This document shows, one piece after another, positions 1 through 64,000 of a stretch of 64,000 nt of DNA (positions are counted from its first letter, which is position 1; each line of letters begins with the position of its first letter). The position numbers and the translations under genes are program-made. The DNA comes from Acidimicrobiia bacterium. Lineage in GTDB: Bacteria; Actinomycetota; Acidimicrobiia; Spongiisociales; ZC4RG35. Location of the stretch: the NCBI GenBank assembly GCA_965203555.1, contig CBDBCY010000004.1:3008001-3072000 (forward strand). Reading direction: 5' to 3'. The notes beneath the pieces are model-generated. The model was given only the letters and a program-made list of their open reading frames with translations. It was not told where the DNA came from and did no database searches.

Positions 1-122
1 GGCGAGATGTCTCCCACCGCCACCACCCTGAACAGCGACTGCAAGCGAGCGAGGTTGGGCAGGTGTTGGATCTGGGCGATGCTCCCCAGGCCGATGATTC
101 CCAGACGGATGGGTCGGTTCAC
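1..122 (-). CDS. Gfo/Idh/MocA family oxidoreductase, N-terminal part (runs off the window)
   Basis: Manual translation from GTG at 122 gives MNRPIRLGIIGLGSIAQIQHLPNLARLQSLFRVVAVGDIS (Rossmann GxGxxA). GAGGAGG RBS upstream. Paralogous to 143..1366. Confidence 0.8.
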   Translation of the reverse strand, partial: MNRPIRLGIIGLGSIAQIQHLPNLARLQSLFRVVAVGDIS

Positions 123-142
123 TTCATGCCTCCTCGATCACC

Positions 143-1366
143 TTAACGCTCTGCTCTGGCCGCAGTCCCGGACTCGCCACCGGTGATTACCCCATCCCGG
201 CGGGCCAGGGTGGCGAGCATCTGTTGGAGCCAGGCAAGATCGGCGGCGGCCCCGGCCGCGTCGGGTGGATGGTTTCCGGTGGTGATGGCGGCATGGAAGG
301 CCCGCAGTTCTCTTACGAAGGCGGACTCAGGGCCACCCTTCAAACGAACTGGTCTCTGCCGATGCCGGATGGTGAGATCGGCGGTCCGGTGACGCAGGTA
401 GGGTTGGGGAAAGGATAGTTCCACAGAACCCTTAGATCCGTGAACCTCCAGCGTCTCTTGGTAAGCGGGGTAGGAGGGAAGCCACAGCCAACTCAGCTCC
501 ACCCGGGTGTGATCGGCCAATTCTCCTCTGACGTGCAGGCTGGGAGGCTGGTCCGGAGACCGGGGGGGAGAGGTCGGCCACATTTCGGCATGGGTGATGC
601 GGGGGAGCTCTCCCCAAGCAGTTCTCAGGATGGAGACGGTGTGGATCACGGACCCGACCAGGAACTTGCGATACAGGCTGCCCCACTGATCAGGGAGGTC
701 TCCGATCGCTTCAGCGGTGCGTTCCAACTCGTAATCGGCGGCGGCGTCCAGGGTCGATTGGTCGACATCATCAAAGCGAAGCAGATCAAGGTGGGCGAAC
801 TGCGACTGGTGGCTGGGATGATAGACCGTGTGGCGGATCAGCCGATGCAGACCGATCAATTCCAATCCCGCCCCGAGGTCCGAGAAGACTTGTTCATACA
901 GCTTCATATAGCCGACCTGAAGGACCCGACCGGTCTGTCGGGCAAGGGTGGCAAGAAGGTTGGCACCGGCCACGGTGAGCGAGAGGGGCTTTTCCGAAAA
1001 AACGTGTTTTCCTGCCAGGAGGGCCTCTTCGGTCATTATCCGGTGGGCGCCGGGAGTAAGCAGGAGCACTGCTTCCACCTCCGGATGGGCGCAGATCTCT
1101 CGCCAGTCCGTCGAGGCGAAGACCGGTGCCGGAAGCCGCCCGGCGATGGTTGCAGTGAGTCTTGCCGAAAGATCGGCCACCGCCACCACCCGGAAAAGAT
1201 CATTCAGCAGTGCCAGGTTGAACAAATGCTGGGTCTGGGCAATGGCGCCCAGCCCTACCACCCCCACCGAAACGGGTTTCACGGGAGCGGCCTCGCCGGT
1301 CTCATCGCTCGGGTGGCGGGGAGTGGACGGAGCAGGTGCCGAGTTGACTGGTCCCGGCTCGGCCAC
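143..1366 (-). CDS. Gfo/Idh/MocA family NAD(P)-dependent oxidoreductase
   Basis: VGVVGLGAIA Rossmann motif, GKHVFSEKPL and LQVGYMK motifs. True start may be ~28 codons downstream. Confidence 0.88.
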   Translation of the reverse strand: MAEPGPVNSAPAPSTPRHPSDETGEAAPVKPVSVGVVGLGAIAQTQHLFNLALLNDLFRVVAVADLSARLTATIAGRLPAPVFASTDWREICAHPEVEAVLLLTPGAHRIMTEEALLAGKHVFSEKPLSLTVAGANLLATLARQTGRVLQVGYMKLYEQVFSDLGAGLELIGLHRLIRHTVYHPSHQSQFAHLDLLRFDDVDQSTLDAAADYELERTAEAIGDLPDQWGSLYRKFLVGSVIHTVSILRTAWGELPRITHAEMWPTSPPRSPDQPPSLHVRGELADHTRVELSWLWLPSYPAYQETLEVHGSKGSVELSFPQPYLRHRTADLTIRHRQRPVRLKGGPESAFVRELRAFHAAITTGNHPPDAAGAAADLAWLQQMLATLARRDGVITGGESGTAARAER

Positions 1367-1637
1367 ACAACCAAAACTTGCGAAATTCCCCCTTCGGGCC
1401 CACCCCCGCCGCCACCGCCGTTGGTCGGGCCTGCTTTCGCCCAGCCCTGGACCAAGGCTCGTTTCCGAACAGATATGATCCCTCGAGTTGGTCCGAACGG
1501 CGCCGGAACGGACCTTCCTGGTGTTTGGCTACCTACCAATATGAACCCTTTGTGTGACAAAGGCAAGCTTGGCGCACCACTCTTTTTCCCAGATGGTCGT
1601 CGAACCGGCAGAGGGGCCGGGCAGATACCGCCACCGG

Positions 1638-3605
1638 TCACCGGGCCAGTTCGGGACGGTCTCGGAAGTAGGCAAGGGATTCGGGATTGGCCAGGGCCTC
1701 GGTGTTCTCGACCTTGCCGCTGTTGACCACGGCGGTCACCGCCAGTTCGGTGATCTTTCCCGAGCGAGTGCGGGGAATGTCGGCCGTCTGCAGCACCAGG
1801 GCCGGGACATGTCGAGGCGAGCAGTTGCGGCGCAGGCGACCCTTGATCTCCGCAACCAAGTTCTCAGTTAACTCCCGGCCGTCCTCCAGGCGCACGAACA
1901 GCACCATCCGGGTGTCTCTCTCCCACTTCTGGGCCACGCAGATCGCCTCCACCACCCCGTCCACCTCCTCGGCTTGCCGGTAGATCTCCGCCGTTCCGAT
2001 TCGCACCCCAGCCACATTGAGGGTGGCGTCGGATCGCCCGTGGATCACCATCCCGCCGCGGGGGGTCCAGTTGGCGTAGTCGCCATGGGTCCATACCCCG
2101 GGAAACTTGTCGAAGTAGGCCGAGTGGAACTTAGATCCGTCCGGGTCGTTCCAAAAGTACAGGGGGATTGACGGGAATGGCTCCCGGCAGACCAGTTCTC
2201 CAGTGGGACCGTTCAGTGGCAGGCCATCGGGATCGTATACCTCCACCGCCATGCCCAGGGTTGCTCCCTGGATTTCACCGGTCCACACCGGCAGGGTGGG
2301 GTCGCCCCCCACGAAACATCCGCACAGATCGGTGCCGCCTGAGATGGAGGCAAGGTGCACGTCTTCTTTGACATCCTGGTACACCCACTCGAAGCCCTCG
2401 GGAGAAAGCGGGGATCCGGTGGAGCAGATGGTGCGCAGCGAAGCCAGGTTGTGTGAATGCCGCGGTCGGATGCCGGTCTGGCGGGCGGCGTCGATGAACT
2501 TGGCCGAGACTCCCAGCAGGGTGATCTGATCCTGGTCGATGAGGTCGAACAGGTGGTCGGGAGAGGGATGAAACGGATTGCCGTCGTAGAGGACGATGCT
2601 CGCCCCCGACGCCAGCGCCGTGACCAGCCAGTTCCACATCATCCATCCGCAGGTTGTGAAGTAAAACACCCGATCTCCGGTCCTGATGTCCAGTTGGGTC
2701 TGATGTTCCTGCATGAGTTTGAGCATCACCCCCGCCGCCCGGTGCACCATGCACTTGGGAGGTCCGGTGGTGCCCGAGGAATAAAGAATGAACAGGGGGT
2801 GGTCGAAGGGGAAGGTCTCGGTGGAAAGGTCGGCGTCCTCGCCGGCGGACAGGAAGTCGTCCCAGGAGATGGAGTCGGGAACGGAAGTGAGATCCGGGTC
2901 GGGATCGAGATTGGCGACCACCACCACCCGCCGGACCGAAGGAAGCGCTTGGCGGATCTCTCGGAGAGCCGCCAGCCGGTCGAAGGGTTTTCCGCTGTAG
3001 GGATAGCCGTCGGCGGCCAACAGCAGCACCGGGTCTATCTGGCCGAAGCGGTCCACGACCCCGGCCACCCCGAAGTCGGCCGAGGTGGAACTGAACATGG
3101 CGCCGATGCTGGCGGCGGCGATCATCAACACCACCGTCTCGGGTCGATTGGGCATCCAGGCCGCCACCCGGTCTCCGGGCTGCACCCCGTAGGCGCGCAG
3201 AGCCCCGGCGGCGGCTGCTACCTGGGACCGCAGTTGACTCCAGGTCAGGTCCCGGGTGTGGCCGTCCTCCCGCCGGTACAGGACCGCCGCCGAATCGGGG
3301 TCGACCCCTCGGCCATCCAGCAGGTTGCGGGCCACGTTGAGACGAGCCTCCGGAAAGAACCGGGCAGTGGTCATCGAATCGCCGGGCACGAACACCCGGT
3401 GGCCTTTGTCTCCAAGTACCCCGACCTGGTCCCAGATGGTGTCCCAGAACCGGGCGATGTTCTCCACGCTCCAACGCTGCAGATCCACTGAATCGGGGAG
3501 ATCGAGTCCGTAGCGCCGGTTGACTTCCCGGCGGAGGGAGGTCATCGCCGAGGCTTCAATTCCCTCTTCGGAAGGGGTCCACAAGGGTTGATCGTTCATA
3601 GGCAC
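1638..3605 (-). CDS. Acetoacetate--CoA ligase
   Basis: ILYSSGTTGPPKC AMP-binding motif, FTTCGWMMWNWL, SISGGTD, GRSDATLN..GVRIGTAEIY, PRTRSGKITELAV and EALANPESL, all typical of acetoacetyl-CoA synthetases. Confidence 0.93.
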   Translation of the reverse strand: MPMNDQPLWTPSEEGIEASAMTSLRREVNRRYGLDLPDSVDLQRWSVENIARFWDTIWDQVGVLGDKGHRVFVPGDSMTTARFFPEARLNVARNLLDGRGVDPDSAAVLYRREDGHTRDLTWSQLRSQVAAAAGALRAYGVQPGDRVAAWMPNRPETVVLMIAAASIGAMFSSTSADFGVAGVVDRFGQIDPVLLLAADGYPYSGKPFDRLAALREIRQALPSVRRVVVVANLDPDPDLTSVPDSISWDDFLSAGEDADLSTETFPFDHPLFILYSSGTTGPPKCMVHRAAGVMLKLMQEHQTQLDIRTGDRVFYFTTCGWMMWNWLVTALASGASIVLYDGNPFHPSPDHLFDLIDQDQITLLGVSAKFIDAARQTGIRPRHSHNLASLRTICSTGSPLSPEGFEWVYQDVKEDVHLASISGGTDLCGCFVGGDPTLPVWTGEIQGATLGMAVEVYDPDGLPLNGPTGELVCREPFPSIPLYFWNDPDGSKFHSAYFDKFPGVWTHGDYANWTPRGGMVIHGRSDATLNVAGVRIGTAEIYRQAEEVDGVVEAICVAQKWERDTRMVLFVRLEDGRELTENLVAEIKGRLRRNCSPRHVPALVLQTADIPRTRSGKITELAVTAVVNSGKVENTEALANPESLAYFRDRPELAR

Positions 3606-3644
3606 TAGAGGGTATCGCCGGCTTGGGCGAGTCGGAGTCTCGGA

Positions 3645-4493
3645 TCAGGACGACAACTTGGCTTCCACGCCCAGCCGGCCCTCCGGCGAGAAGGCGCCCA
3701 CAGTCCATATACCGTCCCCGGCCCGGGGATCGGGTCCCCCGCGCAGATGAAGGGTGTCGCCGCAAAAGAAAGGAGAACGTGCCCGGAAGGAGAAACTCGA
3801 GGTTCCGGTCACGCCGTTGCGCCGGGCGAGATCCGCCAGCAGCATGGCGGTCAGCGGACCCTGCATCACCAGTCCGGGATATCCCTCCTCGCCGGTCGCG
3901 TATGAATGGTCATAGTGGATACGGTGGGAATTGTTGGTGAGGGCCGAGAACCGGAACAGGAGTACCGGGTCGGTGGCAATTTCCCAAGCCCACGGTCGGG
4001 ACGGAGGGCCGGGTCTGCCGGGAGGCTCTTTAGGCATAGAAGGCGGGGAATCGGTGTAGATCAGGTTCTGGGTTTCGGTGAGCGCCGGTCCCTTCTCTCC
4101 CCAGATCCGGTACTCGACCGTTACCAGCACCAAGAGGCCGCTTCTGCCCTCTTTGCGAACGACACTCTTCACAGTTGCTTGCTGCCGGGCGTCTTCTCCC
4201 ACCAGCAAGGGACGATGGAACACGGTGGTCCCCCCGGCGAACATCCTTCTTTGCTGCGGCACAGGGGGAAGGAATCCTCCTCGAAGAGGATGCCCGTCCG
4301 GTCCGGTCTCCGATCGCCGGGCGGCAGGCAGGAAGTAGAGCCAGTGCCACATGGGCGGCAGGGGGTCTCCCTCTTCCGCAGCCGGGGCCGACTGATCGAA
4401 CAGAGCCGACAGAGCGGCAACCGGCCAGGGGTCGATACGCTGGCGGTTACTCTCGGTGTTTCCCACCCAGTCCGTCAACTTCGCAGAGTTCAT
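3645..4493 (-). CDS. Double hot-dog acyl-CoA hydratase (mesaconyl-C4-CoA/itaconyl-CoA hydratase-like)
   Basis: LPPMWHWLYF, DGHPLRGGFLPP, RRMFAGG and LFRFSALTNNSHRIHYD..Y...EGYPGLVMQGPL family motifs. Confidence 0.82.
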   Translation of the reverse strand: MNSAKLTDWVGNTESNRQRIDPWPVAALSALFDQSAPAAEEGDPLPPMWHWLYFLPAARRSETGPDGHPLRGGFLPPVPQQRRMFAGGTTVFHRPLLVGEDARQQATVKSVVRKEGRSGLLVLVTVEYRIWGEKGPALTETQNLIYTDSPPSMPKEPPGRPGPPSRPWAWEIATDPVLLFRFSALTNNSHRIHYDHSYATGEEGYPGLVMQGPLTAMLLADLARRNGVTGTSSFSFRARSPFFCGDTLHLRGGPDPRAGDGIWTVGAFSPEGRLGVEAKLSS

Positions 4494-5305
4494 GTAGGGG
4501 TTCTTGGTCGGCGGGCTTGCAGTTGCAGTCGAACGAAGGGTACGACATGGCGGTCGGTTCCCGTTTTGGTTAGGTCCGCCACCTGCTCTCCCACGGTGGC
4601 GACCAGGGCCTCGAAGAGCTCGGGAGGCAGGAGGGGCCGGTAGCCGGTGAGGGTCTGGGTGCGGAGCCAGCCGATGAGCCGGGTATGGGTGAAAGGACGA
4701 GGCTGGATCTCGATCCGCAGTTCTTCGGCGTCGCCGAAGGGTGAGCGGGCCACGATCTCCCGGTAGCGGCCCAGGGACGGCCAGGGGTGGTGAGGGAGAC
4801 GCCTTTGGACATACTGGTCAAAGGGTGACCGAACCGCTGCCGAGAAGATGATCTTTCGGATATCGGCGATGTTCTCCCTGGCGGCGAAACTGGCGATCAG
4901 CCTCCCGCCGGGTGTCAGGGCGCGGAAGACCCTCTCCAGCGCCAAGGGGTGTCCGTCAATCGGTATCCAGTGCAGGCAGGCGATGGAGACCGCCGCTGCG
5001 AAGCGCTCTTCCCACCGCAGATCCTGGACCCGGCACACCTGGAAGCGGACCCGGGGGTGACCGCGCCGGCGGGCCTGTTCGATCTGGCTGGGTGAAGCGT
5101 CTACTCCGACCATCTCTGCTCGGGGATAGTGGTCGGCCAGGGTCACGGTCAGATCCCCGGCGCCGCACCCCACATCCAGAAGGGCGTCGCCGGATCCCAG
5201 GTCGAGGTCCCAAAGCGCCGGCGGATCGAACGCCCGGTGATGAGCAGTGTTCTCCCGGTACTCGGCGCCGCTCCAAGAGTCGGGGATTAGGTCTTGTTCA
5301 TTCAT
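4490..5305 (-). CDS. Class I SAM-dependent methyltransferase (trans-aconitate methyltransferase-like)
   Basis: LLDVGCGAG motif I, VGVDASPSQI, ACLHW, LTPGGRL. Start chosen at ATG 5305; 4-bp overlap with the next gene. Confidence 0.82.
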   Translation of the reverse strand: MNEQDLIPDSWSGAEYRENTAHHRAFDPPALWDLDLGSGDALLDVGCGAGDLTVTLADHYPRAEMVGVDASPSQIEQARRRGHPRVRFQVCRVQDLRWEERFAAAVSIACLHWIPIDGHPLALERVFRALTPGGRLIASFAARENIADIRKIIFSAAVRSPFDQYVQRRLPHHPWPSLGRYREIVARSPFGDAEELRIEIQPRPFTHTRLIGWLRTQTLTGYRPLLPPELFEALVATVGEQVADLTKTGTDRHVVPFVRLQLQARRPRTPT

Positions 5306-5454
5306 GTACTCCGTCCAATAAGATACATATCCTTCCTGCGCAGGTGGGATGGTTTGGTGTCCGGCTCGCTTCCCGGTCAACTCTCACAATGAAGCCGGTG
5401 CAGTTGTTTATGATCAGACGAACACGACGTGCCGCACTCAGACGAGGCATAAGC

Positions 5455-5760
5455 ATGACCACCGTGAACACCAAAGAGGAAACGCTGGCGTTGTTGCGAG
5501 CGCACAAGGCAACCCTGGCGGGGCGTTTCGATGTTGCTTCCATGGCTTTGTTCGGATCCATTGCCCGAGGCGAAGCGTTGCCGGACAGCGATGTGGACAT
5601 TCTCGTTTCATTTGGTGGCCCCCGCAGTCCCGGGTTGAGCTTTTTCGATTTGCAGTTCTATCTGGAGGACTTGCTGGGCCGGTCTGTCGACCTGGTCACC
5701 GACAAAGCTCTGCGTGCAGAACTGCGGCCTTACGTCGAGGCAGAGGCCGTCTCTGTCTGA
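5455..5760 (+). CDS. MntA-type minimal nucleotidyltransferase antitoxin
   Basis: 101 aa with LFGSIARGE..PDSDVDILV and LEDLLGRSVDLVT (GSx10DxD MNT motif). GAGG RBS. Confidence 0.88.
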   Translation: MTTVNTKEETLALLRAHKATLAGRFDVASMALFGSIARGEALPDSDVDILVSFGGPRSPGLSFFDLQFYLEDLLGRSVDLVTDKALRAELRPYVEAEAVSV

Positions 5761-6112
5761 CAAAGGTCGGCCTCGGCGCCAGTGGCGCATGTACGTGGGA
5801 GACATGATTGAATTCGCCCAGAATGTGCTGGATTTCACTGCCGGACTCGATCAACGCACGTTTGTTGCCGAGCAACGCACTTATTACGCGACATTGCACA
5901 ATCTGGCATAAATAGGCGAAGCGGCGACGAACATACCTGTTCATGTCAAAATGGAGCACGCTGAAATCCCGTGGCGTTCGATCATAGCTATGCGCAATCG
6001 GAACATTCATGCCTACTTGGGGTTGGACAACGATATCGTTTGGGTCGTAATCCAAGACGACCTCCCCGCACTGCTGCCGCAGTTGCATACCTTGATGAAA
6101 GCCGCTGACTGA
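5753..6112 (+). pseudogene. HepT/DUF86 HEPN ribonuclease toxin, interrupted by an in-frame TAA at 5909-5911
   Basis: Read through the stop it gives ...YATLHNLA*IGEAATNIP...EIPWRSIIAMRNRNIHAYLGLDNDIVW...KAAD*. DUF86 motifs (IGEA, IPW, RN..IHAY) lie on both sides of the stop. Confidence 0.85.
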
Positions 6113-6214
6113 ATCCGTCGACAACCAGAACGGTTTTTCTTCTCCCCAAGGCCTGTGGACCTCTCGGTTTGGCGGCCAGCAGCCCTCTCCCCCGTTCCCA
6201 GCGGAGGAAGTCGT

Positions 6215-7631
6215 TTACCAGGTGAAAGGGCGGTCCACTCCGGCCAGCTTTGACGCCGGTGAGAGCCGAGGAGTCGAGCGACAGGGCCCGCAGGTCCTCC
6301 ATCTCCAGGTTGTGAACGCTTGACTTCCCGCATGCCTTGGCCAGCATGGTGATCTCCATGGTCATGGCGGTCAGATAACGGGCCACCCGGTCGGCGGCGG
6401 CGTCCACATGCAGGCGGGTCTCCAGGAAGGGGTCCTGGGTGGTGATTCCCACCGGGCAACGGCCGGTGTGGCAATGGTGACACTTTCCCGGCGAGGTGCC
6501 GATCTTCTGGTAGTCCTCCAGATAACGGGGCGAGTTGCATCCCAGCGCCATCAGGGCGGCCGTGCCGATCATCACCGCATCGGCGCCCAGCGCCAGCGCC
6601 TTGGCGGCGTCCGTGCCGTTGCGGATCCCCCCGGCAGCCACCAGCTTCACCTCCCCGGACATGCCGCTTTCCTCCAAGGCCTCGCGGGCGGCGGGGATGG
6701 CGGTCATGGTGGGGATGCCGGTGTGGTCCAGCAGCAGTTCCGGTGAGGCGCCCGTGCCTCCCTCGGCGCCGTCCAGCACGATCACATCGGCCACCTTGGC
6801 GGCCATGGCCACGTCGAACCGGGGGCGGGTGGCGCCCAGCTTCACGAAGATGGGGATCCGGTAGTCGGTGGCCTCGCGCAATTCTTCGATCTTGATCAGC
6901 AGGTCGTCGGCGCCCAGGAAGTCGGGATGGCGCACGGTGGACCGCTGGTCGACCCCGATCGGCAGCGAACGCATGCGCGCCACCCGGTCGGAGATCTTCA
7001 TGCCCAACAGCAACCCGCCGGTGCCCGGCTTGGCGCCCTGGCCGATCACGATCTCGATCCCGTCGGCCTGCCGCAGGTGATCCAGGTCCAAACCGTAGCG
7101 GGACGGAGTCATCTGGTAGACCATGGTCTTGGACGCCTCCCGCTCCTCGGGGAGCATGCCCCCCTCGCCGCTGCAGGTCATGGTGCCCACCTTGGAGGCC
7201 CCCCGTCCCAGGGCAGCCTTGGCGGAAGCCGAAAGAGCCCCGAAGGACATGGATGCGATGTAGATGGGGATGTCCAGTTCGATCGGCTTGGAGACCAGAC
7301 CCGGCCGGTCGCCCAGCACGGTCTTGGTCTCGCAACTCTCCCGGTAGCCCTCCAGTGGAAGCCGGGTGGCGGTGGCGGGGACGAACACCAGGTCGTTCCA
7401 GTTGGCCATTCTGCGGTTGGCGGTGGTGAAGCCCCTGATCTGGTAGCGGCCCAGCCTGGACATGGCGTGGATGTCGGCGATGTCCTTGGGTGTCCACCGG
7501 ATGCTTTCCCCGTGGTCGTAGGAGGTGGGGATGCCCGCCGGTCGACCGGCGATAGCGCCGTCTCGCAGCGCCACCAGGTCTTCGTGGGAAAGTCCGTTCG
7601 GAGAGTCGTTGTTGCTCAGATCATCAGCCAT
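6215..7631 (-). CDS. mgsC: FMN-binding glutamate synthase family protein, probable N-methylglutamate synthase subunit C; apparent +1 frameshift at 6249-6251
   Basis: MSFGALS, GEGG, GQGAKPGTGG, DGAEGGTGA, CHHCHTGRCPVGITTQD. Removing one A gives the end GVKLAGVDRPFTW* at 6215; as sequenced the ORF runs on to 5988. Confidence 0.8.
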
Positions 7632-8308
7632 GCGGAGGAATCCCTACTTTCGAAATACCACAGCCGCTGTCCCGACACGACCTTCTTCCAGTCCCGCGTG
7701 GAGTCGGCCAGACCCAGCCCGTCCAGCAGTTCCTCCACTTCTGCCACCTCCTCGGCGGGTGGCTCCACCGGGTGGCTGTCCACCCCCAGCGACTTGATTT
7801 CTCCCGCCACCCACACCGCGCCCTCCCAAAGGGAATCGCCCGTGGCGTCCCCGGCGTCTCCCAGGGTGATGATCCGGCCGGTGTGCGCCATGAAACCGCT
7901 GAGATAGCCGATATTGCCCTCCACCACGATGTCCCCACCTTTTTGCGCCACCCCGCAGCGCGGTCCGGCGCTGCCCTTGATGTGGATCAGACCGCCCCGC
8001 ATCGAGGCGCCCGCGCTCATCCCCGCGTAGCCGTCGATGGTGATCTCTCCCCTGGCCATCGCCTCCCCAACTCCCCATCCGCAATCTCCCTCCACGTGGA
8101 TAACTCCGCCGCTGTTGAGGCCGCCGCAGTAGTAGCCGACGTTGCCGAGGATGCGCACCGGGGTGTCCTCGGTGAGCGCCACGGCCAGGTTGTGCCGGGA
8201 AAGGGGATCGGTGACCACGATCTCCGAGGCGGTGGACGCCAGGGCCCGGATGTCGCGATTGATGTCCCGGAGAGGGCGGTCCCCGGCTTCAACCGTGACG
8301 ACGCTCAT
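7616..8308 (-). CDS. mgsB: GXGXG-repeat (GltB/FwdC-like) protein, probable N-methylglutamate synthase subunit B
   Basis: Repeated G..G..G..M.GG.I.V.G beta-helix motifs. ATG 8308 overlaps the upstream stop. Lies between the GATase and FMN subunits. Confidence 0.8.
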   Translation of the reverse strand: MSVVTVEAGDRPLRDINRDIRALASTASEIVVTDPLSRHNLAVALTEDTPVRILGNVGYYCGGLNSGGVIHVEGDCGWGVGEAMARGEITIDGYAGMSAGASMRGGLIHIKGSAGPRCGVAQKGGDIVVEGNIGYLSGFMAHTGRIITLGDAGDATGDSLWEGAVWVAGEIKSLGVDSHPVEPPAEEVAEVEELLDGLGLADSTRDWKKVVSGQRLWYFESRDSSAWLMI

Positions 8309-9252
8309 GCGGCGATGGCCTCGGCCGGCCGGCATGCCCAAGTCGTGTATTCGGCGGGCCCGTCGTAATTGATGACCGGATGATGCCGCCGGTAGACCTT
8401 GCGGACCGCCTGCTCCTCGGTGGCCGTGGCCATGTTCCCGTTCTCGGAGATCTCGGCCAGCGGCTTGATCGCCCACCTGTCCTTGGCCATCCCCATCTCG
8501 TAGGGGGTGGTGGCCAGGTACGTGAACACTCCGTCCATCTCGGTGAGAGACAGCTTGAGGGCGTCCTCCAGGGTGAGTCCGCGGCTCATCTGATCGGAGA
8601 TCCACACCGCGATCATCTCCGAATCGTTGTCGGTGTAGAACCGGTATCCCTGCCGGGTTAGTCGGTAACGGGTCAGCCAGTAGTTGGTCAACTGGCCATT
8701 GTGGACTATGGCGATGTCAGGGAAGGGGCGCGCCCAGAAGGGGTGGGAAGCGGTGGGGTACACCTTGGATTCGGTGGCCATGCGGGCGTTGGCAATCCCG
8801 TGGGTTCCGATGAAGCTCCCCAAGTTGTGTTTTTCCATCACGGTTTCGGCGTTGCCCACGTCCTTGATGATCTCAAGGGTCTTTCCCACCGACTGGATCT
8901 CGAATCCACCGATGGCGTCGGCCTCTTCCAACCATTCCGCAAACTCGGAGGTGGGCTCGGCCATGGTCATCCTCACCGAGACATGCCGCTGCTTCAACCC
9001 GTCCCAGGTCGGGTCGGAGAGGAAATCGGATCCGTGGTCTTTCAGAATCGAATGGAACGTCTCGAGATCCTGGTCGAGTCGGCGCCGGTTCATGCTCACC
9101 ACCCGCACCACGAAACCCTCCGGTAGGGTGGGGCCGTACATCGCAAACCCGGTGGAGTCGCTTCCCCGATGGGCCATCGCCTGCATCATGGCCACCAGGT
9201 CGGCCCCGACCGGGCCCGGTTCACGGAGGATTCTTCCTGCTATTCCGCACAT
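8305..9252 (-). CDS. mgsA: Class II glutamine amidotransferase, probable N-methylglutamate synthase subunit A
   Basis: N-terminal MCGIAG, HRGSDSTG, RMATES, HPF, VHNGQLTNY, NDSE. Operon order matches mgsABC. Confidence 0.82.
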   Translation of the reverse strand: MCGIAGRILREPGPVGADLVAMMQAMAHRGSDSTGFAMYGPTLPEGFVVRVVSMNRRRLDQDLETFHSILKDHGSDFLSDPTWDGLKQRHVSVRMTMAEPTSEFAEWLEEADAIGGFEIQSVGKTLEIIKDVGNAETVMEKHNLGSFIGTHGIANARMATESKVYPTASHPFWARPFPDIAIVHNGQLTNYWLTRYRLTRQGYRFYTDNDSEMIAVWISDQMSRGLTLEDALKLSLTEMDGVFTYLATTPYEMGMAKDRWAIKPLAEISENGNMATATEEQAVRKVYRRHHPVINYDGPAEYTTWACRPAEAIAA

Positions 9253-9316
9253 TGGTCGGGCTCCTTAGATTCTGGTTGATTCGGTTGAAATCCCATTTGA
9301 ACTTCCAATGCCAATT

Positions 9317-9865
9317 TTACCCATGGCAGATATCGGTCAGTTGCAGCAGTAACTGCAGTTGCGCATCGGCCTCGTCCTGGCGGATCGGCACCGTGTAGGG
9401 AGGCATGGGCGGGATGAAGATGGCGGTTATGGTGCCCGGCAGCGGGACGATCTCCACCCGCTGCCCGTTGGGGCCGACCAGCAGGCGGACGTGTTTCAGT
9501 TCTCCCTTGGGAATCAGGCTCCGCACCCGAGAGTCGCGGTTGGCCCGGCCGGCGACGGCCTGGGCGAATCCCTCCTGCGAGCGGGTGGCGAAACGGTCGT
9601 GTTTGAAGTGGTAGGAGATCCGCTCCGGCTTCAGGCCCGGGTCTCCCCGCACGGTCACCCAGAGGGTGTCCAGCAGCGCTCCGAAGATGCGGACCCGTCC
9701 GGTGAAGCCCACCGCCATGCGTACGTCGTCGTCCAACCGGGCTCTGACCTGGCGGTGCCCCTCGGCCACATCGTAGTCGATGCCGAACTTCTCCAACGCC
9801 GCCCGGGGCTCTTCCAGAATGCGCCTCCGGCGGGTCTCGTAAAGCCCCGACATGCGCCGGCGCAT
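9317..9865 (-). CDS. Hypothetical protein between the APC permease and mgsA
   Basis: GC-rich coding-like ORF in the same orientation as its neighbours. Start uncertain (9853, 9865 or 9904). No motif recognised with confidence. Confidence 0.6.
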   Translation of the reverse strand: MRRRMSGLYETRRRRILEEPRAALEKFGIDYDVAEGHRQVRARLDDDVRMAVGFTGRVRIFGALLDTLWVTVRGDPGLKPERISYHFKHDRFATRSQEGFAQAVAGRANRDSRVRSLIPKGELKHVRLLVGPNGQRVEIVPLPGTITAIFIPPMPPYTVPIRQDEADAQLQLLLQLTDICHG

Positions 9866-10051
9866 GTTGAATACAGAAGGCTGCTTAGGCCGGGAATCAC
9901 TCACATCGAAACCATTCGATTCGCAATTCAATTGTACCGGTGGAGCCCGACGGGGACTCATCCTGCCAGGAAAGCGAGAAGGCCCACGCACCGGGCGTGA
10001 GCCTTCTCTCAGAAAGGGTAGAAACGAAAGTCAGTTGCCGTGCAACTCCTT

Positions 10052-11467
10052 TCAGCCTCCCATTCGGGCGGTGCCCTTCAAGGCGTAGGAGATCACCGCC
10101 GCGGCTAGCGATCCCACCAGGATCCAGATAGCCATGGGGAGGAAGATCTCGTGAGCCCCGGCGAAAGCCTGGTAGATGCCGTAGATGGTGGCCAGTGCCC
10201 CGATGATGGGCACTACCAGCGGCAACCGGAAGGGACGCTCCGCTCCCGGGTCGTTCATCCGGCTGATGATCACCAGCAGGTGGTACGCCACATAGAGGAT
10301 CAGCCAGACGTAGGCGCCGGCGAAGATCAGGTCGACTACCGAACTGGCATAGTTACCGACCAGCACGTAGATGACGGCGGTCACGATGATGGCCGTCCAC
10401 GGAGTGCGGTACCGGGGATGCAGGTACGAGAAGATCCGGGAGAGCGGCCCGAAGAAGTGGCCGTTGCGGGAGATCCCGTACAGGATTCGCGGCATGCCGG
10501 CATAGACGATGGTCATCGAGGCGAAGGTGGCGAGCACGCTGGCCACCGCCATCAAGAGGCGGCCGCCGTCGCCCCAGAATTCGCGTCCCACGAACAACTG
10601 GGTGCAGTTGCCTGCACATCCAGAGGCCTCCAGTCCACCCTGCCAGGTGCTGGTGGCGTCGGTGCCGAGCACGCCGAAGCCCATGAACAGCGAGGTGGCC
10701 AGGATGGCGACCAGACCCCAAACGATGCCCTTGGGGATCATGCGGCCCGGGTCCTTGGTCTCTTCGGCGAGGGGACCGACGAACTCGATCCCGATGAACG
10801 ACCATATGGCGATGATGAGCCCGGCGGCGATCACCCCCTCGGAGCCGAACCAGTTCCACATACTGAGCCCCGCGTCCCAGTTGCCGGCGCTCCAGCCTCC
10901 CGTGTTGCCGGCGCCGAAGTACCCGAACAGGCCGAAGATCCAGCGGATGGCGAGCATCACCACCACCACCAGCAACTCCACCCTGGCGAGAATCTGGATT
11001 CCCAGCAGGTTGGGTATGACTGCCAGGACGGTCATGCCGATAATCCACGGCAGCAGACTTTCCTCCATGATGCTCAGGTCGTCGGAGACGAACAGAGCCC
11101 GCAGTCCGAATGCGCCCGCGTTGGTCTCCAGCGCGCCGACGAAACCGAACATCGCATAGAAGGAGAACCCGAGGAAGATTCCGGTTATGGCTGCCTTGGC
11201 CCCCTTCCCCCCGAAAGCGGCGGCTCCGTAGTCGTAGAGCGCGCCGGCTTTGGGATAGGTCACCGCCAACTCGGCGGCGGAAAGGCCCAGGAGCAGGTTG
11301 ATTACAAAGGCCATAATCAAGGCCATGGCAAAGGCGGTGCCGATGCCGATCCACCCCTCGAAGTCCGAAACCAGGGTGGAACTGGCTACCACCAGACCGA
11401 CCCCGGCCATGAAGACGTCCCGGGTGGAGAGTGCCTTGATGAGGCCCTGGTCTGTACTAGAAGTCAA
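10052..11467 (-). CDS. APC family amino acid/amine permease
   Basis: About 12 hydrophobic segments, AELAVTYPKAGALYDY, SFIGIE....LAEETKDP, HPRYRTP, ERPFRLP. TTG start at 11467 with AAGGAGG RBS. Confidence 0.9.
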   Translation of the reverse strand: MTSSTDQGLIKALSTRDVFMAGVGLVVASSTLVSDFEGWIGIGTAFAMALIMAFVINLLLGLSAAELAVTYPKAGALYDYGAAAFGGKGAKAAITGIFLGFSFYAMFGFVGALETNAGAFGLRALFVSDDLSIMEESLLPWIIGMTVLAVIPNLLGIQILARVELLVVVVMLAIRWIFGLFGYFGAGNTGGWSAGNWDAGLSMWNWFGSEGVIAAGLIIAIWSFIGIEFVGPLAEETKDPGRMIPKGIVWGLVAILATSLFMGFGVLGTDATSTWQGGLEASGCAGNCTQLFVGREFWGDGGRLLMAVASVLATFASMTIVYAGMPRILYGISRNGHFFGPLSRIFSYLHPRYRTPWTAIIVTAVIYVLVGNYASSVVDLIFAGAYVWLILYVAYHLLVIISRMNDPGAERPFRLPLVVPIIGALATIYGIYQAFAGAHEIFLPMAIWILVGSLAAAVISYALKGTARMGG

Positions 11468-11593
11468 TGGGGTCCTCCTTACCGTAGCTGTTACTGCGCG
11501 GCGAACCACCCGGGCTCGCCTCACTAGTTATCCCGACTCACTATACCTCCCGGCCCCGGCGCCCTTTGGCAAACTCTCGACATTCCTCGTTCC

Positions 11594-11998
11594 TCAGGAC
11601 TCCAACTCGTCGACCAGCACGGCGTCGACTTCGATCTCGACCATCATGCCTTCCACCGTCAAGCCGGCCTCCACGCCGGTCAGCACCGGTTCAATCCCCC
11701 GGAAACGCTCGCCGTGGGCCCGGATGAATCCCCCTGCGGCTGCACCCATGTCGGAGAGAAACGCCCGGGTTCTGACCACGTCGGAGAGGCATGAGCCGAC
11801 TTCGCCCAGGGCCTTGTCGATGCGGTCGAGAATGTAGTGGGTCTGGGCGTAGGCGTCCCCGGGCGCATGCAGTTTCCCGCTCGGCTCCACGGCGGTGGTG
11901 CCTGCCACGAACACGAACGGCCCCACCCGGCGCGCCCGGACATACGACCCCACCTCCTCGAATCTTCCCCCTCCCCGGGCGGTGCGTATCACAACCAT
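11594..11998 (-). CDS. RidA/YjgF family protein
   Basis: SYVRARRVGPFVFVAGTT, DAYAQT, LSDVVRTR, MVEIEVDA. Confidence 0.88.
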   Translation of the reverse strand: MVVIRTARGGGRFEEVGSYVRARRVGPFVFVAGTTAVEPSGKLHAPGDAYAQTHYILDRIDKALGEVGSCLSDVVRTRAFLSDMGAAAGGFIRAHGERFRGIEPVLTGVEAGLTVEGMMVEIEVDAVLVDELES

Positions 11999-12122
11999 CT
12001 GCGGTGCTTTCGGGCCGACATGGGTGCTGTACAGGGTAACGGATGCTATGAAGGGCGGGGAAGGGAGCGCTCGTCGTGAAGGCGCGCTCCGCGCGCTGGT
12101 GCTTCCACGCAGCGCGCCGGGG

Positions 12123-13205
12123 TCACGGACTCCAGGCGCGGGCGCGGCGGAGAAACACCTCTGGGTCGGCGCGCCATTCGGGGTAGCCGATCGCCCGGTG
12201 GTCGGTGAGATAGTCGAGCTTGTCGTTGAGGCAGGCGAGGAGGGCCTGCTCGGCGACCGGCAGCGTCCAGCCTCCGAGTTCCATCTCCGGATCGAAGGCG
12301 GTGACCGCGAACACGCCATCGTCTGCATGGCGGTAGACGGCTTCCCGGTTACCGGTGTCCCCGCTGGCGAACGCGTCGATCGAACCGTCGCGCAGGGCGT
12401 CGAGCAGTTCCATCTCGCCTATGTCCTCTCCCAGGTAGACCACCACGGGCATATCGGGGGAGGGGGGTTCCAGGAGCATGCGCGTTTGCAGATTCGGTGA
12501 TGACCCGGCGGCGGTGATCACGAAGCCATCGGTACCGTCGGCGATCGATGTTCCCGACTCCGTGACCACCCGCGTTCCGGCGGCCAGCACTCCCCGGGAG
12601 TCCGCCAAGCCGGTCAACTGGAGCAGGCGGGCCTCCCCGGTGGTACCCGCCAGCACCCCCACCCGGGAGTCGTCGGTCAGATGGTCGTGGGTGGGATAGC
12701 GGTTCTCCTCCCCGGCTCGCACCAGAAGCGACTGGCGGAAGGCGATGTGTCCCGATGTGAAGTCCACCACCCGGTTCCCCTCAGCGTCGCGGGTGCGGGA
12801 CTCGAGGATGGTGATGCCACCTCCGGCGATGTCGAACTCGTCTCCGGCGGGCAGCAGCCAGATATCCGGCCACTCGGCGACCGGTGTGCGACTGAAACGC
12901 AGCCCCGCGCCCTCCATCGCCTCCAGGGCGGCGAGCAAATCCGACTCATAGCCCAGGTGCTCGCCGAACCCTGCGGAGTCGGGATCGGGATCGGCGCTGT
13001 GGCTGACCGGGTCGAAGAAGGCGTAGAAGGCGAAGCGGAGCGTCCGCCCCTCGGCGCATGCCCCATAAGGGTCGCTCGCCGGAGCGGAGTCTCCGGTTAC
13101 ACAGGCCGATCCCAGGCCCAGCACCAACCCCACCGCCAGCACGGCCAAGCGGCGGGAGGGCGGTCCAACGAGCATCGCGGTCGGAGGGTAGTTGGATGTT
13201 GCCAC
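12123..13205 (-). CDS. Extracellular substrate-binding lipoprotein (SBP family 3-like), no permease adjacent
   Basis: Lipobox-like LGSAC after a hydrophobic segment, GYESDLL, DIAGGGITILESR, FTSGH...RQSLLVR, VGVLAGTTGE. Confidence 0.72.
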   Translation of the reverse strand: MATSNYPPTAMLVGPPSRRLAVLAVGLVLGLGSACVTGDSAPASDPYGACAEGRTLRFAFYAFFDPVSHSADPDPDSAGFGEHLGYESDLLAALEAMEGAGLRFSRTPVAEWPDIWLLPAGDEFDIAGGGITILESRTRDAEGNRVVDFTSGHIAFRQSLLVRAGEENRYPTHDHLTDDSRVGVLAGTTGEARLLQLTGLADSRGVLAAGTRVVTESGTSIADGTDGFVITAAGSSPNLQTRMLLEPPSPDMPVVVYLGEDIGEMELLDALRDGSIDAFASGDTGNREAVYRHADDGVFAVTAFDPEMELGGWTLPVAEQALLACLNDKLDYLTDHRAIGYPEWRADPEVFLRRARAWSP

Positions 13206-13254
13206 TTCTGAGGGTCAACCTCCGCATGGCGATGTGTTCGGTTCGCTATTCTGA

Positions 13255-13644
13255 TTGGGAACTGTGAACGGAAGAGAGTCCTGCTTTACCGGAGAACCGG
13301 GTGTTTGTGACCTGACGGGTGAGGTGATCCTCTCCCCCGAAGAGATGGCTGTAGATTTGGAACTGGCTCACAATCCACCTGACCCGAGCAAGTGGTCGGG
13401 GCGCCGATCAACACCCGAGGAATTAGAGGAACTGTCGAAAGGCGCTGATGCCCTATTCGCCCAGATGACCACGGACCAGCAGGTCTATTATCTGATCGCG
13501 GTGACGGCGTCGGAGGCGGCTGAGAAGTTCGCTCGGATTGAGCCCGGTTTGAGAGAGCGCCTGTGGGAGGCAATTCCTGATGATCGGAGGGAGGCCATAA
13601 CTTCACACTGGAGAGGTGGGAACAGGGTAACGCTATCGGCCTGA
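13255..13644 (+). CDS. Hypothetical acidic protein, possible antitoxin
   Basis: Acidic ORF of up to 129 aa (start uncertain). Its stop overlaps the next small ORF (CTGA). Confidence 0.45.
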   Translation: MGTVNGRESCFTGEPGVCDLTGEVILSPEEMAVDLELAHNPPDPSKWSGRRSTPEELEELSKGADALFAQMTTDQQVYYLIAVTASEAAEKFARIEPGLRERLWEAIPDDRREAITSHWRGGNRVTLSA

Positions 13645-13883
13645 GCATCCTGCGGTCGGCGTACAAGCACGGTTACACGAGAGCGGACATCACCAGGGGG
13701 TTGAGTGTGTTGCTGGGGGAGGCCTATGACTACCCGCGAAGCGGCGTACGCACGGTGATCGGGTTGGACTCCAACGACAATCCGATCATTGTGATGGTCA
13801 ACATGGAGCGAGGGGTGGTGTTCCATGTTTCCCGGTTTGAGAAGAAATACGAATGGATGCTGTGGAGACAGCCATGTACGTGA
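13641..13883 (+). CDS. Small putative toxin (SAxKHG...IG.D...FH..R type, BrnT/RelE-like fold by inference)
   Basis: Extending 13701..13883 upstream in frame gives LSILRSAYKHGYTRADI...TVIGLDSNDNPIIVMV...VVFHVSRFEKKY. No canonical start precedes the SAYKHG motif. Confidence 0.45.
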   Translation: MSILRSAYKHGYTRADITRGLSVLLGEAYDYPRSGVRTVIGLDSNDNPIIVMVNMERGVVFHVSRFEKKYEWMLWRQPCT

Positions 13884-13958
13884 GTGGTCGGGGGGACAGA
13901 CAGGGCTTCGGGGTGGGTAAAGTGGTTGGGAGAAACCCCGCCGGTCACCCCTTTGCCG

Positions 13959-15590
13959 ATGATTGAGAACCAGCCAGAGACCACCTCCGGGGTCCCGCTC
14001 AAACTGCTGTACGGGCCGGAGGATGTCCCACCCGGGATCAGGGAGGCGCTCGACGCTCCCCCGGGTCGGGCGCCCTATCTGCGGGGGGCCTATCCGCGGA
14101 TGTACCGCGACCGGGCGTGGAGAATCTTTCAACTTTCTGGATACGGCAACCCCGAGGACATGAACGAGCGGCTCAAGTTTCTCCTGTTCGAAGCGGGTGA
14201 GACCGGGATCATCATCAAGCACGACCGGATGACCGACGATCATCTCTACGACGTCGACCACCCCGAGATCGTGGAGAGGCGAGAGGACGTGGGCCTGACC
14301 GGCACGGTCACGGTCGGCCTGCGGGACTACGAGACCATCCTCTCGGGCCTGCCCCTCGAGTCCATCTACGCCAAGCCGGGAGGAGGGGTCCCCCAATCGG
14401 CGGTGTACACGCTTCCCTCCTACTGGTCGGTGGCCAGCCGCCGGGGGATACCGCTCGAGAAGCTGGCGGGGACCGGACAGAGCGACTTCTTCCTCACCTA
14501 CCTGGGGTGTCCCACCAAGGAGCAGATCCCGCCCGAGGCGGCCATCCGCTTCAACCTGGATCTGATCGAATGGTGCTCCGAGCGCATGCCCCGCTGGGTG
14601 CCGGTCTCGGTCGCCGGCTACAACGCGGCGGACAGCGGGCTGTCGGCCCACCAGGAGTTGGGGGCGGTGATGGCCAACGCCGTCCAGTACCTGGACATGA
14701 TCGCCGCCCGGGGGAAGGTGGATGTGGAGCGGCTGGCTCACCGGATCGGAGGGGTCAATTTCCGGGTCTCCATGGAGGTGTTCGAGGACGCCGCCAAGCT
14801 CCGGGCGGCCCGCAAGATGTGGTCGGACCTGCTCGAACAGCGTTACGGGATCACCGACGAGAAGGCCCGGCAGATGAGGATCCACGTGGTGACCGCCGGC
14901 AGCGCCATGACCTACCAGGAGCCCTTCAACAACATCGTGCGGGGCACCCTGATGGCGCTGTTCTCGGTGCTGGGGGGGACCCAGTCTCTGGGAGTGTCCG
15001 GATACGACGAGGCCATGTCGATTCCCTCCGACCATGCCCACCTGATGTCCATCCGCATCCAGCAGATACTCCAGAACGAGATAAACCTGCGGGAGGTGGC
15101 CGATCCGCTGGGCGGGAGCTTCTACATAGAGTCGCTGACCGGAGAACTGGAACAGCGGGGCTGGGAGTTCTTCGAGCAGATCCAGTCCCGGGGAGGGTTT
15201 CTGGCGGTGCTCGACGACGGGTTTCTGCTGGAGTGTGCCGAGGAGAACAACCAGCGGATCGCGGTGGGGATGGAGACCGGCGAGCGGGCCGTCGTCGGCG
15301 TCAACACCCACACCATCGACGATCCCATCATGGACGTGCAGGCCTTCGAGGGTCGGTCGGGGGCCCAAACCTGGGAGATGGCCATGGATCGTCTCTCCGA
15401 GTTGCGCCGCACCCGCCACCGGCGCGGGGCGATGGAGGCGCTCCACCATCTTGAAACCGTGTGCCGCAACGACTCGGTGAACGCCATACCGGCGTTTATG
15501 GAAGCGGTGAGCGCCGATGCCTCCATCGGGGAGATAGGGGACGTGTTGAGGGAGACTTTCGGAGACTGGCAGGCGCCGATCAGTGTCTGA
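13959..15590 (+). CDS. AdoCbl-dependent acyl-CoA mutase large subunit (methylmalonyl-CoA mutase family), atypical active site
   Basis: TTSGVPLK, PGRAPYLRGAYPRMY, AKLRAARKMW, QEPFNNIVR, LGGTQSL, YDEA, DPLGGSFYIESLT, VVGVN. Alternative start GTG 13884. Confidence 0.9.
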   Translation: MIENQPETTSGVPLKLLYGPEDVPPGIREALDAPPGRAPYLRGAYPRMYRDRAWRIFQLSGYGNPEDMNERLKFLLFEAGETGIIIKHDRMTDDHLYDVDHPEIVERREDVGLTGTVTVGLRDYETILSGLPLESIYAKPGGGVPQSAVYTLPSYWSVASRRGIPLEKLAGTGQSDFFLTYLGCPTKEQIPPEAAIRFNLDLIEWCSERMPRWVPVSVAGYNAADSGLSAHQELGAVMANAVQYLDMIAARGKVDVERLAHRIGGVNFRVSMEVFEDAAKLRAARKMWSDLLEQRYGITDEKARQMRIHVVTAGSAMTYQEPFNNIVRGTLMALFSVLGGTQSLGVSGYDEAMSIPSDHAHLMSIRIQQILQNEINLREVADPLGGSFYIESLTGELEQRGWEFFEQIQSRGGFLAVLDDGFLLECAEENNQRIAVGMETGERAVVGVNTHTIDDPIMDVQAFEGRSGAQTWEMAMDRLSELRRTRHRRGAMEALHHLETVCRNDSVNAIPAFMEAVSADASIGEIGDVLRETFGDWQAPISV

Positions 15591-16002
15591 CTATTCGCAG
15601 CCCCCTGCCCGGGTTCTGGTTGCTAAGAGCAGCCTGGACGGCCATTGGCGGGGTGTGGCGGTGGTCTCCCGGGCCCTTCGGGAAGCGGGCTTCGAGGTGA
15701 TCCTGGGCGGGATGCTCCGCCCCAGCGAGATCGCCGGCGTTGCGGCGGCCGAGGACGTCGACCTGGTGGGGATAAATGTGGGCGGCCGGGTGGAGGTGGT
15801 GGAGAGGGCATTGGACGAGATGGAATCGGCGGGAGTGGGGGACATCCCGGTGTTCGTGGGGGGAACGGTTCCTCCCCAGGCCATCCCCCGCCTGACCGAC
15901 CGGGGAGTGGAGGTTTTTCCGCCCGGAAGTTCACTGGGCGTCATCGTTGACTCGGCCCGCCGTCTCACAGGACGAAACATTCCTCCTGGCGGACTTTCGT
16001 AG
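15583..16002 (+). CDS. Cobalamin-binding small subunit of the acyl-CoA mutase
   Basis: AKSSLDGHWRG (DxHxxG), LREAGFEVI, EDVDLVG, VFVGGTVP. Overlaps the large subunit stop. Confidence 0.9.
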   Translation: MSDYSQPPARVLVAKSSLDGHWRGVAVVSRALREAGFEVILGGMLRPSEIAGVAAAEDVDLVGINVGGRVEVVERALDEMESAGVGDIPVFVGGTVPPQAIPRLTDRGVEVFPPGSSLGVIVDSARRLTGRNIPPGGLS

Positions 16003-16056
16003 CGCCTATCCTGGTATTTTAACGGCTAAATCCCCGCTAGAGCAGGAGAAACTCCA

Positions 16057-17787
16057 ATGGTGATGACCCCGAGCGAAGCCTTGGTCGAGACTCTTCGGAC
16101 CGAGGGCGTGACTGACGTGCCGGGAATTGTCGGATCGGCTTTCATGGACGCGCTCGATCTCTTTCCCGCGGCCGGTATCCGATTCTTATCGGTTCGCCAC
16201 GAGCAGAACGCAGCTCATATGGCCGACACCTACGCCCGGGCCACCGGACGCCCCTCGGTATGCACCGCTCAGAACGGCCCCGGCATCACCAACATGGTCA
16301 CCGGTATCGCCGCAGCCTATCACGCCCACTCTCCGGTGGTGATCATCACCCCCTCGGCCACCTCCGGCTCGGTGGGGCTGGATGGCTTCCAAGAGGTGGA
16401 GCAACTGTCCATCTTCCGCAGCATCACCAAATTCCAGTTGCAGGTTCCCCGTCCCGACCGGATGGCCGAGTCCATGAGGACCGCCTTCCGGATGGCGATG
16501 GCCCATCTGGGTCCCGTACAAGTCGACGTTCCCCGGGACTTTTTCTACGGCGAGTCCCGCGAGCAGGTCCTTTCTCCCAACCAGTATCGCTCCGAGGATC
16601 GGGGCGCCGGGGATCCGGCCCTGCTGGACCGGGCCGCCGCCATCCTCTCGGAAGCCCGCAACCCGGTGATCGTGGCCGGATACGGGGTAGTGCTGTCGGG
16701 CGCCTACGGGGAGACCGCCCGGTTGGCCGAGCAGCTCAGTGCCCCGGTGGCCACTTCCTATCTGCACAACGACGCCTTTCCCTACACCCACCCCCTGTCG
16801 GTGGGGCCCCTGGGTTACATGGGCTCCAAGGCCGCCATGGAACTTCTTTCCGAAGCCGATGTGGTCCTGATGCTGGGTTGCCGGATAAACGTATTCGGCA
16901 CCGTGCCCCAGTACGGGCTGGACTTCTATCCCCGTTCGGCCAAGGTGGTGCAGATCGATATCGACCCCGAGCAGTTGGGCCGCTCCAAGCCCATCGAGCT
17001 GGGAATCATCGCCGATGCCCGCCAGGCAGCCCGTGCCATTTCGGCCCGGTTGGCCGCTGCCGGGGACCGTCCGGTCGACCAGGCGCGGCTGCACCATGTC
17101 GCTGACGCCAAGGCCCGCTGGGAGAAGGAACTGTCTGCCCGCTCGGCCTCCGATTCCACTCCCATCAGTCCCCGCCGGGCGCTCGGTGAGCTGTCGGCCC
17201 AGCTCACCGACGACACGTTCGTCACCACCGACATCGGCAACATCTGCTCGGTCTCCAACGGCTACCTTCGCTTCACCAAACCGCGCCGGTTCATGGCCGC
17301 CATGGGATTCGGGAACTGCGGGTTCGCCTATCCGGGCGCGCTCGGGGCCAAGCTTGCCTCGCCCGGGTCCCCGGTGGTGGCCATCGTCGGGGACGGAGCG
17401 TGGGGGATGAGTCTCAACGAGGTGATGACCGCGGTGGAGGAAGACCTGCCGGTGACGGCGGTGGTCTTCAACAACCAGCAGTGGGGAGCGGAGAAGCGCA
17501 ACCAGATCGACTTCTACGACGATCGCTTCGTGGGCACCAACATCGGACACCGGTTGGGAGGGTTCCACTTCGCCGACATCGCTACCGCCATGGGTGGGCG
17601 GGGAATCAGGGTAACCGACCCCGCCGATCTCAAGGACGCCTTCGGGGATGCGATCGATCCCGAGGTGGCTACCGTGGTGGAGGTGATGGTCGACCCCGAG
17701 GAGTTGGCCGAGCCCTTCCGCCGGGACGCTCTGCAGCAGCCGGTGCGGCACTTGGAGCGCTACCGGCATCTGGCCGCCAAGATTTAG
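16057..17787 (+). CDS. xsc: Sulfoacetaldehyde acetyltransferase
   Basis: MTPSEALVETL, GIVGSAFMDALDLFPAAGIRF, GDGAWGMS ThDP motif and QWGAEKRNQIDFYDDRFVGT, EPFRRDAL, all characteristic of Xsc. AGGAG RBS. Confidence 0.92.
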   Translation: MVMTPSEALVETLRTEGVTDVPGIVGSAFMDALDLFPAAGIRFLSVRHEQNAAHMADTYARATGRPSVCTAQNGPGITNMVTGIAAAYHAHSPVVIITPSATSGSVGLDGFQEVEQLSIFRSITKFQLQVPRPDRMAESMRTAFRMAMAHLGPVQVDVPRDFFYGESREQVLSPNQYRSEDRGAGDPALLDRAAAILSEARNPVIVAGYGVVLSGAYGETARLAEQLSAPVATSYLHNDAFPYTHPLSVGPLGYMGSKAAMELLSEADVVLMLGCRINVFGTVPQYGLDFYPRSAKVVQIDIDPEQLGRSKPIELGIIADARQAARAISARLAAAGDRPVDQARLHHVADAKARWEKELSARSASDSTPISPRRALGELSAQLTDDTFVTTDIGNICSVSNGYLRFTKPRRFMAAMGFGNCGFAYPGALGAKLASPGSPVVAIVGDGAWGMSLNEVMTAVEEDLPVTAVVFNNQQWGAEKRNQIDFYDDRFVGTNIGHRLGGFHFADIATAMGGRGIRVTDPADLKDAFGDAIDPEVATVVEVMVDPEELAEPFRRDALQQPVRHLERYRHLAAKI

Positions 17788-17804
17788 ATGAGGAGAATGT
17801 TCAC

Positions 17805-19145
17805 ATGACCACCACTGTCACGACCAACGCCTTGGCACACACGGCCCTGCACTTCACTCCGGGAGCGCTGTGGCGAAGCGGAGGCGCCCCGACCTGGGTC
17901 AGAGGAGAGGGAATCCGTATCTGGGACCAGGACGGGAACTCCTACATCGACGGTCTGGCCGGTTTGTTCTCCGTCCAGATCGGCCACGGCCGGGCGGACA
18001 TCGCCGCCGCCGCCGGCGAGCAGATGAAGACCCTTGCCTACATGCCTTCCTGGTCGGCCACCACCCCGGTCACCATCGAGGCGTCCAACATGATCGCTTC
18101 TCTGGCGCCGGGCGACCTGGATGTTGTGTTCCTGGTCTCTTCCGGCTCCGAGGCGGTGGAGTCAGCCATCAAATTCTCCCGCCAGTACCACTCTGCTCGC
18201 AACGAACCCCGCCGTGTGAAGGTGATCAGCCGCCACCTGTCCTATCACGGGACCACCATGGGCGCCCTGTCGGCCACCGGCCTGCCGGGCATCCGGGAGG
18301 CCTACGGTCCGCTGCTGTACGGATTTCGAAAGGTCCCCAACACCTTGGGCTTCGACGACGGGGTGGAGGCGGCGTCCCGGGTGGAGCAGGCCATTGTCGA
18401 GGAGGGCCCCGAGACGGTGGCGATGGTGCTGGCCGAGCCGGTTCAGAACGGGGGCGGCGCCATCGTTCCTCCCGCCGGATACTGGCAGGAACTGCGACGC
18501 ATCTGCGACAAGTACGGGGTGCTGCTGTGCGCCGACGAGGTGATCAACGGATTCGGCCGTCTGGGAGAGTGGTTCGGTGCGGGGCTGATGGGCGTGGTGC
18601 CCGATCTGATCACCTTCGCCAAGGGCGCCACCTCTTCCTACGCGCCGATCGGAGGACTCCTGATCCGCCGGTCCGTCTTCGAGGAACTGATGGATTCCCA
18701 TATCGGCACCTTCAACCACGGCGCCACCTGGGGTGGCCATGCGGTGGTGGCCGCCACCGCGGTCGCCAACCTGACCGCCCTCCGCGACGAGGATGTGGTG
18801 GGCAACGTTCGGAACCTGGGCGGATACTTCCGGGAACAGTTGGAGCGGATGGCCGCCGGGCACCGGATGGTAAGCGATATACGGGGGACCGGGTTCTTCT
18901 ATGCGGTGGAGTTGACCGCCGACCGGGAGACGGGACGGCGATTGACCTCCGAACAGGCGGACGTTCTGTTGAAGCAGACCCTGCCTCCCATCATGATGGA
19001 TGCCGGTCTCTACACCCGAGCCGATGACCGGGGAGAACCCAAAATCCTCCTCTGCCCGCCTCTGATCTCCACCCGTTCGGACATCGACGACATGGTGTCG
19101 ATGGTCGACCGGACCCTGGAGAAGGTCGGCGGCATGGACTGGTGA
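17805..19145 (+). CDS. tpa: Class III PLP aminotransferase, probable taurine--pyruvate aminotransferase
   Basis: YIDGLAGL, SGSEAVE, SYHGTT, ADEVINGFGRLG, PDLITFAKG. Immediately after xsc; substrate assignment rests on context. Confidence 0.72.
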   Translation: MTTTVTTNALAHTALHFTPGALWRSGGAPTWVRGEGIRIWDQDGNSYIDGLAGLFSVQIGHGRADIAAAAGEQMKTLAYMPSWSATTPVTIEASNMIASLAPGDLDVVFLVSSGSEAVESAIKFSRQYHSARNEPRRVKVISRHLSYHGTTMGALSATGLPGIREAYGPLLYGFRKVPNTLGFDDGVEAASRVEQAIVEEGPETVAMVLAEPVQNGGGAIVPPAGYWQELRRICDKYGVLLCADEVINGFGRLGEWFGAGLMGVVPDLITFAKGATSSYAPIGGLLIRRSVFEELMDSHIGTFNHGATWGGHAVVAATAVANLTALRDEDVVGNVRNLGGYFREQLERMAAGHRMVSDIRGTGFFYAVELTADRETGRRLTSEQADVLLKQTLPPIMMDAGLYTRADDRGEPKILLCPPLISTRSDIDDMVSMVDRTLEKVGGMDW

Positions 19146-19225
19146 CCGCACTCCCGATACGATTCGTAATACACGTTTAGATACGATTTGTTGAATAGGT
19201 TGAATAGTCAGGGGGAGCCGTCTTC

Positions 19226-20776
19226 ATGAGCATCACCAACATCGCCGGTGTCGCCCGGCATCATGCCGCCGTACAACCGGACAAGACCGCCCTGGTCTAT
19301 GGATCGGAAGAAATCACCTTCGCAGAACTGGACGCTCGTTCTAGCCGCGCCGCCAACGCCATGGCCGCGGCCGGGGTGGGCCACGGAGACCATGTGGGTT
19401 TCCTGGACAAGAACTGCATGGAGTTCTTCGACTTCTTGTTCGGGGCGGCGAAGCTGGGAGCGGTCCACGCCGGCATCAACTGGCGGCTTGCTCCCCGGGA
19501 GATCACCGGGGTGGTCAACGATGCCGAGATCAAACTGTTGATCGTCGGTGAGGAGTACGTTCCCGTTCTGGACGAGATCGTCGGCGACCTCCAGACGGTC
19601 GAGAAGATACTGGTGGTGGGTGACCACGATACCCACCAGTCCTTCGAGGAGTGGCGGGACAGCCATCCCTCCGACGATCCCGGAGGAGGCGCCGAGGGAG
19701 ACGACACCGTGTTCCTGCTGTACTCCTCGGGCACCACCGGGTTTCCCAAGGGGGTGATGATCCCCAACGACGCCTTCATGGAGTTGAAGCGGGCCTGCTC
19801 GCCGATGTGGGGCTTCGACGGCGACTCGGTGAACCTGGTCAACCTTCCCATGTTTCACATCGGAGGGGTGGGATGGTCGTGTCTGGGGTTGTACAACGGC
19901 AACACCTCGATCGTCGCCCGGGACAACATCCCGCAACTCCTGGTGGATCTCACCGTGAGCCACCGGGTCACCAACGCCTTCCTGGTCCCGGTGCTGCTCC
20001 AGTTCATGCTGACGGTGCCGGGTGTGGATGACGCGGATTTCTCGGCGCTGAAAACCATCGTCTACGGCGGGTCTCCCATTTCTGAAGAGGTGCTCAACAA
20101 GTCGATCGAGGTGCTGGGATGCGAATTCGCCGGCGCCTACGGTCTCACCGAGTCCTGCAACGGGGTCACCACACTGTTCCCGGACGAGCATGACCCGGGC
20201 GGTCCCTACGCCTACCGGATGCTGTCGGTGGGCCGCCCTCATCCCAACGTGGAACTCATGATCGTCGACCCGGTCTCGACCGAACCGCTGGGAGTCGACG
20301 AGGTGGGCGAGATCTGGCTGCGATCTGCGCAGTTGATGAGCGGTTACTGGAAGAATCCTGAGGCCACCGCCGAAACCGTCAATGCCGAGGGGTGGATGCG
20401 CACCGGTGACGCAGGGTCGGTCGACGCCGACGGGTACGTCTACATCCGGGACCGCATCAAGGACATGATCATCTCCGGTGGTGAGAACATCTATCCGGCC
20501 GAAGTGGAGAACGCTCTGATGGAACATCCCGGGATAGCGGATGTGGCGGTGATCGGGGTCCCGAGCGCCAAGTGGGGCGAGACGCCCCGGGCGGTCATCG
20601 TCGCCACCGGGGACGAGGCGCCGACCGAAGCCGAGATCATCGAGTTCTGCCGCAGCAGGATCGCCCACTACAAGTGCCCGAGTTCGGTGGGGACCATCGA
20701 CGCGATTCCCCGCAACCCGTCCGGGAAGATCCTCAAGGGCGATCTGCGGGACATGTACCTGGCCGAACAGGCCTAG
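19226..20776 (+). CDS. Long-chain acyl-CoA synthetase
   Basis: LYSSGTTGFPKG, YGLTE, GWMRTGD, DRIKDMIISGGENIYPAEVE, PRNPSGKILK. Confidence 0.9.
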   Translation: MSITNIAGVARHHAAVQPDKTALVYGSEEITFAELDARSSRAANAMAAAGVGHGDHVGFLDKNCMEFFDFLFGAAKLGAVHAGINWRLAPREITGVVNDAEIKLLIVGEEYVPVLDEIVGDLQTVEKILVVGDHDTHQSFEEWRDSHPSDDPGGGAEGDDTVFLLYSSGTTGFPKGVMIPNDAFMELKRACSPMWGFDGDSVNLVNLPMFHIGGVGWSCLGLYNGNTSIVARDNIPQLLVDLTVSHRVTNAFLVPVLLQFMLTVPGVDDADFSALKTIVYGGSPISEEVLNKSIEVLGCEFAGAYGLTESCNGVTTLFPDEHDPGGPYAYRMLSVGRPHPNVELMIVDPVSTEPLGVDEVGEIWLRSAQLMSGYWKNPEATAETVNAEGWMRTGDAGSVDADGYVYIRDRIKDMIISGGENIYPAEVENALMEHPGIADVAVIGVPSAKWGETPRAVIVATGDEAPTEAEIIEFCRSRIAHYKCPSSVGTIDAIPRNPSGKILKGDLRDMYLAEQA

Positions 20777-20788
20777 GGGAGCGGCGTT

Positions 20789-21706
20789 ATGCATCTGGGA
20801 GTGGTTTTCCCCCAGGTGGAGGTTGAGGCCGACCCGACCTTCGTGCGGGATTGGACGGAGACCGCCGAAGGCCTGGGCTACGACTCGATCCTCGCCTACG
20901 AGCATGTGTTGGGCGCCGACCCGTCCCGTCATACCCTGGTCGGTCCCTACACCCACGAAGACCCCTTTCACGAGCCTTTCGTGTTGTTCGGGTTCATGGC
21001 CGGGATCACCACCAGTATCGAGTTGTGGATGGGAGTGCTGGTGCTGCCGCAGCGGCAGACCGCCCTGGTGGCCAAGCAGGCGGCGACCCTGGACATCCTT
21101 TCGGGGGAGCGTTTCACCCTGGGGGTTGGTGTGGGTTGGAACCAGGTGGAATACCAGGTGCTGGGCCAGGATTTCAGCACACGGGGCCGACGGTTCGAAG
21201 AGCAGATCATGCTCCTGCGAGACCTTTGGGAGAACGATTTGGTCACCTTCGACGGTGAGTTCGATGAGGTAATGGCGGCCGGGATCAACCATCGCCCAAA
21301 CCGGCGTATCCCGCTGTGGATAGGGGGGTGGGCCGACCCGGTACTGAGGCGGATCGGTTACTGGGCGGACGGTTGGCTGGCCTCGGCCGGTTCTCCCAAG
21401 ACCGCTCACCTTCCCGATCGGACGGGCAACCCGGTGGGCTTGCGCAACCGGATGAGATTGGTGGAGACCGCCGCCCGGGAAAAGGACCGGGATCCCGCCG
21501 AGATCGGGGTGGGGATGCTCATCGGCGACGTGGGTTTCGAGGGGCTGGTCTCCTGGGATCCCGCCGAGTTCGCCCATCGCACCAGGGTGTGGACAGACGC
21601 CGGGGTGACCCATGCTTTCTTGGGAACGATCGGCCTGGACTTCACCCCCGGCCGGCACATCGCCGCCATGGAGGAATTCATGACGGAATACCGCAACGGC
21701 GGGTGA
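20789..21706 (+). CDS. LLM class F420-dependent oxidoreductase (Rv2161c-like)
   Basis: AEGLGYD...YEHV, VLVLPQRQTALVAKQAATLD.LS..R..LGVGVGWN..EY, IPLWIGG. Confidence 0.85.
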   Translation: MHLGVVFPQVEVEADPTFVRDWTETAEGLGYDSILAYEHVLGADPSRHTLVGPYTHEDPFHEPFVLFGFMAGITTSIELWMGVLVLPQRQTALVAKQAATLDILSGERFTLGVGVGWNQVEYQVLGQDFSTRGRRFEEQIMLLRDLWENDLVTFDGEFDEVMAAGINHRPNRRIPLWIGGWADPVLRRIGYWADGWLASAGSPKTAHLPDRTGNPVGLRNRMRLVETAAREKDRDPAEIGVGMLIGDVGFEGLVSWDPAEFAHRTRVWTDAGVTHAFLGTIGLDFTPGRHIAAMEEFMTEYRNGG

Positions 21707-21744
21707 TTGGTGGCCGCCGGCGCGGCGGATTACGGACCGGCCGG

Positions 21745-22732
21745 TCAGAAGTTCGGGGACAGTCCCGCCTCGCCCCGGTCGTCCATCGCCCGCTCCGAAC
21801 TGTGAATGCCTGTGTAGAGGTCGCGGTACTCCAGTGAGTCCTCGATAGCCTCGACCCGTCTGCGGATCTGACCGACGACGGCCGGCCCAGGCTGGAACTG
21901 TGCGGCGGTGTAATCAGCCACTGAGCAAGCTGCCGTGGTGATGGCTCTGAATTGCTCACCAGTGACCGTCGCGACGCGTTCGTAGCGGGCTTGCTGCTGC
22001 CAGTTGGCGAACTGCTCAAGCCCTACCGCCGCGATTCGCGTTTCTATCTGCGCCTTGTGGGATGCGGTGAGCTGGGAGACGAGCTTGCCAATGTCATGGC
22101 CCCCATGGTCGAGCGGTTGGCGCCCAAGCAAGACGAATCAGAGATTTCACGGCGGTCTCGACAGTGAGTTGCCCCGCGGCGCAGCCTAAAACGAGCCGAT
22201 GTTCAAACTCGGCGAAGGCGAGCATCGCGTCCCCCTCCTCCTCCAACTGCCGCTGGTAGAAAGAGGGCGTGAAGCTGGTTGCCAAGGTTCCGAGGGCACG
22301 TCCCATGTGGGACAATCGTTCCACCGATTCTTCGTAGTCGCTTCTGGGCATCACCATCTCTTTTTCCCAGTCGACTTTTGCCGGTTGGTTTTCTACGAGT
22401 ACCACCCCTTGCCTTTTTACGCGGCTCTCAAAGGAAGTCCGCACCTTCTCTGTCCGCATCTTCCATTCCGGCCAGTCCGTGACATGGATGTCCACGGCGC
22501 ATTCAACAGTAGAACTCGCAAGGCGGGCCAATCGTGCTGTGATCTCGTGTCGCCGGTAGTAATCGAGGTCGTCGTAGATAACCATCAGGTCGAGGTCGCT
22601 GTACCGATGAGCGTCGCCTCGCGCAACCGACCCGAACAATAAGATGCAACCGGCGCCAGTGTCGGCTAAGGCCTGGGCAGCCCGCTCAGCATCCGCCACA
22701 GTCGGAACGATCATCGGGTCAACGGTAACCAT
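21745..22732 (-). pseudogene. Fused nucleotidyltransferase (MNT)-HEPN protein with a +1 frameshift in a G5 run (22100-22104)
   Basis: N-part LFGSVARGDAHRYSDLDL; HEPN-like QLTVETAVKSL. Removing one G joins PW-GHDIGKL...QARYE into a 328-aa ORF. Confidence 0.75.
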
Positions 22733-22904
22733 CAAACCCCCTCCTTCAGAACGGTTGCATCCGCCAGGCCCGAATTCTACCCAGCGCCCGCCCCGGTGGT
22801 AGGCCAGATCCGCATCCTCGGTCGACACCGGTGCGCCCTGTGTCTGAGCACCGCAACTCCCCCAGCATGACGAAGTCGATCTTTTGAGCTAGATTGAAGA
22901 GCAC

Positions 22905-23336
22905 ATGAAACAGATCCCGGTACTGGAAGGCGCATTCGTCTCCGATCCTGAGCCCGCCTTGGTGGGAAGCCGCTGCCGGTCCTGCGATACGGTGGCCTTC
23001 CCGGCCAGCTTTACCTGTCCCAATCCCCGCTGCATGCAAAAGGAGGTGGCGCCCGCCCCTCTTTCCCGCACCGGGCGGCTGGCCAGCTGGACTACCGTCC
23101 ACTTTCCGCCTCCGCCGCCCTTCGTTGCGCCCGATCCCTTCGTCCCGATCACAGTGGTGGAAGTGGAATTCGCCTCAGAGGGTATCCAGGTGGTGGGCCC
23201 TCTGGCCGGGGCCTCGGCCGATCAACTGGAGATGGGCATGCCGATGGAGACGGTGGTGGACTCCTACTACGCCGACAGCGATGGAGAAGTGATCGGCTGG
23301 AAGTTCCGGCCCATGGAGGCGAGCAACGATGACTGA
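22905..23336 (+). CDS. Zn-ribbon/OB-fold (DUF35) protein
   Basis: GSRCRSCDTVAFP...CPNPRC, G.L.SWT, LEMGMPME. Overlaps the thiolase start. Confidence 0.88.
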   Translation: MKQIPVLEGAFVSDPEPALVGSRCRSCDTVAFPASFTCPNPRCMQKEVAPAPLSRTGRLASWTTVHFPPPPPFVAPDPFVPITVVEVEFASEGIQVVGPLAGASADQLEMGMPMETVVDSYYADSDGEVIGWKFRPMEASNDD

Positions 23337-24525
23337 TGTGATAGTGGCCGGAGTGGGTCTTCACCCCTGGGGGAAGTTCCCCTACAAGAGTTGGGTGGAG
23401 ATGGGCGCCGAGGTGGCGCTTGAGGCGGTGAAGGATGCCGGTGTCGAATGGACTGATGTGCAAGCCATGGTCTCGGGCGCCATGCAGTGGGGAGGATCGA
23501 CCGGCATGAGGTCGGGGAACACCATCTCGGCGGCGTTGGGAGAAACAGGGGTCCCCATCGCCAACATCAACAACGCCTGTGCCTCGGGTGGGTCTTTGAT
23601 GAGGGCCGCCTATGCGATGATCACCTCGGGGATGCACGAGTCGGTACTGGTGATCGGGACGGACAAGTCCCCCAAGGGGTATTTTCCCAGTGTCCCGGTG
23701 CTGGCCGACGAGCCCCAGCCGCCGGTGGACATGGTGCGCTGGCAGGTGGGAGTCCCCAATCCCGCCTATTGGGCGTTGGAGATGCGCAAGCGAATGGAGG
23801 CTTACGGTTCCACCGAGGAGCACCTCGCCAAGGTGAAGGTGAAGAACTCCAAGCACGGCGCCCTCAATCCCTTTGCCCGGTATCGCAAGGAGTTCAGCAT
23901 CGAGCAGGTGCTGGCCTCGCCCATGGTGTGCGACCCACTTCGCCTGCTGGAGATCTGCGCCACTTCCGACGGGGCGGCGGCCGTCCTGTTGGTGAGCGAC
24001 GCCAAGGCCCGCCAGTTGAGCGTCAACCCTATGGTGAAGGTGGCGGCCTGCTCCCTTGCCAGCGGCGAATTCGGCGATCCCACCATCCGCATTCCCCTGC
24101 TGTCGGCCGCCTCCGACGAAGCCGCCACCGCGCCGCTGCTCTCTGAGAGTCGCTTGGCGGCCCAGATGGCCTACGAGCAGGCCGGACTGGGACCCGAGGA
24201 CATGGATTTCGTGGAACTGCCCGACAACTCCTCCTGGCACGAACTCCAATACCTGGAGACCATGGGGTTTTGCGATGAGGGTGAGGCCGAGCAACTCCTG
24301 GACAAAGGCGCCACCACTCTCGGCGGAGAACTGCCCGTCTGTCCCAGCGGAGGATTTTCATCCTTCGGTGAGGCGACCATGGCCCAGGGAATCCTCCAGA
24401 TAGTCGAAGTGACCTGGCAGTTGCGCGGCACCGCGGGTGCCCGCCAAGTGGAAGGAGCCCGCAAAGCCATCACCGAGGTCTACGGCGCCCAGGCCAACAA
24501 CTCCGCCTGCATCCTGACCACCTAA
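23329..24525 (+). CDS. Thiolase / lipid-transfer protein (SCP2-type)
   Basis: NINNACASG, KNSKHGALNPFA, CATSDGAAA, LPVCPSGG, QLRGTAGARQVEGAR. Confidence 0.88.
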   Translation: MTDVIVAGVGLHPWGKFPYKSWVEMGAEVALEAVKDAGVEWTDVQAMVSGAMQWGGSTGMRSGNTISAALGETGVPIANINNACASGGSLMRAAYAMITSGMHESVLVIGTDKSPKGYFPSVPVLADEPQPPVDMVRWQVGVPNPAYWALEMRKRMEAYGSTEEHLAKVKVKNSKHGALNPFARYRKEFSIEQVLASPMVCDPLRLLEICATSDGAAAVLLVSDAKARQLSVNPMVKVAACSLASGEFGDPTIRIPLLSAASDEAATAPLLSESRLAAQMAYEQAGLGPEDMDFVELPDNSSWHELQYLETMGFCDEGEAEQLLDKGATTLGGELPVCPSGGFSSFGEATMAQGILQIVEVTWQLRGTAGARQVEGARKAITEVYGAQANNSACILTT

Positions 24526-24577
24526 GTCGAGCCGGCACCCACGAATGAGGATGGCGGATCCCTGAAACTCCACGACC

Positions 24578-24760
24578 GAGATCCTTGTCTCGCCATACGA
24601 GTTGGGGATCAAGATCAGGATTGTGTGGCTGGTAGGCGACTGGGAATTGGACTCCGGTCCTCATCTGCCAGCACTTCCTGGTACTCGGCGGTGGAGTGTG
24701 AATTCGCGACGCATCGTCGTGGGTGAGGGTCGCTACAAGCTTCGGTTTGCGCTTTGCCAC
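24578..24760 (-). pseudogene. Decayed N-terminal remnant of a type III-like (Mod) DNA methyltransferase
   Basis: With two compensating frameshifts it reads MAKRKPKLVATLTHDDASR..PTAEYQEVLADEDRSPI.VAYQPHNPDLDPQLVWRDKD. I recognise TLTH..A.R...PTAEY and DLDPQLVW.GKD as the N-terminus of a common Mod-type MTase family. The rest of the gene is absent. Confidence 0.6.
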
Positions 24761-24763
24761 GTA

Positions 24764-24979
24764 TCACCTTGCCTTGGTGGTTCGTAGCGGTAACGAGTTG
24801 GTTTCCAATGTCGAGAGGTCCAAACGCGCCGCGGCATGATTGATGTCGAATCCAACCACTTGGCCGCTCGCGTCGAGATCGACGTTGAGTCCGTCTGCGA
24901 CCTCAAGGGTTTCTGCGCTCGGTGTTGCCTTGAACTCAACGTAGAGGCTGTCGGTCTCGGGATAGTAACGAAGTTTCAT
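24764..24979 (-). CDS. DUF2283 family small protein (antitoxin-like)
   Basis: MKLRYYPETDSLYVEF...EVADGLNVDLDASGQVVGFDI matches the Y..E.D.LY / D.D..G.VVG.E/DI pattern. Confidence 0.85.
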   Translation of the reverse strand: MKLRYYPETDSLYVEFKATPSAETLEVADGLNVDLDASGQVVGFDINHAAARLDLSTLETNSLPLRTTKAR

Positions 24980-25173
24980 GAGTCGTCCTTTCGGTAACGT
25001 CGGTCGAAGACGGCATTGTGGATAGTCTCTCCGTCAGCCAAAGTGATCACTGGTAGAAAACCGGGGGGCGGTCCTGTCAGAGTACATAACCTCATCCCAG
25101 AACGAATGGGCCCGTCTGGCTGCTCGTCTCGCCAGGCGCCGATTCGACAATCGTAACCTCTGGCGGAAATCAT
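24976..25173 (-). pseudogene. Degenerate RelE/DUF4258-like toxin partner of DUF2283
   Basis: EQPDG.IR, then FW in an alternative frame, then VITLADGETIHNAVFDRRY. Internal compensating frameshifts, eroded N-terminus, ATGA overlap with the DUF2283 gene. Confidence 0.55.
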
Positions 25174-25457
25174 CTAAGAGCCTTTTCTTTACAAGGGCCG
25201 CGACTGCTCGCTTACCGATATCGAGGCCGCCTCATCCTGCCATCCGGATTCAAGGCTCGGCCACTTCCCACGGGTAGGCAGAGAATGCCCGTAGGTCCTT
25301 CGGTGGCTCTGGCGCACATCACCAGCGTCAAACGATTTGGAGGCAATTCAACTTCTGGAACTCCCGGGCCCGGGCCGAATGCCTTCTCCTTCTCCATTCC
25401 TGTGGTGCTGTCACAGTCTGGTCCTATCGTGTTGGGAGAGCAACAAGGGCGGATAAT

Positions 25458-27857
25458 TTGCTTCAGCAAGAGGTATTGAAGGAACTGGAGAGACTGGAGG
25501 CCAATGGTCGAACGGTCGATTTGGTGCTGGCCGCGATGGAAGGGGAGGAGGGCGTGGAGAGGGTGCTCACAGGGGGAACACCGACTGGCGCCGCGCCTGG
25601 GGACACCGTTGGCGACGATGGGTTGCCCGGTGTCTACCTGGAGAGTGTCACCGTGTGCGGGTTTCGGGGGATCGGGCCGGAGACGACCCTGGAGATACCG
25701 CCCGGCCCCGGTTTGACAATCGTGACAGGACGCAACGGTTCCGGCAAGTCCAGTTTTGCCGAGGCGCTGGAGGTGCTGCTGACCGGTGACACCCTTCGTT
25801 GGTCCGAAAAGAGAGGACCCTGGAAGGAAGGTTGGAAGAACCTCCATCACACCTCTCCTCCCAGGATCGCCGCCCGCTTCCAGGTGGAGGGCAAGAGAGG
25901 ACTGACCACTGCCGCAGCAACCTGGCCCGAGGGCGCCGATTACGGAGGGGTTCGCCGGACAGCCCAACACCATGGAGAGCGGCGCACCGACCTCGCAGGT
26001 GTCGGTTGGGAGGTTCCTCTGGATCTCTACCGGCCGCTGCTGTCCTACAACGAACTTGGGGTCATCGGCGCCGGACCTACCGCTCTCTTTGACGCTCTCA
26101 CCGCGGCCCTGGGTCTGGAATCTCTCCGCGGGGCTCGCAAACCCCTGTCCCAGGCCCGTCTGGCGCGGACCAGGCTCGACAAAGAGGTGACGAGGGAGCG
26201 GTTGGATCGCCTGCTGCCGGCGCTCAAGGCCATGGAGGACCCCCGGGCCGAAGCGGCCGTGGCGGCGCTCAACAAGAGAAGACGCGATCTCGATGAACTG
26301 GCCAGACTCGGTTCCGAGCCCGGTCCAGAGCAGGGTTCCCTGCGAAGACTGGCAAAACTGAAACCACCGGACCAGGAGGAGGTTCTGCGGATCGGCGCCG
26401 AACTGGAAGAGTCCCACTCGCTGGTTTCGGGGCTTCGGGGCGGTGAAGCGGAGCAGGCCGAGAGCCTGGCCAGCTTGCTCGAACAGGCGCTTGAACATCA
26501 TCGGCGACACGGCGATGAACCGTGTCCGGTCTGCGGAGTCGGAACCCTCGACCCCGATTGGCGGCGGTCCACCCAAGAGCAGGCGAAAATGTTGAATCAG
26601 CAGGCGGCCCGGTACCGGAGGGCTGCGAAGAGACGCGATCGGGCTTTGCAGGCTGCCCGGGGTCTGGTCGCCGTTCCTTCCATCCCCTCCGCAGACGCCA
26701 TCGACACTTCCCCTCTCCACGCTGCCTGGAGGCGCTGGGGGTCGCTGCCGGCCGACGCCGCCGAGGTCCCCGAGCATCTGCTGGCGGGTTACGAAGAGGT
26801 GGCGCGGGAGGCGGCCGCGGTGGCCGAACAGGCCGCTCCGTTGCATTCGGAACGGGAGGAGAAGTGGGCGCAAGTGTCGCCCGACCTGATGGCCTGGGTG
26901 GCCAAGGCCCGCCGGGCGGAGGAGTCGATGGAGGCGGTGGGCGCCATCCAGGATGCCGAAAAGGCCTTGAAGGAGGTGACGGAGGCGTTGCGCAATGCTC
27001 GGTGGGCGCCGATCGAGTCCGAAGCGCTTGGCCTCTGGAAAGACCTTCGTCTGCAGAGCAATGTCGATCTGCGCTCGGTGAAACTGGCCGGATCCGGAAC
27101 CTGGCGCCGGGTGGAACTCACCGTGGAGGTTGACGGAACGGAAGCGCCGGCGCTGGCGGTGGTCAGCCAGGGAGAACTCAGTTGTCTCGCCCTGTCGCTG
27201 TTCTTCCCCCGCGCCACCCTGGCGGACAGTCCCTTCCGGTTCCTGGTGATCGATGACCCGGTGCAGGCCATGGATCCCGCCCGGGTGGACGGATTGGCCG
27301 CGGTCTTCGACCGAATTGCCCAGGAGCGCCAACTGGTGGTGTTCACCCATGATGATCGCCTGCCCGAGTCGCTCCGGCGCATGAAGATCGCCCACACCTG
27401 CAAGAAGGTGACCCGCCGTCCCGGATCTGTCATAGAGGTGGCGGACAGCCGGGATCCTGTGAAGCAGTACTTTAGCGACGCCCGCAGCCTGATCAGCGAT
27501 GACGCCCTCCCCGACAATCTGGCCAGACGGGTGATACCGGGAATCTGCCGCAACGGATTGGAAGCCGCCTGCATCGAAGCGGTGCGACGGCGGCGGTTGG
27601 GGCAGGGCGAGGATCACGCCGCGGTTGAAGGTGCATTGGAAAGAGCCCACAAACTGACTCACAAGGCGGCCCTGGTCCTGTTTGACGACATGAAGGAAAG
27701 CGGCAATGTGTCAGACCGTATCAGACACCAGTGGGGAGCCAGTTTCGAGAACGCATTCTGGGGGGCCAACAAAGGGGCACACCGGTCGTACGGAGGCAAC
27801 CTTTCTCAACTCATTGGCGACTGCCGCGAACTGGCAGAGCAGCTTCGTCGCCTATGA
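25458..27857 (+). CDS. Rad50/SbcC-type ABC ATPase with coiled coil, zinc hook and C-terminal HEPN-like domain
   Basis: GFRGIG, Walker A GRNGSGKS, CPVC hook, signature VSQGE, Walker B/D-loop FLVIDDPVQAMD, H-loop FTHD. Tail has CRNGLE...ANKGAH. Confidence 0.85.
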   Translation: MLQQEVLKELERLEANGRTVDLVLAAMEGEEGVERVLTGGTPTGAAPGDTVGDDGLPGVYLESVTVCGFRGIGPETTLEIPPGPGLTIVTGRNGSGKSSFAEALEVLLTGDTLRWSEKRGPWKEGWKNLHHTSPPRIAARFQVEGKRGLTTAAATWPEGADYGGVRRTAQHHGERRTDLAGVGWEVPLDLYRPLLSYNELGVIGAGPTALFDALTAALGLESLRGARKPLSQARLARTRLDKEVTRERLDRLLPALKAMEDPRAEAAVAALNKRRRDLDELARLGSEPGPEQGSLRRLAKLKPPDQEEVLRIGAELEESHSLVSGLRGGEAEQAESLASLLEQALEHHRRHGDEPCPVCGVGTLDPDWRRSTQEQAKMLNQQAARYRRAAKRRDRALQAARGLVAVPSIPSADAIDTSPLHAAWRRWGSLPADAAEVPEHLLAGYEEVAREAAAVAEQAAPLHSEREEKWAQVSPDLMAWVAKARRAEESMEAVGAIQDAEKALKEVTEALRNARWAPIESEALGLWKDLRLQSNVDLRSVKLAGSGTWRRVELTVEVDGTEAPALAVVSQGELSCLALSLFFPRATLADSPFRFLVIDDPVQAMDPARVDGLAAVFDRIAQERQLVVFTHDDRLPESLRRMKIAHTCKKVTRRPGSVIEVADSRDPVKQYFSDARSLISDDALPDNLARRVIPGICRNGLEAACIEAVRRRRLGQGEDHAAVEGALERAHKLTHKAALVLFDDMKESGNVSDRIRHQWGASFENAFWGANKGAHRSYGGNLSQLIGDCRELAEQLRRL

Positions 27858-28237
27858 GCAGGGACTTGATCGACCATGCTCATCGACTGATCAGGGCCAC
27901 AGAGACCTATGAAGTGGTGTGGCCCCGGGCAGTCGCCCTGCTCACCCGTCAGGCCTTGGAGGAAGCACTGGCCGATCTTTGGAGGTACCCCTACCCGGGT
28001 ATGGAGGATGCCAGTTGGTCGACTCAACTGGCCTGCTTGGACGAGGTGCTGGACGACGACACCCTGGTTGGCGAAATCCGAATGGCATGGGTCTGGCTGA
28101 GCCGGGCCTGTCACCATCACCACTACGAGTTGGATCCCACCGCCGCGGAACTGGATCGGTGGATACGGCAGACTGAGCGACTGGTGACAGTGGTTGCCGG
28201 TGGGACTGCTGAGTCTCGTCGGGACCTCCCCGGCTAG
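27854..28237 (+). CDS. Small helical HEPN-like protein coupled to the ATPase
   Basis: ATGA overlap with the ATPase stop. 127 aa with WPRAVALLTRQALE and LSRACHHHHYEL. Confidence 0.7.
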   Translation: MSRDLIDHAHRLIRATETYEVVWPRAVALLTRQALEEALADLWRYPYPGMEDASWSTQLACLDEVLDDDTLVGEIRMAWVWLSRACHHHHYELDPTAAELDRWIRQTERLVTVVAGGTAESRRDLPG

Positions 28238-28249
28238 CATCCCATCTGT

Positions 28250-28555
28250 ATGAGCCGTATAGCTGTGGTCGCCAAGCTGGTGGCTGCCGAGGGTAAACGA
28301 GAGGAACTGCGGGAGCGGTTGACCGAGCACTTTTCCAGGGTGGAGGATGAAGAGGGGACGCTGGTTTTCTCCTGGCAGGTCGACTTTCGCAACCCCGACG
28401 CGTTCTGGGCTTACGAGGTGTATGCCAGCCGGGAAGCCTTGGCGGCCCATGCCGAATGGGCGGCCGGAGCGGTGGAGGAGATGGCCGGACTGCTGGCTTC
28501 GCCGCCGGAGGTCTCCTTTTGCAGGCCGCTGATGGCCAAGGGCCTTCCCGAGTGA
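28250..28555 (+). CDS. Antibiotic biosynthesis monooxygenase (ABM) family protein
   Basis: 101 aa, AEGKREEL, EEGTL, FWAYEVYASREALAAH. Confidence 0.85.
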   Translation: MSRIAVVAKLVAAEGKREELRERLTEHFSRVEDEEGTLVFSWQVDFRNPDAFWAYEVYASREALAAHAEWAAGAVEEMAGLLASPPEVSFCRPLMAKGLPE

Positions 28556-28600
28556 CACCGTCTTCCTAACTCACCTCTGCCCTATTGGGACGGAATGCAG

Positions 28601-29210
28601 TCAGTTCCCTGAGTTCTCCTTGAGTTCGACGGCTCGCCACATAATCGCGCGCATCTGCGCCAGGGTGGGGCTGGTGTGGGGGCAGAACATCTCTGGGATG
28701 TTGGTCCTACACCCCTCCGCTACGCCGGAAGCCACCAGCGCATTGATGTCGTCCGCGTGCCCACTGGCGTCGATATCTGTGAAGGGACCCGAGTCGGCTT
28801 TCTCGAGGTTGAAGGCACGGACCAGAAAGGAGGCCATCTGGGCGCGGGTGACGCGATCCGCCGGGCAGTAGCGGGCCGGGTTCACGCCGCAGCCCTTGGT
28901 GATGCCCAGTTCGAATAGACGTTCCACGTAAGGAACCCAATGCTCGTCACCCCTCACATCCACGAATTTCGGGGAGGGCACCTCCGGTGGGGGCGTCCCG
29001 TCGACAATCCGGACCAACCACACCGCCCATCGCCCACCGCGGGAAGGGATGGTTGTCACAGGGGTTGTGGCCACAATCGTAGTAGTAGACCAACCACCCG
29101 TCTTCGTCCTTGGCGCTGGCCGGGCTCGAAGCGACCAGCAACGCCGCGGCAAGCACTGTCAGCATCATCAGCACTCCCCATCCCAGGGCATTCCGATTGG
29201 GCGCTGGCAT
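28601..29210 (-). pseudogene. Secreted S-layer homology (SLH) domain protein with a +1 frameshift at 29026-29028
   Basis: Signal peptide ending ASA-K. Removing one G gives PRWAMAVWLVR, then FVDV, LGITKGC, YCP..VTRAQMASFLVRA, FTDI SLH motifs. Confidence 0.75.
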
Positions 29211-29268
29211 CGTACCACCGGTCTTCGGGTTCCACCACACAGTCGGCCTCATGACTTGCAGACCGCCT

Positions 29269-29772
29269 TCAGGTGGCCGACCAGGCGCGGATCGTCTCGA
29301 CTCTGACCTCTATAACCGGTCCCGGTGGAGGTTGGCCGCCATAGGGTTGGTACTTGCTGGTGAGAAGAGCGATTCCTTCCCGGAAGGCCGGGCCGGAGTC
29401 GATCACACGGGCCTCTCCGTCGATCCTTATCCACCACAGCCGGGTCCAGTCGTCTTCGTAGCGATCCAACAGCACCGAGACATTGGGATTGGCTTCGATG
29501 TTGCGTAGCCGTTTGAGCCTCCGGGTGGACTTGGGCTTTTGATCCACGGCGGTGTAGAGGCGCCCTTCTCGGTAGGCGAACACGATCGGGACCAGGTGGG
29601 GCTGGCCCGTCTCTTCGACGGTTCCCAGAGTGGCCGACCGAACTATCATCAGCCGCCGTGTGATCTCTTCGGGGTCGATCGGAGGCCTCCTTGTCTCGAT
29701 CCGGTGGAGGTGAGGTCTGGCAACACTCCTATTCTGCTCCCTCGAAGCGGAGAAGATGCCCCCGATAGCCAC
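29269..29772 (-). CDS. PPOX class F420-dependent oxidoreductase (TIGR03668-like)
   Basis: PHLVPIVFA, AVDQKPKST, LKRLRNIEANP, YEDDWTRLWW, KYQPY. True start probably downstream. Confidence 0.85.
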   Translation of the reverse strand: MAIGGIFSASREQNRSVARPHLHRIETRRPPIDPEEITRRLMIVRSATLGTVEETGQPHLVPIVFAYREGRLYTAVDQKPKSTRRLKRLRNIEANPNVSVLLDRYEDDWTRLWWIRIDGEARVIDSGPAFREGIALLTSKYQPYGGQPPPGPVIEVRVETIRAWSAT

Positions 29773-29891
29773 GTTATCTTCATTCCGCCGTCTCGGTATC
29801 TACAATCACCAGCGACTTTCAAAACCGATTTGAAGGGCCAACCGACTATCAGCCAATACGCAACGGACCTCCCCAGGAAGGAGAACTAACA

Positions 29892-31013
29892 GTGGATTTC
29901 GCATTGGCCTCGGCTGATGATCCCAGGCGTCTCCGGGTCCGCGACTGGCTCTCCGAGCATCCCGATCCCAGCCCGGAACAGTTGGCAAGGGCCGGCTATG
30001 TGAAGCCCCGATTCCCCGAACCGTGGGGCCAGGGGGCCGACGTCCTGGAGGAGTTGATCATCGACGAGGAACTGGCCTCGGCGGGGGTGAAGGTTCCCGA
30101 CAACGCTATAGCCCTGGGTTGGGCCGCTCCGACCCTCCTCAACTTCGGCAACACTGCCCAGCAGAAGCGGCACCTGTGGCCGATTCTCACCGGGGAAGAG
30201 CAGTGGTGCCAGCTGTTTTCCGAACCCAACTCCGGTTCAGACCTGGCTTCCCTCCAGACCCGCGCCGTACGGGATGGAGACGAGTGGGTGATAAACGGCC
30301 AGAAAATCTGGACCAGCGGGGCCGAACTCTCCAAGTACGGGATGCTTCTGGCCCGTACCGACCCCGAAGCTCCCAAGCACCGGGGGATCACCTGGTTCAT
30401 CTGCCCGATGGAACAGCCCGGGATCGAGATACGCCCGATAATCGAGATGACCGGGAACCGGCACTTCAACGAGGTGTTCTTCACCGATCTACGAATCCCG
30501 GCCGAGAACGTGGTAGGAGAGCTCCACGGCGGCTGGAGGGCGGCCCGCTACACCCTGGCCAACGAGCGGGTGGCGCTTTCGGGAGGAGGGGCGATCTGGG
30601 GGATGGGACCCAGCGTCCACGATCTGGTGGACCGGGCTCGCGCCGGAGGAGTCAGCAGGAAAGCCCACCGCCAGGAGCTTGCCCGGCTCTACACCGAGGA
30701 CAGGATCATCCACCTGATCGGCCTGCGGATTCTCACCGACCTGGTGGCCGGGCGGGAGCCGGGGGCGATAGCCGAGGTCAAAAAGCTTATGGCGGACCGG
30801 GCCGGGCAGCGGATCATGAATCTGGCCAAGGATCTGGCCGGCGCCGACGGGATGAGAACCGACCGGGGCCCGTTCGGAGAGGAGAGCGACGTGTGGAATT
30901 GGGGCTTTCTGTTTTCCCCGGCGCTCACCATCGGGGGAGGGACCTCCCAGATTCTTCTCAATGTGATAGCGGAGCGGATGTTGGGACTTCCCCGGGAGCC
31001 GCTGGTCAAGTAG
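29892..31013 (+). CDS. Acyl-CoA dehydrogenase family protein
   Basis: WCQLFSEPNSGSDLASL, NGQKIWTS, FNEVFF, TIGGGTSQI. Confidence 0.9.
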   Translation: MDFALASADDPRRLRVRDWLSEHPDPSPEQLARAGYVKPRFPEPWGQGADVLEELIIDEELASAGVKVPDNAIALGWAAPTLLNFGNTAQQKRHLWPILTGEEQWCQLFSEPNSGSDLASLQTRAVRDGDEWVINGQKIWTSGAELSKYGMLLARTDPEAPKHRGITWFICPMEQPGIEIRPIIEMTGNRHFNEVFFTDLRIPAENVVGELHGGWRAARYTLANERVALSGGGAIWGMGPSVHDLVDRARAGGVSRKAHRQELARLYTEDRIIHLIGLRILTDLVAGREPGAIAEVKKLMADRAGQRIMNLAKDLAGADGMRTDRGPFGEESDVWNWGFLFSPALTIGGGTSQILLNVIAERMLGLPREPLVK

Positions 31014-31047
31014 AAATCCGTGCTGGGAGCCCGTAGGGTTGGGGCCG

Positions 31048-32241
31048 ATGCGCATTCTGGTGGTCAACTGCGGCAGTTCCTCCATCAAATACAAGCTGTA
31101 CGGGATGGGGGCGGGCGAACCGCAGGCGGCGGGAATGATCGAGGGCCTCGGAACCGGCGAGGCCCGGCACGTCCACCGGGCCGGGCGATACCGCAGAGAA
31201 ACCGTCATGGCGGTTCCCGACTACCGATCGGGGGTGGCGCAGGTGGTCGAGGCGCTGACGCAATGGGGGTCGCCCCCGCCGGTACAGGATCCGGAGGAGA
31301 TCGTCGGGGTCGGCCATCGGGTGGTCCATGGCGGGGAGGAGTTGACCGAATCGGTGGTGATCGACTCCTCGGTGATGGAGGCCATCGGCGCACTCGACTC
31401 CCTGGCGCCCCTGCACAACCCGGCGAACCGGGCGGGCATCGAGGCCATCGCCGAACTGTTGCCCCACAGCACCGGGGTGGCGGTCTTCGACACCGCCTTC
31501 TTTGCCACCCTCCCGCCCCACTCCTATCGGTACGCCGTGCCGACTCGCTGGTGGCGGGACTTCGGGGTGCGGCGCTACGGGTTCCACGGCATAAGCCACC
31601 GCTACCTGGTGGAGCGGGCCTCCCGACTCCTGGACCGACCCCGCCCCAACCTGGTGACCTTCCACCTGGGAAACGGCGCCTCGGCCTGCGCGGTCCGGGA
31701 GGGCAGGGCCGTGGACACCTCGATGGGGATGACGCCCCTTGAAGGTCTGGTGATGGGTACCCGAAGCGGCGACATCGACCCGGCGGTCGTATTCCACCTG
31801 CTGGAGGCCGGGCTGTCGGTGTCAGAGATCCGCCGGGGTCTGGAAAGGGAAGGGGGCCTTCAGGGCTTGAGCGGGATATCCTCCGACTTCCGCCGACTGT
31901 GCGAGGCCGCCGACGCGGGACAGGCATCCGCCGCCCTGGCGTTGCAGGTGTTCGCCCACCGGGTCCGTCGCTATCTCGGTGCCTTCCTGGTCCAGGTGGG
32001 CAGATGCGACGGGGTGGTTTTTTCCGGGGGGATTGGAGAGAACAGCGCCCGGGTCCGCCGGATGGTGGTAAGTGACCTGGTATCCATCGGGCTGGTCCTG
32101 GACCCCGGCAGAAACGGCGGGGCGGGAGAGAGGCGCATTTCCGCCGAGGACAGCCCGATCCCCATCTGGGTGATCCCCACCGACGAGGAGTCGCTCATAG
32201 CTCGGGACACCGCCCGGCTGGTGAGGGTCGGTCGGGCTTGA
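31048..32241 (+). CDS. ackA: Acetate kinase
   Basis: ILVVNCGSSSIK, GHRVVHGG, APLHNP, FDTAF, RRYGFHG.SH, HLGNGAS, TSMGMTPLEGLVMGTRSGD, GGIGENS, PTDEE. Confidence 0.95.
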   Translation: MRILVVNCGSSSIKYKLYGMGAGEPQAAGMIEGLGTGEARHVHRAGRYRRETVMAVPDYRSGVAQVVEALTQWGSPPPVQDPEEIVGVGHRVVHGGEELTESVVIDSSVMEAIGALDSLAPLHNPANRAGIEAIAELLPHSTGVAVFDTAFFATLPPHSYRYAVPTRWWRDFGVRRYGFHGISHRYLVERASRLLDRPRPNLVTFHLGNGASACAVREGRAVDTSMGMTPLEGLVMGTRSGDIDPAVVFHLLEAGLSVSEIRRGLEREGGLQGLSGISSDFRRLCEAADAGQASAALALQVFAHRVRRYLGAFLVQVGRCDGVVFSGGIGENSARVRRMVVSDLVSIGLVLDPGRNGGAGERRISAEDSPIPIWVIPTDEESLIARDTARLVRVGRA

Positions 32242-32761
32242 AGCCGGTCCGGCGGCGGCGGTGGTCGGTCGGGCGGTACGATCGGTGGGAATGAAGCTGT
32301 ACCTGAAGGCGGCGCTGTTCACGGTGGTGGCGCTCGGTTCGGTGGGGGGCCTGATTCCAGCCTGGCTGGCGAGGGGTCGTGAGGCGGCGGATGGGGCGGC
32401 AATGGTGGTGGCCCTGTGCCTGATGGCAATCGGTGCGCTCATCTACCTGCGCTGCGTGTGGGACTTCGCGACATTCGGGAGGGGAATCCCCGCTCCGATC
32501 AGCGCACCGAAGCGGCTGGTGATTCGGGGTCTGTACCGCTACACCCGAAACCCGATGTACCTGGGGCTGCAGATCCTGGTCGCCGGGTGGGCCATTCTGT
32601 TCGGATCGTTCGTCCTGGTGGGATATGGGGTTTTCCTGTTCATCTTCTTCTCACTGTTTGTGCATTTCCACGAAGAGCGGTACCTGTCCCGGGAGTACGG
32701 CGACGAGTACGAGCAATACAAGGCGCGGGTGGGCCGCTGGCTGCCCCGGTTGCCCCGCAGG
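32128..32761 (+). repeat. Copy 1 of a diverged ~630-bp direct duplication (ackA 3' end + ICMT gene)
   Basis: Aligns by eye with 34388..35010 from GAGAGGCGCATTTCC to CCCGCAGG; the intergenic parts differ. Confidence 0.85.
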
Positions 32762-32764
32762 TAG
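32291..32764 (+). CDS. Isoprenylcysteine carboxylmethyltransferase (ICMT/PEMT) family membrane protein, copy 1
   Basis: G.G.PAP..APKRLVIRGLYRYTRNPMYLG, EERYL..EYG.EY..Y..RV.RW. Confidence 0.88.
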   Translation: MKLYLKAALFTVVALGSVGGLIPAWLARGREAADGAAMVVALCLMAIGALIYLRCVWDFATFGRGIPAPISAPKRLVIRGLYRYTRNPMYLGLQILVAGWAILFGSFVLVGYGVFLFIFFSLFVHFHEERYLSREYGDEYEQYKARVGRWLPRLPRR

Positions 32765-32971
32765 GCATTGGTTTGTCATCCCAGACTCCTTGAATCCATC
32801 GGAGACATCCCACCCGTCGAAAAGAGAGCCAACCGCTACTGTAAACTACCACCACAGTCGGAAAACCCCTTTAGGTGAAACGTCTCGCGACAGAACACGG
32901 GCCGGTTCTCTGAGGGTGGCCTTTTATTAGAGTCTCGGATCTGCCCTTCCTTGGTTAGCGGTATTGTGGGT

Positions 32972-33530
32972 TCACTGAAAGCCGAGTTGAGGCGACTCTG
33001 TGTATGGTTCCGAAACGGTGGCGCTGATGAGACTATCCCATTGCTCACGGGTGGTTTTCTTTTCGTAGGTGAAAAATTGGGAACACTCTTGCAGTTCCGC
33101 CGAAGCCAGATGGATGGCGTCGGCGGATCGTACTCCTCGGAGTCCTTTACTGCGAGCCCGTCGTATGATCGAACGGGCCTGCAGTGCAGCTCTCTGAGAG
33201 AAGTCGATAACTGATATCGGTGATGCCACGGAGGCATGCGATGACGGTGTTTGGGATTTCATGGCTCTGAGAGAAGTCGATAACTGATATCGGTGATGCC
33301 GGTGTCCACAGTTGGTCAATTCTCCTTTCACTGGAAGGTGAATCGGTGTCGCCTGTTGCTATGTATGCAACTTCAGTGATCGACAAAACGGAAGTGAATA
33401 GCCCGACCCTGTCGTTTCGGGCATCGTCTAGGACCGATTGCACTACGTCCGCGCGGTGTTCCTCATCGCTCACGTAAGCAAGCAGGACATTGGCATCGGC
33501 GTAAACTCTGGGACGTCTAACGGGCGGCAT
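32972..33530 (-). pseudogene. PIN/VapC-family ribonuclease disrupted by a 73-bp insertion
   Basis: Deleting one 36-bp repeat plus the 37-bp spacer restores a 161-aa ORF with VYADANVL, SITEV, ADAIHLASA and FFTYE PIN motifs. Confidence 0.85.
33192..33300. repeat. Exact 36-bp repeat - 37-bp unique spacer - 36-bp repeat (single CRISPR-like unit inside the PIN gene)
   Basis: CTCTGAGAGAAGTCGATAACTGATATCGGTGATGCC at 33192-33227 and 33265-33300. Spacer ACGGAGGCATGCGATGACGGTGTTTGGGATTTCATGG at 33228-33264. Confidence 0.93.
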
Positions 33531-34299
33531 CCCTGATCCGTCTGACTGCCTGTTCCGCAGGCTCTCCGATGTGAAACGCCCCGCGCGCCTGCCGGAAACC
33601 CAATGGATCACCCTCGTCTATGGTGTCCACTTGCGTGATGTCCCGGATCGAGATCGGCTGTCCGGTGGAGGCCTGGCGGGTGATGGTGCCGGTTACGTCG
33701 GCGACGCGCCCCCAGACATCGCGCATGGTCTCCTCAAGGCCAGGATCGGGATGGCACCGAACAGACTTGTCGCTGGCGAGTTCATAGAGAATGAAGCGCA
33801 GACCCCTGCGGTGGGAGAGCGTCTCTACCCGTCCCCGTACAGTGCCGCGAGAGGTTGTGTTTTTTGCCTGCCGTTCGGCAGTTGCAGACCAGGTGAAGGC
33901 CGTAAAGGCCACCTGCTCACCGGCCGCTTCCAGAACGATCCCGTTCTTCTCGTCGGCGACCTCTGCCAGTTCACGAATGCGGCCCACAATCGCACGATCC
34001 GAATGGGTATTGCCGCCTGCAACCCGCAAGGCCACTTGTAGAAGTTCTTCGGTCATGGCCGGGATGGCTTGTTCGGCCTGCCGGTTGAGGGGCGTCGCGC
34101 GGGCGGTCACCGCCGCGCTACCGTGTTCGAGCCCGGCCAGCACCCATCGCACCCCGGCGTCATGACTCTCGTCGAGAGCCTGAAGCACCCTGGTGAACCG
34201 GGCACAGACCTCTGACAGCTTCCCGATGGTCACTTCGCCGTCGAGTCGGAACCCGACAATGCCTTTGGAAATTTCTTTCGTGGTGCTGCAAGGGTTCAT
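33517..34299 (-). CDS. Hypothetical 260-aa protein, putative large antitoxin partner of the PIN toxin (possible OB-fold C-terminal half)
   Basis: Overlaps the PIN start by 14 bp. Beta-rich GTVRGRVETL...RFILYE...VRC...VADVTG segment and a short C-terminal helix EQAVRRIRD. Confidence 0.65.
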   Translation of the reverse strand: MNPCSTTKEISKGIVGFRLDGEVTIGKLSEVCARFTRVLQALDESHDAGVRWVLAGLEHGSAAVTARATPLNRQAEQAIPAMTEELLQVALRVAGGNTHSDRAIVGRIRELAEVADEKNGIVLEAAGEQVAFTAFTWSATAERQAKNTTSRGTVRGRVETLSHRRGLRFILYELASDKSVRCHPDPGLEETMRDVWGRVADVTGTITRQASTGQPISIRDITQVDTIDEGDPLGFRQARGAFHIGEPAEQAVRRIRDAAR

Positions 34300-34387
34300 T
34301 GGTTTCGCCTCTGCCTAGGGAGATCGGCTATGTTGACGATGGTAGCCACCAAGTATTCACTCACTGCAAGGGCTTGGAGTGGTCCCG

Positions 34388-34490
34388 GAGAGGCGCATTT
34401 CCACGGACGACAGTCCCATCCCTATTTGGGTTATCTCCACCGACGAGGAGTCGTTCATAGCCCGTGACACGGCCCGACTGGTACTTCGGG
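34388..34490 (+). pseudogene. Duplicated 3' fragment of acetate kinase
   Basis: Translates ERRISTDDSPIPIWVISTDEESFIARDTARLV, versus AckA C-terminus ERRISAEDSPIPIWVIPTDEESLIARDTARLV. Confidence 0.85.
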
Positions 34491-34539
34491 CTAGGTGCGA
34501 AGAGGGCACTCTGGGCAGTCGGGGGTTACATTTGCGAAT

Positions 34540-35022
34540 GTGAAACTCTATGTGAAGGCCGCGGTGTTCACCCTGGTGATGCCCGGTGGCGTCGGCGGTC
34601 TGGTTCCGGCCCTGCTGGTGAGAGGCCGGGACGCGGCGGATGGAGCGTTGATGGTGCTGTCGGTGTGCCTGATGGCAATCGGCGCGGCCATGTATGTGCG
34701 TTGCGTATGGGACTTCGCGGCGTTCGGGAAGGGAACGCCTCTTCCCATCGACGCGCCGAAACGGTTGGTTATACGGGGTCTCTACCGGTACTCGAGGAAT
34801 CCGATGTACGTGGGACTGCTGACCCTGATCGCCGGATGGGCCATCCTGTACGGCTCGATCGTGCTGGTGGGGTACGGGGTGTTCCTCTTCGTCTTCTTCT
34901 CGGTGTTCGTGTATTTCTACGAAGAGCGGCACCTGTCCCGGGAGTTCGGCGAGGAATACGAGGCATACCAGGCGCAGGTGGGCCGGTGGCTACCCCGGCT
35001 CTCCCGCAGGGACGTGTCCTGA
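34540..35022 (+). CDS. ICMT/PEMT family membrane methyltransferase, copy 2
   Basis: Same motifs as 32291..32764, roughly three-quarters identical by eye. GTG at 34540 aligns with the ATG of copy 1. Confidence 0.88.
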   Translation: MKLYVKAAVFTLVMPGGVGGLVPALLVRGRDAADGALMVLSVCLMAIGAAMYVRCVWDFAAFGKGTPLPIDAPKRLVIRGLYRYSRNPMYVGLLTLIAGWAILYGSIVLVGYGVFLFVFFSVFVYFYEERHLSREFGEEYEAYQAQVGRWLPRLSRRDVS

Positions 35023-35117
35023 GACAGATCTGGCCCCATCACACGGACCTTCCGGCGAAGTGGTCGACAGGAACTTCCCTCAAGCCTCCATGCCACAGGA
35101 AGGAGAGGCTCTCTTGC

Positions 35118-36869
35118 TTAACTGCCGGAGGGAGACTCTCCGATGTCCGCTGGTAGATAGTGATAGCCCCGGCCCGCTTTCTCTGGGCGGCTTCCCACCA
35201 GCAAACCGCGGTCGGCCAATTCGGTGAGCAGCCTGCCCGCATAAGGAACGCTTAAGCCGGTGAGGTCCGATACTTCGGTGCTGGACGCCCGCCCTCGCCT
35301 GCGTGCCCAATCAAGGATGAGCGCCTCACGCCCATGGGATGTGTGTAGGTTCCGGGAACGGTGGTGCAGTTTCCTACGGATTGGGTTGCCGAGGCGATAC
35401 GCGGGGGAGTGGTCGGCGGGAACCCCCGCAACGCGGGCGATGAACGGCTGGGAATCGGCGGTCACCTGTTGCACGCGTTGCAATGCTGCTCCGGTCTCTG
35501 CCGCCGGGCGCTGCAGGACAGGGGAAGCCGTTTTATCATCAACCCAGCCGTGATCGGTCAGGTGATCCAAGACCAGCAGCAGGTCGATGTCCTGGGATGC
35601 CCCCTCCGGATGCAGAGAGTAAAGGAGGTCGATCATCTCGAGGTCAGGGTCTCCGCCGAACAATCCGATCCTGACATAGGGACCGCCGATCTCTGAGATC
35701 TCGGGCCGGGGCCGGCCTATCGCCAGCATCTCGCTGACGATGAGGTCCATGCCGTAGCCCTGGCGTTCCGCCAGTCTGAGTGAGGCCATGGCTTCAGCCA
35801 GGCTTCGATACCGGGGTACTGCCGGGTGGGTGATGATGTTGGCGGGGGTAATGCCTCCGATGAATCCTCCTGGCGAGGTAATGGTTATCTGGTCTCCGAC
35901 ATGTTCGACAGTGGTGGGATTCGGATTCATCCAGTCGCGGTGGGTGACGCCGTTAACCAGAGCCTCACGGAAGGAACGAGAGGGCACGGCCAGGACTTGT
36001 TGATTGACCAGCCCCCTGAGGATGTGGATGGTGCGGTTTGCGGCTGTAAAAGCGCCTTCCACTCGGTAGATCTGTTCCAGTAATGGTCGAGAAGCCCCCA
36101 ACTCCCGGAAGGTGCTTGCCGCTCCCGGCACTGTACGACGGATGTAGTCCATGCCATCGCCGGGAGTGGCCACAAACAGCAGGGATCCGGCATTGGTGAG
36201 TTTGCCGTCGCCCCCTACGAGGTTCAGACGACGGATAATGTCCTCGCTCGTTGCCTCAGCCAGGCCGGTTGTGTCGGACGAGCCAGTCAAGTAGCGACGG
36301 GCGATGTCCACCGCGACGGGAGACACGTCTTGCAGAGCGTGTCCGGAAGGTCGCGCCGACCAGTCGTAGCCCACTCTCCTACGGTTTTCGGCATACCAGC
36401 TGTTCGGGTCAATTTCCACGCAACTGCGATTGACCCGCCATTTGAGCTTGTTGCCGTAATAGACGGGCTCGATGGCGTAGTCGGTCGTCAACACCAGGAT
36501 GCGGGTTCCATCCAGATCGGCAGTCCGCACGGTAACTGTGAGTTTGCCCTGGGTGAGTTGCCAGATGCGCTCGCGGAGCCACTCTGGATCCAGCAGGGTG
36601 CCGATCCGTTTCCCGTCATCGGAGATCCCTAGGACGATGGCGCCGCCTCCTGGCGTGTTGGCCATGCATGCCATTTCCTCGGCAAGATACTTCGCGGCTT
36701 TCTCGTTCTGGGCTTGGCCTGCGAGCACCTTGCCGTTTCTACGGCGGTCGGGTTCCTCCTTGATATCCACCTGCGTCACTTCGATATCTCGTGGCCGCTC
36801 ACCTCTGTTGAGACGTTGGAGGATTTGCTCAACTTGCTCTTGCAAAGGGTCTGGTCCAAGAAAGGTCAT
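35118..36869 (-). CDS. Schlafen/AlbA_2 domain + HATPase-like domain + C-terminal winged-helix protein
   Basis: DIKE, CMANTPGGGAIVLGISDDG (AlbA_2); FREALVNGVTHRDW, ITSPGG, ERQGYGM (HATPase_c_4/RecG_C-like); SSTEVSDLTGLS...LTEL..RGLL wHTH. Confidence 0.82.
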   Translation of the reverse strand: MTFLGPDPLQEQVEQILQRLNRGERPRDIEVTQVDIKEEPDRRRNGKVLAGQAQNEKAAKYLAEEMACMANTPGGGAIVLGISDDGKRIGTLLDPEWLRERIWQLTQGKLTVTVRTADLDGTRILVLTTDYAIEPVYYGNKLKWRVNRSCVEIDPNSWYAENRRRVGYDWSARPSGHALQDVSPVAVDIARRYLTGSSDTTGLAEATSEDIIRRLNLVGGDGKLTNAGSLLFVATPGDGMDYIRRTVPGAASTFRELGASRPLLEQIYRVEGAFTAANRTIHILRGLVNQQVLAVPSRSFREALVNGVTHRDWMNPNPTTVEHVGDQITITSPGGFIGGITPANIITHPAVPRYRSLAEAMASLRLAERQGYGMDLIVSEMLAIGRPRPEISEIGGPYVRIGLFGGDPDLEMIDLLYSLHPEGASQDIDLLLVLDHLTDHGWVDDKTASPVLQRPAAETGAALQRVQQVTADSQPFIARVAGVPADHSPAYRLGNPIRRKLHHRSRNLHTSHGREALILDWARRRGRASSTEVSDLTGLSVPYAGRLLTELADRGLLVGSRPEKAGRGYHYLPADIGESPSGS

Positions 36870-36891
36870 TAAGGTCTTGCTTATCGAGGTT

Positions 36892-37117
36892 GCTTTTAGG
36901 TGGAAGAATGTAACTGTTGGCTCGTTTAGCGGTTAGTTTGCTTTTTTCTCGGAAAAGTGTAACTGATGGTCCGATTTGGGAAGTTTGTTCGCTTTTCTGG
37001 GTAGAAAATATAACTGTTGGGCCGTTTCAATATTTTAGTTTGCTTTTTTCTCGGAAAATGTGAACTGATGGCCCGATTTGGGTCGTTTGTTCGCTTTTCT
37101 GGGTAGAAAATGTAACT
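36892..37117. repeat. AT-rich array of ~5 units with 51-bp period (alternating A/B units), each containing a TTTTC..GAAAA palindrome
   Basis: GCTTTT-starting units at 36892, 36940, 36991, 37042 and 37093. Core GCTTTT-N-GAAAA-N-TAACTG(T/A)TGG. Confidence 0.85.
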
Positions 37118-37142
37118 TGCTTTAGGAAAACTTGGACACTCT

Positions 37143-40100
37143 TCACCCGGTCAGCCCCATGGAGCAAATGATGTGCGGTTCCCTGGTGTGACCGGTTGCT
37201 GTGGTGTCCAGCGAACGAGCCAGCAGTCCGTCCCGCCGTAGCTGGACCAACAACGCGGCGAGGTCCTCGTCGCTCATGTCTGCGTCGATGGCGGTGGACA
37301 GCTCTTTGAGTGCGGCGTCGTGCGGATCGTGAAGGTCGTTCAGGGCAGAATCCAACTCGTCGACGGTGAAGAGCAGACTGGGGGGAAGCTCGTCCCGGTG
37401 TCGCGACAGCCGCCTCCAGCATTTTCCTATCACGCCGCCCTGCCGCCCCATCAGTTGCTCGGGTGGTGGGGCCTTCAACGGCCCCCGAAACGCCGAGGCG
37501 ATCATATCGAAGTGTCCCGACAGTCTGGTCGCCGGCGGAGTTTCGGGTTCGCATTCGGAGAGACGCAGGGCTTCTTGTGGAGAGATACGCCGGGGCCGGC
37601 CGCCGACCGGGACGAAGGCGAAGGCGTCCGATCCCAGAGCGGTTTGCGAATGCACCACCACACCCCGATCCCGACTTCCGCCTGACTTCGTGGCGTAGAC
37701 CACATTGGGCATGGATTCCACCTGTTCGGCCAGGTCCGGATGATCCTTTTCGGCGCTTCGCCAAATCTGGTAGGCCATCGACACGGGATCCACTTCCTCA
37801 TCGTCGAGTCGGTAGTCGGAACGCTCGTCATAAAGGCCCGTGAGAGTCGCACGTTCCTCGTCTCTGCCGAAGAACTGCTCGTCCGATCCCAGCAGGTTGG
37901 CGTTTTCCCGCAGCCTGGCCAGGATGCGCCGGCGCAGGTCGATCTCGTTTTCCAGGGTGGCCGACGGCATCAGGGAGTACACCACCACCTGCTCTGCGTC
38001 CTGGCCGATCCGGTCCACCCTGCCGGCCCGCTGCACCAGCTTTACCACCGCCCACGGCAGGTCGTAGTTGACGACGATGCGGGCGTCCTGCAGGTTCTGT
38101 CCCTCCGAGAGCACGTCGGTGGAGACCAGCACCGCCAGTTCCCTCTCGCCATGCCGAAGACCGCCCTGGTACGACCCGGGAGAGAAGCGCCGGGCCAGCC
38201 CGGTCGGATTGGAGACGCTGCCGCTGACCGCCGCCACGCCCTCGATTCCCCGCTCGGCCAGCGCGCGGGCTGCATAGTCGGCGGTGTCGGTGTATTCGGT
38301 AAACACCAGGACCTTCTCGCCCGGGTGCCGGGAGGTGATTATCTCCGCCAAGGACTGAATCTTTCCGTCGCGCTCATGATCCCAGCGACCGAACCGGGCC
38401 AGCATCCGGTCGATGGCCTCGATGTCGGCGGTCAGGTCCTCGACGAACCGGTCTCCGAACATGGAGGCTCGTAGCCACTTGACGGTTCTCGGGTCGGCGG
38501 CGGCCAGTTTCCGGTAGGAGTCGGCCACGGAGGCGTCGGGGTCGAAGAAAGGGAATAGGTCGTCCCCCTCCAAGTCGGCGCCGTCGGACCACAGGCTGTT
38601 GCTCACCGACCCGACCGGCACCTTCCGACCGGTCTCCACCGCGTACCGGGCGAGACTGTCTCTGAGGCGGTGACGACGCAGGGTGGCGAGGAACGCCGGA
38701 CCCGACGACGAGAGTCGCTTGAACATCATCACCCGGTTGAGGCCGCTCAGGTTGCCCTGGGCAGCTCGGCGCAGGTCCTCCACGACGGGTTGTTCTTCCG
38801 TAGAGGGGACTGCGCCCGCCGCCAAGTGGTGGTACATGCCGTAGCGGGGCAGCCTCAGGCGGCCCACGGCATCCAGGGTCTGCTCGGAGATCATCTCCGT
38901 GGCCGGGTCGCCCTCGACTACCTCCCGCTCCACGGTGACGGGCAACCTGGTGGGGAAGCGGAACCGTTTTCCGTCTCCGTAGGTCAGGTACCGCCCACCT
39001 TGTTGGTCGGTGAAAGCGTAGTTCTCCTCGATGTAGCGGCGGGTACGCCGCACCATGAACTGTGAGAGAAGAGAGCGCCAGTCGTCCCGCTCTCCGGACC
39101 GCCTGAACGCCGCCAGCGTCGACAACCCCTCATCGCATTTGGCCGCGAACCGGGCCTCGCCCATCGCGGCGATGGCGGCCTCGGGGCGGATGCCCAGATC
39201 CGTGTCGGGATCCAGGAACAGGGAGAGTTGTGCCCACAGGTCGGTGAGGTTCTTGTTGTACGGAGTGGCGGAAAGGAGCACCACCCCGGACCGGTTCTCC
39301 GATATGTATTCCTTCAGGGCACGGTAGTCCTGGCGGGTGTGAGTACGCAGATGATGCGACTCGTCGATGATCAGCAGGCGATGATGGCCGAGGTCGGGTA
39401 GTTCTCTGGTAACCATCGACAGGGACATCACCCGACCCCGCAGGTCGTATTCGTCCACATAGTCCCGCCACATCTCCACCAGGTTCTTGGGACATACCAC
39501 CAGCGCCTTGCCTCCCTGCTCTATCTGGAGCAGGCGGGCCACGGCGGTGGCCACCAGGGTCTTGCCCAAACCCACCACGTCCCCGATGATGACCCCGCCG
39601 CGCTGGCTGAGGATCCGGGCGGCCAGCTTCACCGCGATGGCCTGGAAGTCGAGCAGTTTGTCGACCAATGATTGGGGAAGTTCGTAGGCAACCCATCCCT
39701 CCCGCGCCTGCCGTGACAGGTGGTAGGCCATCTTCAGGTACACGAGGTACGGGTCCTTGGCGTATGCCCACGACTTGCGGATCACTTCTTCGAGCATCGG
39801 TACGGCGTTCAGACAGAGTTCGTTGTTCCACCTGTGCTCGAACCAGTCGGCCAGCTTTCTGGTGGCGTCGACGTCGGAGACGCTCACGTTCAACTCGCCC
39901 TGTTCCTGCATCCCGGCCCTGGTGAGGTTGGACGATCCCACGAACGCCGCCCGGGGAGTGAACGTGTCATCACGATGGCACAGGTAGAGCTTGGCGTGGA
40001 GTCGATGCTCGGTGAACACCTTCATCTGCACTTCGCCCCCGGTGATCTGGCGCAGCAGGGCGCGCAATGCGGCCTCGTCCTCGTAAGTCGGCAGGCCCAC

Positions 40101-40415
40101 CTCGAGCTGGCGGGTCATCTCCCTGCCCGTATCCGCTCGGCGTTCCGAAGCCGTCTTGGATGTGACCGGGGGGATCCGATCGGTGGCTGCCAGCCTTTTC
40201 ATCTCGGCAGCGGGCGCCTCGGTCATGCCCACCAGGATCCTGGCCTTCGGACCCCCGCCTCCGCTCGGCAAGCGGTCCACCGCCTGGGAGATCAGTCTCC
40301 ATCCGCGCAGGTTGAAATAGCCCACCGCGGCGTCGAGCGAGCGGGACGGGAAGCCGAGAGTCTCGAGCAGGGCGGCTCTCATCTCCGTCGAGATGTTGTC
40401 CAGGATGTCGGGCAT
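37143..40415 (-). CDS. PLD (HKD) nuclease domain + SNF2/SF2 helicase
   Basis: AVGYFNLRGW, LHAKLY, VGSSNLT..G...QGELN; DVVGLGKT, IIDESH, LSATP, LSEGQNLQ, QRAGRVDRIGQ. ATG 40415 overlaps the MTase TGA. Confidence 0.9.
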   Translation of the reverse strand: MPDILDNISTEMRAALLETLGFPSRSLDAAVGYFNLRGWRLISQAVDRLPSGGGGPKARILVGMTEAPAAEMKRLAATDRIPPVTSKTASERRADTGREMTRQLEVGLPTYEDEAALRALLRQITGGEVQMKVFTEHRLHAKLYLCHRDDTFTPRAAFVGSSNLTRAGMQEQGELNVSVSDVDATRKLADWFEHRWNNELCLNAVPMLEEVIRKSWAYAKDPYLVYLKMAYHLSRQAREGWVAYELPQSLVDKLLDFQAIAVKLAARILSQRGGVIIGDVVGLGKTLVATAVARLLQIEQGGKALVVCPKNLVEMWRDYVDEYDLRGRVMSLSMVTRELPDLGHHRLLIIDESHHLRTHTRQDYRALKEYISENRSGVVLLSATPYNKNLTDLWAQLSLFLDPDTDLGIRPEAAIAAMGEARFAAKCDEGLSTLAAFRRSGERDDWRSLLSQFMVRRTRRYIEENYAFTDQQGGRYLTYGDGKRFRFPTRLPVTVEREVVEGDPATEMISEQTLDAVGRLRLPRYGMYHHLAAGAVPSTEEQPVVEDLRRAAQGNLSGLNRVMMFKRLSSSGPAFLATLRRHRLRDSLARYAVETGRKVPVGSVSNSLWSDGADLEGDDLFPFFDPDASVADSYRKLAAADPRTVKWLRASMFGDRFVEDLTADIEAIDRMLARFGRWDHERDGKIQSLAEIITSRHPGEKVLVFTEYTDTADYAARALAERGIEGVAAVSGSVSNPTGLARRFSPGSYQGGLRHGERELAVLVSTDVLSEGQNLQDARIVVNYDLPWAVVKLVQRAGRVDRIGQDAEQVVVYSLMPSATLENEIDLRRRILARLRENANLLGSDEQFFGRDEERATLTGLYDERSDYRLDDEEVDPVSMAYQIWRSAEKDHPDLAEQVESMPNVVYATKSGGSRDRGVVVHSQTALGSDAFAFVPVGGRPRRISPQEALRLSECEPETPPATRLSGHFDMIASAFRGPLKAPPPEQLMGRQGGVIGKCWRRLSRHRDELPPSLLFTVDELDSALNDLHDPHDAALKELSTAIDADMSDEDLAALLVQLRRDGLLARSLDTTATGHTREPHIICSMGLTG

Positions 40416-43390
40416 CAGCTTTCTGCCGTACCACCACGGGGACGGGTCTTCTTGTTGCCGTGCACCGACGGCTCCGAACACCACATATGCCGGAGGCGGG
40501 CGATACCCTCCACCGCCTCGTCGGGCAGGTGGAGCACCCTCTTGGCCAGCGCCCTGTCCAGGTCGGCCCGCGCCTGGTCCCGGTACGCCTCATTGGCGGG
40601 CAGGAACTCTCGGTCTTCGAACTCGTCGAATAGAGCGGCTGCGGTTTGGATCCGCATTGGGGTGAGTTGCCGCAGGTCCAAGACGGGGATGATGCCAATG
40701 GTGGTGACGGTTAGATTGGCTCGGCCCTTCTGTTGGCGAGACGACACCCACCAGCGCCCCACCAATCCGAGAGTGGTGTTCAACCACACGCACAGCGCCT
40801 GTTCCCATGCCTCGCGGTCAGAAGCGTTGGGAGGATCCGGCTGGAACGATGGCCATGCCCGGCCTCCGAGGGCCGGAACAGGCGTGATACAGGCGCCCAT
40901 GGGCTGGGAGTTGACCTGGAAGTCCCGGTTGATGTGCAAGCGGGTGGCCCCGGCGATCATCTCCTCCTTGGCGTCCCGGTATCCCTTCCACAGGGAGCGA
41001 GCCTTGTCATCCATGCCGGGGCGGACCACGCCCTCTGAACAAGGCAACACCGTCATACGAGTCTCCACTTTGTGGTCGTGAGACCATAGAACGGGATACA
41101 GGGCAAGCGCGAAGTCTGCACGGTCGTGCTTCTCCACAACGCGGACCGGACCACGAGTGATCGTCAGGTCGTAAGGTCCCCGGAATCCGAGTCTTACCAG
41201 GCTTGTTGTTGGAACTTTCAAAACCCTGGAGACTTGGGGCAGACGAACCCGGCCAGCAGAAAAAGCCGCGCCGATCCCGCACAGTTCTGCGCTAACAACT
41301 CCGCTCGGGTGTCCCTTGGCGTGCTCGGTGAACTGTGATGTCACGGCAAATCCGACAGGGGATCCACCTGGTGTGTCCAGATCGCCACCGGTCCTGACCG
41401 TCCGAGCCAGGTCGATGCCCCGCTCAGGGTTCTCTGGGCGCTCTTTTAGGCAGATGTAGCGAGCCTCTTGTTTCCTTGCTCGGCTCTCGTGTTTCTTTGA
41501 GGCAACGATGATGGCTTCAGCCATGCCGGTGTCGGCTGAGAAAGCTCTGGCCTCTGCATGTTCGGTGTCGGCGAGGGTAACTACTTCGATCTTTTCGTAT
41601 CTTTCGGTCAGTAGTTCTCTCATTTTCGCCCATGCCGCGCCTGAGACAACCGTGGCGGGGACGATGAGGGCCAAGACCCCACCGGGACGCAGTTTCAGAT
41701 GCGCCAAGTCCATGAAATTCGATGCCATTCCAGCATTACCGTGTCCAGCCGTGAGGCCATGGATGGTCTTGTAAAGATCCTTCAGTACTCCGCTCATCAG
41801 CGCCTGAGCCTCAGCGTCGTTGCCCATGCCGGCGAAGACCGGGATGGGGGGCATCCTTCCGTCCGCCGCCGCACCCTGCTTCCGCTCGTGGTTGTGAGGT
41901 CTGACAAAGGGGGGATTCATGATGACAAGGTCCATCCCTTCCGCGGGCACATACGCTTCGCTGCGTACCCGGACGGGAGCGCCTCTGGCGACAGTTGCAA
42001 CGGATCCGTCACCCAACAGGGCCGCCTTCCGACTGCCCCCCAACAGGTCCAACGAGCCGATCTTGGGCTCTTCCCCCATCCCGACATCTTTCATTCCGAA
42101 GGGCATCACCCATGTCTTGGTTTTCGCATAGCCCACGTCTGGGTGTTCACCGGACAGCATCGCCGCCGTCAAGTGGACCGAGGCGGGCATGATGTCACAG
42201 CCGATGAGTACCTCCTCGAGCATTCGTCGATGGATGATCTTCGGATCTCCCCCGGCTTCCTCGTGCCGGGCGGCTATGCGACGGTAGGCGGCGGTGAGCA
42301 GCGCCCCCGTCCCGCAGGCGAGGTCAGCCACGCGCAGGCTGGTGACGGCGTCGGGGTCGGCCCAGTCCACCTCCAGACGGTCGACGGCCATCTCCGCCAG
42401 GAACGCTGCCGACCCCAGCCGGGTGAAATGGGTTTTGAGGAACGCCCGGTCGGCCACCAGCTTCCCGTACAACTCTCCGATAATTCCCTGTGTGTCCCGG
42501 TGGGCCGTGGTCTCCGCGGCGCTTCCGTACAGTTCGCCCAAGACACGGTCGGCCATCGTGTCGTCTGTGATCGAGACCGACAGGTCATGGGCGATGCCGA
42601 AGATCGGCCAGTAGTTGATCTTCAGCACCTCTTGCCACGCCCCCTCCACCTCCGCCCGTCTCAAGCCGGGCCCCCGCAACTCATCCGGGGTGGGTACCTG
42701 GTCGTGTCGCCCCGCGATGTGATGCTGGAACACCACTGCGTTGAAGAGGATCGCCATGGCCATGAGGTCCGTCTGCCGCCCTGGTTCCTGGTGAAGGATT
42801 TTCCCGATCCGTCCCGACACCCCGGTATCGCCCTCCAAGTGCCCGACCGCGGAGGAGATGGTCCGCTCTATGCCCCTCTCCAATTCGGCGAGGTCCACGT
42901 CGAGAGACCGTCGCACGCTTTCCAGCACGGCGGTCGGAGTCAGCTGGTCCTCTTCCTCGGGGTCGAATCGCAGGTTGCGCAGGCGGTCCAGCATCTCCTG
43001 GCTGATGGAGTCTCTGTGACCGGGATATTCGACCAACTGGAACCCGTTGCCTGCTCCCCGCTGCTCCGGCCATAACCACACCATCTGACCATCTGCGGCC
43101 TCGAACGCGATCAGCAACTCCAGGCTGTGTTGCTTCCTCAAAGTCACGACCGTCTTTCGGATGGGCGTCTTGGATGGGATGGACTCACAGGGTACGCGCC
43201 ATAGGTCCACCACCCGCTTGCTGGCCACCGGGTGGGCCGTCAGCCCGGTGCCGGGTATTCTCAGCCCATCCGAGCCGTATAGACCGAATTGCTGGCGGCT
43301 CGGGTTGTCCCAGTGCAGTTTCTGTAGGAAGAGTGCGGAAAGGTCCCCTGCCGCGATCAGGTCCTGTACCTCCTCGCGGCTGACCCCCAC
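40415..43390 (-). CDS. Large N6-adenine DNA methyltransferase (gamma class, Eco57I/type IIG-like) with C-terminal TRD-like region
   Basis: HFTR, motif I ADLACGTGALL, GCDI, motif IV MNPPF, LRPGGVLALIVP, FSADT. GTG 43390 with GGAGG RBS. Confidence 0.87.
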   Translation of the reverse strand: MGVSREEVQDLIAAGDLSALFLQKLHWDNPSRQQFGLYGSDGLRIPGTGLTAHPVASKRVVDLWRVPCESIPSKTPIRKTVVTLRKQHSLELLIAFEAADGQMVWLWPEQRGAGNGFQLVEYPGHRDSISQEMLDRLRNLRFDPEEEDQLTPTAVLESVRRSLDVDLAELERGIERTISSAVGHLEGDTGVSGRIGKILHQEPGRQTDLMAMAILFNAVVFQHHIAGRHDQVPTPDELRGPGLRRAEVEGAWQEVLKINYWPIFGIAHDLSVSITDDTMADRVLGELYGSAAETTAHRDTQGIIGELYGKLVADRAFLKTHFTRLGSAAFLAEMAVDRLEVDWADPDAVTSLRVADLACGTGALLTAAYRRIAARHEEAGGDPKIIHRRMLEEVLIGCDIMPASVHLTAAMLSGEHPDVGYAKTKTWVMPFGMKDVGMGEEPKIGSLDLLGGSRKAALLGDGSVATVARGAPVRVRSEAYVPAEGMDLVIMNPPFVRPHNHERKQGAAADGRMPPIPVFAGMGNDAEAQALMSGVLKDLYKTIHGLTAGHGNAGMASNFMDLAHLKLRPGGVLALIVPATVVSGAAWAKMRELLTERYEKIEVVTLADTEHAEARAFSADTGMAEAIIVASKKHESRARKQEARYICLKERPENPERGIDLARTVRTGGDLDTPGGSPVGFAVTSQFTEHAKGHPSGVVSAELCGIGAAFSAGRVRLPQVSRVLKVPTTSLVRLGFRGPYDLTITRGPVRVVEKHDRADFALALYPVLWSHDHKVETRMTVLPCSEGVVRPGMDDKARSLWKGYRDAKEEMIAGATRLHINRDFQVNSQPMGACITPVPALGGRAWPSFQPDPPNASDREAWEQALCVWLNTTLGLVGRWWVSSRQQKGRANLTVTTIGIIPVLDLRQLTPMRIQTAAALFDEFEDREFLPANEAYRDQARADLDRALAKRVLHLPDEAVEGIARLRHMWCSEPSVHGNKKTRPRGGTAES

Positions 43391-43445
43391 GTCACACCCT
43401 CCCTGCGTGCAGACTCCCACCGTCTCTCGCTGAGAGGTGGTCTAG

Positions 43446-43471
43446 GTTATATAACGATGAGGGGGGGGGGG
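43446..43471 (-). promoter_or_regulatory. G11/C11 homopolymer and GTTATATAAC palindrome in the putative promoter of the MTase-helicase operon
   Basis: G run 43461-43471; perfect 10-bp palindrome 43446-43455; 55-80 bp upstream of the GTG at 43390. Confidence 0.5.
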
Positions 43472-43554
43472 TCGATGTATATGAATGGTGGGGGAGATGA
43501 TAGCCAGTCCTTCGCCTCGGTAGACATTCAGCCTTGCGTAAGTATTGGAGTCGC

Positions 43555-43712
43555 GGTCAAGCGCAGTGGGCGGTTAAGAGGCTTGGGTGTCTTCGCGTCG
43601 CGCTCTTGCTGTGTTGCGGACCTGACTTGGTTTCAAAAGAGGTGACAACCATGACCAGTACCGTCTGTGGATGGGTGGGTCTTCGTGTTCCCCAAATGGT
43701 GGTGGGCGGCAC
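43555..43712 (+). mobile_element. Possible IS110-family left-end remnant with truncated transposase start
   Basis: GGTTAAGAGGCTTGG...GCGTCGCGCTCT...GCGGACCTGAC, RBS AGAGGTG, ATG 43651 giving MTS...VVGG. Resembles actinobacterial IS110 left ends from memory only; no DEDD domain follows. Confidence 0.3.
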
Positions 43713-43780
43713 CCGCGCGGGGAGTTGTCCGGTGGTTTCAATAGGGACCTCACTCCAACTTCCGGGATAACATCCCAGCC

Positions 43781-44479
43781 ATGGCAGCAGCGAAGACAAC
43801 CTCCGCACTGGAGCGCCCGGTCTATGGTATTTCGGAGGCCGCCCGGCACTTGGGTCTTGGCCGGGAACGGGTCAGGTCATGGCTTGACGGCTACACGCGG
43901 AAGGGCAAGACCTATCCACCGGTCATTCGTCCCGAAGCCACCGGTGATGACATTGTCACCTGGGGAGAATTCGTCGAGTTGGGATATCTGCGGGAGTATC
44001 GGCGGAAGGGGGTATCTCTCCAGTATCTGCGTCCGGTCATAGGGGAGTTGCGACGGGAGTTCGGGCTTCCTCATCCTTTGGCAAGCGAGAACCTATACCT
44101 GAGCGGCCGAGATGTCGTCTGGCGGCTTCAAGAGGAAAACGGACTCCCCTCTGCTCTCGCCATGGTGGTCAAGTCAGGTCAAATGATGGTTCTGGCCGAG
44201 CAAGCCAACAGTTTCTTCAACAAGGTCAGATTCGATCCTGATGGCGGGGCCGGTGAGGTCAGTCGGATCTTTCCGGCAGGTGAGGAGGCGTGGGTGTGCA
44301 TAGATCCGCTGGTATGTTTCGGTCGGCCGGCGATAAGGGGGGTGGCCACCGAACGACTCTGGGAACTTCGGGTGGCCGGAGAAACGGTAGGGAACATTGC
44401 AGCAGACTACGAGATGGAGGAACACCTGGTCAGGGCCGGTATTTCTTTCGAGGAGCTTCAACGGGTCCTGGCGGCTTAG
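43781..44479 (+). CDS. HTH + DUF433 antitoxin (VapB45-like), orphan
   Basis: YGISEAARHLGL...VRSW HTH, TWGEFVE, GVSLQ..R, IDP.VCFGRPAIRGVATE...AGE...IAADY. Confidence 0.85.
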   Translation: MAAAKTTSALERPVYGISEAARHLGLGRERVRSWLDGYTRKGKTYPPVIRPEATGDDIVTWGEFVELGYLREYRRKGVSLQYLRPVIGELRREFGLPHPLASENLYLSGRDVVWRLQEENGLPSALAMVVKSGQMMVLAEQANSFFNKVRFDPDGGAGEVSRIFPAGEEAWVCIDPLVCFGRPAIRGVATERLWELRVAGETVGNIAADYEMEEHLVRAGISFEELQRVLAA

Positions 44480-44599
44480 CCGACGACCATGCCACACCGG
44501 TTCCCCCCATGAACAATCAGGGTTCACCGCGACCGGTCAGAATTCCGGGGAAGCTTCGACCCTTGGAGTTCCCCGCCGGGCGGGATTCAGGATGTCAAA

Positions 44600-45913
44600 T
44601 CAATGAAGGCGTCGGGAGCGTTTCCTGGAGTTGCGTTCCAAGCGCTCCTCTATGGCGATATTCCTGACGTAGGTACGGGAAATGTTCAGGTTGCGCGCTA
44701 TCTGGGCATAGGAGAGCTTCCGGTTCTTCCTCAGCGCATCGGTTATCAGCTGCCTCAACCCGGATTCTGCGTGGGAGGACTTGTTCTCGGTAGGGGATAC
44801 GTCGGTGCCGGCATCCTCCCGAATCGACCAGTAACGGGCGTCCGGATGGACATGTTCAACCTTTCCCCGTCCCGCACTGGCTATAAACCCGGCTTCTATG
44901 AGGCGACGGCGGTGGTAACCGACACTCTGGCTGCTGTGTCCGGTCCGCCACAGGATGTCCGCTATTGATGTAGGCGTCGTGGACTCCATCGCTCGCAGGA
45001 ACTCGCGGGCCCTTTTGCTCAACGGGATCAGGGGGCTGGACTGCATCCTTCCCTCGGGGTGACGGTCGGCTATCCCGCACGCGTATCTCATATCGGCCAC
45101 AGAGATCCCTGAAACAGGGTTTTCGCATCGCTCCCACGCATGAAATCCCACTAGCTGGATCTGAAATGGATACCCCTTGGCCGATTGCACCGCCATGTCC
45201 AAGGCGTCGTTGCTGATGCTTCCCCCGGCGGTGGTGACCGCTTCACCTATTGCCCGGCGCGTCTCGGTGTCGGTGATCACCCCGATGTCAACTCTGTGGC
45301 TTCGCCGGAAAAAGGTCATACCCTTGTCTTTCAGCACGGTGTTGGCCATATCAGGAAGTCCGGCGCCGATGAAGGCGAGTGGCTGGTCGTGCCAGGAAAA
45401 CACATGCTGTATGGCTGACGCCAACTCTCTGGCTTCCTTGATGTCGACGGCATGGAGTTCGTCTATGACCAGCAGCACGCCGACTCCCTGGTCTCGAGCG
45501 TGGGCGGCCAAGTCGAGCAGTGAATAGCGGACAGGGGTAGGGTCCGGCGAGTCCGTCCCGGAGCGGGAGATATCGACGTGAGGGGCAAGCCCGGCCCGCA
45601 CTTTGTCGACACGCCACCGGTCGAGCGTATCCGGCATTGCCCTCGACGCGGCGGCGGCGATCGTGGAGGGAAGAGGACCGTCGGCGGTCGAGATGCCGAT
45701 GACATGCCAACCCCGGTCGATTGCTTCCCTGGCGGCTGCCTGTAACACGGCGGTCTTGCCCATGCCCCTGGGACCTATGAGCAGAGTCGTGCCTTCCGGA
45801 GCATTCAGGTTGTCCTGAGCGCGGGAGAGACTATCCAAGAGTTCATCTCTGCCTCCCAGCACCGGAGGCAGAGAACCGAAGCGAGTGGTAAACGGGTTGG
45901 ACGGCTTCGCCAT
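44600..45913 (-). CDS. AAA ATPase (AAA_16-like) with C-terminal wHTH and HTH
   Basis: NPF...FG..PP.L.GR, GPRGMGKT, VIDELH, GYPFQIQLVG, RRRLIEAGFI, LSYAQIARNLNISRTYV. ATG at 45913. Confidence 0.85.
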   Translation of the reverse strand: MAKPSNPFTTRFGSLPPVLGGRDELLDSLSRAQDNLNAPEGTTLLIGPRGMGKTAVLQAAAREAIDRGWHVIGISTADGPLPSTIAAAASRAMPDTLDRWRVDKVRAGLAPHVDISRSGTDSPDPTPVRYSLLDLAAHARDQGVGVLLVIDELHAVDIKEARELASAIQHVFSWHDQPLAFIGAGLPDMANTVLKDKGMTFFRRSHRVDIGVITDTETRRAIGEAVTTAGGSISNDALDMAVQSAKGYPFQIQLVGFHAWERCENPVSGISVADMRYACGIADRHPEGRMQSSPLIPLSKRAREFLRAMESTTPTSIADILWRTGHSSQSVGYHRRRLIEAGFIASAGRGKVEHVHPDARYWSIREDAGTDVSPTENKSSHAESGLRQLITDALRKNRKLSYAQIARNLNISRTYVRNIAIEERLERNSRKRSRRLH

Positions 45914-45933
45914 AGCCCTCTCACTGTAAACAG

Positions 45934-46097
45934 ACAATTTTTGGTTGTAAAGGAGTTTACAACGATGGGACGTGTGCCGGGATGGGCATAACGGGAGCAG
46001 GCGATTCGGATCGGTGAAGGCCATGGATCGCGCACCCATTCTCTTCGGGCCCATTTGTGAACAGAACAATTTTTGGTTGTAAAGCAGTTTACAACGA
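45934..46097. promoter_or_regulatory. Two 32-bp copies of a palindromic operator-like site (GTTGTAAA-N4-TTTACAAC)
   Basis: ACAATTTTTGGTTGTAAAG(G/C)AGTTTACAACGA at 45934-45965 and 46066-46097, one mismatch, 132 bp apart, just upstream of the AAA-HTH gene. Confidence 0.75.
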
Positions 46098-46188
46098 GGG
46101 TCCGTGCCGGGTGCGGTCGGGAGTTCCCTCGATGCGCTTTTCCGCCTCGTCGTCGAGCGGGTCCGTGCCGGGTGCGGTCGGGAGTTCC
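46098..46188. repeat. Exact 30-bp direct repeat separated by 31 bp
   Basis: GGGTCCGTGCCGGGTGCGGTCGGGAGTTCC at 46098-46127 and 46159-46188. Confidence 0.85.
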
Positions 46189-46236
46189 GTTTCGCCGTTT
46201 GCATGCGCCATGGGGCAGATGGGTAGTCTCTGGGCG

Positions 46237-47004
46237 ATGGGCTATTTCGCAGGCAAGGAAATCGTGGTGACCGGGGCGGGCCGGGGGATCGGTCGGGCCA
46301 CGGCCGAGATGTTGGTGGCCGAGGGCGGGAGAGTTTGGTGTTTCGATCTGGCCGCCGATCGCCTTCGGGAGGCCACGGAGACGATGGACGGACCGGGAAC
46401 CGCCGTACCGGTGGTGGTTGACATCTCCGAAGAGGGTTCGGTGGCCGAAGGCTACCAACGGGTCTCGGAGGCCGGCGGAGGAGTGCTGTCGGGTCTGGCT
46501 CACTGCGCGGCCATCGGGAAAGCGCACCTCTTCGAGGAGATGACCTGGAAGGACTGGGAGGTGGAGCTGAAGGTGAACCTGTACGGGACCTACCTGATGA
46601 CCAAGCATGCCGCTCCCCTGATGCGCGCCGCCGGGGGAGGGAGGATCGTCAATATCGCTTCCAACGCCGCCAAGGTCCCCGGCCCCTACTCTGCGCCCTA
46701 CAACGCCTCCAAGGCGGCGGTGATCAGCCTGACTCGCTCCGCCGCCAAGGCGCTGGCGCCCCACATCGCGGTCAACTCCATCTGCCCCGGACACGTCGAC
46801 ACCCCCATGAGGAGCGGGTTCGGCGACGAGGCCTCCCGGCTGGTGGAGGGGGTGGACCTGGACGCGGCGGCCGCCACCGCCCAGTTGGGAAGGCCCGCCC
46901 GGCCCGAGGAGATCGCCTCGGCCGTGTTGTTCCTGCTCAGCCCGGCGGCGGTGTTCGTCAACGGAGAGGACCTCAACGTCAACGGCGGGATCGTGATGTA
47001 CTAG
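46237..47004 (+). CDS. Short-chain dehydrogenase/reductase
   Basis: VTGAGRGIG, IVNIAS, YNASK, VNSICPG.VDT, VNGG. Confidence 0.9.
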   Translation: MGYFAGKEIVVTGAGRGIGRATAEMLVAEGGRVWCFDLAADRLREATETMDGPGTAVPVVVDISEEGSVAEGYQRVSEAGGGVLSGLAHCAAIGKAHLFEEMTWKDWEVELKVNLYGTYLMTKHAAPLMRAAGGGRIVNIASNAAKVPGPYSAPYNASKAAVISLTRSAAKALAPHIAVNSICPGHVDTPMRSGFGDEASRLVEGVDLDAAAATAQLGRPARPEEIASAVLFLLSPAAVFVNGEDLNVNGGIVMY

Positions 47005-47077
47005 CCCCGATGGTGGGCGGAACGGCCAGGTTCCCCGGTAAGGTGATGGGTTGGATCGAAGCGAAGGCGAACAGGGT

Positions 47078-48040
47078 ATGACGACGATCGATTCCACAAA
47101 ACTGCTGGAACTGTACGAATCGATGGTGACCATGAAGTTGTGGGACCAGACCGCCTTGCGGCTGCTGCAGGAGGGACGGGTTCTGGCCGGGTACCACTCC
47201 GGCCGCGGACAGGAGGCGATACCGGCGGGCGGGGTGGCGCCGTTGCGCCGGGACGACTATCTGATGTACGCTCACCGGGGATTCGGGTACACGATCGCCA
47301 AGGGGATGTCGATGGCCGCCATGTTCGGCGACCTGATGGCCAACACCGCCGGGGCGACCGGCGGGCTGGGAGCGGGGATTCCCCACTTCGCCGATCCCGA
47401 GTTGGGGATACTCGGCCAGGGAGGCACATTGGGGAGTTGCTTCGGTATCGCCACCGGAGCGGCGTTCAGCGCCCGGTACCGGGGGACCGACCAGGTGGTG
47501 GTGTGCTTCTTCGGGGACGGCACCGCCAACCGGGGCGCATTCCACGAATCGGTGAACGCCGCCGCGGCGTGGAAGCTGCCGGTGGTGTGGATCTGCGAGA
47601 ACAATGGATACGCGGTGTCGGTCCCCGTTGCGGATTCCACCGCCGGACGGATAGTGGACCGGGCGGCCGGCTACGGGATGCCGGGGGTGCGTATCGACGG
47701 CATGGATGTGACCGAGGTCTACCGGGCCACCTGCGAGGCGGTCGACCGGGCCCGGGCGGGAGAGGGTCCCACGCTGATCGAGGCCATGTGCCATCGCTTC
47801 CGGGGACACTACGAGGGGGATCCGCAGGTGTACCGCACGGAGGAGGAGACACAGCGGCTGCTGGCCCTCGACCCGATCACCACCGCGGCGGCCCGGCTGA
47901 TGGAAGAGGGTGCGGTGACCCGAGAGCGACTCGAAGAACTGGAGATACGCATTCAGCGCCGGATCGACGAGGCGGTGGAGGAGGCCTCTATGGCGCCGAT
48001 GCCGGGGCCGGAGCGTCTGCACGAGGGCCTGTACGTATGA
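47078..48040 (+). CDS. 2-oxoacid/acetoin dehydrogenase E1 alpha subunit
   Basis: GQEA, HRG, FFGDG..NRGAFHESVN, ENNGYA, RFRGHYEGD. Confidence 0.9.
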   Translation: MTTIDSTKLLELYESMVTMKLWDQTALRLLQEGRVLAGYHSGRGQEAIPAGGVAPLRRDDYLMYAHRGFGYTIAKGMSMAAMFGDLMANTAGATGGLGAGIPHFADPELGILGQGGTLGSCFGIATGAAFSARYRGTDQVVVCFFGDGTANRGAFHESVNAAAAWKLPVVWICENNGYAVSVPVADSTAGRIVDRAAGYGMPGVRIDGMDVTEVYRATCEAVDRARAGEGPTLIEAMCHRFRGHYEGDPQVYRTEEETQRLLALDPITTAAARLMEEGAVTRERLEELEIRIQRRIDEAVEEASMAPMPGPERLHEGLYV

Positions 48041-49023
48041 GCCGGGCCACCGCCACCCGGACCCTCACCTTCTCCCAGGCTGTCCGCCAGGCCCTCCACG
48101 AGGAGATGGAACGGGACGACCGGGTGTTCGTCTGGGGTGAGGACGTTGCCGTCTACGGCGGCATCTACGGCGCCACGGCCGGCCTGCTGGAACGATTCGG
48201 ACCCGGGCGGGTGATCGATACGCCCATTTCCGAAACAATGATTGTCGGAGCGGCGGTGGGGGCCGCCATCACCGGGTTGCGGCCGGTGGCGGAACTCCAG
48301 TCGAGCGGGTACTTCGGGATCGCCATGGACGAGCTCTACCACAAGGTGGCGAGATGGCGGTACATGCACGGTGGCGTCTTCACCGTTCCCCTGGTGATAA
48401 GGCTTCCAGAAGGCGCCAAGGGCGCAGGTCCCGAACATGACGTGAGCCCCGAGGCCCTGTTCCTGAGCGCCTCGGGAGCGTACATCGTGATCCCCTCGGA
48501 TCCTGCTGACGCCCTGGGACTGTTGAAGTCCTCGATCCGCGACGACAACCCGGTGCTGTTCTTCGAGCACGCCGGCCTGTACGCCTACCGGGGGGAGGTC
48601 CCCACCGGCGACCATCTGGTGCCGCTGGGCCAGGCGGCGGTGAAGCGGGAGGGAAGCGACGTGACGGTCATCGCATGGTCGCGGATGGTGGGCGAGTCGA
48701 TCCGGGCCGCACAGGAGTTGGCGGCGGAGGGGATAGACGTGGAAGTGGTGGACCCTCGCGGTCTGCGTCCGCTCGACCTGGACACCATCCTGGAGTCGGT
48801 GGCCAAGACCGGACGGGTGGTTATCGCCCATGAGGCTCCCAAGACCGGGGGCGCGGGAGGGGAGATGGCGGCCATCATCGCCGAGGAGGCGCTGGAGTAC
48901 CTGGAGTCGCCGATCATCCGGGTGGCGGCCGCCGACGTGCCCATTCCGCAGAGCCGTTATCTTCAGAGATTTCTGATCCCCACAGCCGCCTCGGTGATGG
49001 AGGCGGTAAGGAGGCTTGACTGA
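48037..49023 (+). CDS. 2-oxoacid/acetoin dehydrogenase E1 beta subunit
   Basis: GEDV, RVIDTPISE, GLRPVAE, DDNPVLFFEH, SVAKTGR. ATGA overlap with E1 alpha. Confidence 0.9.
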   Translation: MSRATATRTLTFSQAVRQALHEEMERDDRVFVWGEDVAVYGGIYGATAGLLERFGPGRVIDTPISETMIVGAAVGAAITGLRPVAELQSSGYFGIAMDELYHKVARWRYMHGGVFTVPLVIRLPEGAKGAGPEHDVSPEALFLSASGAYIVIPSDPADALGLLKSSIRDDNPVLFFEHAGLYAYRGEVPTGDHLVPLGQAAVKREGSDVTVIAWSRMVGESIRAAQELAAEGIDVEVVDPRGLRPLDLDTILESVAKTGRVVIAHEAPKTGGAGGEMAAIIAEEALEYLESPIIRVAAADVPIPQSRYLQRFLIPTAASVMEAVRRLD

Positions 49024-50200
49024 CCCGATGCAGATTATGAGACTTCCCGCTCTTGGAGAGACCATGGAGATGGGCACCATCGTCGCTTGGCACAAGGCCG
49101 AAGGAGAGAGGGTGGCGGTGGGCGACGCTCTCTATGAGGTGGAGAACGAAAAAAGCGCCATCGTGGTGGAGGCGATGGGCCCCGGAATCCTGGCCAAGAT
49201 CATTGCTCCCGTCTCCGCCGAAGTCCGGGTGGGCGAGGCGGTGGCGGTGATGGCCGAGGTGGGAAGCTCGCCAACTGCGGAGGAGATCGCCCGACTGCTC
49301 GCCGGGGAGACCGGCGCCGCCGCGTCCGCTCCTGCGGCGGCGCCTGCACCCGCCCTCCAGCCGCAGAAAAGGGAGAAGGCGGGGAAAGAGCGTATCAGGG
49401 CCATGCCCAAGGCCCGGGCCCTGGCCAGGAGCATGGGGGTCGATCTGGCCGCTGTCCGGGGGACCGGACGGGCAGGGATCATCACCCCCGACGACGTGGA
49501 GGCGGCCGCAGCCGCCGCGCCTTCCGGTCCGAAGGTCGCGGAGCGCCGACCCCTGCGGGGATACCCGAGGGCAATGGCTGCCGCCATGGCCCGCAACTGG
49601 ACGGAGATACCGCACTTTTCGCAGACCCTGCTGGTTTCGGCAGGCGCCCTGATCGCCCGGCGCAAAGCGCTTCAGGCAGACGGGATGCAGGTCTCCCTCA
49701 ACGATCTGATGGTGGCGGCGGTGGCCCAGGCCTGCGTCGAGGTGCCGCAGGTCAATGCCGCCCTATCGGGGAAGTCGGTAACCGTCTACGGCGAGGTGAA
49801 CGTGGCGGTGGGTGTGGACACCCGGCACGGGCTGGCCGCTCCGGTGGTGCACGGCGCCGACCGGCTGGGGCTGGAGGAGCTTGCGGCGGAGATACGCCGC
49901 CTCGCCGAAGCAGCCCGGCGCCGGAAACTCACTTTTGAGGACATCGGGGGCGCCACCATCACCACCTCCAATCTGGGTCCGGGAGGAGTGGACTTCGGCA
50001 CCCCGATCATCAGTTTGAACACCGCGGCCACCATCTACTTCGGCACGGTGGCAGACCGCCCCATAGTGGTGGACGGACAGGTAGTGGCCGCGCCCACATG
50101 CCATGTGTCAGGCGCCTTCGATCACCGGGTGGTCGACGGAGCCACCGGTGCCCGTTTCCTCCGTACCCTGGGCGCCATCCTGGAATCGGACCGGATGTAG
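49016..50200 (+). CDS. Dihydrolipoamide acyltransferase (E2)
   Basis: Lipoyl domain EVENEKS, E3-binding GTGRAGIIT..DV, catalytic TSNLG and FDHRVVDG. Confidence 0.9.
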   Translation: MTDPMQIMRLPALGETMEMGTIVAWHKAEGERVAVGDALYEVENEKSAIVVEAMGPGILAKIIAPVSAEVRVGEAVAVMAEVGSSPTAEEIARLLAGETGAAASAPAAAPAPALQPQKREKAGKERIRAMPKARALARSMGVDLAAVRGTGRAGIITPDDVEAAAAAAPSGPKVAERRPLRGYPRAMAAAMARNWTEIPHFSQTLLVSAGALIARRKALQADGMQVSLNDLMVAAVAQACVEVPQVNAALSGKSVTVYGEVNVAVGVDTRHGLAAPVVHGADRLGLEELAAEIRRLAEAARRRKLTFEDIGGATITTSNLGPGGVDFGTPIISLNTAATIYFGTVADRPIVVDGQVVAAPTCHVSGAFDHRVVDGATGARFLRTLGAILESDRM

Positions 50201-50481
50201 CCCCATTGCCCATGTCATGCCCACCGGGTCCGCGAAAAGCAACACTGACTCGCGAAATGCCGGGCGGCGGATATGTCCGATGGGCCCACCCCCGCCGCCT
50301 CCTCCGTCGGGTCGAAACGCGCTCCGCCGGCCCTGCCGGAGGGTTGCGTTTCGAGAGAATATGACCTCATGTGAGCCGTCGGGCGCGGTCCGGGCGACGT
50401 CGGAACGGACCGGAGGTATTCGACACTGTCACTATGTCATGGTCCTGCGACAAAAGTCAACCCCTCATCGACGGTTTTTTC

Positions 50482-52128
50482 GTGGCCGAGCCTGAGCCCT
50501 CCATGACTCCCGGCCGGTTGAGGGACCCGACCGTTCTGGCCGCGAACCTGCTGCGCCGGGCCGTGCTGGGAGATATGCTCCGGCGGCAGGCGGCTCGGCA
50601 GGGGGACAAAGCGGCGGTGATCGCCCGGTCCGGTGATGGTCGCCGCAGCGAGGTGACCTACCGGGAACTGGACCGGTATTCCAACCGGGTAGCCAATGGG
50701 CTTTCCAACCTGGATGTGGGACGGGGGGACCGGGTGGCTGTAATGAGCCGCAACTCCGCCGAGTATGTGGGCGTCTATTTCGGAATCCTCAAACAGGGGG
50801 CGGTGTTCACTCCCCTTAACCCCTCCTATACACCTTCGGAAGTGGCCCGCCAGGTTGATCATTGCACCCCTCGGGTAGTTGTCGCCGGCCCCGGGATGGC
50901 CGAACGGGCCCGGAAGGGAGTGGCGAAGGCTCGGGCCGCTCCCCGGCTGGTGGTGACGGGCAACGAGGCCACCGCGGGTGAGGTCACCCTGGCCAAGATG
51001 CTGGAAGGGGCATCCGCCCGGATGCCGGAGGCGTTGGTGGAGGAGTCCGACCTGGCGATGGTGATGTACACCAGTGGGACCGAGAGCGTCCCCAAGGGGG
51101 TAATGGTGACTCACCGGGCGATGATGATCTCCACCACCCCCTCGTGGATCTACGAGGGCTACGTGGAAGCCTCCGATGTATTCCTGCTGCTCGCTCCGGT
51201 CTACACGATGGCCGGGACGGGGACGGTCACCAACCTGATATCGGTGGGGGCGACCCTGGTGATGATTCCCTACACCGAAGCAGGGGCGGTGCTGGAGGCT
51301 GTCGAGACCGAGAGGGTGACCAACACCTCGCAGACCCCTACCTTCTACCACCGCATGATCAGGCATCCCGACTTTGCGGTGCGAGATCTCTCCTCGCTCC
51401 GCCAGGCGCATGTCTACGGCGGCCCCATCCCCTTCGAGGCGGTGTCCAGGCTCCGTAGGCGGGCCCCCGACGTGATGTGGGCCACCTACTGGGGCCAGTC
51501 GGAACTTAGCCAATTGGGGATCATGGGGTTTTTCCGGGACGTCGACGGGGTTCCCGACCGGGACCCGCGCTGGATCGGGAAGGCCGCTCCCCATGTCGAG
51601 ATCCGGGTGGTGGACTCCGAAGGGGACGACACCGAGGTGGGGGAGTTGCTGTGCCGTTCCCCGGGTGTGATGATGGGGTACTACCGCAATCCCGAAGCCA
51701 CCGCCGCGGTGCTGCGGGGCGGGTGGCTGCATACCGGGGACCTGGTCCGGCTCGATCCGGACGGCAACCTGTTCTTTTACGACCGCTTGAAGGACATGAT
51801 CAAGACGGGAGGGATGAACGTCTCCTCCGCCGAGGTGGAGGAGACCGTGAAAGGCCATCCGGACGTGGCTGAAGCGGCAGTCGTCGGGATCTCGCACCCC
51901 GAGTGGAGCGAGGCGGTGACCGCGGCGGTGGTGCTGGGAGAGGGTGGTCGGGTCAGCGAGGCGGAGTTGATCGAGTACTGCCGCCGGCGGTTGGCGGGTT
52001 ACAAGACCCCCAAGCGAGTAGAGTTTGTCTCGGATTTGCCGATTGACCCCCAAGGAAAGGTGCGGAAACGCAGGCTGCGGGAGATACTGGGAGATCAGCG
52101 CTTTCTCGGCCCGGGAAGAGATAGATGA
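50482..52128 (+). CDS. Acyl-CoA synthetase (AMP-forming)
   Basis: YTSGTESVPKG, YWGQSE, GWLHTGD, DRLKDMIKTGG.NV...EVE, GKVRK. Start uncertain (50482 or 50503). Confidence 0.88.
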   Translation: MAEPEPSMTPGRLRDPTVLAANLLRRAVLGDMLRRQAARQGDKAAVIARSGDGRRSEVTYRELDRYSNRVANGLSNLDVGRGDRVAVMSRNSAEYVGVYFGILKQGAVFTPLNPSYTPSEVARQVDHCTPRVVVAGPGMAERARKGVAKARAAPRLVVTGNEATAGEVTLAKMLEGASARMPEALVEESDLAMVMYTSGTESVPKGVMVTHRAMMISTTPSWIYEGYVEASDVFLLLAPVYTMAGTGTVTNLISVGATLVMIPYTEAGAVLEAVETERVTNTSQTPTFYHRMIRHPDFAVRDLSSLRQAHVYGGPIPFEAVSRLRRRAPDVMWATYWGQSELSQLGIMGFFRDVDGVPDRDPRWIGKAAPHVEIRVVDSEGDDTEVGELLCRSPGVMMGYYRNPEATAAVLRGGWLHTGDLVRLDPDGNLFFYDRLKDMIKTGGMNVSSAEVEETVKGHPDVAEAAVVGISHPEWSEAVTAAVVLGEGGRVSEAELIEYCRRRLAGYKTPKRVEFVSDLPIDPQGKVRKRRLREILGDQRFLGPGRDR

Positions 52129-53147
52129 CGACCAACGGACGCCGGCCGCTGCTGGAGGCAGGAGGGCTGCACAAGCACTTCCCGATGACCGGCGCGCTGG
52201 GATTTGGCGGTAAAGGGGTGGTCAAAGCGGTCAACGGCATAGATCTGGAGTTGTGGCCGGGGGAAACCTTGGGCGTGGTGGGAGAGTCGGGTTGCGGGAA
52301 AACCACCCTGGCTCGACTGCTGTTGCTATTGGAGACCCCCACCGAAGGCCGGATTCTCTTTCGGGGTGAGGAGGTGAGCATCCGGCAAAAGGACCTGGCA
52401 GAGTACCGCCGCAACGTACAAGTGGTGTTCCAGGACCCCTTCTCGTCGCTGTCGCCCCGGATGAGGGTTCGGGAGATCATCGCCGAACCCATCCGCGCGG
52501 CCGGCGGGATGGGCAAGCGGGAGACCACCGACCGGGTCGGTGAGGTCATGAGCCAGGTCGGACTCGACTACCAGGCTCATTCCGGTCTTTATCCCCACGA
52601 ATTCAGCGGCGGCCAGCGACAGCGGATCGCCATCGCCCGGGCTCTGGCGCCCAGCCCCAAGGTGGTGATTCTGGACGAACCGGTCTCCGCGCTGGATGTC
52701 TCGATCCGCGCCCAGGTCATGAATCTTCTCGCCGACCTGCAGGAAACATTCGACTTGGCCTACCTGCTCATCTCTCACGACCTCAGCGGGGTTGCCCACC
52801 TCTCCGACCGGGTGATGGTGATGTACCTGGGCAAAGTAATCGAACTGGCCGGCGCCGAGTCGCTGTTCACCACCCCCGCCCATCCCTACACGGAGGCATT
52901 GCTGTCGGCGGTCCCTCCGGCCCATCCTGACGTGGAGAGCCAGGAGATCATCCTGGAAGGAGAAGTGCCCAGTCCGATCGATCCCCCGAGCGGGTGCACG
53001 TTCCATCCCCGCTGCCCCTACGTCTTGCAGCGTTGCGCCGACCTCTTCCCCGAACACGGCGAATTGGAACCCGGCCACGGGGTTTCCTGCCATCTGTATC
53101 CGGGGTCGGGCACCCGGTCGTGGCAACAGGTTGCCGTCGGGAACTGA
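52125..53147 (+). CDS. Dipeptide/oligopeptide ABC transporter ATP-binding protein (DppF/OppF-like)
   Basis: GESGCGKT, FQDP, YPHEFSGGQRQRI, LDEPVSALD, HPYT, GCTFHPRC. Confidence 0.92.
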   Translation: MTTNGRRPLLEAGGLHKHFPMTGALGFGGKGVVKAVNGIDLELWPGETLGVVGESGCGKTTLARLLLLLETPTEGRILFRGEEVSIRQKDLAEYRRNVQVVFQDPFSSLSPRMRVREIIAEPIRAAGGMGKRETTDRVGEVMSQVGLDYQAHSGLYPHEFSGGQRQRIAIARALAPSPKVVILDEPVSALDVSIRAQVMNLLADLQETFDLAYLLISHDLSGVAHLSDRVMVMYLGKVIELAGAESLFTTPAHPYTEALLSAVPPAHPDVESQEIILEGEVPSPIDPPSGCTFHPRCPYVLQRCADLFPEHGELEPGHGVSCHLYPGSGTRSWQQVAVGN

Positions 53148-53154
53148 TCGCCCG

Positions 53155-54132
53155 ATGGAGTTCGGAGTCAGTATCCCCAACTTTCGGGGCGCCGCCCATG
53201 TGGGGACCTTCCGTCGGGTAGCCGAGGCCGCGGAAGAGGCGGGTCTGGACGATGTCTGGATCGGGGATCACATCGTGCTGGCCCGAAACATCACCTCCCC
53301 TCACCCCTACGGGGGCACCAAGGGGATGACCGGTTCCCGGCCGTGGAGCGAGGTGGGGATCAAGGATATGAAGCCCAGCGACCCGGTGTACGAACCGCTC
53401 ACCCTGCTGGGCTTTCTGTCCGCGCTCACCGACCGGATCCGGCTGGCGCTTGGCACCCTGGTGGTGCCGTTGCGGCATCCGGTGGTGGCGGCCAAGATGC
53501 TTTCCACCCTCGACGTGCTCTGTGGTGGACGGCTGATCCTGGGAGTGGGAGTGGGTTGGATCCCCGAGGAGTACGCGGCGGTCAACGCCTCCTGGGAGGA
53601 CAGGGGAGCGGTGACCGACGAGTATCTGGATGTGATGACGGCATTGTGGCGGGAGGACCATCCCGGTTTCGAGGGGCGCTTTTACAGTCTCCCACCTGAC
53701 ATTTGCTTCTATCCCAAACCGGTGCAGAGAACCATCCCCATCTGGGTGGGGGGCAACAGCCTCCCCGCTCGGAGGCGGGCGGCCAGGGTGGGAACAGGAT
53801 GGCACGGGGCGTTCGTTCTCCCTGAAGGGATACCGAGAATCCGGGAAGACATCGTCCGAAGGCTGGAGGGGTACGGTCGGAGTGCGGAGGGGTTCGTCTA
53901 CTCCAACCGCGTGAACCTGCTGGTGACCGACCGTTCCGATCCCGACCATCCCTGCCGGGGCTCGGTGGAGCGGATCGTCGATTCGATGGAGAGGTATGCC
54001 CAGGCGGGGACCACCCATTTGCAGATCGCCACCCCGCCCGGCCCGCGGACCGAGGACATATTGCAGCAGTTGGAACTGTTCGTCACGCAGATACGCCCCC
54101 GCCTCTCCTGGGAGCGAGACGGCGGGGCATGA
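53155..54132 (+). CDS. LLM class F420-dependent oxidoreductase
   Basis: VWIGDH, LVVPLRHPVVAAKMLSTLD..GGRLILGVGVGW..EEY, PKPVQ..IPIWVGGNS. Confidence 0.87.
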   Translation: MEFGVSIPNFRGAAHVGTFRRVAEAAEEAGLDDVWIGDHIVLARNITSPHPYGGTKGMTGSRPWSEVGIKDMKPSDPVYEPLTLLGFLSALTDRIRLALGTLVVPLRHPVVAAKMLSTLDVLCGGRLILGVGVGWIPEEYAAVNASWEDRGAVTDEYLDVMTALWREDHPGFEGRFYSLPPDICFYPKPVQRTIPIWVGGNSLPARRRAARVGTGWHGAFVLPEGIPRIREDIVRRLEGYGRSAEGFVYSNRVNLLVTDRSDPDHPCRGSVERIVDSMERYAQAGTTHLQIATPPGPRTEDILQQLELFVTQIRPRLSWERDGGA

Positions 54133-55013
54133 ACTACCGGGAGATCTTCTCCGAACTCTCCAATCAGGGCCGGTGGGGTGCCGACGACGAGCGGGGCACC
54201 CTCAATTACATAACCCCCGCCAAGGTCAAGGAGGCGCTGGCGCTGGTGCGTTCCGGTCGGGTGGTCTCGATCGGCAGGGACCTGGACACCGTCTCGGGAC
54301 CTTCCAATCCCCGGCCGGTGGTGCATCAACTGCTGTATGCCGGACATGAGGCCGAGTCGACCATGGACTTTGTGGGGATCGCCCCACACGGGTTCTCGGT
54401 CACCCATCTGGATGCGGTGGGACATGTCTATTTCGAAGGCGAGATGTACAACGGCCGCCGGGCGGCCGAGGAGGTGGATCGTTTCGGGATGCGGTTCGGG
54501 TCGATAGAAGCGATGGCGGAAGGAGTGGTGACCAGGGGAGTGCTGCTGGATGTGGCGTCGGCGATGGGAGTGGATTATCTGGATCCGACTGTGGTGATCG
54601 GCCCGGCCGAGTTGGAAGCCGCCGAGGATTATTGGGGATTGGAGGCCGGGGAAGGAGACGCGGTGCTGGTGCGTTCGGGCCGGATGGTCCACGAGGGTGG
54701 GAGCGATCCTCCCCAACCGGGTGAGCGGGCCGGGTTGAACATAGAGGCGATCCGGTGGCTGCATGAAAGGCAAGTGGCGGTGTACGGGGGAGACTGTATA
54801 GAAAAGCTCCCATCTCCCTATCCCGGTCTTCATCTTCCTCTTCATTCGCTGGGCTTGGCAGGGATGGGCCTGGCGCTTTTGGACTGGCCGGACGCCGAGG
54901 TGCTGCGATCGACCTGTCTGGCTGAAGGAAGAGCGGAGTTCGTGCTGATGATGGCGCCGCTGCGTCTGCGGGGCGGCACGGGATCGGCGGTCAACCCCCT
55001 GTGCATATTTTGA
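54129..55013 (+). CDS. Cyclase family metal-dependent hydrolase
   Basis: GRWGADDERGTLN, HGFSVTHLDAVGH, TRGVLLD, GDAVLVRSG, GGTGSAVNP. Confidence 0.87.
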   Translation: MNYREIFSELSNQGRWGADDERGTLNYITPAKVKEALALVRSGRVVSIGRDLDTVSGPSNPRPVVHQLLYAGHEAESTMDFVGIAPHGFSVTHLDAVGHVYFEGEMYNGRRAAEEVDRFGMRFGSIEAMAEGVVTRGVLLDVASAMGVDYLDPTVVIGPAELEAAEDYWGLEAGEGDAVLVRSGRMVHEGGSDPPQPGERAGLNIEAIRWLHERQVAVYGGDCIEKLPSPYPGLHLPLHSLGLAGMGLALLDWPDAEVLRSTCLAEGRAEFVLMMAPLRLRGGTGSAVNPLCIF

Positions 55014-55109
55014 CCCGGCCATGACCTTCACCCTGCCTGCTCCGGTCCGATCCTATAGTCTTGAGAGAGTTGCCAGGCGCTCGGACAACTACGGGAAGGC
55101 GTTGCAGCG

Positions 55110-56033
55110 ATGAGACAATTCATCTTGAGAAGGCTGATCCAGGCAGTGGTCTCCATATTCGTGTTGATCACCGTGGTGTTCTTTCTGGTCAGGCTCACCG
55201 GAGATCCCGTGGAGCGCATGGTTCCCATCCAGGTGACCGAGGAGATGGCCAACGAGTTGCGTCGCGCCTACGGATTGGACAAGCCGCTCATCGTTCAATA
55301 CGGGCTGTTCATGAGGGGCCTGCCGCAGGGCGACTTCGGCCAATCGCTTTACTTCCGAGGTCGCACCGTCCAGGAACTTCTCTGGCTTCGCATCCCGGCC
55401 AGTCTTCAATTGGCGTCCGTCTCCATGCTGGTGGCTTTGCTGATCGCTTTGCCCATGGGGGTGTACTCCGCCAAGTACCGGGGGAGGTGGGGCGACTACG
55501 CGGGTCGGATTTTCTCCATACTGGGTGGGGCGGCGCCTTCCTTCCTGGTGGGTCTGGCCATGCTGCGTCTGTTCGCTGTCCAATGGCAGATTTTTCCCAC
55601 CGGAGGCAGGGAGGAAGCGCTCTCGATAGTGTTGCCCACCTTCACCCTGGGGTGGTTCGTGTCGGCGGGGATAATGCGACTGACCCGCTCATCCATGCTG
55701 GAGTCTTTGTACGGCGAATTCGTCAAGCTGGCCCGCATCAAGGGGGTGCGGGAGTCGGTGGTGGTGTGGAAACACGCTTTCAAGAACGCCGCCCTGCCGG
55801 TGATCACCTACTCGACGGTCATCTTCGCCGCCGTGCTGGGAGGGGCGATCGTGACCGAGTACGTGTTTGCCTGGCCGGGACTGGGGAGCCTGCTGATCAG
55901 GGCGGTCATCCAGCGTGACTTCCCGGTCATCCAGGGAGCGGTGATCCTGATCGGGGTTGCCTACGTCATCGCCAATTTCCTCGCCGACCTGGCCTACGCC
56001 TGGGTCAATCCCAAGATCCGGTACGAGCAATGA
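55110..56033 (+). CDS. Peptide ABC transporter permease (DppB-like)
   Basis: GLDKPL..QY, GDFGQSL, ARIKG EAA loop, FAWPGLG, RDFPVIQG. Confidence 0.92.
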   Translation: MRQFILRRLIQAVVSIFVLITVVFFLVRLTGDPVERMVPIQVTEEMANELRRAYGLDKPLIVQYGLFMRGLPQGDFGQSLYFRGRTVQELLWLRIPASLQLASVSMLVALLIALPMGVYSAKYRGRWGDYAGRIFSILGGAAPSFLVGLAMLRLFAVQWQIFPTGGREEALSIVLPTFTLGWFVSAGIMRLTRSSMLESLYGEFVKLARIKGVRESVVVWKHAFKNAALPVITYSTVIFAAVLGGAIVTEYVFAWPGLGSLLIRAVIQRDFPVIQGAVILIGVAYVIANFLADLAYAWVNPKIRYEQ

Positions 56034-56929
56034 CCGGCACGGAATCCGGCGCAGGATCACCGGAGGGAGGCAAGGTCCGGGTGAAGAGCAGAGGGGCCTC
56101 CGGCACTACCCGGTTCCCCTACGTCTCGGCGGCGGTGCTGGGGTTGGTGCTTCTGATCGCAATTTTCGCTCCTTTGCTCGCTCCCCACGATCCGGAAGTG
56201 GGCCGGCTATCCAACAAACTGATCCCTCCCCTGTGGCAGGAAGGCGGCACCAGCGATTTCCCGTTGGGCACTGACACCTTGGGCCGCGACATCTTCACCC
56301 GCATCCTCTACGGAACCAGGATTTCTCTCATGGTGGCGGTGCTGGCCACCGGACTGGCGGGCGTGCTGGGGACGATCGTGGGTCTGATAGCCGGCTTTTA
56401 CCGGGGATGGACGGAGACCATCCTGATGAGATTGACCGATATCACCCTGGCGTTTCCCCTGATGTTGATGGCCATCGTGCTGGTTTCCGTGCTGGGCGCC
56501 AGCCTCACCAACGTGCTCATGGTGATTGTCTTCCTGTTATGGCCCTACTACGCGCGCCAGATCCGGGGGGAGGCGCTGGCGGTGAGCGAGCAGGACTTCG
56601 TCGACCTGGCCCGGGTGGCGGGCGTCTCCAACCGCCGAATCCTGTGGAGACACATCCTGCCCAATGTCATGCCCAGCATCGGGGTGCTGGCCACCTTGCA
56701 GGTGGCTTTGATCATCCTGCTGGAGGCTTCACTGAGTTTTCTGGGAGTGGGGATTCCGCCTCCCACTCCTGCCTGGGGTCTGATGGTGGCCGACGGGCGG
56801 GACCTGCTCGGTCGGGCCTGGTGGGTTTCGATCATCCCCGGCATAGCCATCTTCGCCGTGGTGCTGGCCGCCAACCTGTTCGGCGACTGGGTGCGGGACC
56901 GCTTCGATCCCAAACTCCGGCAGATATAG
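56030..56929 (+). CDS. Peptide ABC transporter permease (DppC-like)
   Basis: LGTDTLGRD..RILYG.RISL, RHILPN, EASLSFLG.G, PAWG, RDRFDP. Confidence 0.92.
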   Translation: MTGTESGAGSPEGGKVRVKSRGASGTTRFPYVSAAVLGLVLLIAIFAPLLAPHDPEVGRLSNKLIPPLWQEGGTSDFPLGTDTLGRDIFTRILYGTRISLMVAVLATGLAGVLGTIVGLIAGFYRGWTETILMRLTDITLAFPLMLMAIVLVSVLGASLTNVLMVIVFLLWPYYARQIRGEALAVSEQDFVDLARVAGVSNRRILWRHILPNVMPSIGVLATLQVALIILLEASLSFLGVGIPPPTPAWGLMVADGRDLLGRAWWVSIIPGIAIFAVVLAANLFGDWVRDRFDPKLRQI

Positions 56930-56931
56930 CT

Positions 56932-57936
<1,005 letters not shown>

Positions 57937-57972
57937 GGGATCCTTCTGCGGACCTTTCCGGAGACACTGGCG

Positions 57973-59085
57973 ATGGGGCCGGCGGAGCGCAGGCTCCGGT
58001 CAGAGGTCCGCGCTTGGATCGCCGCCAACGATCCCGGTCCGCCGCCTTCCGGATACACCGATCGCATCGAGGCTCTGGTCCGGTGGCAGGCCGCTTTGTG
58101 CGAAGCCGGATTCATGGGACTCTCCTGGCCGGTCCGATACGGGGGAAGGGGAATGTCGCTGGCCGCCGAAGCGGTGCTGGCCGAAGAGCTGGCCCGAAGC
58201 GGCGCGGCGGAGATCATCAACCGGTTGGCGCTGTACACCTGGGGTCCCACCCTGATGGACATGGGCGAATCCGAGCAGATGCGCCGTTTCCTTCCCGGCA
58301 TGCTGGACGCATCCGAACTGTGGTGCCAGGGCTTTTCCGAACCGGGCGCCGGGTCGGATCTGGCCGGAGTGCGGACCAAAGCAGTGCTCGACGGCGAGGA
58401 ACTGGTGATCACCGGCCAGAAAGTGTGGACTTCTCGCGCCGAGTTGTCCACCTACAACGCCCTGCTGGTGAGAACCGACGGCGAGCCTGGGCAACACCGG
58501 GGGCTCACCCTGGTGATGACGCCCATGAAAAGCGACGGGATCACCATCCGCCCCCTTCCCCAGATGCTCGGGGAGCCCCACTTCAGCGAGGTGTTCTTCG
58601 ATGAGGTCCGGGTTCCGGTCGCCAACGTGCTGGGCGGGCTTAACCAGGGATGGCGGGTGTCTATGAAAGCCATGGGCTACGAGCGGGGAATCTTCGTGCT
58701 GGAGCGCTCGATCCGCCTGAGGCGAAGGCTGGCGGAACTGGCGGATCGGGCTTCGCAGCAAGGAGAGTTGGATCGAGCCGCCCTGGCCGGGATCGGTCGC
58801 GTTCACGCTTCGTTGGAGATGCTCACCGCCCAGGCGTACCGGACCCTTGCCCACCAACAGGCGGGGACGCTGGTGCCGGGGTCCACTTCGGTGGACAAGC
58901 TCTATCTGGCCGAGGTATACCAGGACCTGTTCTCCACCGCGGTGGAGATCCTGGGTGCGGAGGTGACTCTCCGGGACGACGGTTGGACCCACGACCTGCT
59001 GGAGTCCCGCTCGGTCAGCATCTACTCGGGGACCTCGGAGATCCAAAAGAACGTGATCTCCGGGCGCCTGCTGGGATTGCGATGA
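57973..59085 (+). CDS. Acyl-CoA dehydrogenase family protein
   Basis: WCQGFSEPGAGSDLA, GQKVWTS, FSEVFFD, SIYSGTSEIQKN. Confidence 0.9.
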   Translation: MGPAERRLRSEVRAWIAANDPGPPPSGYTDRIEALVRWQAALCEAGFMGLSWPVRYGGRGMSLAAEAVLAEELARSGAAEIINRLALYTWGPTLMDMGESEQMRRFLPGMLDASELWCQGFSEPGAGSDLAGVRTKAVLDGEELVITGQKVWTSRAELSTYNALLVRTDGEPGQHRGLTLVMTPMKSDGITIRPLPQMLGEPHFSEVFFDEVRVPVANVLGGLNQGWRVSMKAMGYERGIFVLERSIRLRRRLAELADRASQQGELDRAALAGIGRVHASLEMLTAQAYRTLAHQQAGTLVPGSTSVDKLYLAEVYQDLFSTAVEILGAEVTLRDDGWTHDLLESRSVSIYSGTSEIQKNVISGRLLGLR

Positions 59086-60107
59086 GCGAGTTGGCCGTCG
59101 CCTTCGACCAGGCCCTGGAGGAGTTGCTCCCGTTCTCCGCCGCCCTGGACCGGGCCGGTGGGGACCGCTCGGCGCCCGCCGGGATACGGGAGGAGATACT
59201 GGGCATGGGCTGGAACGGGCTGAAGGCGCCCGAACAGGCCGGTGGCCTGGGGTTGGAGATGGGAGAGGTGATCGAGCTGTGCGCGGTGGCCGGTCGGCGC
59301 CTGCTGCCGGTGGCTCTGTTGGATGAAGCGTTGCTCCTGGCGCCCGCCCTGGGAGCGGCGGGGAGTCCCGCCTCCGAAGAAGTGGTGGCGGGAAGGGTAG
59401 CCGGTGGCGGCGGGTACGTCACCGACAGTACGGTGAGTTGGGATTCGGAAGGCAGGCTCTCGGTTTCCGGGGTGGGGGTGAGGCTGTCGCCGAATGCCCG
59501 ATTGGTCGGGCTCGCTCATCCCGAGTGGACGGCGGTGATGGGGTTGGATGCTCCCGGAGTCCGATTGGAGCGAGCCGACGCCTTGGACCGGGGCCAGGGC
59601 GTCCACCTGCTCTCTGCGGAAGCCGTGAAACCCGAAGTGGTGCTGGAGGGATGGATGAACGGCGGGCAAGCGGCCGCCGGCTGGCTGGCCGGACTGCTGG
59701 CCGACCTGGTGGGAGGCGCCGACCGGGTCCTGTCGATGTCGGTTTCCCACGCCCGGGCCAGGGAGCAGTTCGGACGGCCGTTGATTCGCTTCCAAGCGGT
59801 GACGCACCTTCTGGCGGACATGAAAGCCCGCCTGGAGCTAATGCGCTCGGCAGTGGCCCGCCTTGCCTTCTTGATGGAAGAAGAGGCCCTTGACACCTCT
59901 TTTCTGGCCGCCCTGCTCTGGTCGGTGCCCGCCTACGCCCGGGAGGTGTGCGAGTCGGCCATCCAGGTGCACGGAGGCATAGGATTCACCTGGGAATACG
60001 GTCTCCACCTCTACTATCGCCGCATCCTCTCCCTGCAGTCCATGCTGGGCGGGGCCCTGGACACTGCGACTACTGCCGGACGAGCCTATCTGAGTTCCAG
60101 CCGCTAA
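59082..60107 (+). CDS. Short acyl-CoA dehydrogenase, probable partner subunit of a heteromeric ACAD
   Basis: REQFGRPL..FQAV.HLLADM, AIQVHGGIGFTWE. Lacks the SEP..GSD motif. ATGA-coupled to the previous ACAD. Confidence 0.85.
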   Translation: MSELAVAFDQALEELLPFSAALDRAGGDRSAPAGIREEILGMGWNGLKAPEQAGGLGLEMGEVIELCAVAGRRLLPVALLDEALLLAPALGAAGSPASEEVVAGRVAGGGGYVTDSTVSWDSEGRLSVSGVGVRLSPNARLVGLAHPEWTAVMGLDAPGVRLERADALDRGQGVHLLSAEAVKPEVVLEGWMNGGQAAAGWLAGLLADLVGGADRVLSMSVSHARAREQFGRPLIRFQAVTHLLADMKARLELMRSAVARLAFLMEEEALDTSFLAALLWSVPAYAREVCESAIQVHGGIGFTWEYGLHLYYRRILSLQSMLGGALDTATTAGRAYLSSSR

Positions 60108-60129
60108 GGGACAGGAACACCGACTATCG

Positions 60130-60205
60130 GCGAGGAAAGGTAGCGGTTATGAGAGATAGTAGTATTGATGAGAAAAAGTAGTGTTGGCGAGGGAAGGTAG
60201 GATTC
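60130..60205. repeat. Four imperfect tandem 19-bp repeats upstream of the DUF4143 ATPase
   Basis: GCGAGGAAAGGTAGCGGTT / ATGAGAGATAGTAGTATTG / ATGAGAAAAAGTAGTGTTG / GCGAGGGAAGGTAGGATTC. Confidence 0.7.
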
Positions 60206-60253
60206 ATTCAGGGAGCATCATTCGACTATCTGCCGCGTATCGCGGATGAAGAT

Positions 60254-61504
60254 TTGAAGAAACTGCTGGGCGTGTTGCCTGCGATCAGCATCGAGGGGCC
60301 TCGAGCGGTGGGTAAGACACGAACCGCTCTCCGTCATGCCGAAACGGTATATGCCCTGGACGATCCCGAAGTCTTCGATGCGGTTAGAAAAGATCCCCGG
60401 CGAATAACGCAAGGGGAGGCGCCGATTCTCATCGACGAGTGGCAACGTTACCCCCCTGCTTGGGATATTGTTCGCCGTGAGGTTGACAAAGACTTCAGCC
60501 CAGGCCGATTCATTCTCACCGGCTCTGCTCGTCCGCAGGACTTTCCCGCGCATTCCGGCGCAGGCCGCATGGTGACACTACGGATGTGGACAACCACACT
60601 TGCAGAACGCTTCCAATACCAACGGAGTTGGTCCACAGTGAGCCTCCGGCGCCTCTTGTCGGGAGACTGTCCGGAAATCGGAGGCAGCACAGATCTAACC
60701 GTGGAGGATTATGCGCAGGAGATCGTGGCAGGTGGGTTCCCCGGCTGGCGCTACGCAATGGGACGAGCGCGGCGCCTCCTGCTCGACGGTTATCTGCATC
60801 GCCTTGCCGAGCACGATTTCCCCCTTGCGGGTCATCGATTGCGCAATCCGGCCGCGTTGCGTCGGTGGCTGACAGCCTATTCGGCGGTGACCGCCACAAA
60901 TGCCTCCTACGAAGCCATCCGAGATGCGGCAACCTCCGGCGAAGGAGAAAAACCGGCAAAAACCACAACTCTGGCTTACCGTGACACCCTGGAGGCCATG
61001 TGGGTGCTGGAGCCCCTACCGGCTTGGCTTCCGTTTGGAAGTCATCTCAGCAGGCTGAAGCGGGGTCCAAAGCATCATCTGACCGACACCGCTTTGGCGG
61101 TGAGACTCTTGAATGTCACCGCCGATTCGCTGCTGGGCGGAGGTCCGGCGCCCTCCACTGCCCCGGCCGGGGCTCCCGCCAATCTACTGGGCGCGTTTTT
61201 CGAGTCCCTGATCACCCACGACATGCGTGTCTACGCTCAAGCCGGCGATGCTCGGGTGTCGCATATGCGCACTTGGAACGATCAGCGCGAAGTGGACATC
61301 ATTGTCGAGCACGAAGGCAGAGTGCTGGCGACAGAAGTCAAGTTGGGTGGGGAGGTGACACGAAGGGACACCCGTCACCTCCTCTGGTTGCGGGACCGCC
61401 TGGGACCGGGCCTCCTCGATGCCATGGTGGTTACCACCGGCAGGAGAGCCTATCGCAATGATGAGGGCATTGCCATAGTACCCGCGGGTCTGCTGGGACC
61501 CTGA
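60254..61504 (+). CDS. AAA_14 ATPase with DUF4143 and C-terminal PD-(D/E)xK-like motif
   Basis: EGPRAVGKT, LIDEWQ, FILTGSA, HSGAGR, GGFP, PKHHLTD, FESL, EVDIIVE..EVK. Confidence 0.88.
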   Translation: MKKLLGVLPAISIEGPRAVGKTRTALRHAETVYALDDPEVFDAVRKDPRRITQGEAPILIDEWQRYPPAWDIVRREVDKDFSPGRFILTGSARPQDFPAHSGAGRMVTLRMWTTTLAERFQYQRSWSTVSLRRLLSGDCPEIGGSTDLTVEDYAQEIVAGGFPGWRYAMGRARRLLLDGYLHRLAEHDFPLAGHRLRNPAALRRWLTAYSAVTATNASYEAIRDAATSGEGEKPAKTTTLAYRDTLEAMWVLEPLPAWLPFGSHLSRLKRGPKHHLTDTALAVRLLNVTADSLLGGGPAPSTAPAGAPANLLGAFFESLITHDMRVYAQAGDARVSHMRTWNDQREVDIIVEHEGRVLATEVKLGGEVTRRDTRHLLWLRDRLGPGLLDAMVVTTGRRAYRNDEGIAIVPAGLLGP

Positions 61505-61625
61505 TCCGTCTCTCGTCGGGCCGGTCCCCGAGCCCGCCGTGGAATGCAGAGGGTTTCGTGCCTCTCCGTGTTCTTACGGCGACGAGCCGTTCGGGCATGT
61601 GCCCTTGTGGTGAGGGCTCGAATCG

Positions 61626-62417
61626 TCAGCGGCCGCGGAAACTGGGACGGCGTTTTTCGGCGATGGCCCGGAGGGCTTCGTCGTGGTCGTCGGAGAGGAA
61701 AGTGACCAGTTCCCAACCCCCTGCCGAGTCGAAGGCCACGTTGAGGGCGTCCTTGATGAGCTTGTTGACCGCCATCTTGGTGAAGCGAATGGCCAGGGGG
61801 GCGCCTTTGGCCAACCGCCGGGCGAACGCCACTGTCTCCGGCAGGAGTTGGTCGGCTGCGAAGACCCGATTGACCAGCCCGATCCTTTCCGCCTCTTCGG
61901 CGGAGAGGGGATTGCCGGTCATCAGGTATTCCTTGGCTCGGGCGGGTCCCACCAGGAGCGGCCAGATGGCGGTGCCCCCGTCTCCGGCCACCAGGCCCAC
62001 CCGTACGTGGGGATCGGAGATGACCGCGTCTTCGGCCATGAAGATCACGTCGCACAGCAGGGCTATGGATGCACCCAAGCCCACCGCCGGGCCGTTGACG
62101 GCGGCGATGATGGGGATCTCGATGTCCACCAGATCCCAGATGAGTTGTTTGGCGTCCCGGCGGAGATGATCCAGCTTGGCAGTGTCCCGCAGCGTCGGAA
62201 ACCACCCGAAGTCTCCTCCGGCCGAGAAGGCGCCTTCGCTTCCGGTCAGAATCGCCACCCGCGCCTCGTCTTCCCGTTTCAGCATTCTGAACAGCGCGGT
62301 CAGGTCCTCATGCAGTTGCCCGTCCACGGTGTTGAGCCTCGAGCGGGGATTGTCGATGACGGCGGTCAGTACATCTCCGTCACGCTGGATGCCGATGGTG
62401 GGAAGTTGGCTTTCCAT
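61626..62417 (-). CDS. Enoyl-CoA hydratase/isomerase family protein
   Basis: AFSAGGD, PIIAAVNGPAVGLG, DPHVRVGLVAGDGG, AEEAERIGLVN, EKRRPSF. Confidence 0.9.
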   Translation of the reverse strand: MESQLPTIGIQRDGDVLTAVIDNPRSRLNTVDGQLHEDLTALFRMLKREDEARVAILTGSEGAFSAGGDFGWFPTLRDTAKLDHLRRDAKQLIWDLVDIEIPIIAAVNGPAVGLGASIALLCDVIFMAEDAVISDPHVRVGLVAGDGGTAIWPLLVGPARAKEYLMTGNPLSAEEAERIGLVNRVFAADQLLPETVAFARRLAKGAPLAIRFTKMAVNKLIKDALNVAFDSAGGWELVTFLSDDHDEALRAIAEKRRPSFRGR

Positions 62418-62516
62418 TTTGCTCCTTGCCGAAAAACAGTCAGACTAATGGCCGGGCGCCGGGCTCGCCGCGTCTGCCAAAATAGTGTTGACATGGGCGT
62501 CCATTTGGAGCAGTAG

Positions 62517-63875
62517 GTGTTCGAAACATTAACTCAACGGTTTTCCAGGGTGTTCACCCGCCTGAAGGGAAAGGGACGCGTCACTCCGGCCGACCTGCGA
62601 TCGGCGTTGCGAGATGTGCGACTGGCCTTGCTGGACGCTGACGTCAACGTGGAAGTGGTCAATGGACTGGTGGAGCGTATCAGGAAGAGGGCAAGGGGGG
62701 CTGAGGTTTCCCGCAGTCTCACTCCCGGTCAGCAGGTCATCAAGATCGTCCACTCGGAGTTGATCAAAACCCTGGGGGAAGAACCGGCGCCACTGACGGT
62801 CAAAGGATCGCCTCTCACCATGATGCTGATCGGACTGCAGGGCGCCGGAAAGACCACTACCTCGGCCAAGGTAGCTCTGCATCTACGGGAGAAATACGGG
62901 AAGCGACCGCTGCTGGTGGCGGCGGACCTCCAGCGTCCCGCCGCGGTTGAGCAATTGGTGACTTTGGGAGGGAGAGCGGGGGTGGAGGTTTATCGAGATG
63001 CAGGCGCCTCCAACCCGCGGAGGGTGGTCCGCTCTGCTATGCGCCATGCCCGGGCTCGGGGCCACGATGCGGTGGTGATCGACACTGCCGGAAGACTGCA
63101 GATCGACAGGCGTCTGATGAGGGAACTGGCCGCCATGGCGGAGATCGCCCGTCCCCAGGAGACATTGCTGGTAGTGGACGCCATGACCGGTCAGGACGCG
63201 GTCAATGTGGCGCAGGGATTCTCCGAGAAAGTGGACCTGACGGGCATTGTCCTTTCCAAGTTGGACGGGGATGCCCGGGGAGGGGCGGCCATCTCGGTGA
63301 GTGAGGCCACCGGCCAAAAGGTCAAACTGGTTGGGGAAGGGGAGGAACTGGCGGCGCTGGCCGTTTTCCATCCTGATCGAATGGCTTCGCGCATTCTCGG
63401 GATGGGGGATGTGATGACTTTGATCGAAAAGGCAGAGGCTGTCACTGCTGCGGGCGACGCCGACAGGTTCGTGCGCGGCGCAGTCAACCAGAATCTGGGC
63501 CTCGATGACTTCTTGGAGCAGTTGCACAATTTGAGGAGGATGGGAGGTTTGAATCAGGTTCTTGCTATGATGCCCGGTGGGGCCCGATCAGGCATTGCCG
63601 GATTGAGCGATGACGAGATGCGTCGCACGGTGGGGATCATCCATTCGATGACTCCCGAAGAGAGACGCAATCCCAAACTGATCACCGGCAGCCGCCGACG
63701 TCGAATTGCCAACGGGTCGGGCGCCACGGTTGCGGCGGTGAACCGTTTGCTGAAGAGGTTCGCCGATACACAAAGAATGATGAACATGCTGTCCGGCGGG
63801 ACGAAGGTTCCAGGAATGGGGATGGAAGGTCTTCTCCAGCCGGCCAGGACCCGACGAAGACGACGTAAGAGGTGA
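62517..63875 (+). CDS. ffh: Signal recognition particle protein
   Basis: [62 protein letters not shown]-domain. Confidence 0.97.
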
Positions 63876-63882
63876 GGAAACC

Positions 63883-64000
63883 ATGGCGGTACGCATCCGT
63901 CTGATGAGGATGGGAAAAAAGAAGAAGCCCAGCTACCGAGTGGTGGTGACCGATGGCCGGAAGCCGCGTGGCGGGCGGTATATAGAGCAGATTGGCCGCT
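63883..64000 (+). CDS. rpsP: 30S ribosomal protein S16 (partial, runs off the window)
   Basis: [39 protein letters not shown]; conserved ffh-rpsP order; GAGG RBS. Confidence 0.95.

Follow-up and report, generated by a model that had tools for sequence, protein, structure and literature searches.

The interrupted PIN gene and its uninterrupted alleles

The window analyzed here is a stretch of 64,000 nt from the genome of an Acidimicrobiia bacterium, and all positions without a prefix refer to it. On its minus strand a gene for a PIN-domain protein follows a partner gene and is interrupted within a short segment that is present twice. The following features are relevant for the description of this site:

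33517..34299, minus strand: partner gene upstream of PIN, intact, encoding 260 aa without a Pfam family; its 3' end overlaps the start of the PIN gene by 14 nt
33147..33530, minus strand: truncated PIN reading frame with 88 native N-terminal residues beginning with the methionine at 33530 (33530-33267), followed by 39 out-of-frame residues through the insert and a stop at 33147-33149
32972..33226, minus strand: C-terminal part of PIN left stranded, with 84 codons and the stop, out of frame with the start; 73% identity to residues 78-161 of the protein from the congener G015
33192..33227, plus strand: arm 1, a 36-nt "pseudo-repeat" on the pseudo-leader side, exact copy of 33265-33300; oriented by its likeness to the canonical leader-repeat junction
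33228..33264, plus strand: spacer-like insert of 37 nt with 54% GC, unique in the genome and missing from the empty-site alleles
33265..33300, plus strand: arm 2, 36 nt, exact copy of arm 1; in the empty-site contig of run X3 these 36 nt fit either side of the 73-nt skip

The PIN gene is now split into two ORFs (33147..33611 and 32972..33331). Both halves match Pfam family PF01850, one over profile positions 1-74 (25.2 bits) and the other over positions 62-112 (23.1 bits), and they align end to end with the intact 161-aa PIN protein of G015 at 67% and 73% identity. This alignment bears out the original prediction, made from the sequence of the window, that the insertion breaks a PIN ORF of 161 aa. 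The two halves overlap by 11 residues, ASPISVIDFSQ, which are the translation of the duplicated segment. The intact orthologue in G015 matches PF01850 over profile positions 1-113 with 53.3 bits and is likewise paired with the partner gene, again with an overlap of 14 nt. With PF01850 extending across the reconstituted protein and a partner gene upstream, the disrupted gene is assigned from its sequence to the PIN-domain (VapC-like) proteins, and its toxicity is predicted. The upstream gene is presumably the antitoxin or partner of the PIN module; the label "antitoxin" is a presumptive one, because the 260-aa protein belongs to no Pfam family.

A repeat scan of positions 32500-34000 revealed the two 36-nt copies at 33192-33227 and 33265-33300 as the sole family of direct repeats. 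They are 100% identical, and their start-to-start spacing of 73 nt leaves an intervening insert of 37 nt (33228-33264). An exact 36-nt repeat at a spacing of 73 nt is far beyond chance. The ends of the arms are sharp: the base 5' of the copies is T in one case and G in the other, the base 3' of them is A and G, respectively, and the 15-nt flanks of the two arms show identities of 0.33 and 0.13. The scan and the differing bases on both sides of the copies agree with the predicted exact 36-bp duplication around 37 bp of unrelated DNA and with its sharp boundaries. Further exact copies of the 36-mer or the 37-mer were not found in the 3.417-Mb genome, which is assembled in 4 contigs. Tandem duplication or slippage could be ruled out, since the insert is unlike the adjacent sequence (the match to the sequence before or after the arms is at most 0.35) and the flanks do not align.

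The central inverted repeat that had also been predicted for the arm, CGATA-N5-TATCG, does exist, but with 5 bp and -4.2 kcal/mol it is weak, and the folding of the arm is no better than that of shuffled sequences, of which 72 or 118 out of 200 fold equally well. Inverted repeats of at least 12 nt were not listed by an inverted-repeat scan of 32500-34000, and an Rfam search of 32500-34500 resulted in a single sub-threshold snoRNA match that we attribute to chance.

To examine the reality of the insertion the contigs of four public runs (X1 to X4) were compared with positions 32700-33800. Run X1 contains a 97-nt unitig (33198-33294) in which the insert is connected to both arms, together with a 36-nt unitig at a depth of 10 with neighbors at a depth of 3.7-5; an arm present in two copies should give just such a graph. 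Run X2, another sample from the study of X1, provided a 283-nt contig (33199-33481) with 0 differences. The contigs of both runs carry the insertion, but their support is not fully independent, because both come from a single study and the assembly was probably made from X1. An assembly artefact would consist in a false loop through the repeat in the assembly graph, and this graph does indeed hold a 36-nt node that is traversed twice. Against such a loop, both the unitig of X1 and the contig of X2 hold the 37-mer joined to the arms, and the 36-nt node is covered about twice as deeply as its neighbors. Moreover, the 37-mer must sit between two copies of the arm, because it is present nowhere else in the genome. 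An artefact is close to refuted, with a chance that we regard as minimal. Run X4 did not cover the site, and two metatranscriptome runs contained almost none of the sequence words.

Uninterrupted alleles were found in two types of material. Run X3, which belongs to a different study, contains a 3343-nt contig covering 32700-33191 and 33265-33754 and skipping exactly 73 nt (33192-33264). Over 982 nt this contig differs from the window by 7 other letters and 1 gap and is about 99.3% identical. In addition, a search for empty sites was performed in 60 related genomes, in which DNA matches were obtained from 5 of 16 congeners. The alignments of G015 and G005 span the site with a gap of exactly 73 columns and show an uninterrupted gene, whereas the matches of G007, G002 and G012 stop short of the site and are uninformative there. 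The exact 73-nt empty sites in the X3 contig, G015 and G005 show that the insertion is derived, precise and recent; it is a simple insertion without other rearrangement. The recent date follows from the empty site kept by a strain that is about 99.3% identical. The uninterrupted allele looked for in related genomes is therefore at hand, and the event is a recent, polymorphic one and not the "fossil" that had been suggested.

The resident type I-G system and the leader-repeat junction

The genome contains a single match to Cas1, a 546-aa Cas4g/Cas1g fusion protein (NF049935, 769 bits, profile positions 1-546 of 546). It is adjoined by Cas2 (TIGR01573, 43 bits at a cut-off of 24.5), Csb2 (Cas5-6g), Csb1/Cas7g, Csx17/Cas8g and Cas3g, all of them encoded on the minus strand at about C4:2457680-2466614. 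Judged from this gene content, the locus is an apparently complete type I-G system. The cas genes are followed by a leader of about 170-190 nt and then by the array at C4:2457112-2457508, the only CRISPR array found by the genome scan, which is located about 583 kb from the PIN unit. It consists of six identical 36-nt repeats with spacers of 35, 37, 37, 37 and 35 nt. The orientation of the array is fixed by the conserved leader, which shows 74-83% identity to those of four arrays in three congeners (G014, G003 with two arrays, and G008).

The spacer lengths in the homologous arrays of three congeners were determined by locating their repeats as matches to the repeat of this genome with up to 6 substitutions and by taking the spacings between successive matches as spacers. 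Among the 116 pooled congener spacers, lengths of 35 (26 spacers), 36 (43), 37 (26), 38 (14), 39 (4), 40 (2) and 50 nt (1) were found, and 95 of the 116 are in the range of 35-37 nt. The geometry of the PIN unit, 36+37+36, fits the resident array with its 36-nt repeats and 35-37-nt spacers. The 36/37 geometry had been predicted before the array was seen: cas1 and cas2 with an array were expected elsewhere in the genome, together with a repeat length of 36 and a spacer length of about 37 nt. The type I-G locus with the Cas4/Cas1 fusion and Cas2, the six repeats of 36 nt and the spacers of 35-37 nt, three of the five having 37 nt, correspond to these expectations.

In the reading direction of the cas genes, the canonical junction between leader and repeat is CGAGCC/CTCCGAGGGC (the slash marks the boundary), a block without variation among 5 leader-repeat junctions from 4 genomes. 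The corresponding feature at the PIN site is:

33186..33201, plus strand: junction-like sequence GCAGCT/CTCTGAGAGA (pseudo leader-repeat junction, -6 to +10); the counterpart conserved in the genus is CGAGCC/CTCCGAGGGC

Over the genus-invariant block the pseudo junction has 10 of 16 matches (P=0.009; 1,000,000 random boundaries, better of two orientations). For positions -4 to +9, a window picked post hoc, 10 of 13 positions match with P=0.0005 and all three mismatches are transitions; the opposite orientation at the PIN site reaches 3 of 13. For a gapped junction 19-mer, also picked post hoc, the edit distance is 4 with a P of about 1.2e-4. Over its first 9 nt the arm agrees with the canonical type I-G repeat at 7 positions in the plus orientation and at 1 in the minus orientation. 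The likeness of the whole arm to the true repeat is not significant (14 of 36, P=0.17), and the same holds true for the invariant 3' block of the repeat compared with the arm (6 of 18). Because 127 sites of the genome are within 4 edits of the junction 19-mer, the PIN site is not unique in this respect. The similarity to repeat and leader that had been anticipated is found at the junction (10 of 16, P=0.009) but not over the whole arm. In sequence terms, the target has a modest resemblance to a leader-repeat junction, which does not reach over the whole arm. A matched leader side, an unmatched far end and a stagger of exactly 36 fit a sequence-guided first attack and a second attack that is set by distance.

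Source of the insert and a second repeat-flanked unit

No template for the 37-mer was found in the genome itself; the best non-self match with blastn-short is 13 nt exact with E=1. This short best match rules out a local template switch within the limits of the assembly, which is 95% complete, and the 37-mer does not appear to be a copy of neighboring DNA, in line with the original prediction. The 37-mer was matched by 15 phage records and 6 plasmid records, none of which covered at least 80% of the query (best E 0.5 and 0.4, respectively). Exact 37-nt scans of viral (IMG/VR), metagenome (JGI) and genome (GTDB) contigs, which register perfect matches only, gave 0 matches each. A 61-nt query against 301 genomes of the order gave 22 non-self matches, all of them partial or of low identity and at chance level; against 17 genomes of the genus it found its own genome only. 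One match to the 61-nt query, with E=0.088, is located in G226. None of these searches revealed a protospacer. A foreign origin of the insert is what we infer.

These searches also bear on the idea that a small mobile element or another integrase or recombinase left a 36-bp target-site duplication and a 37-nt footprint. We found nothing that specifically favors this idea. Neither the genome nor the phage and plasmid records yielded a further copy of the 37-mer, an exact copy was missing from the viral, metagenome and genome contigs as well, and the Cas1 family is represented by a single gene in this genome. We regard such an element or enzyme as highly improbable. A transposon or IS target duplication or footprint was rejected in view of the 36-bp length of the duplication, the single-copy insert and the absence of a reported inverted repeat. 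Target duplications of IS elements and transposons are roughly 2-14 bp and those of casposons about 14-15 bp long, and none of them is known to come near 36 bp.

The genome was scanned for exact direct repeats at short spacing, and a strict filter was applied (arms of at least 18 nt, insert of 15-70 nt, sharp ends, two copies only). Five units passed this filter, a pair of the CRISPR array and four "clean" units of the type A-B-A outside of it. Two of these four have spacings of 45 and 48 nt; as both values are multiples of three, they are possibly in-frame repeats. A further unit with the lengths 30+31+30 is located at 46098-46188, 13 kb from the PIN unit. It precedes a short-chain dehydrogenase gene, and the DNA there is not conserved in congeners. 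The search for other units in the genome, which had been proposed for the geometry 36+37+36, did reveal a second clean unit, but one outside the 36/37 geometry.

A coding sequence at C4:1567927-1567956, in a gene that is 1.49 Mb away, shares 30 identical nt with the insert of the unit at 46098-46188; with one mismatch allowed, the match extends to 33 nt. Compared with the type I-G junction, this unit shows 2-5 matches of 13 and no likeness. Its lengths fit no array of the genus that was examined (repeats of 36 to about 37 nt). Other CRISPR types of the genus were also considered as its source and rejected, since the arrays associated with a non-fused Cas1 (G013 and G007) have repeats of about 37 nt as read by eye. 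The unit is an internal control that lacks both features tying the PIN unit to the integrase.

The second unit is at the same time the main argument for a generic duplication with filler DNA at the PIN site, made without any CRISPR function, e.g. by a replication template switch or by repair of a staggered break, with a coincidental match of lengths. The genome does contain a clean 30+31+30 unit whose insert copies a chromosomal gene, and as its lengths are outside those of the genus arrays, a route independent of type I-G is possible. Another process or another integrase may be able to make A-B-A units in this genome. Such a duplication does not, however, predict an arm of 36 nt combined with an insert of 35-37 nt, nor does it predict the likeness to the junction (P 0.009 to 0.0005), which is missing from the unit at 46098-46188. 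In addition, the 37-mer has no template in the genome, whereas the insert of the second unit has one. We consider a generic duplication with filler unlikely as the source of the PIN unit.

Probable off-target integration and its relation to known systems

The 73-nt insertion is best explained as a recent off-target ("non-canonical") spacer integration by the type I-G Cas4/Cas1-Cas2 of this bacterium, and we assign a probability of about 0.8 to this reading. It is mainly the unit at 46098-46188, with its hint at another route, that keeps us from a higher confidence. The missing protospacer, the poor match of the whole arm to the true repeat and the modest likeness at the junction also count against this reading. 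The core of the original prediction, an off-target integration by Cas1-Cas2, finds support in the contigs that carry the insertion, the matching lengths, the adaptation module, the empty sites and the insert that is not copied from elsewhere in the genome.

In the proposed sequence of events, the type I-G adaptation complex of the Cas4/Cas1 fusion and Cas2 would load a prespacer of about 37 nt. A first, sequence-guided attack would hit the antisense strand of the PIN gene at the junction-like site (AGCT/CTCTGAGAG compared with AGCC/CTCCGAGGG), and a second attack the other strand, 36 bp away, the distance kept in the array of this genome. Repair of the gaps would then duplicate the 36 bp on either side of the insert, and the PIN protein would be frameshifted and truncated as a result. 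Both the enzyme responsible and the order of the two attacks are what we infer from the features of the site.

Two further elements of the original prediction were not confirmed. The unit had been regarded as a nascent CRISPR locus, but its arms lack the 8-bp hairpin, it has a single spacer and, in the orientation of the repeat, it runs antisense to the operon of the PIN gene. The RNA of the canonical repeat folds into an 8-bp hairpin of -17.2 kcal/mol, with 2 of 200 shuffles folding equally well, compared with -4.2 kcal/mol for the arm and 118 of 200 shuffles as good. A functional array was rejected on these values; because the arms cannot form the repeat hairpin, the PIN unit is to be seen as a scar and not as a working mini-array. 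The suggestion that the insertion was retained because it knocked out a toxin is without support, since the intact allele persists in a near-identical strain.

A wider reading would connect both units of the window. Off-array insertion by the integrase would then be a recurring natural source of mutations in this lineage, with the PIN unit as a possible seed of a new array and the unit at 46098-46188 as a second such event, caused by this integrase with a slipped ruler or by a different one that is now absent or unrecognized. We regard this extension as doubtful. If true, it would be a mutational process so far undescribed in wild bacteria.

Off-target integration by the resident enzymes has several implications. 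CRISPR adaptation could mutate genes of its host by insertion, a price to be paid for possessing the system. The PIN site would be a natural readout of site choice by type I-G, and its 36-bp stagger in spite of the unlike far end fits a ruler mechanism. It also offers concrete material for experiments on the origin of new arrays, and it suggests a genome-wide screen for A-B-A units with an arm length equal to the length of the resident repeat. Wild material here combines a filled site, an empty site in a near-identical strain, a resident integrase with a length-matched array and a junction-like target. Natural, gene-disrupting off-target integration with an empty-site allele was not found described in the literature searched. 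In the excerpts of the papers cited below, earlier evidence from nature is only circumstantial, and the rest was obtained in plasmid assays or in E. coli overexpressing the enzymes.

As far as these excerpts go, the closest relatives of the PIN unit are the neo-CRISPR loci of E. coli, where off-target integration by overexpressed type I-E Cas1-Cas2 makes new repeat-spacer-repeat units (Nivala, Shipman and Church 2018, as cited in 10.1101/148544, PMC7054753, PMC6698737, PMC9456107 and PMC11788318). According to papers citing Nivala et al. 2018, off-target integration can spawn new arrays and occurs also in non-array regions with possible fitness effects; "circumstantial evidence" of it in two other species is mentioned in 10.1101/148544. 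Both the E. coli loci and the PIN unit show a repeat-length duplication of chromosomal DNA around a spacer-length insert at a site that is somewhat like the true one. In contrast to the E. coli loci, the PIN unit is natural, arose without overexpression and belongs to a type I-G system with a Cas4/Cas1 fusion. It also differs from them in that it inactivates a protein gene, has an empty-site allele and is a single unit without a sign of growth.

For canonical adaptation in type I-G, the excerpts report that most spacers inserted by Cas4/1-Cas2 of the Geobacter type I-G/I-U system are 36 bp long, the PAM being TTN (Almendros et al. 2019, PMC6547450), and that integration starts at the leader side (Dhingra and Sashital 2023, PMC10274657). 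The genome studied here shares with this pathway the Cas4/Cas1 fusion and Cas2 adjoining leader and array, and an insert of about 36-37 nt; the target, however, is a PIN gene 583 kb away instead of the leader-proximal repeat.

In vitro, the off-target sites of S. thermophilus Cas1-Cas2 "resemble a leader-repeat junction" (PMC6895254), and in plasmid assays with the S. thermophilus type II-A and the P. furiosus Cas1-Cas2 the second attack is set by a ruler-like distance, as stated in the excerpts of PMC6895254 and PMC6698737. The PIN site behaves in a similar way, with a matched leader side, a far end with 6 of 18 matches and a stagger of exactly 36. Unlike the events in these plasmid assays, which concern other CRISPR types, the PIN unit is a heritable chromosomal event. 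The "ectopic spacer acquisition" described for arrays of Streptococcus, away from the leader-proximal repeat (excerpts of PMC7999890 and PMC5338259), takes place at genuine repeats of a true array, whereas the PIN unit is outside any array and in non-repeat sequence. Taken together, and read as off-target integration, the PIN unit is an unusually complete natural case of a known reaction, carried out by a different CRISPR type, with a gene disrupted and the empty site preserved.

Gene content and flanks of the partner-PIN cassette

The PIN toxin gene, which is split by a 36-nt repeat with a 37-nt insert, lies together with an upstream partner gene in a small cassette, for which two features of the window were analyzed:

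33517-34299, minus strand: partner of the PIN gene, 260 aa
32782-32816: 35-nt element on the border of the partner-PIN cassette

Searches with the partner revealed no Pfam or NCBIfam-type match. The gene is conserved in the congener genome G015, where it shows the same 14-nt overlap with the PIN gene, and it may encode an antitoxin from an undescribed family. Comparison with the sequencing run X4, a sponge metagenome, identified one contig of 2238 nt, which matches the partner gene from position 33521 on with 1 difference in 280 nt. Before this position the contig contains a different sequence, which resembles, as judged by eye, the methyltransferase-like gene described below. The PIN gene may be absent from the organism behind this single contig, which has a depth of 5.

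The cassette is bracketed by two diverged direct copies (32128-32591 and 34388-34840) with an identity of 76-85%. Each copy comprises the 3' end of an acetate kinase gene and an isoprenylcysteine-carboxyl-methyltransferase-like gene, and the downstream acetate kinase piece is a mere fragment. The partner-PIN cassette may have arrived by a local duplication or may have triggered one. Allowing up to 5 mismatches, the 35-nt element is present in three copies in the genome (contig C4, positions 2326142, 3040782 and 705410), and in all four sequencing runs contigs from other places match the element and then diverge. The element is a short dispersed repeat.

A second repeat-insert-repeat unit

The window contains a second clean unit of two direct repeats around an insert, located upstream of a short-chain dehydrogenase gene:

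46098-46188 (C4:3054098-3054188): 30-nt exact arms with a 31-nt insert

A source copy of this insert was found at C4:1567927-1567959 (30 nt identical, 33 nt with one mismatch), at a distance of 1.49 Mb and as part of an open frame of 508 codons. The unit does not resemble the type I-G leader-repeat junction, and the lengths of its arms and insert do not fit the genus arrays examined.

Type I-G and type I-G-like repeats in this genome and in congeners

Two congener loci each harbor one isolated copy of a type I-G-like 36-nt repeat: in L016 (G007:C1) it lies close to locus position 1506, and in L017 (G001:C139) close to locus position 1501. Within the retrieved loci no further repeats were detected beside them, and each copy may be either an orphan repeat or the end of a collapsed array.

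The genome's own type I-G array, located outside the window (C4:2457112-2457508), consists of six identical repeats with just 5 spacers and is therefore short compared with the homologous arrays of the congeners G008, G014 and G003, which yielded 30 to 133 matches. A recent reset, a recent acquisition or a low activity could account for this difference.
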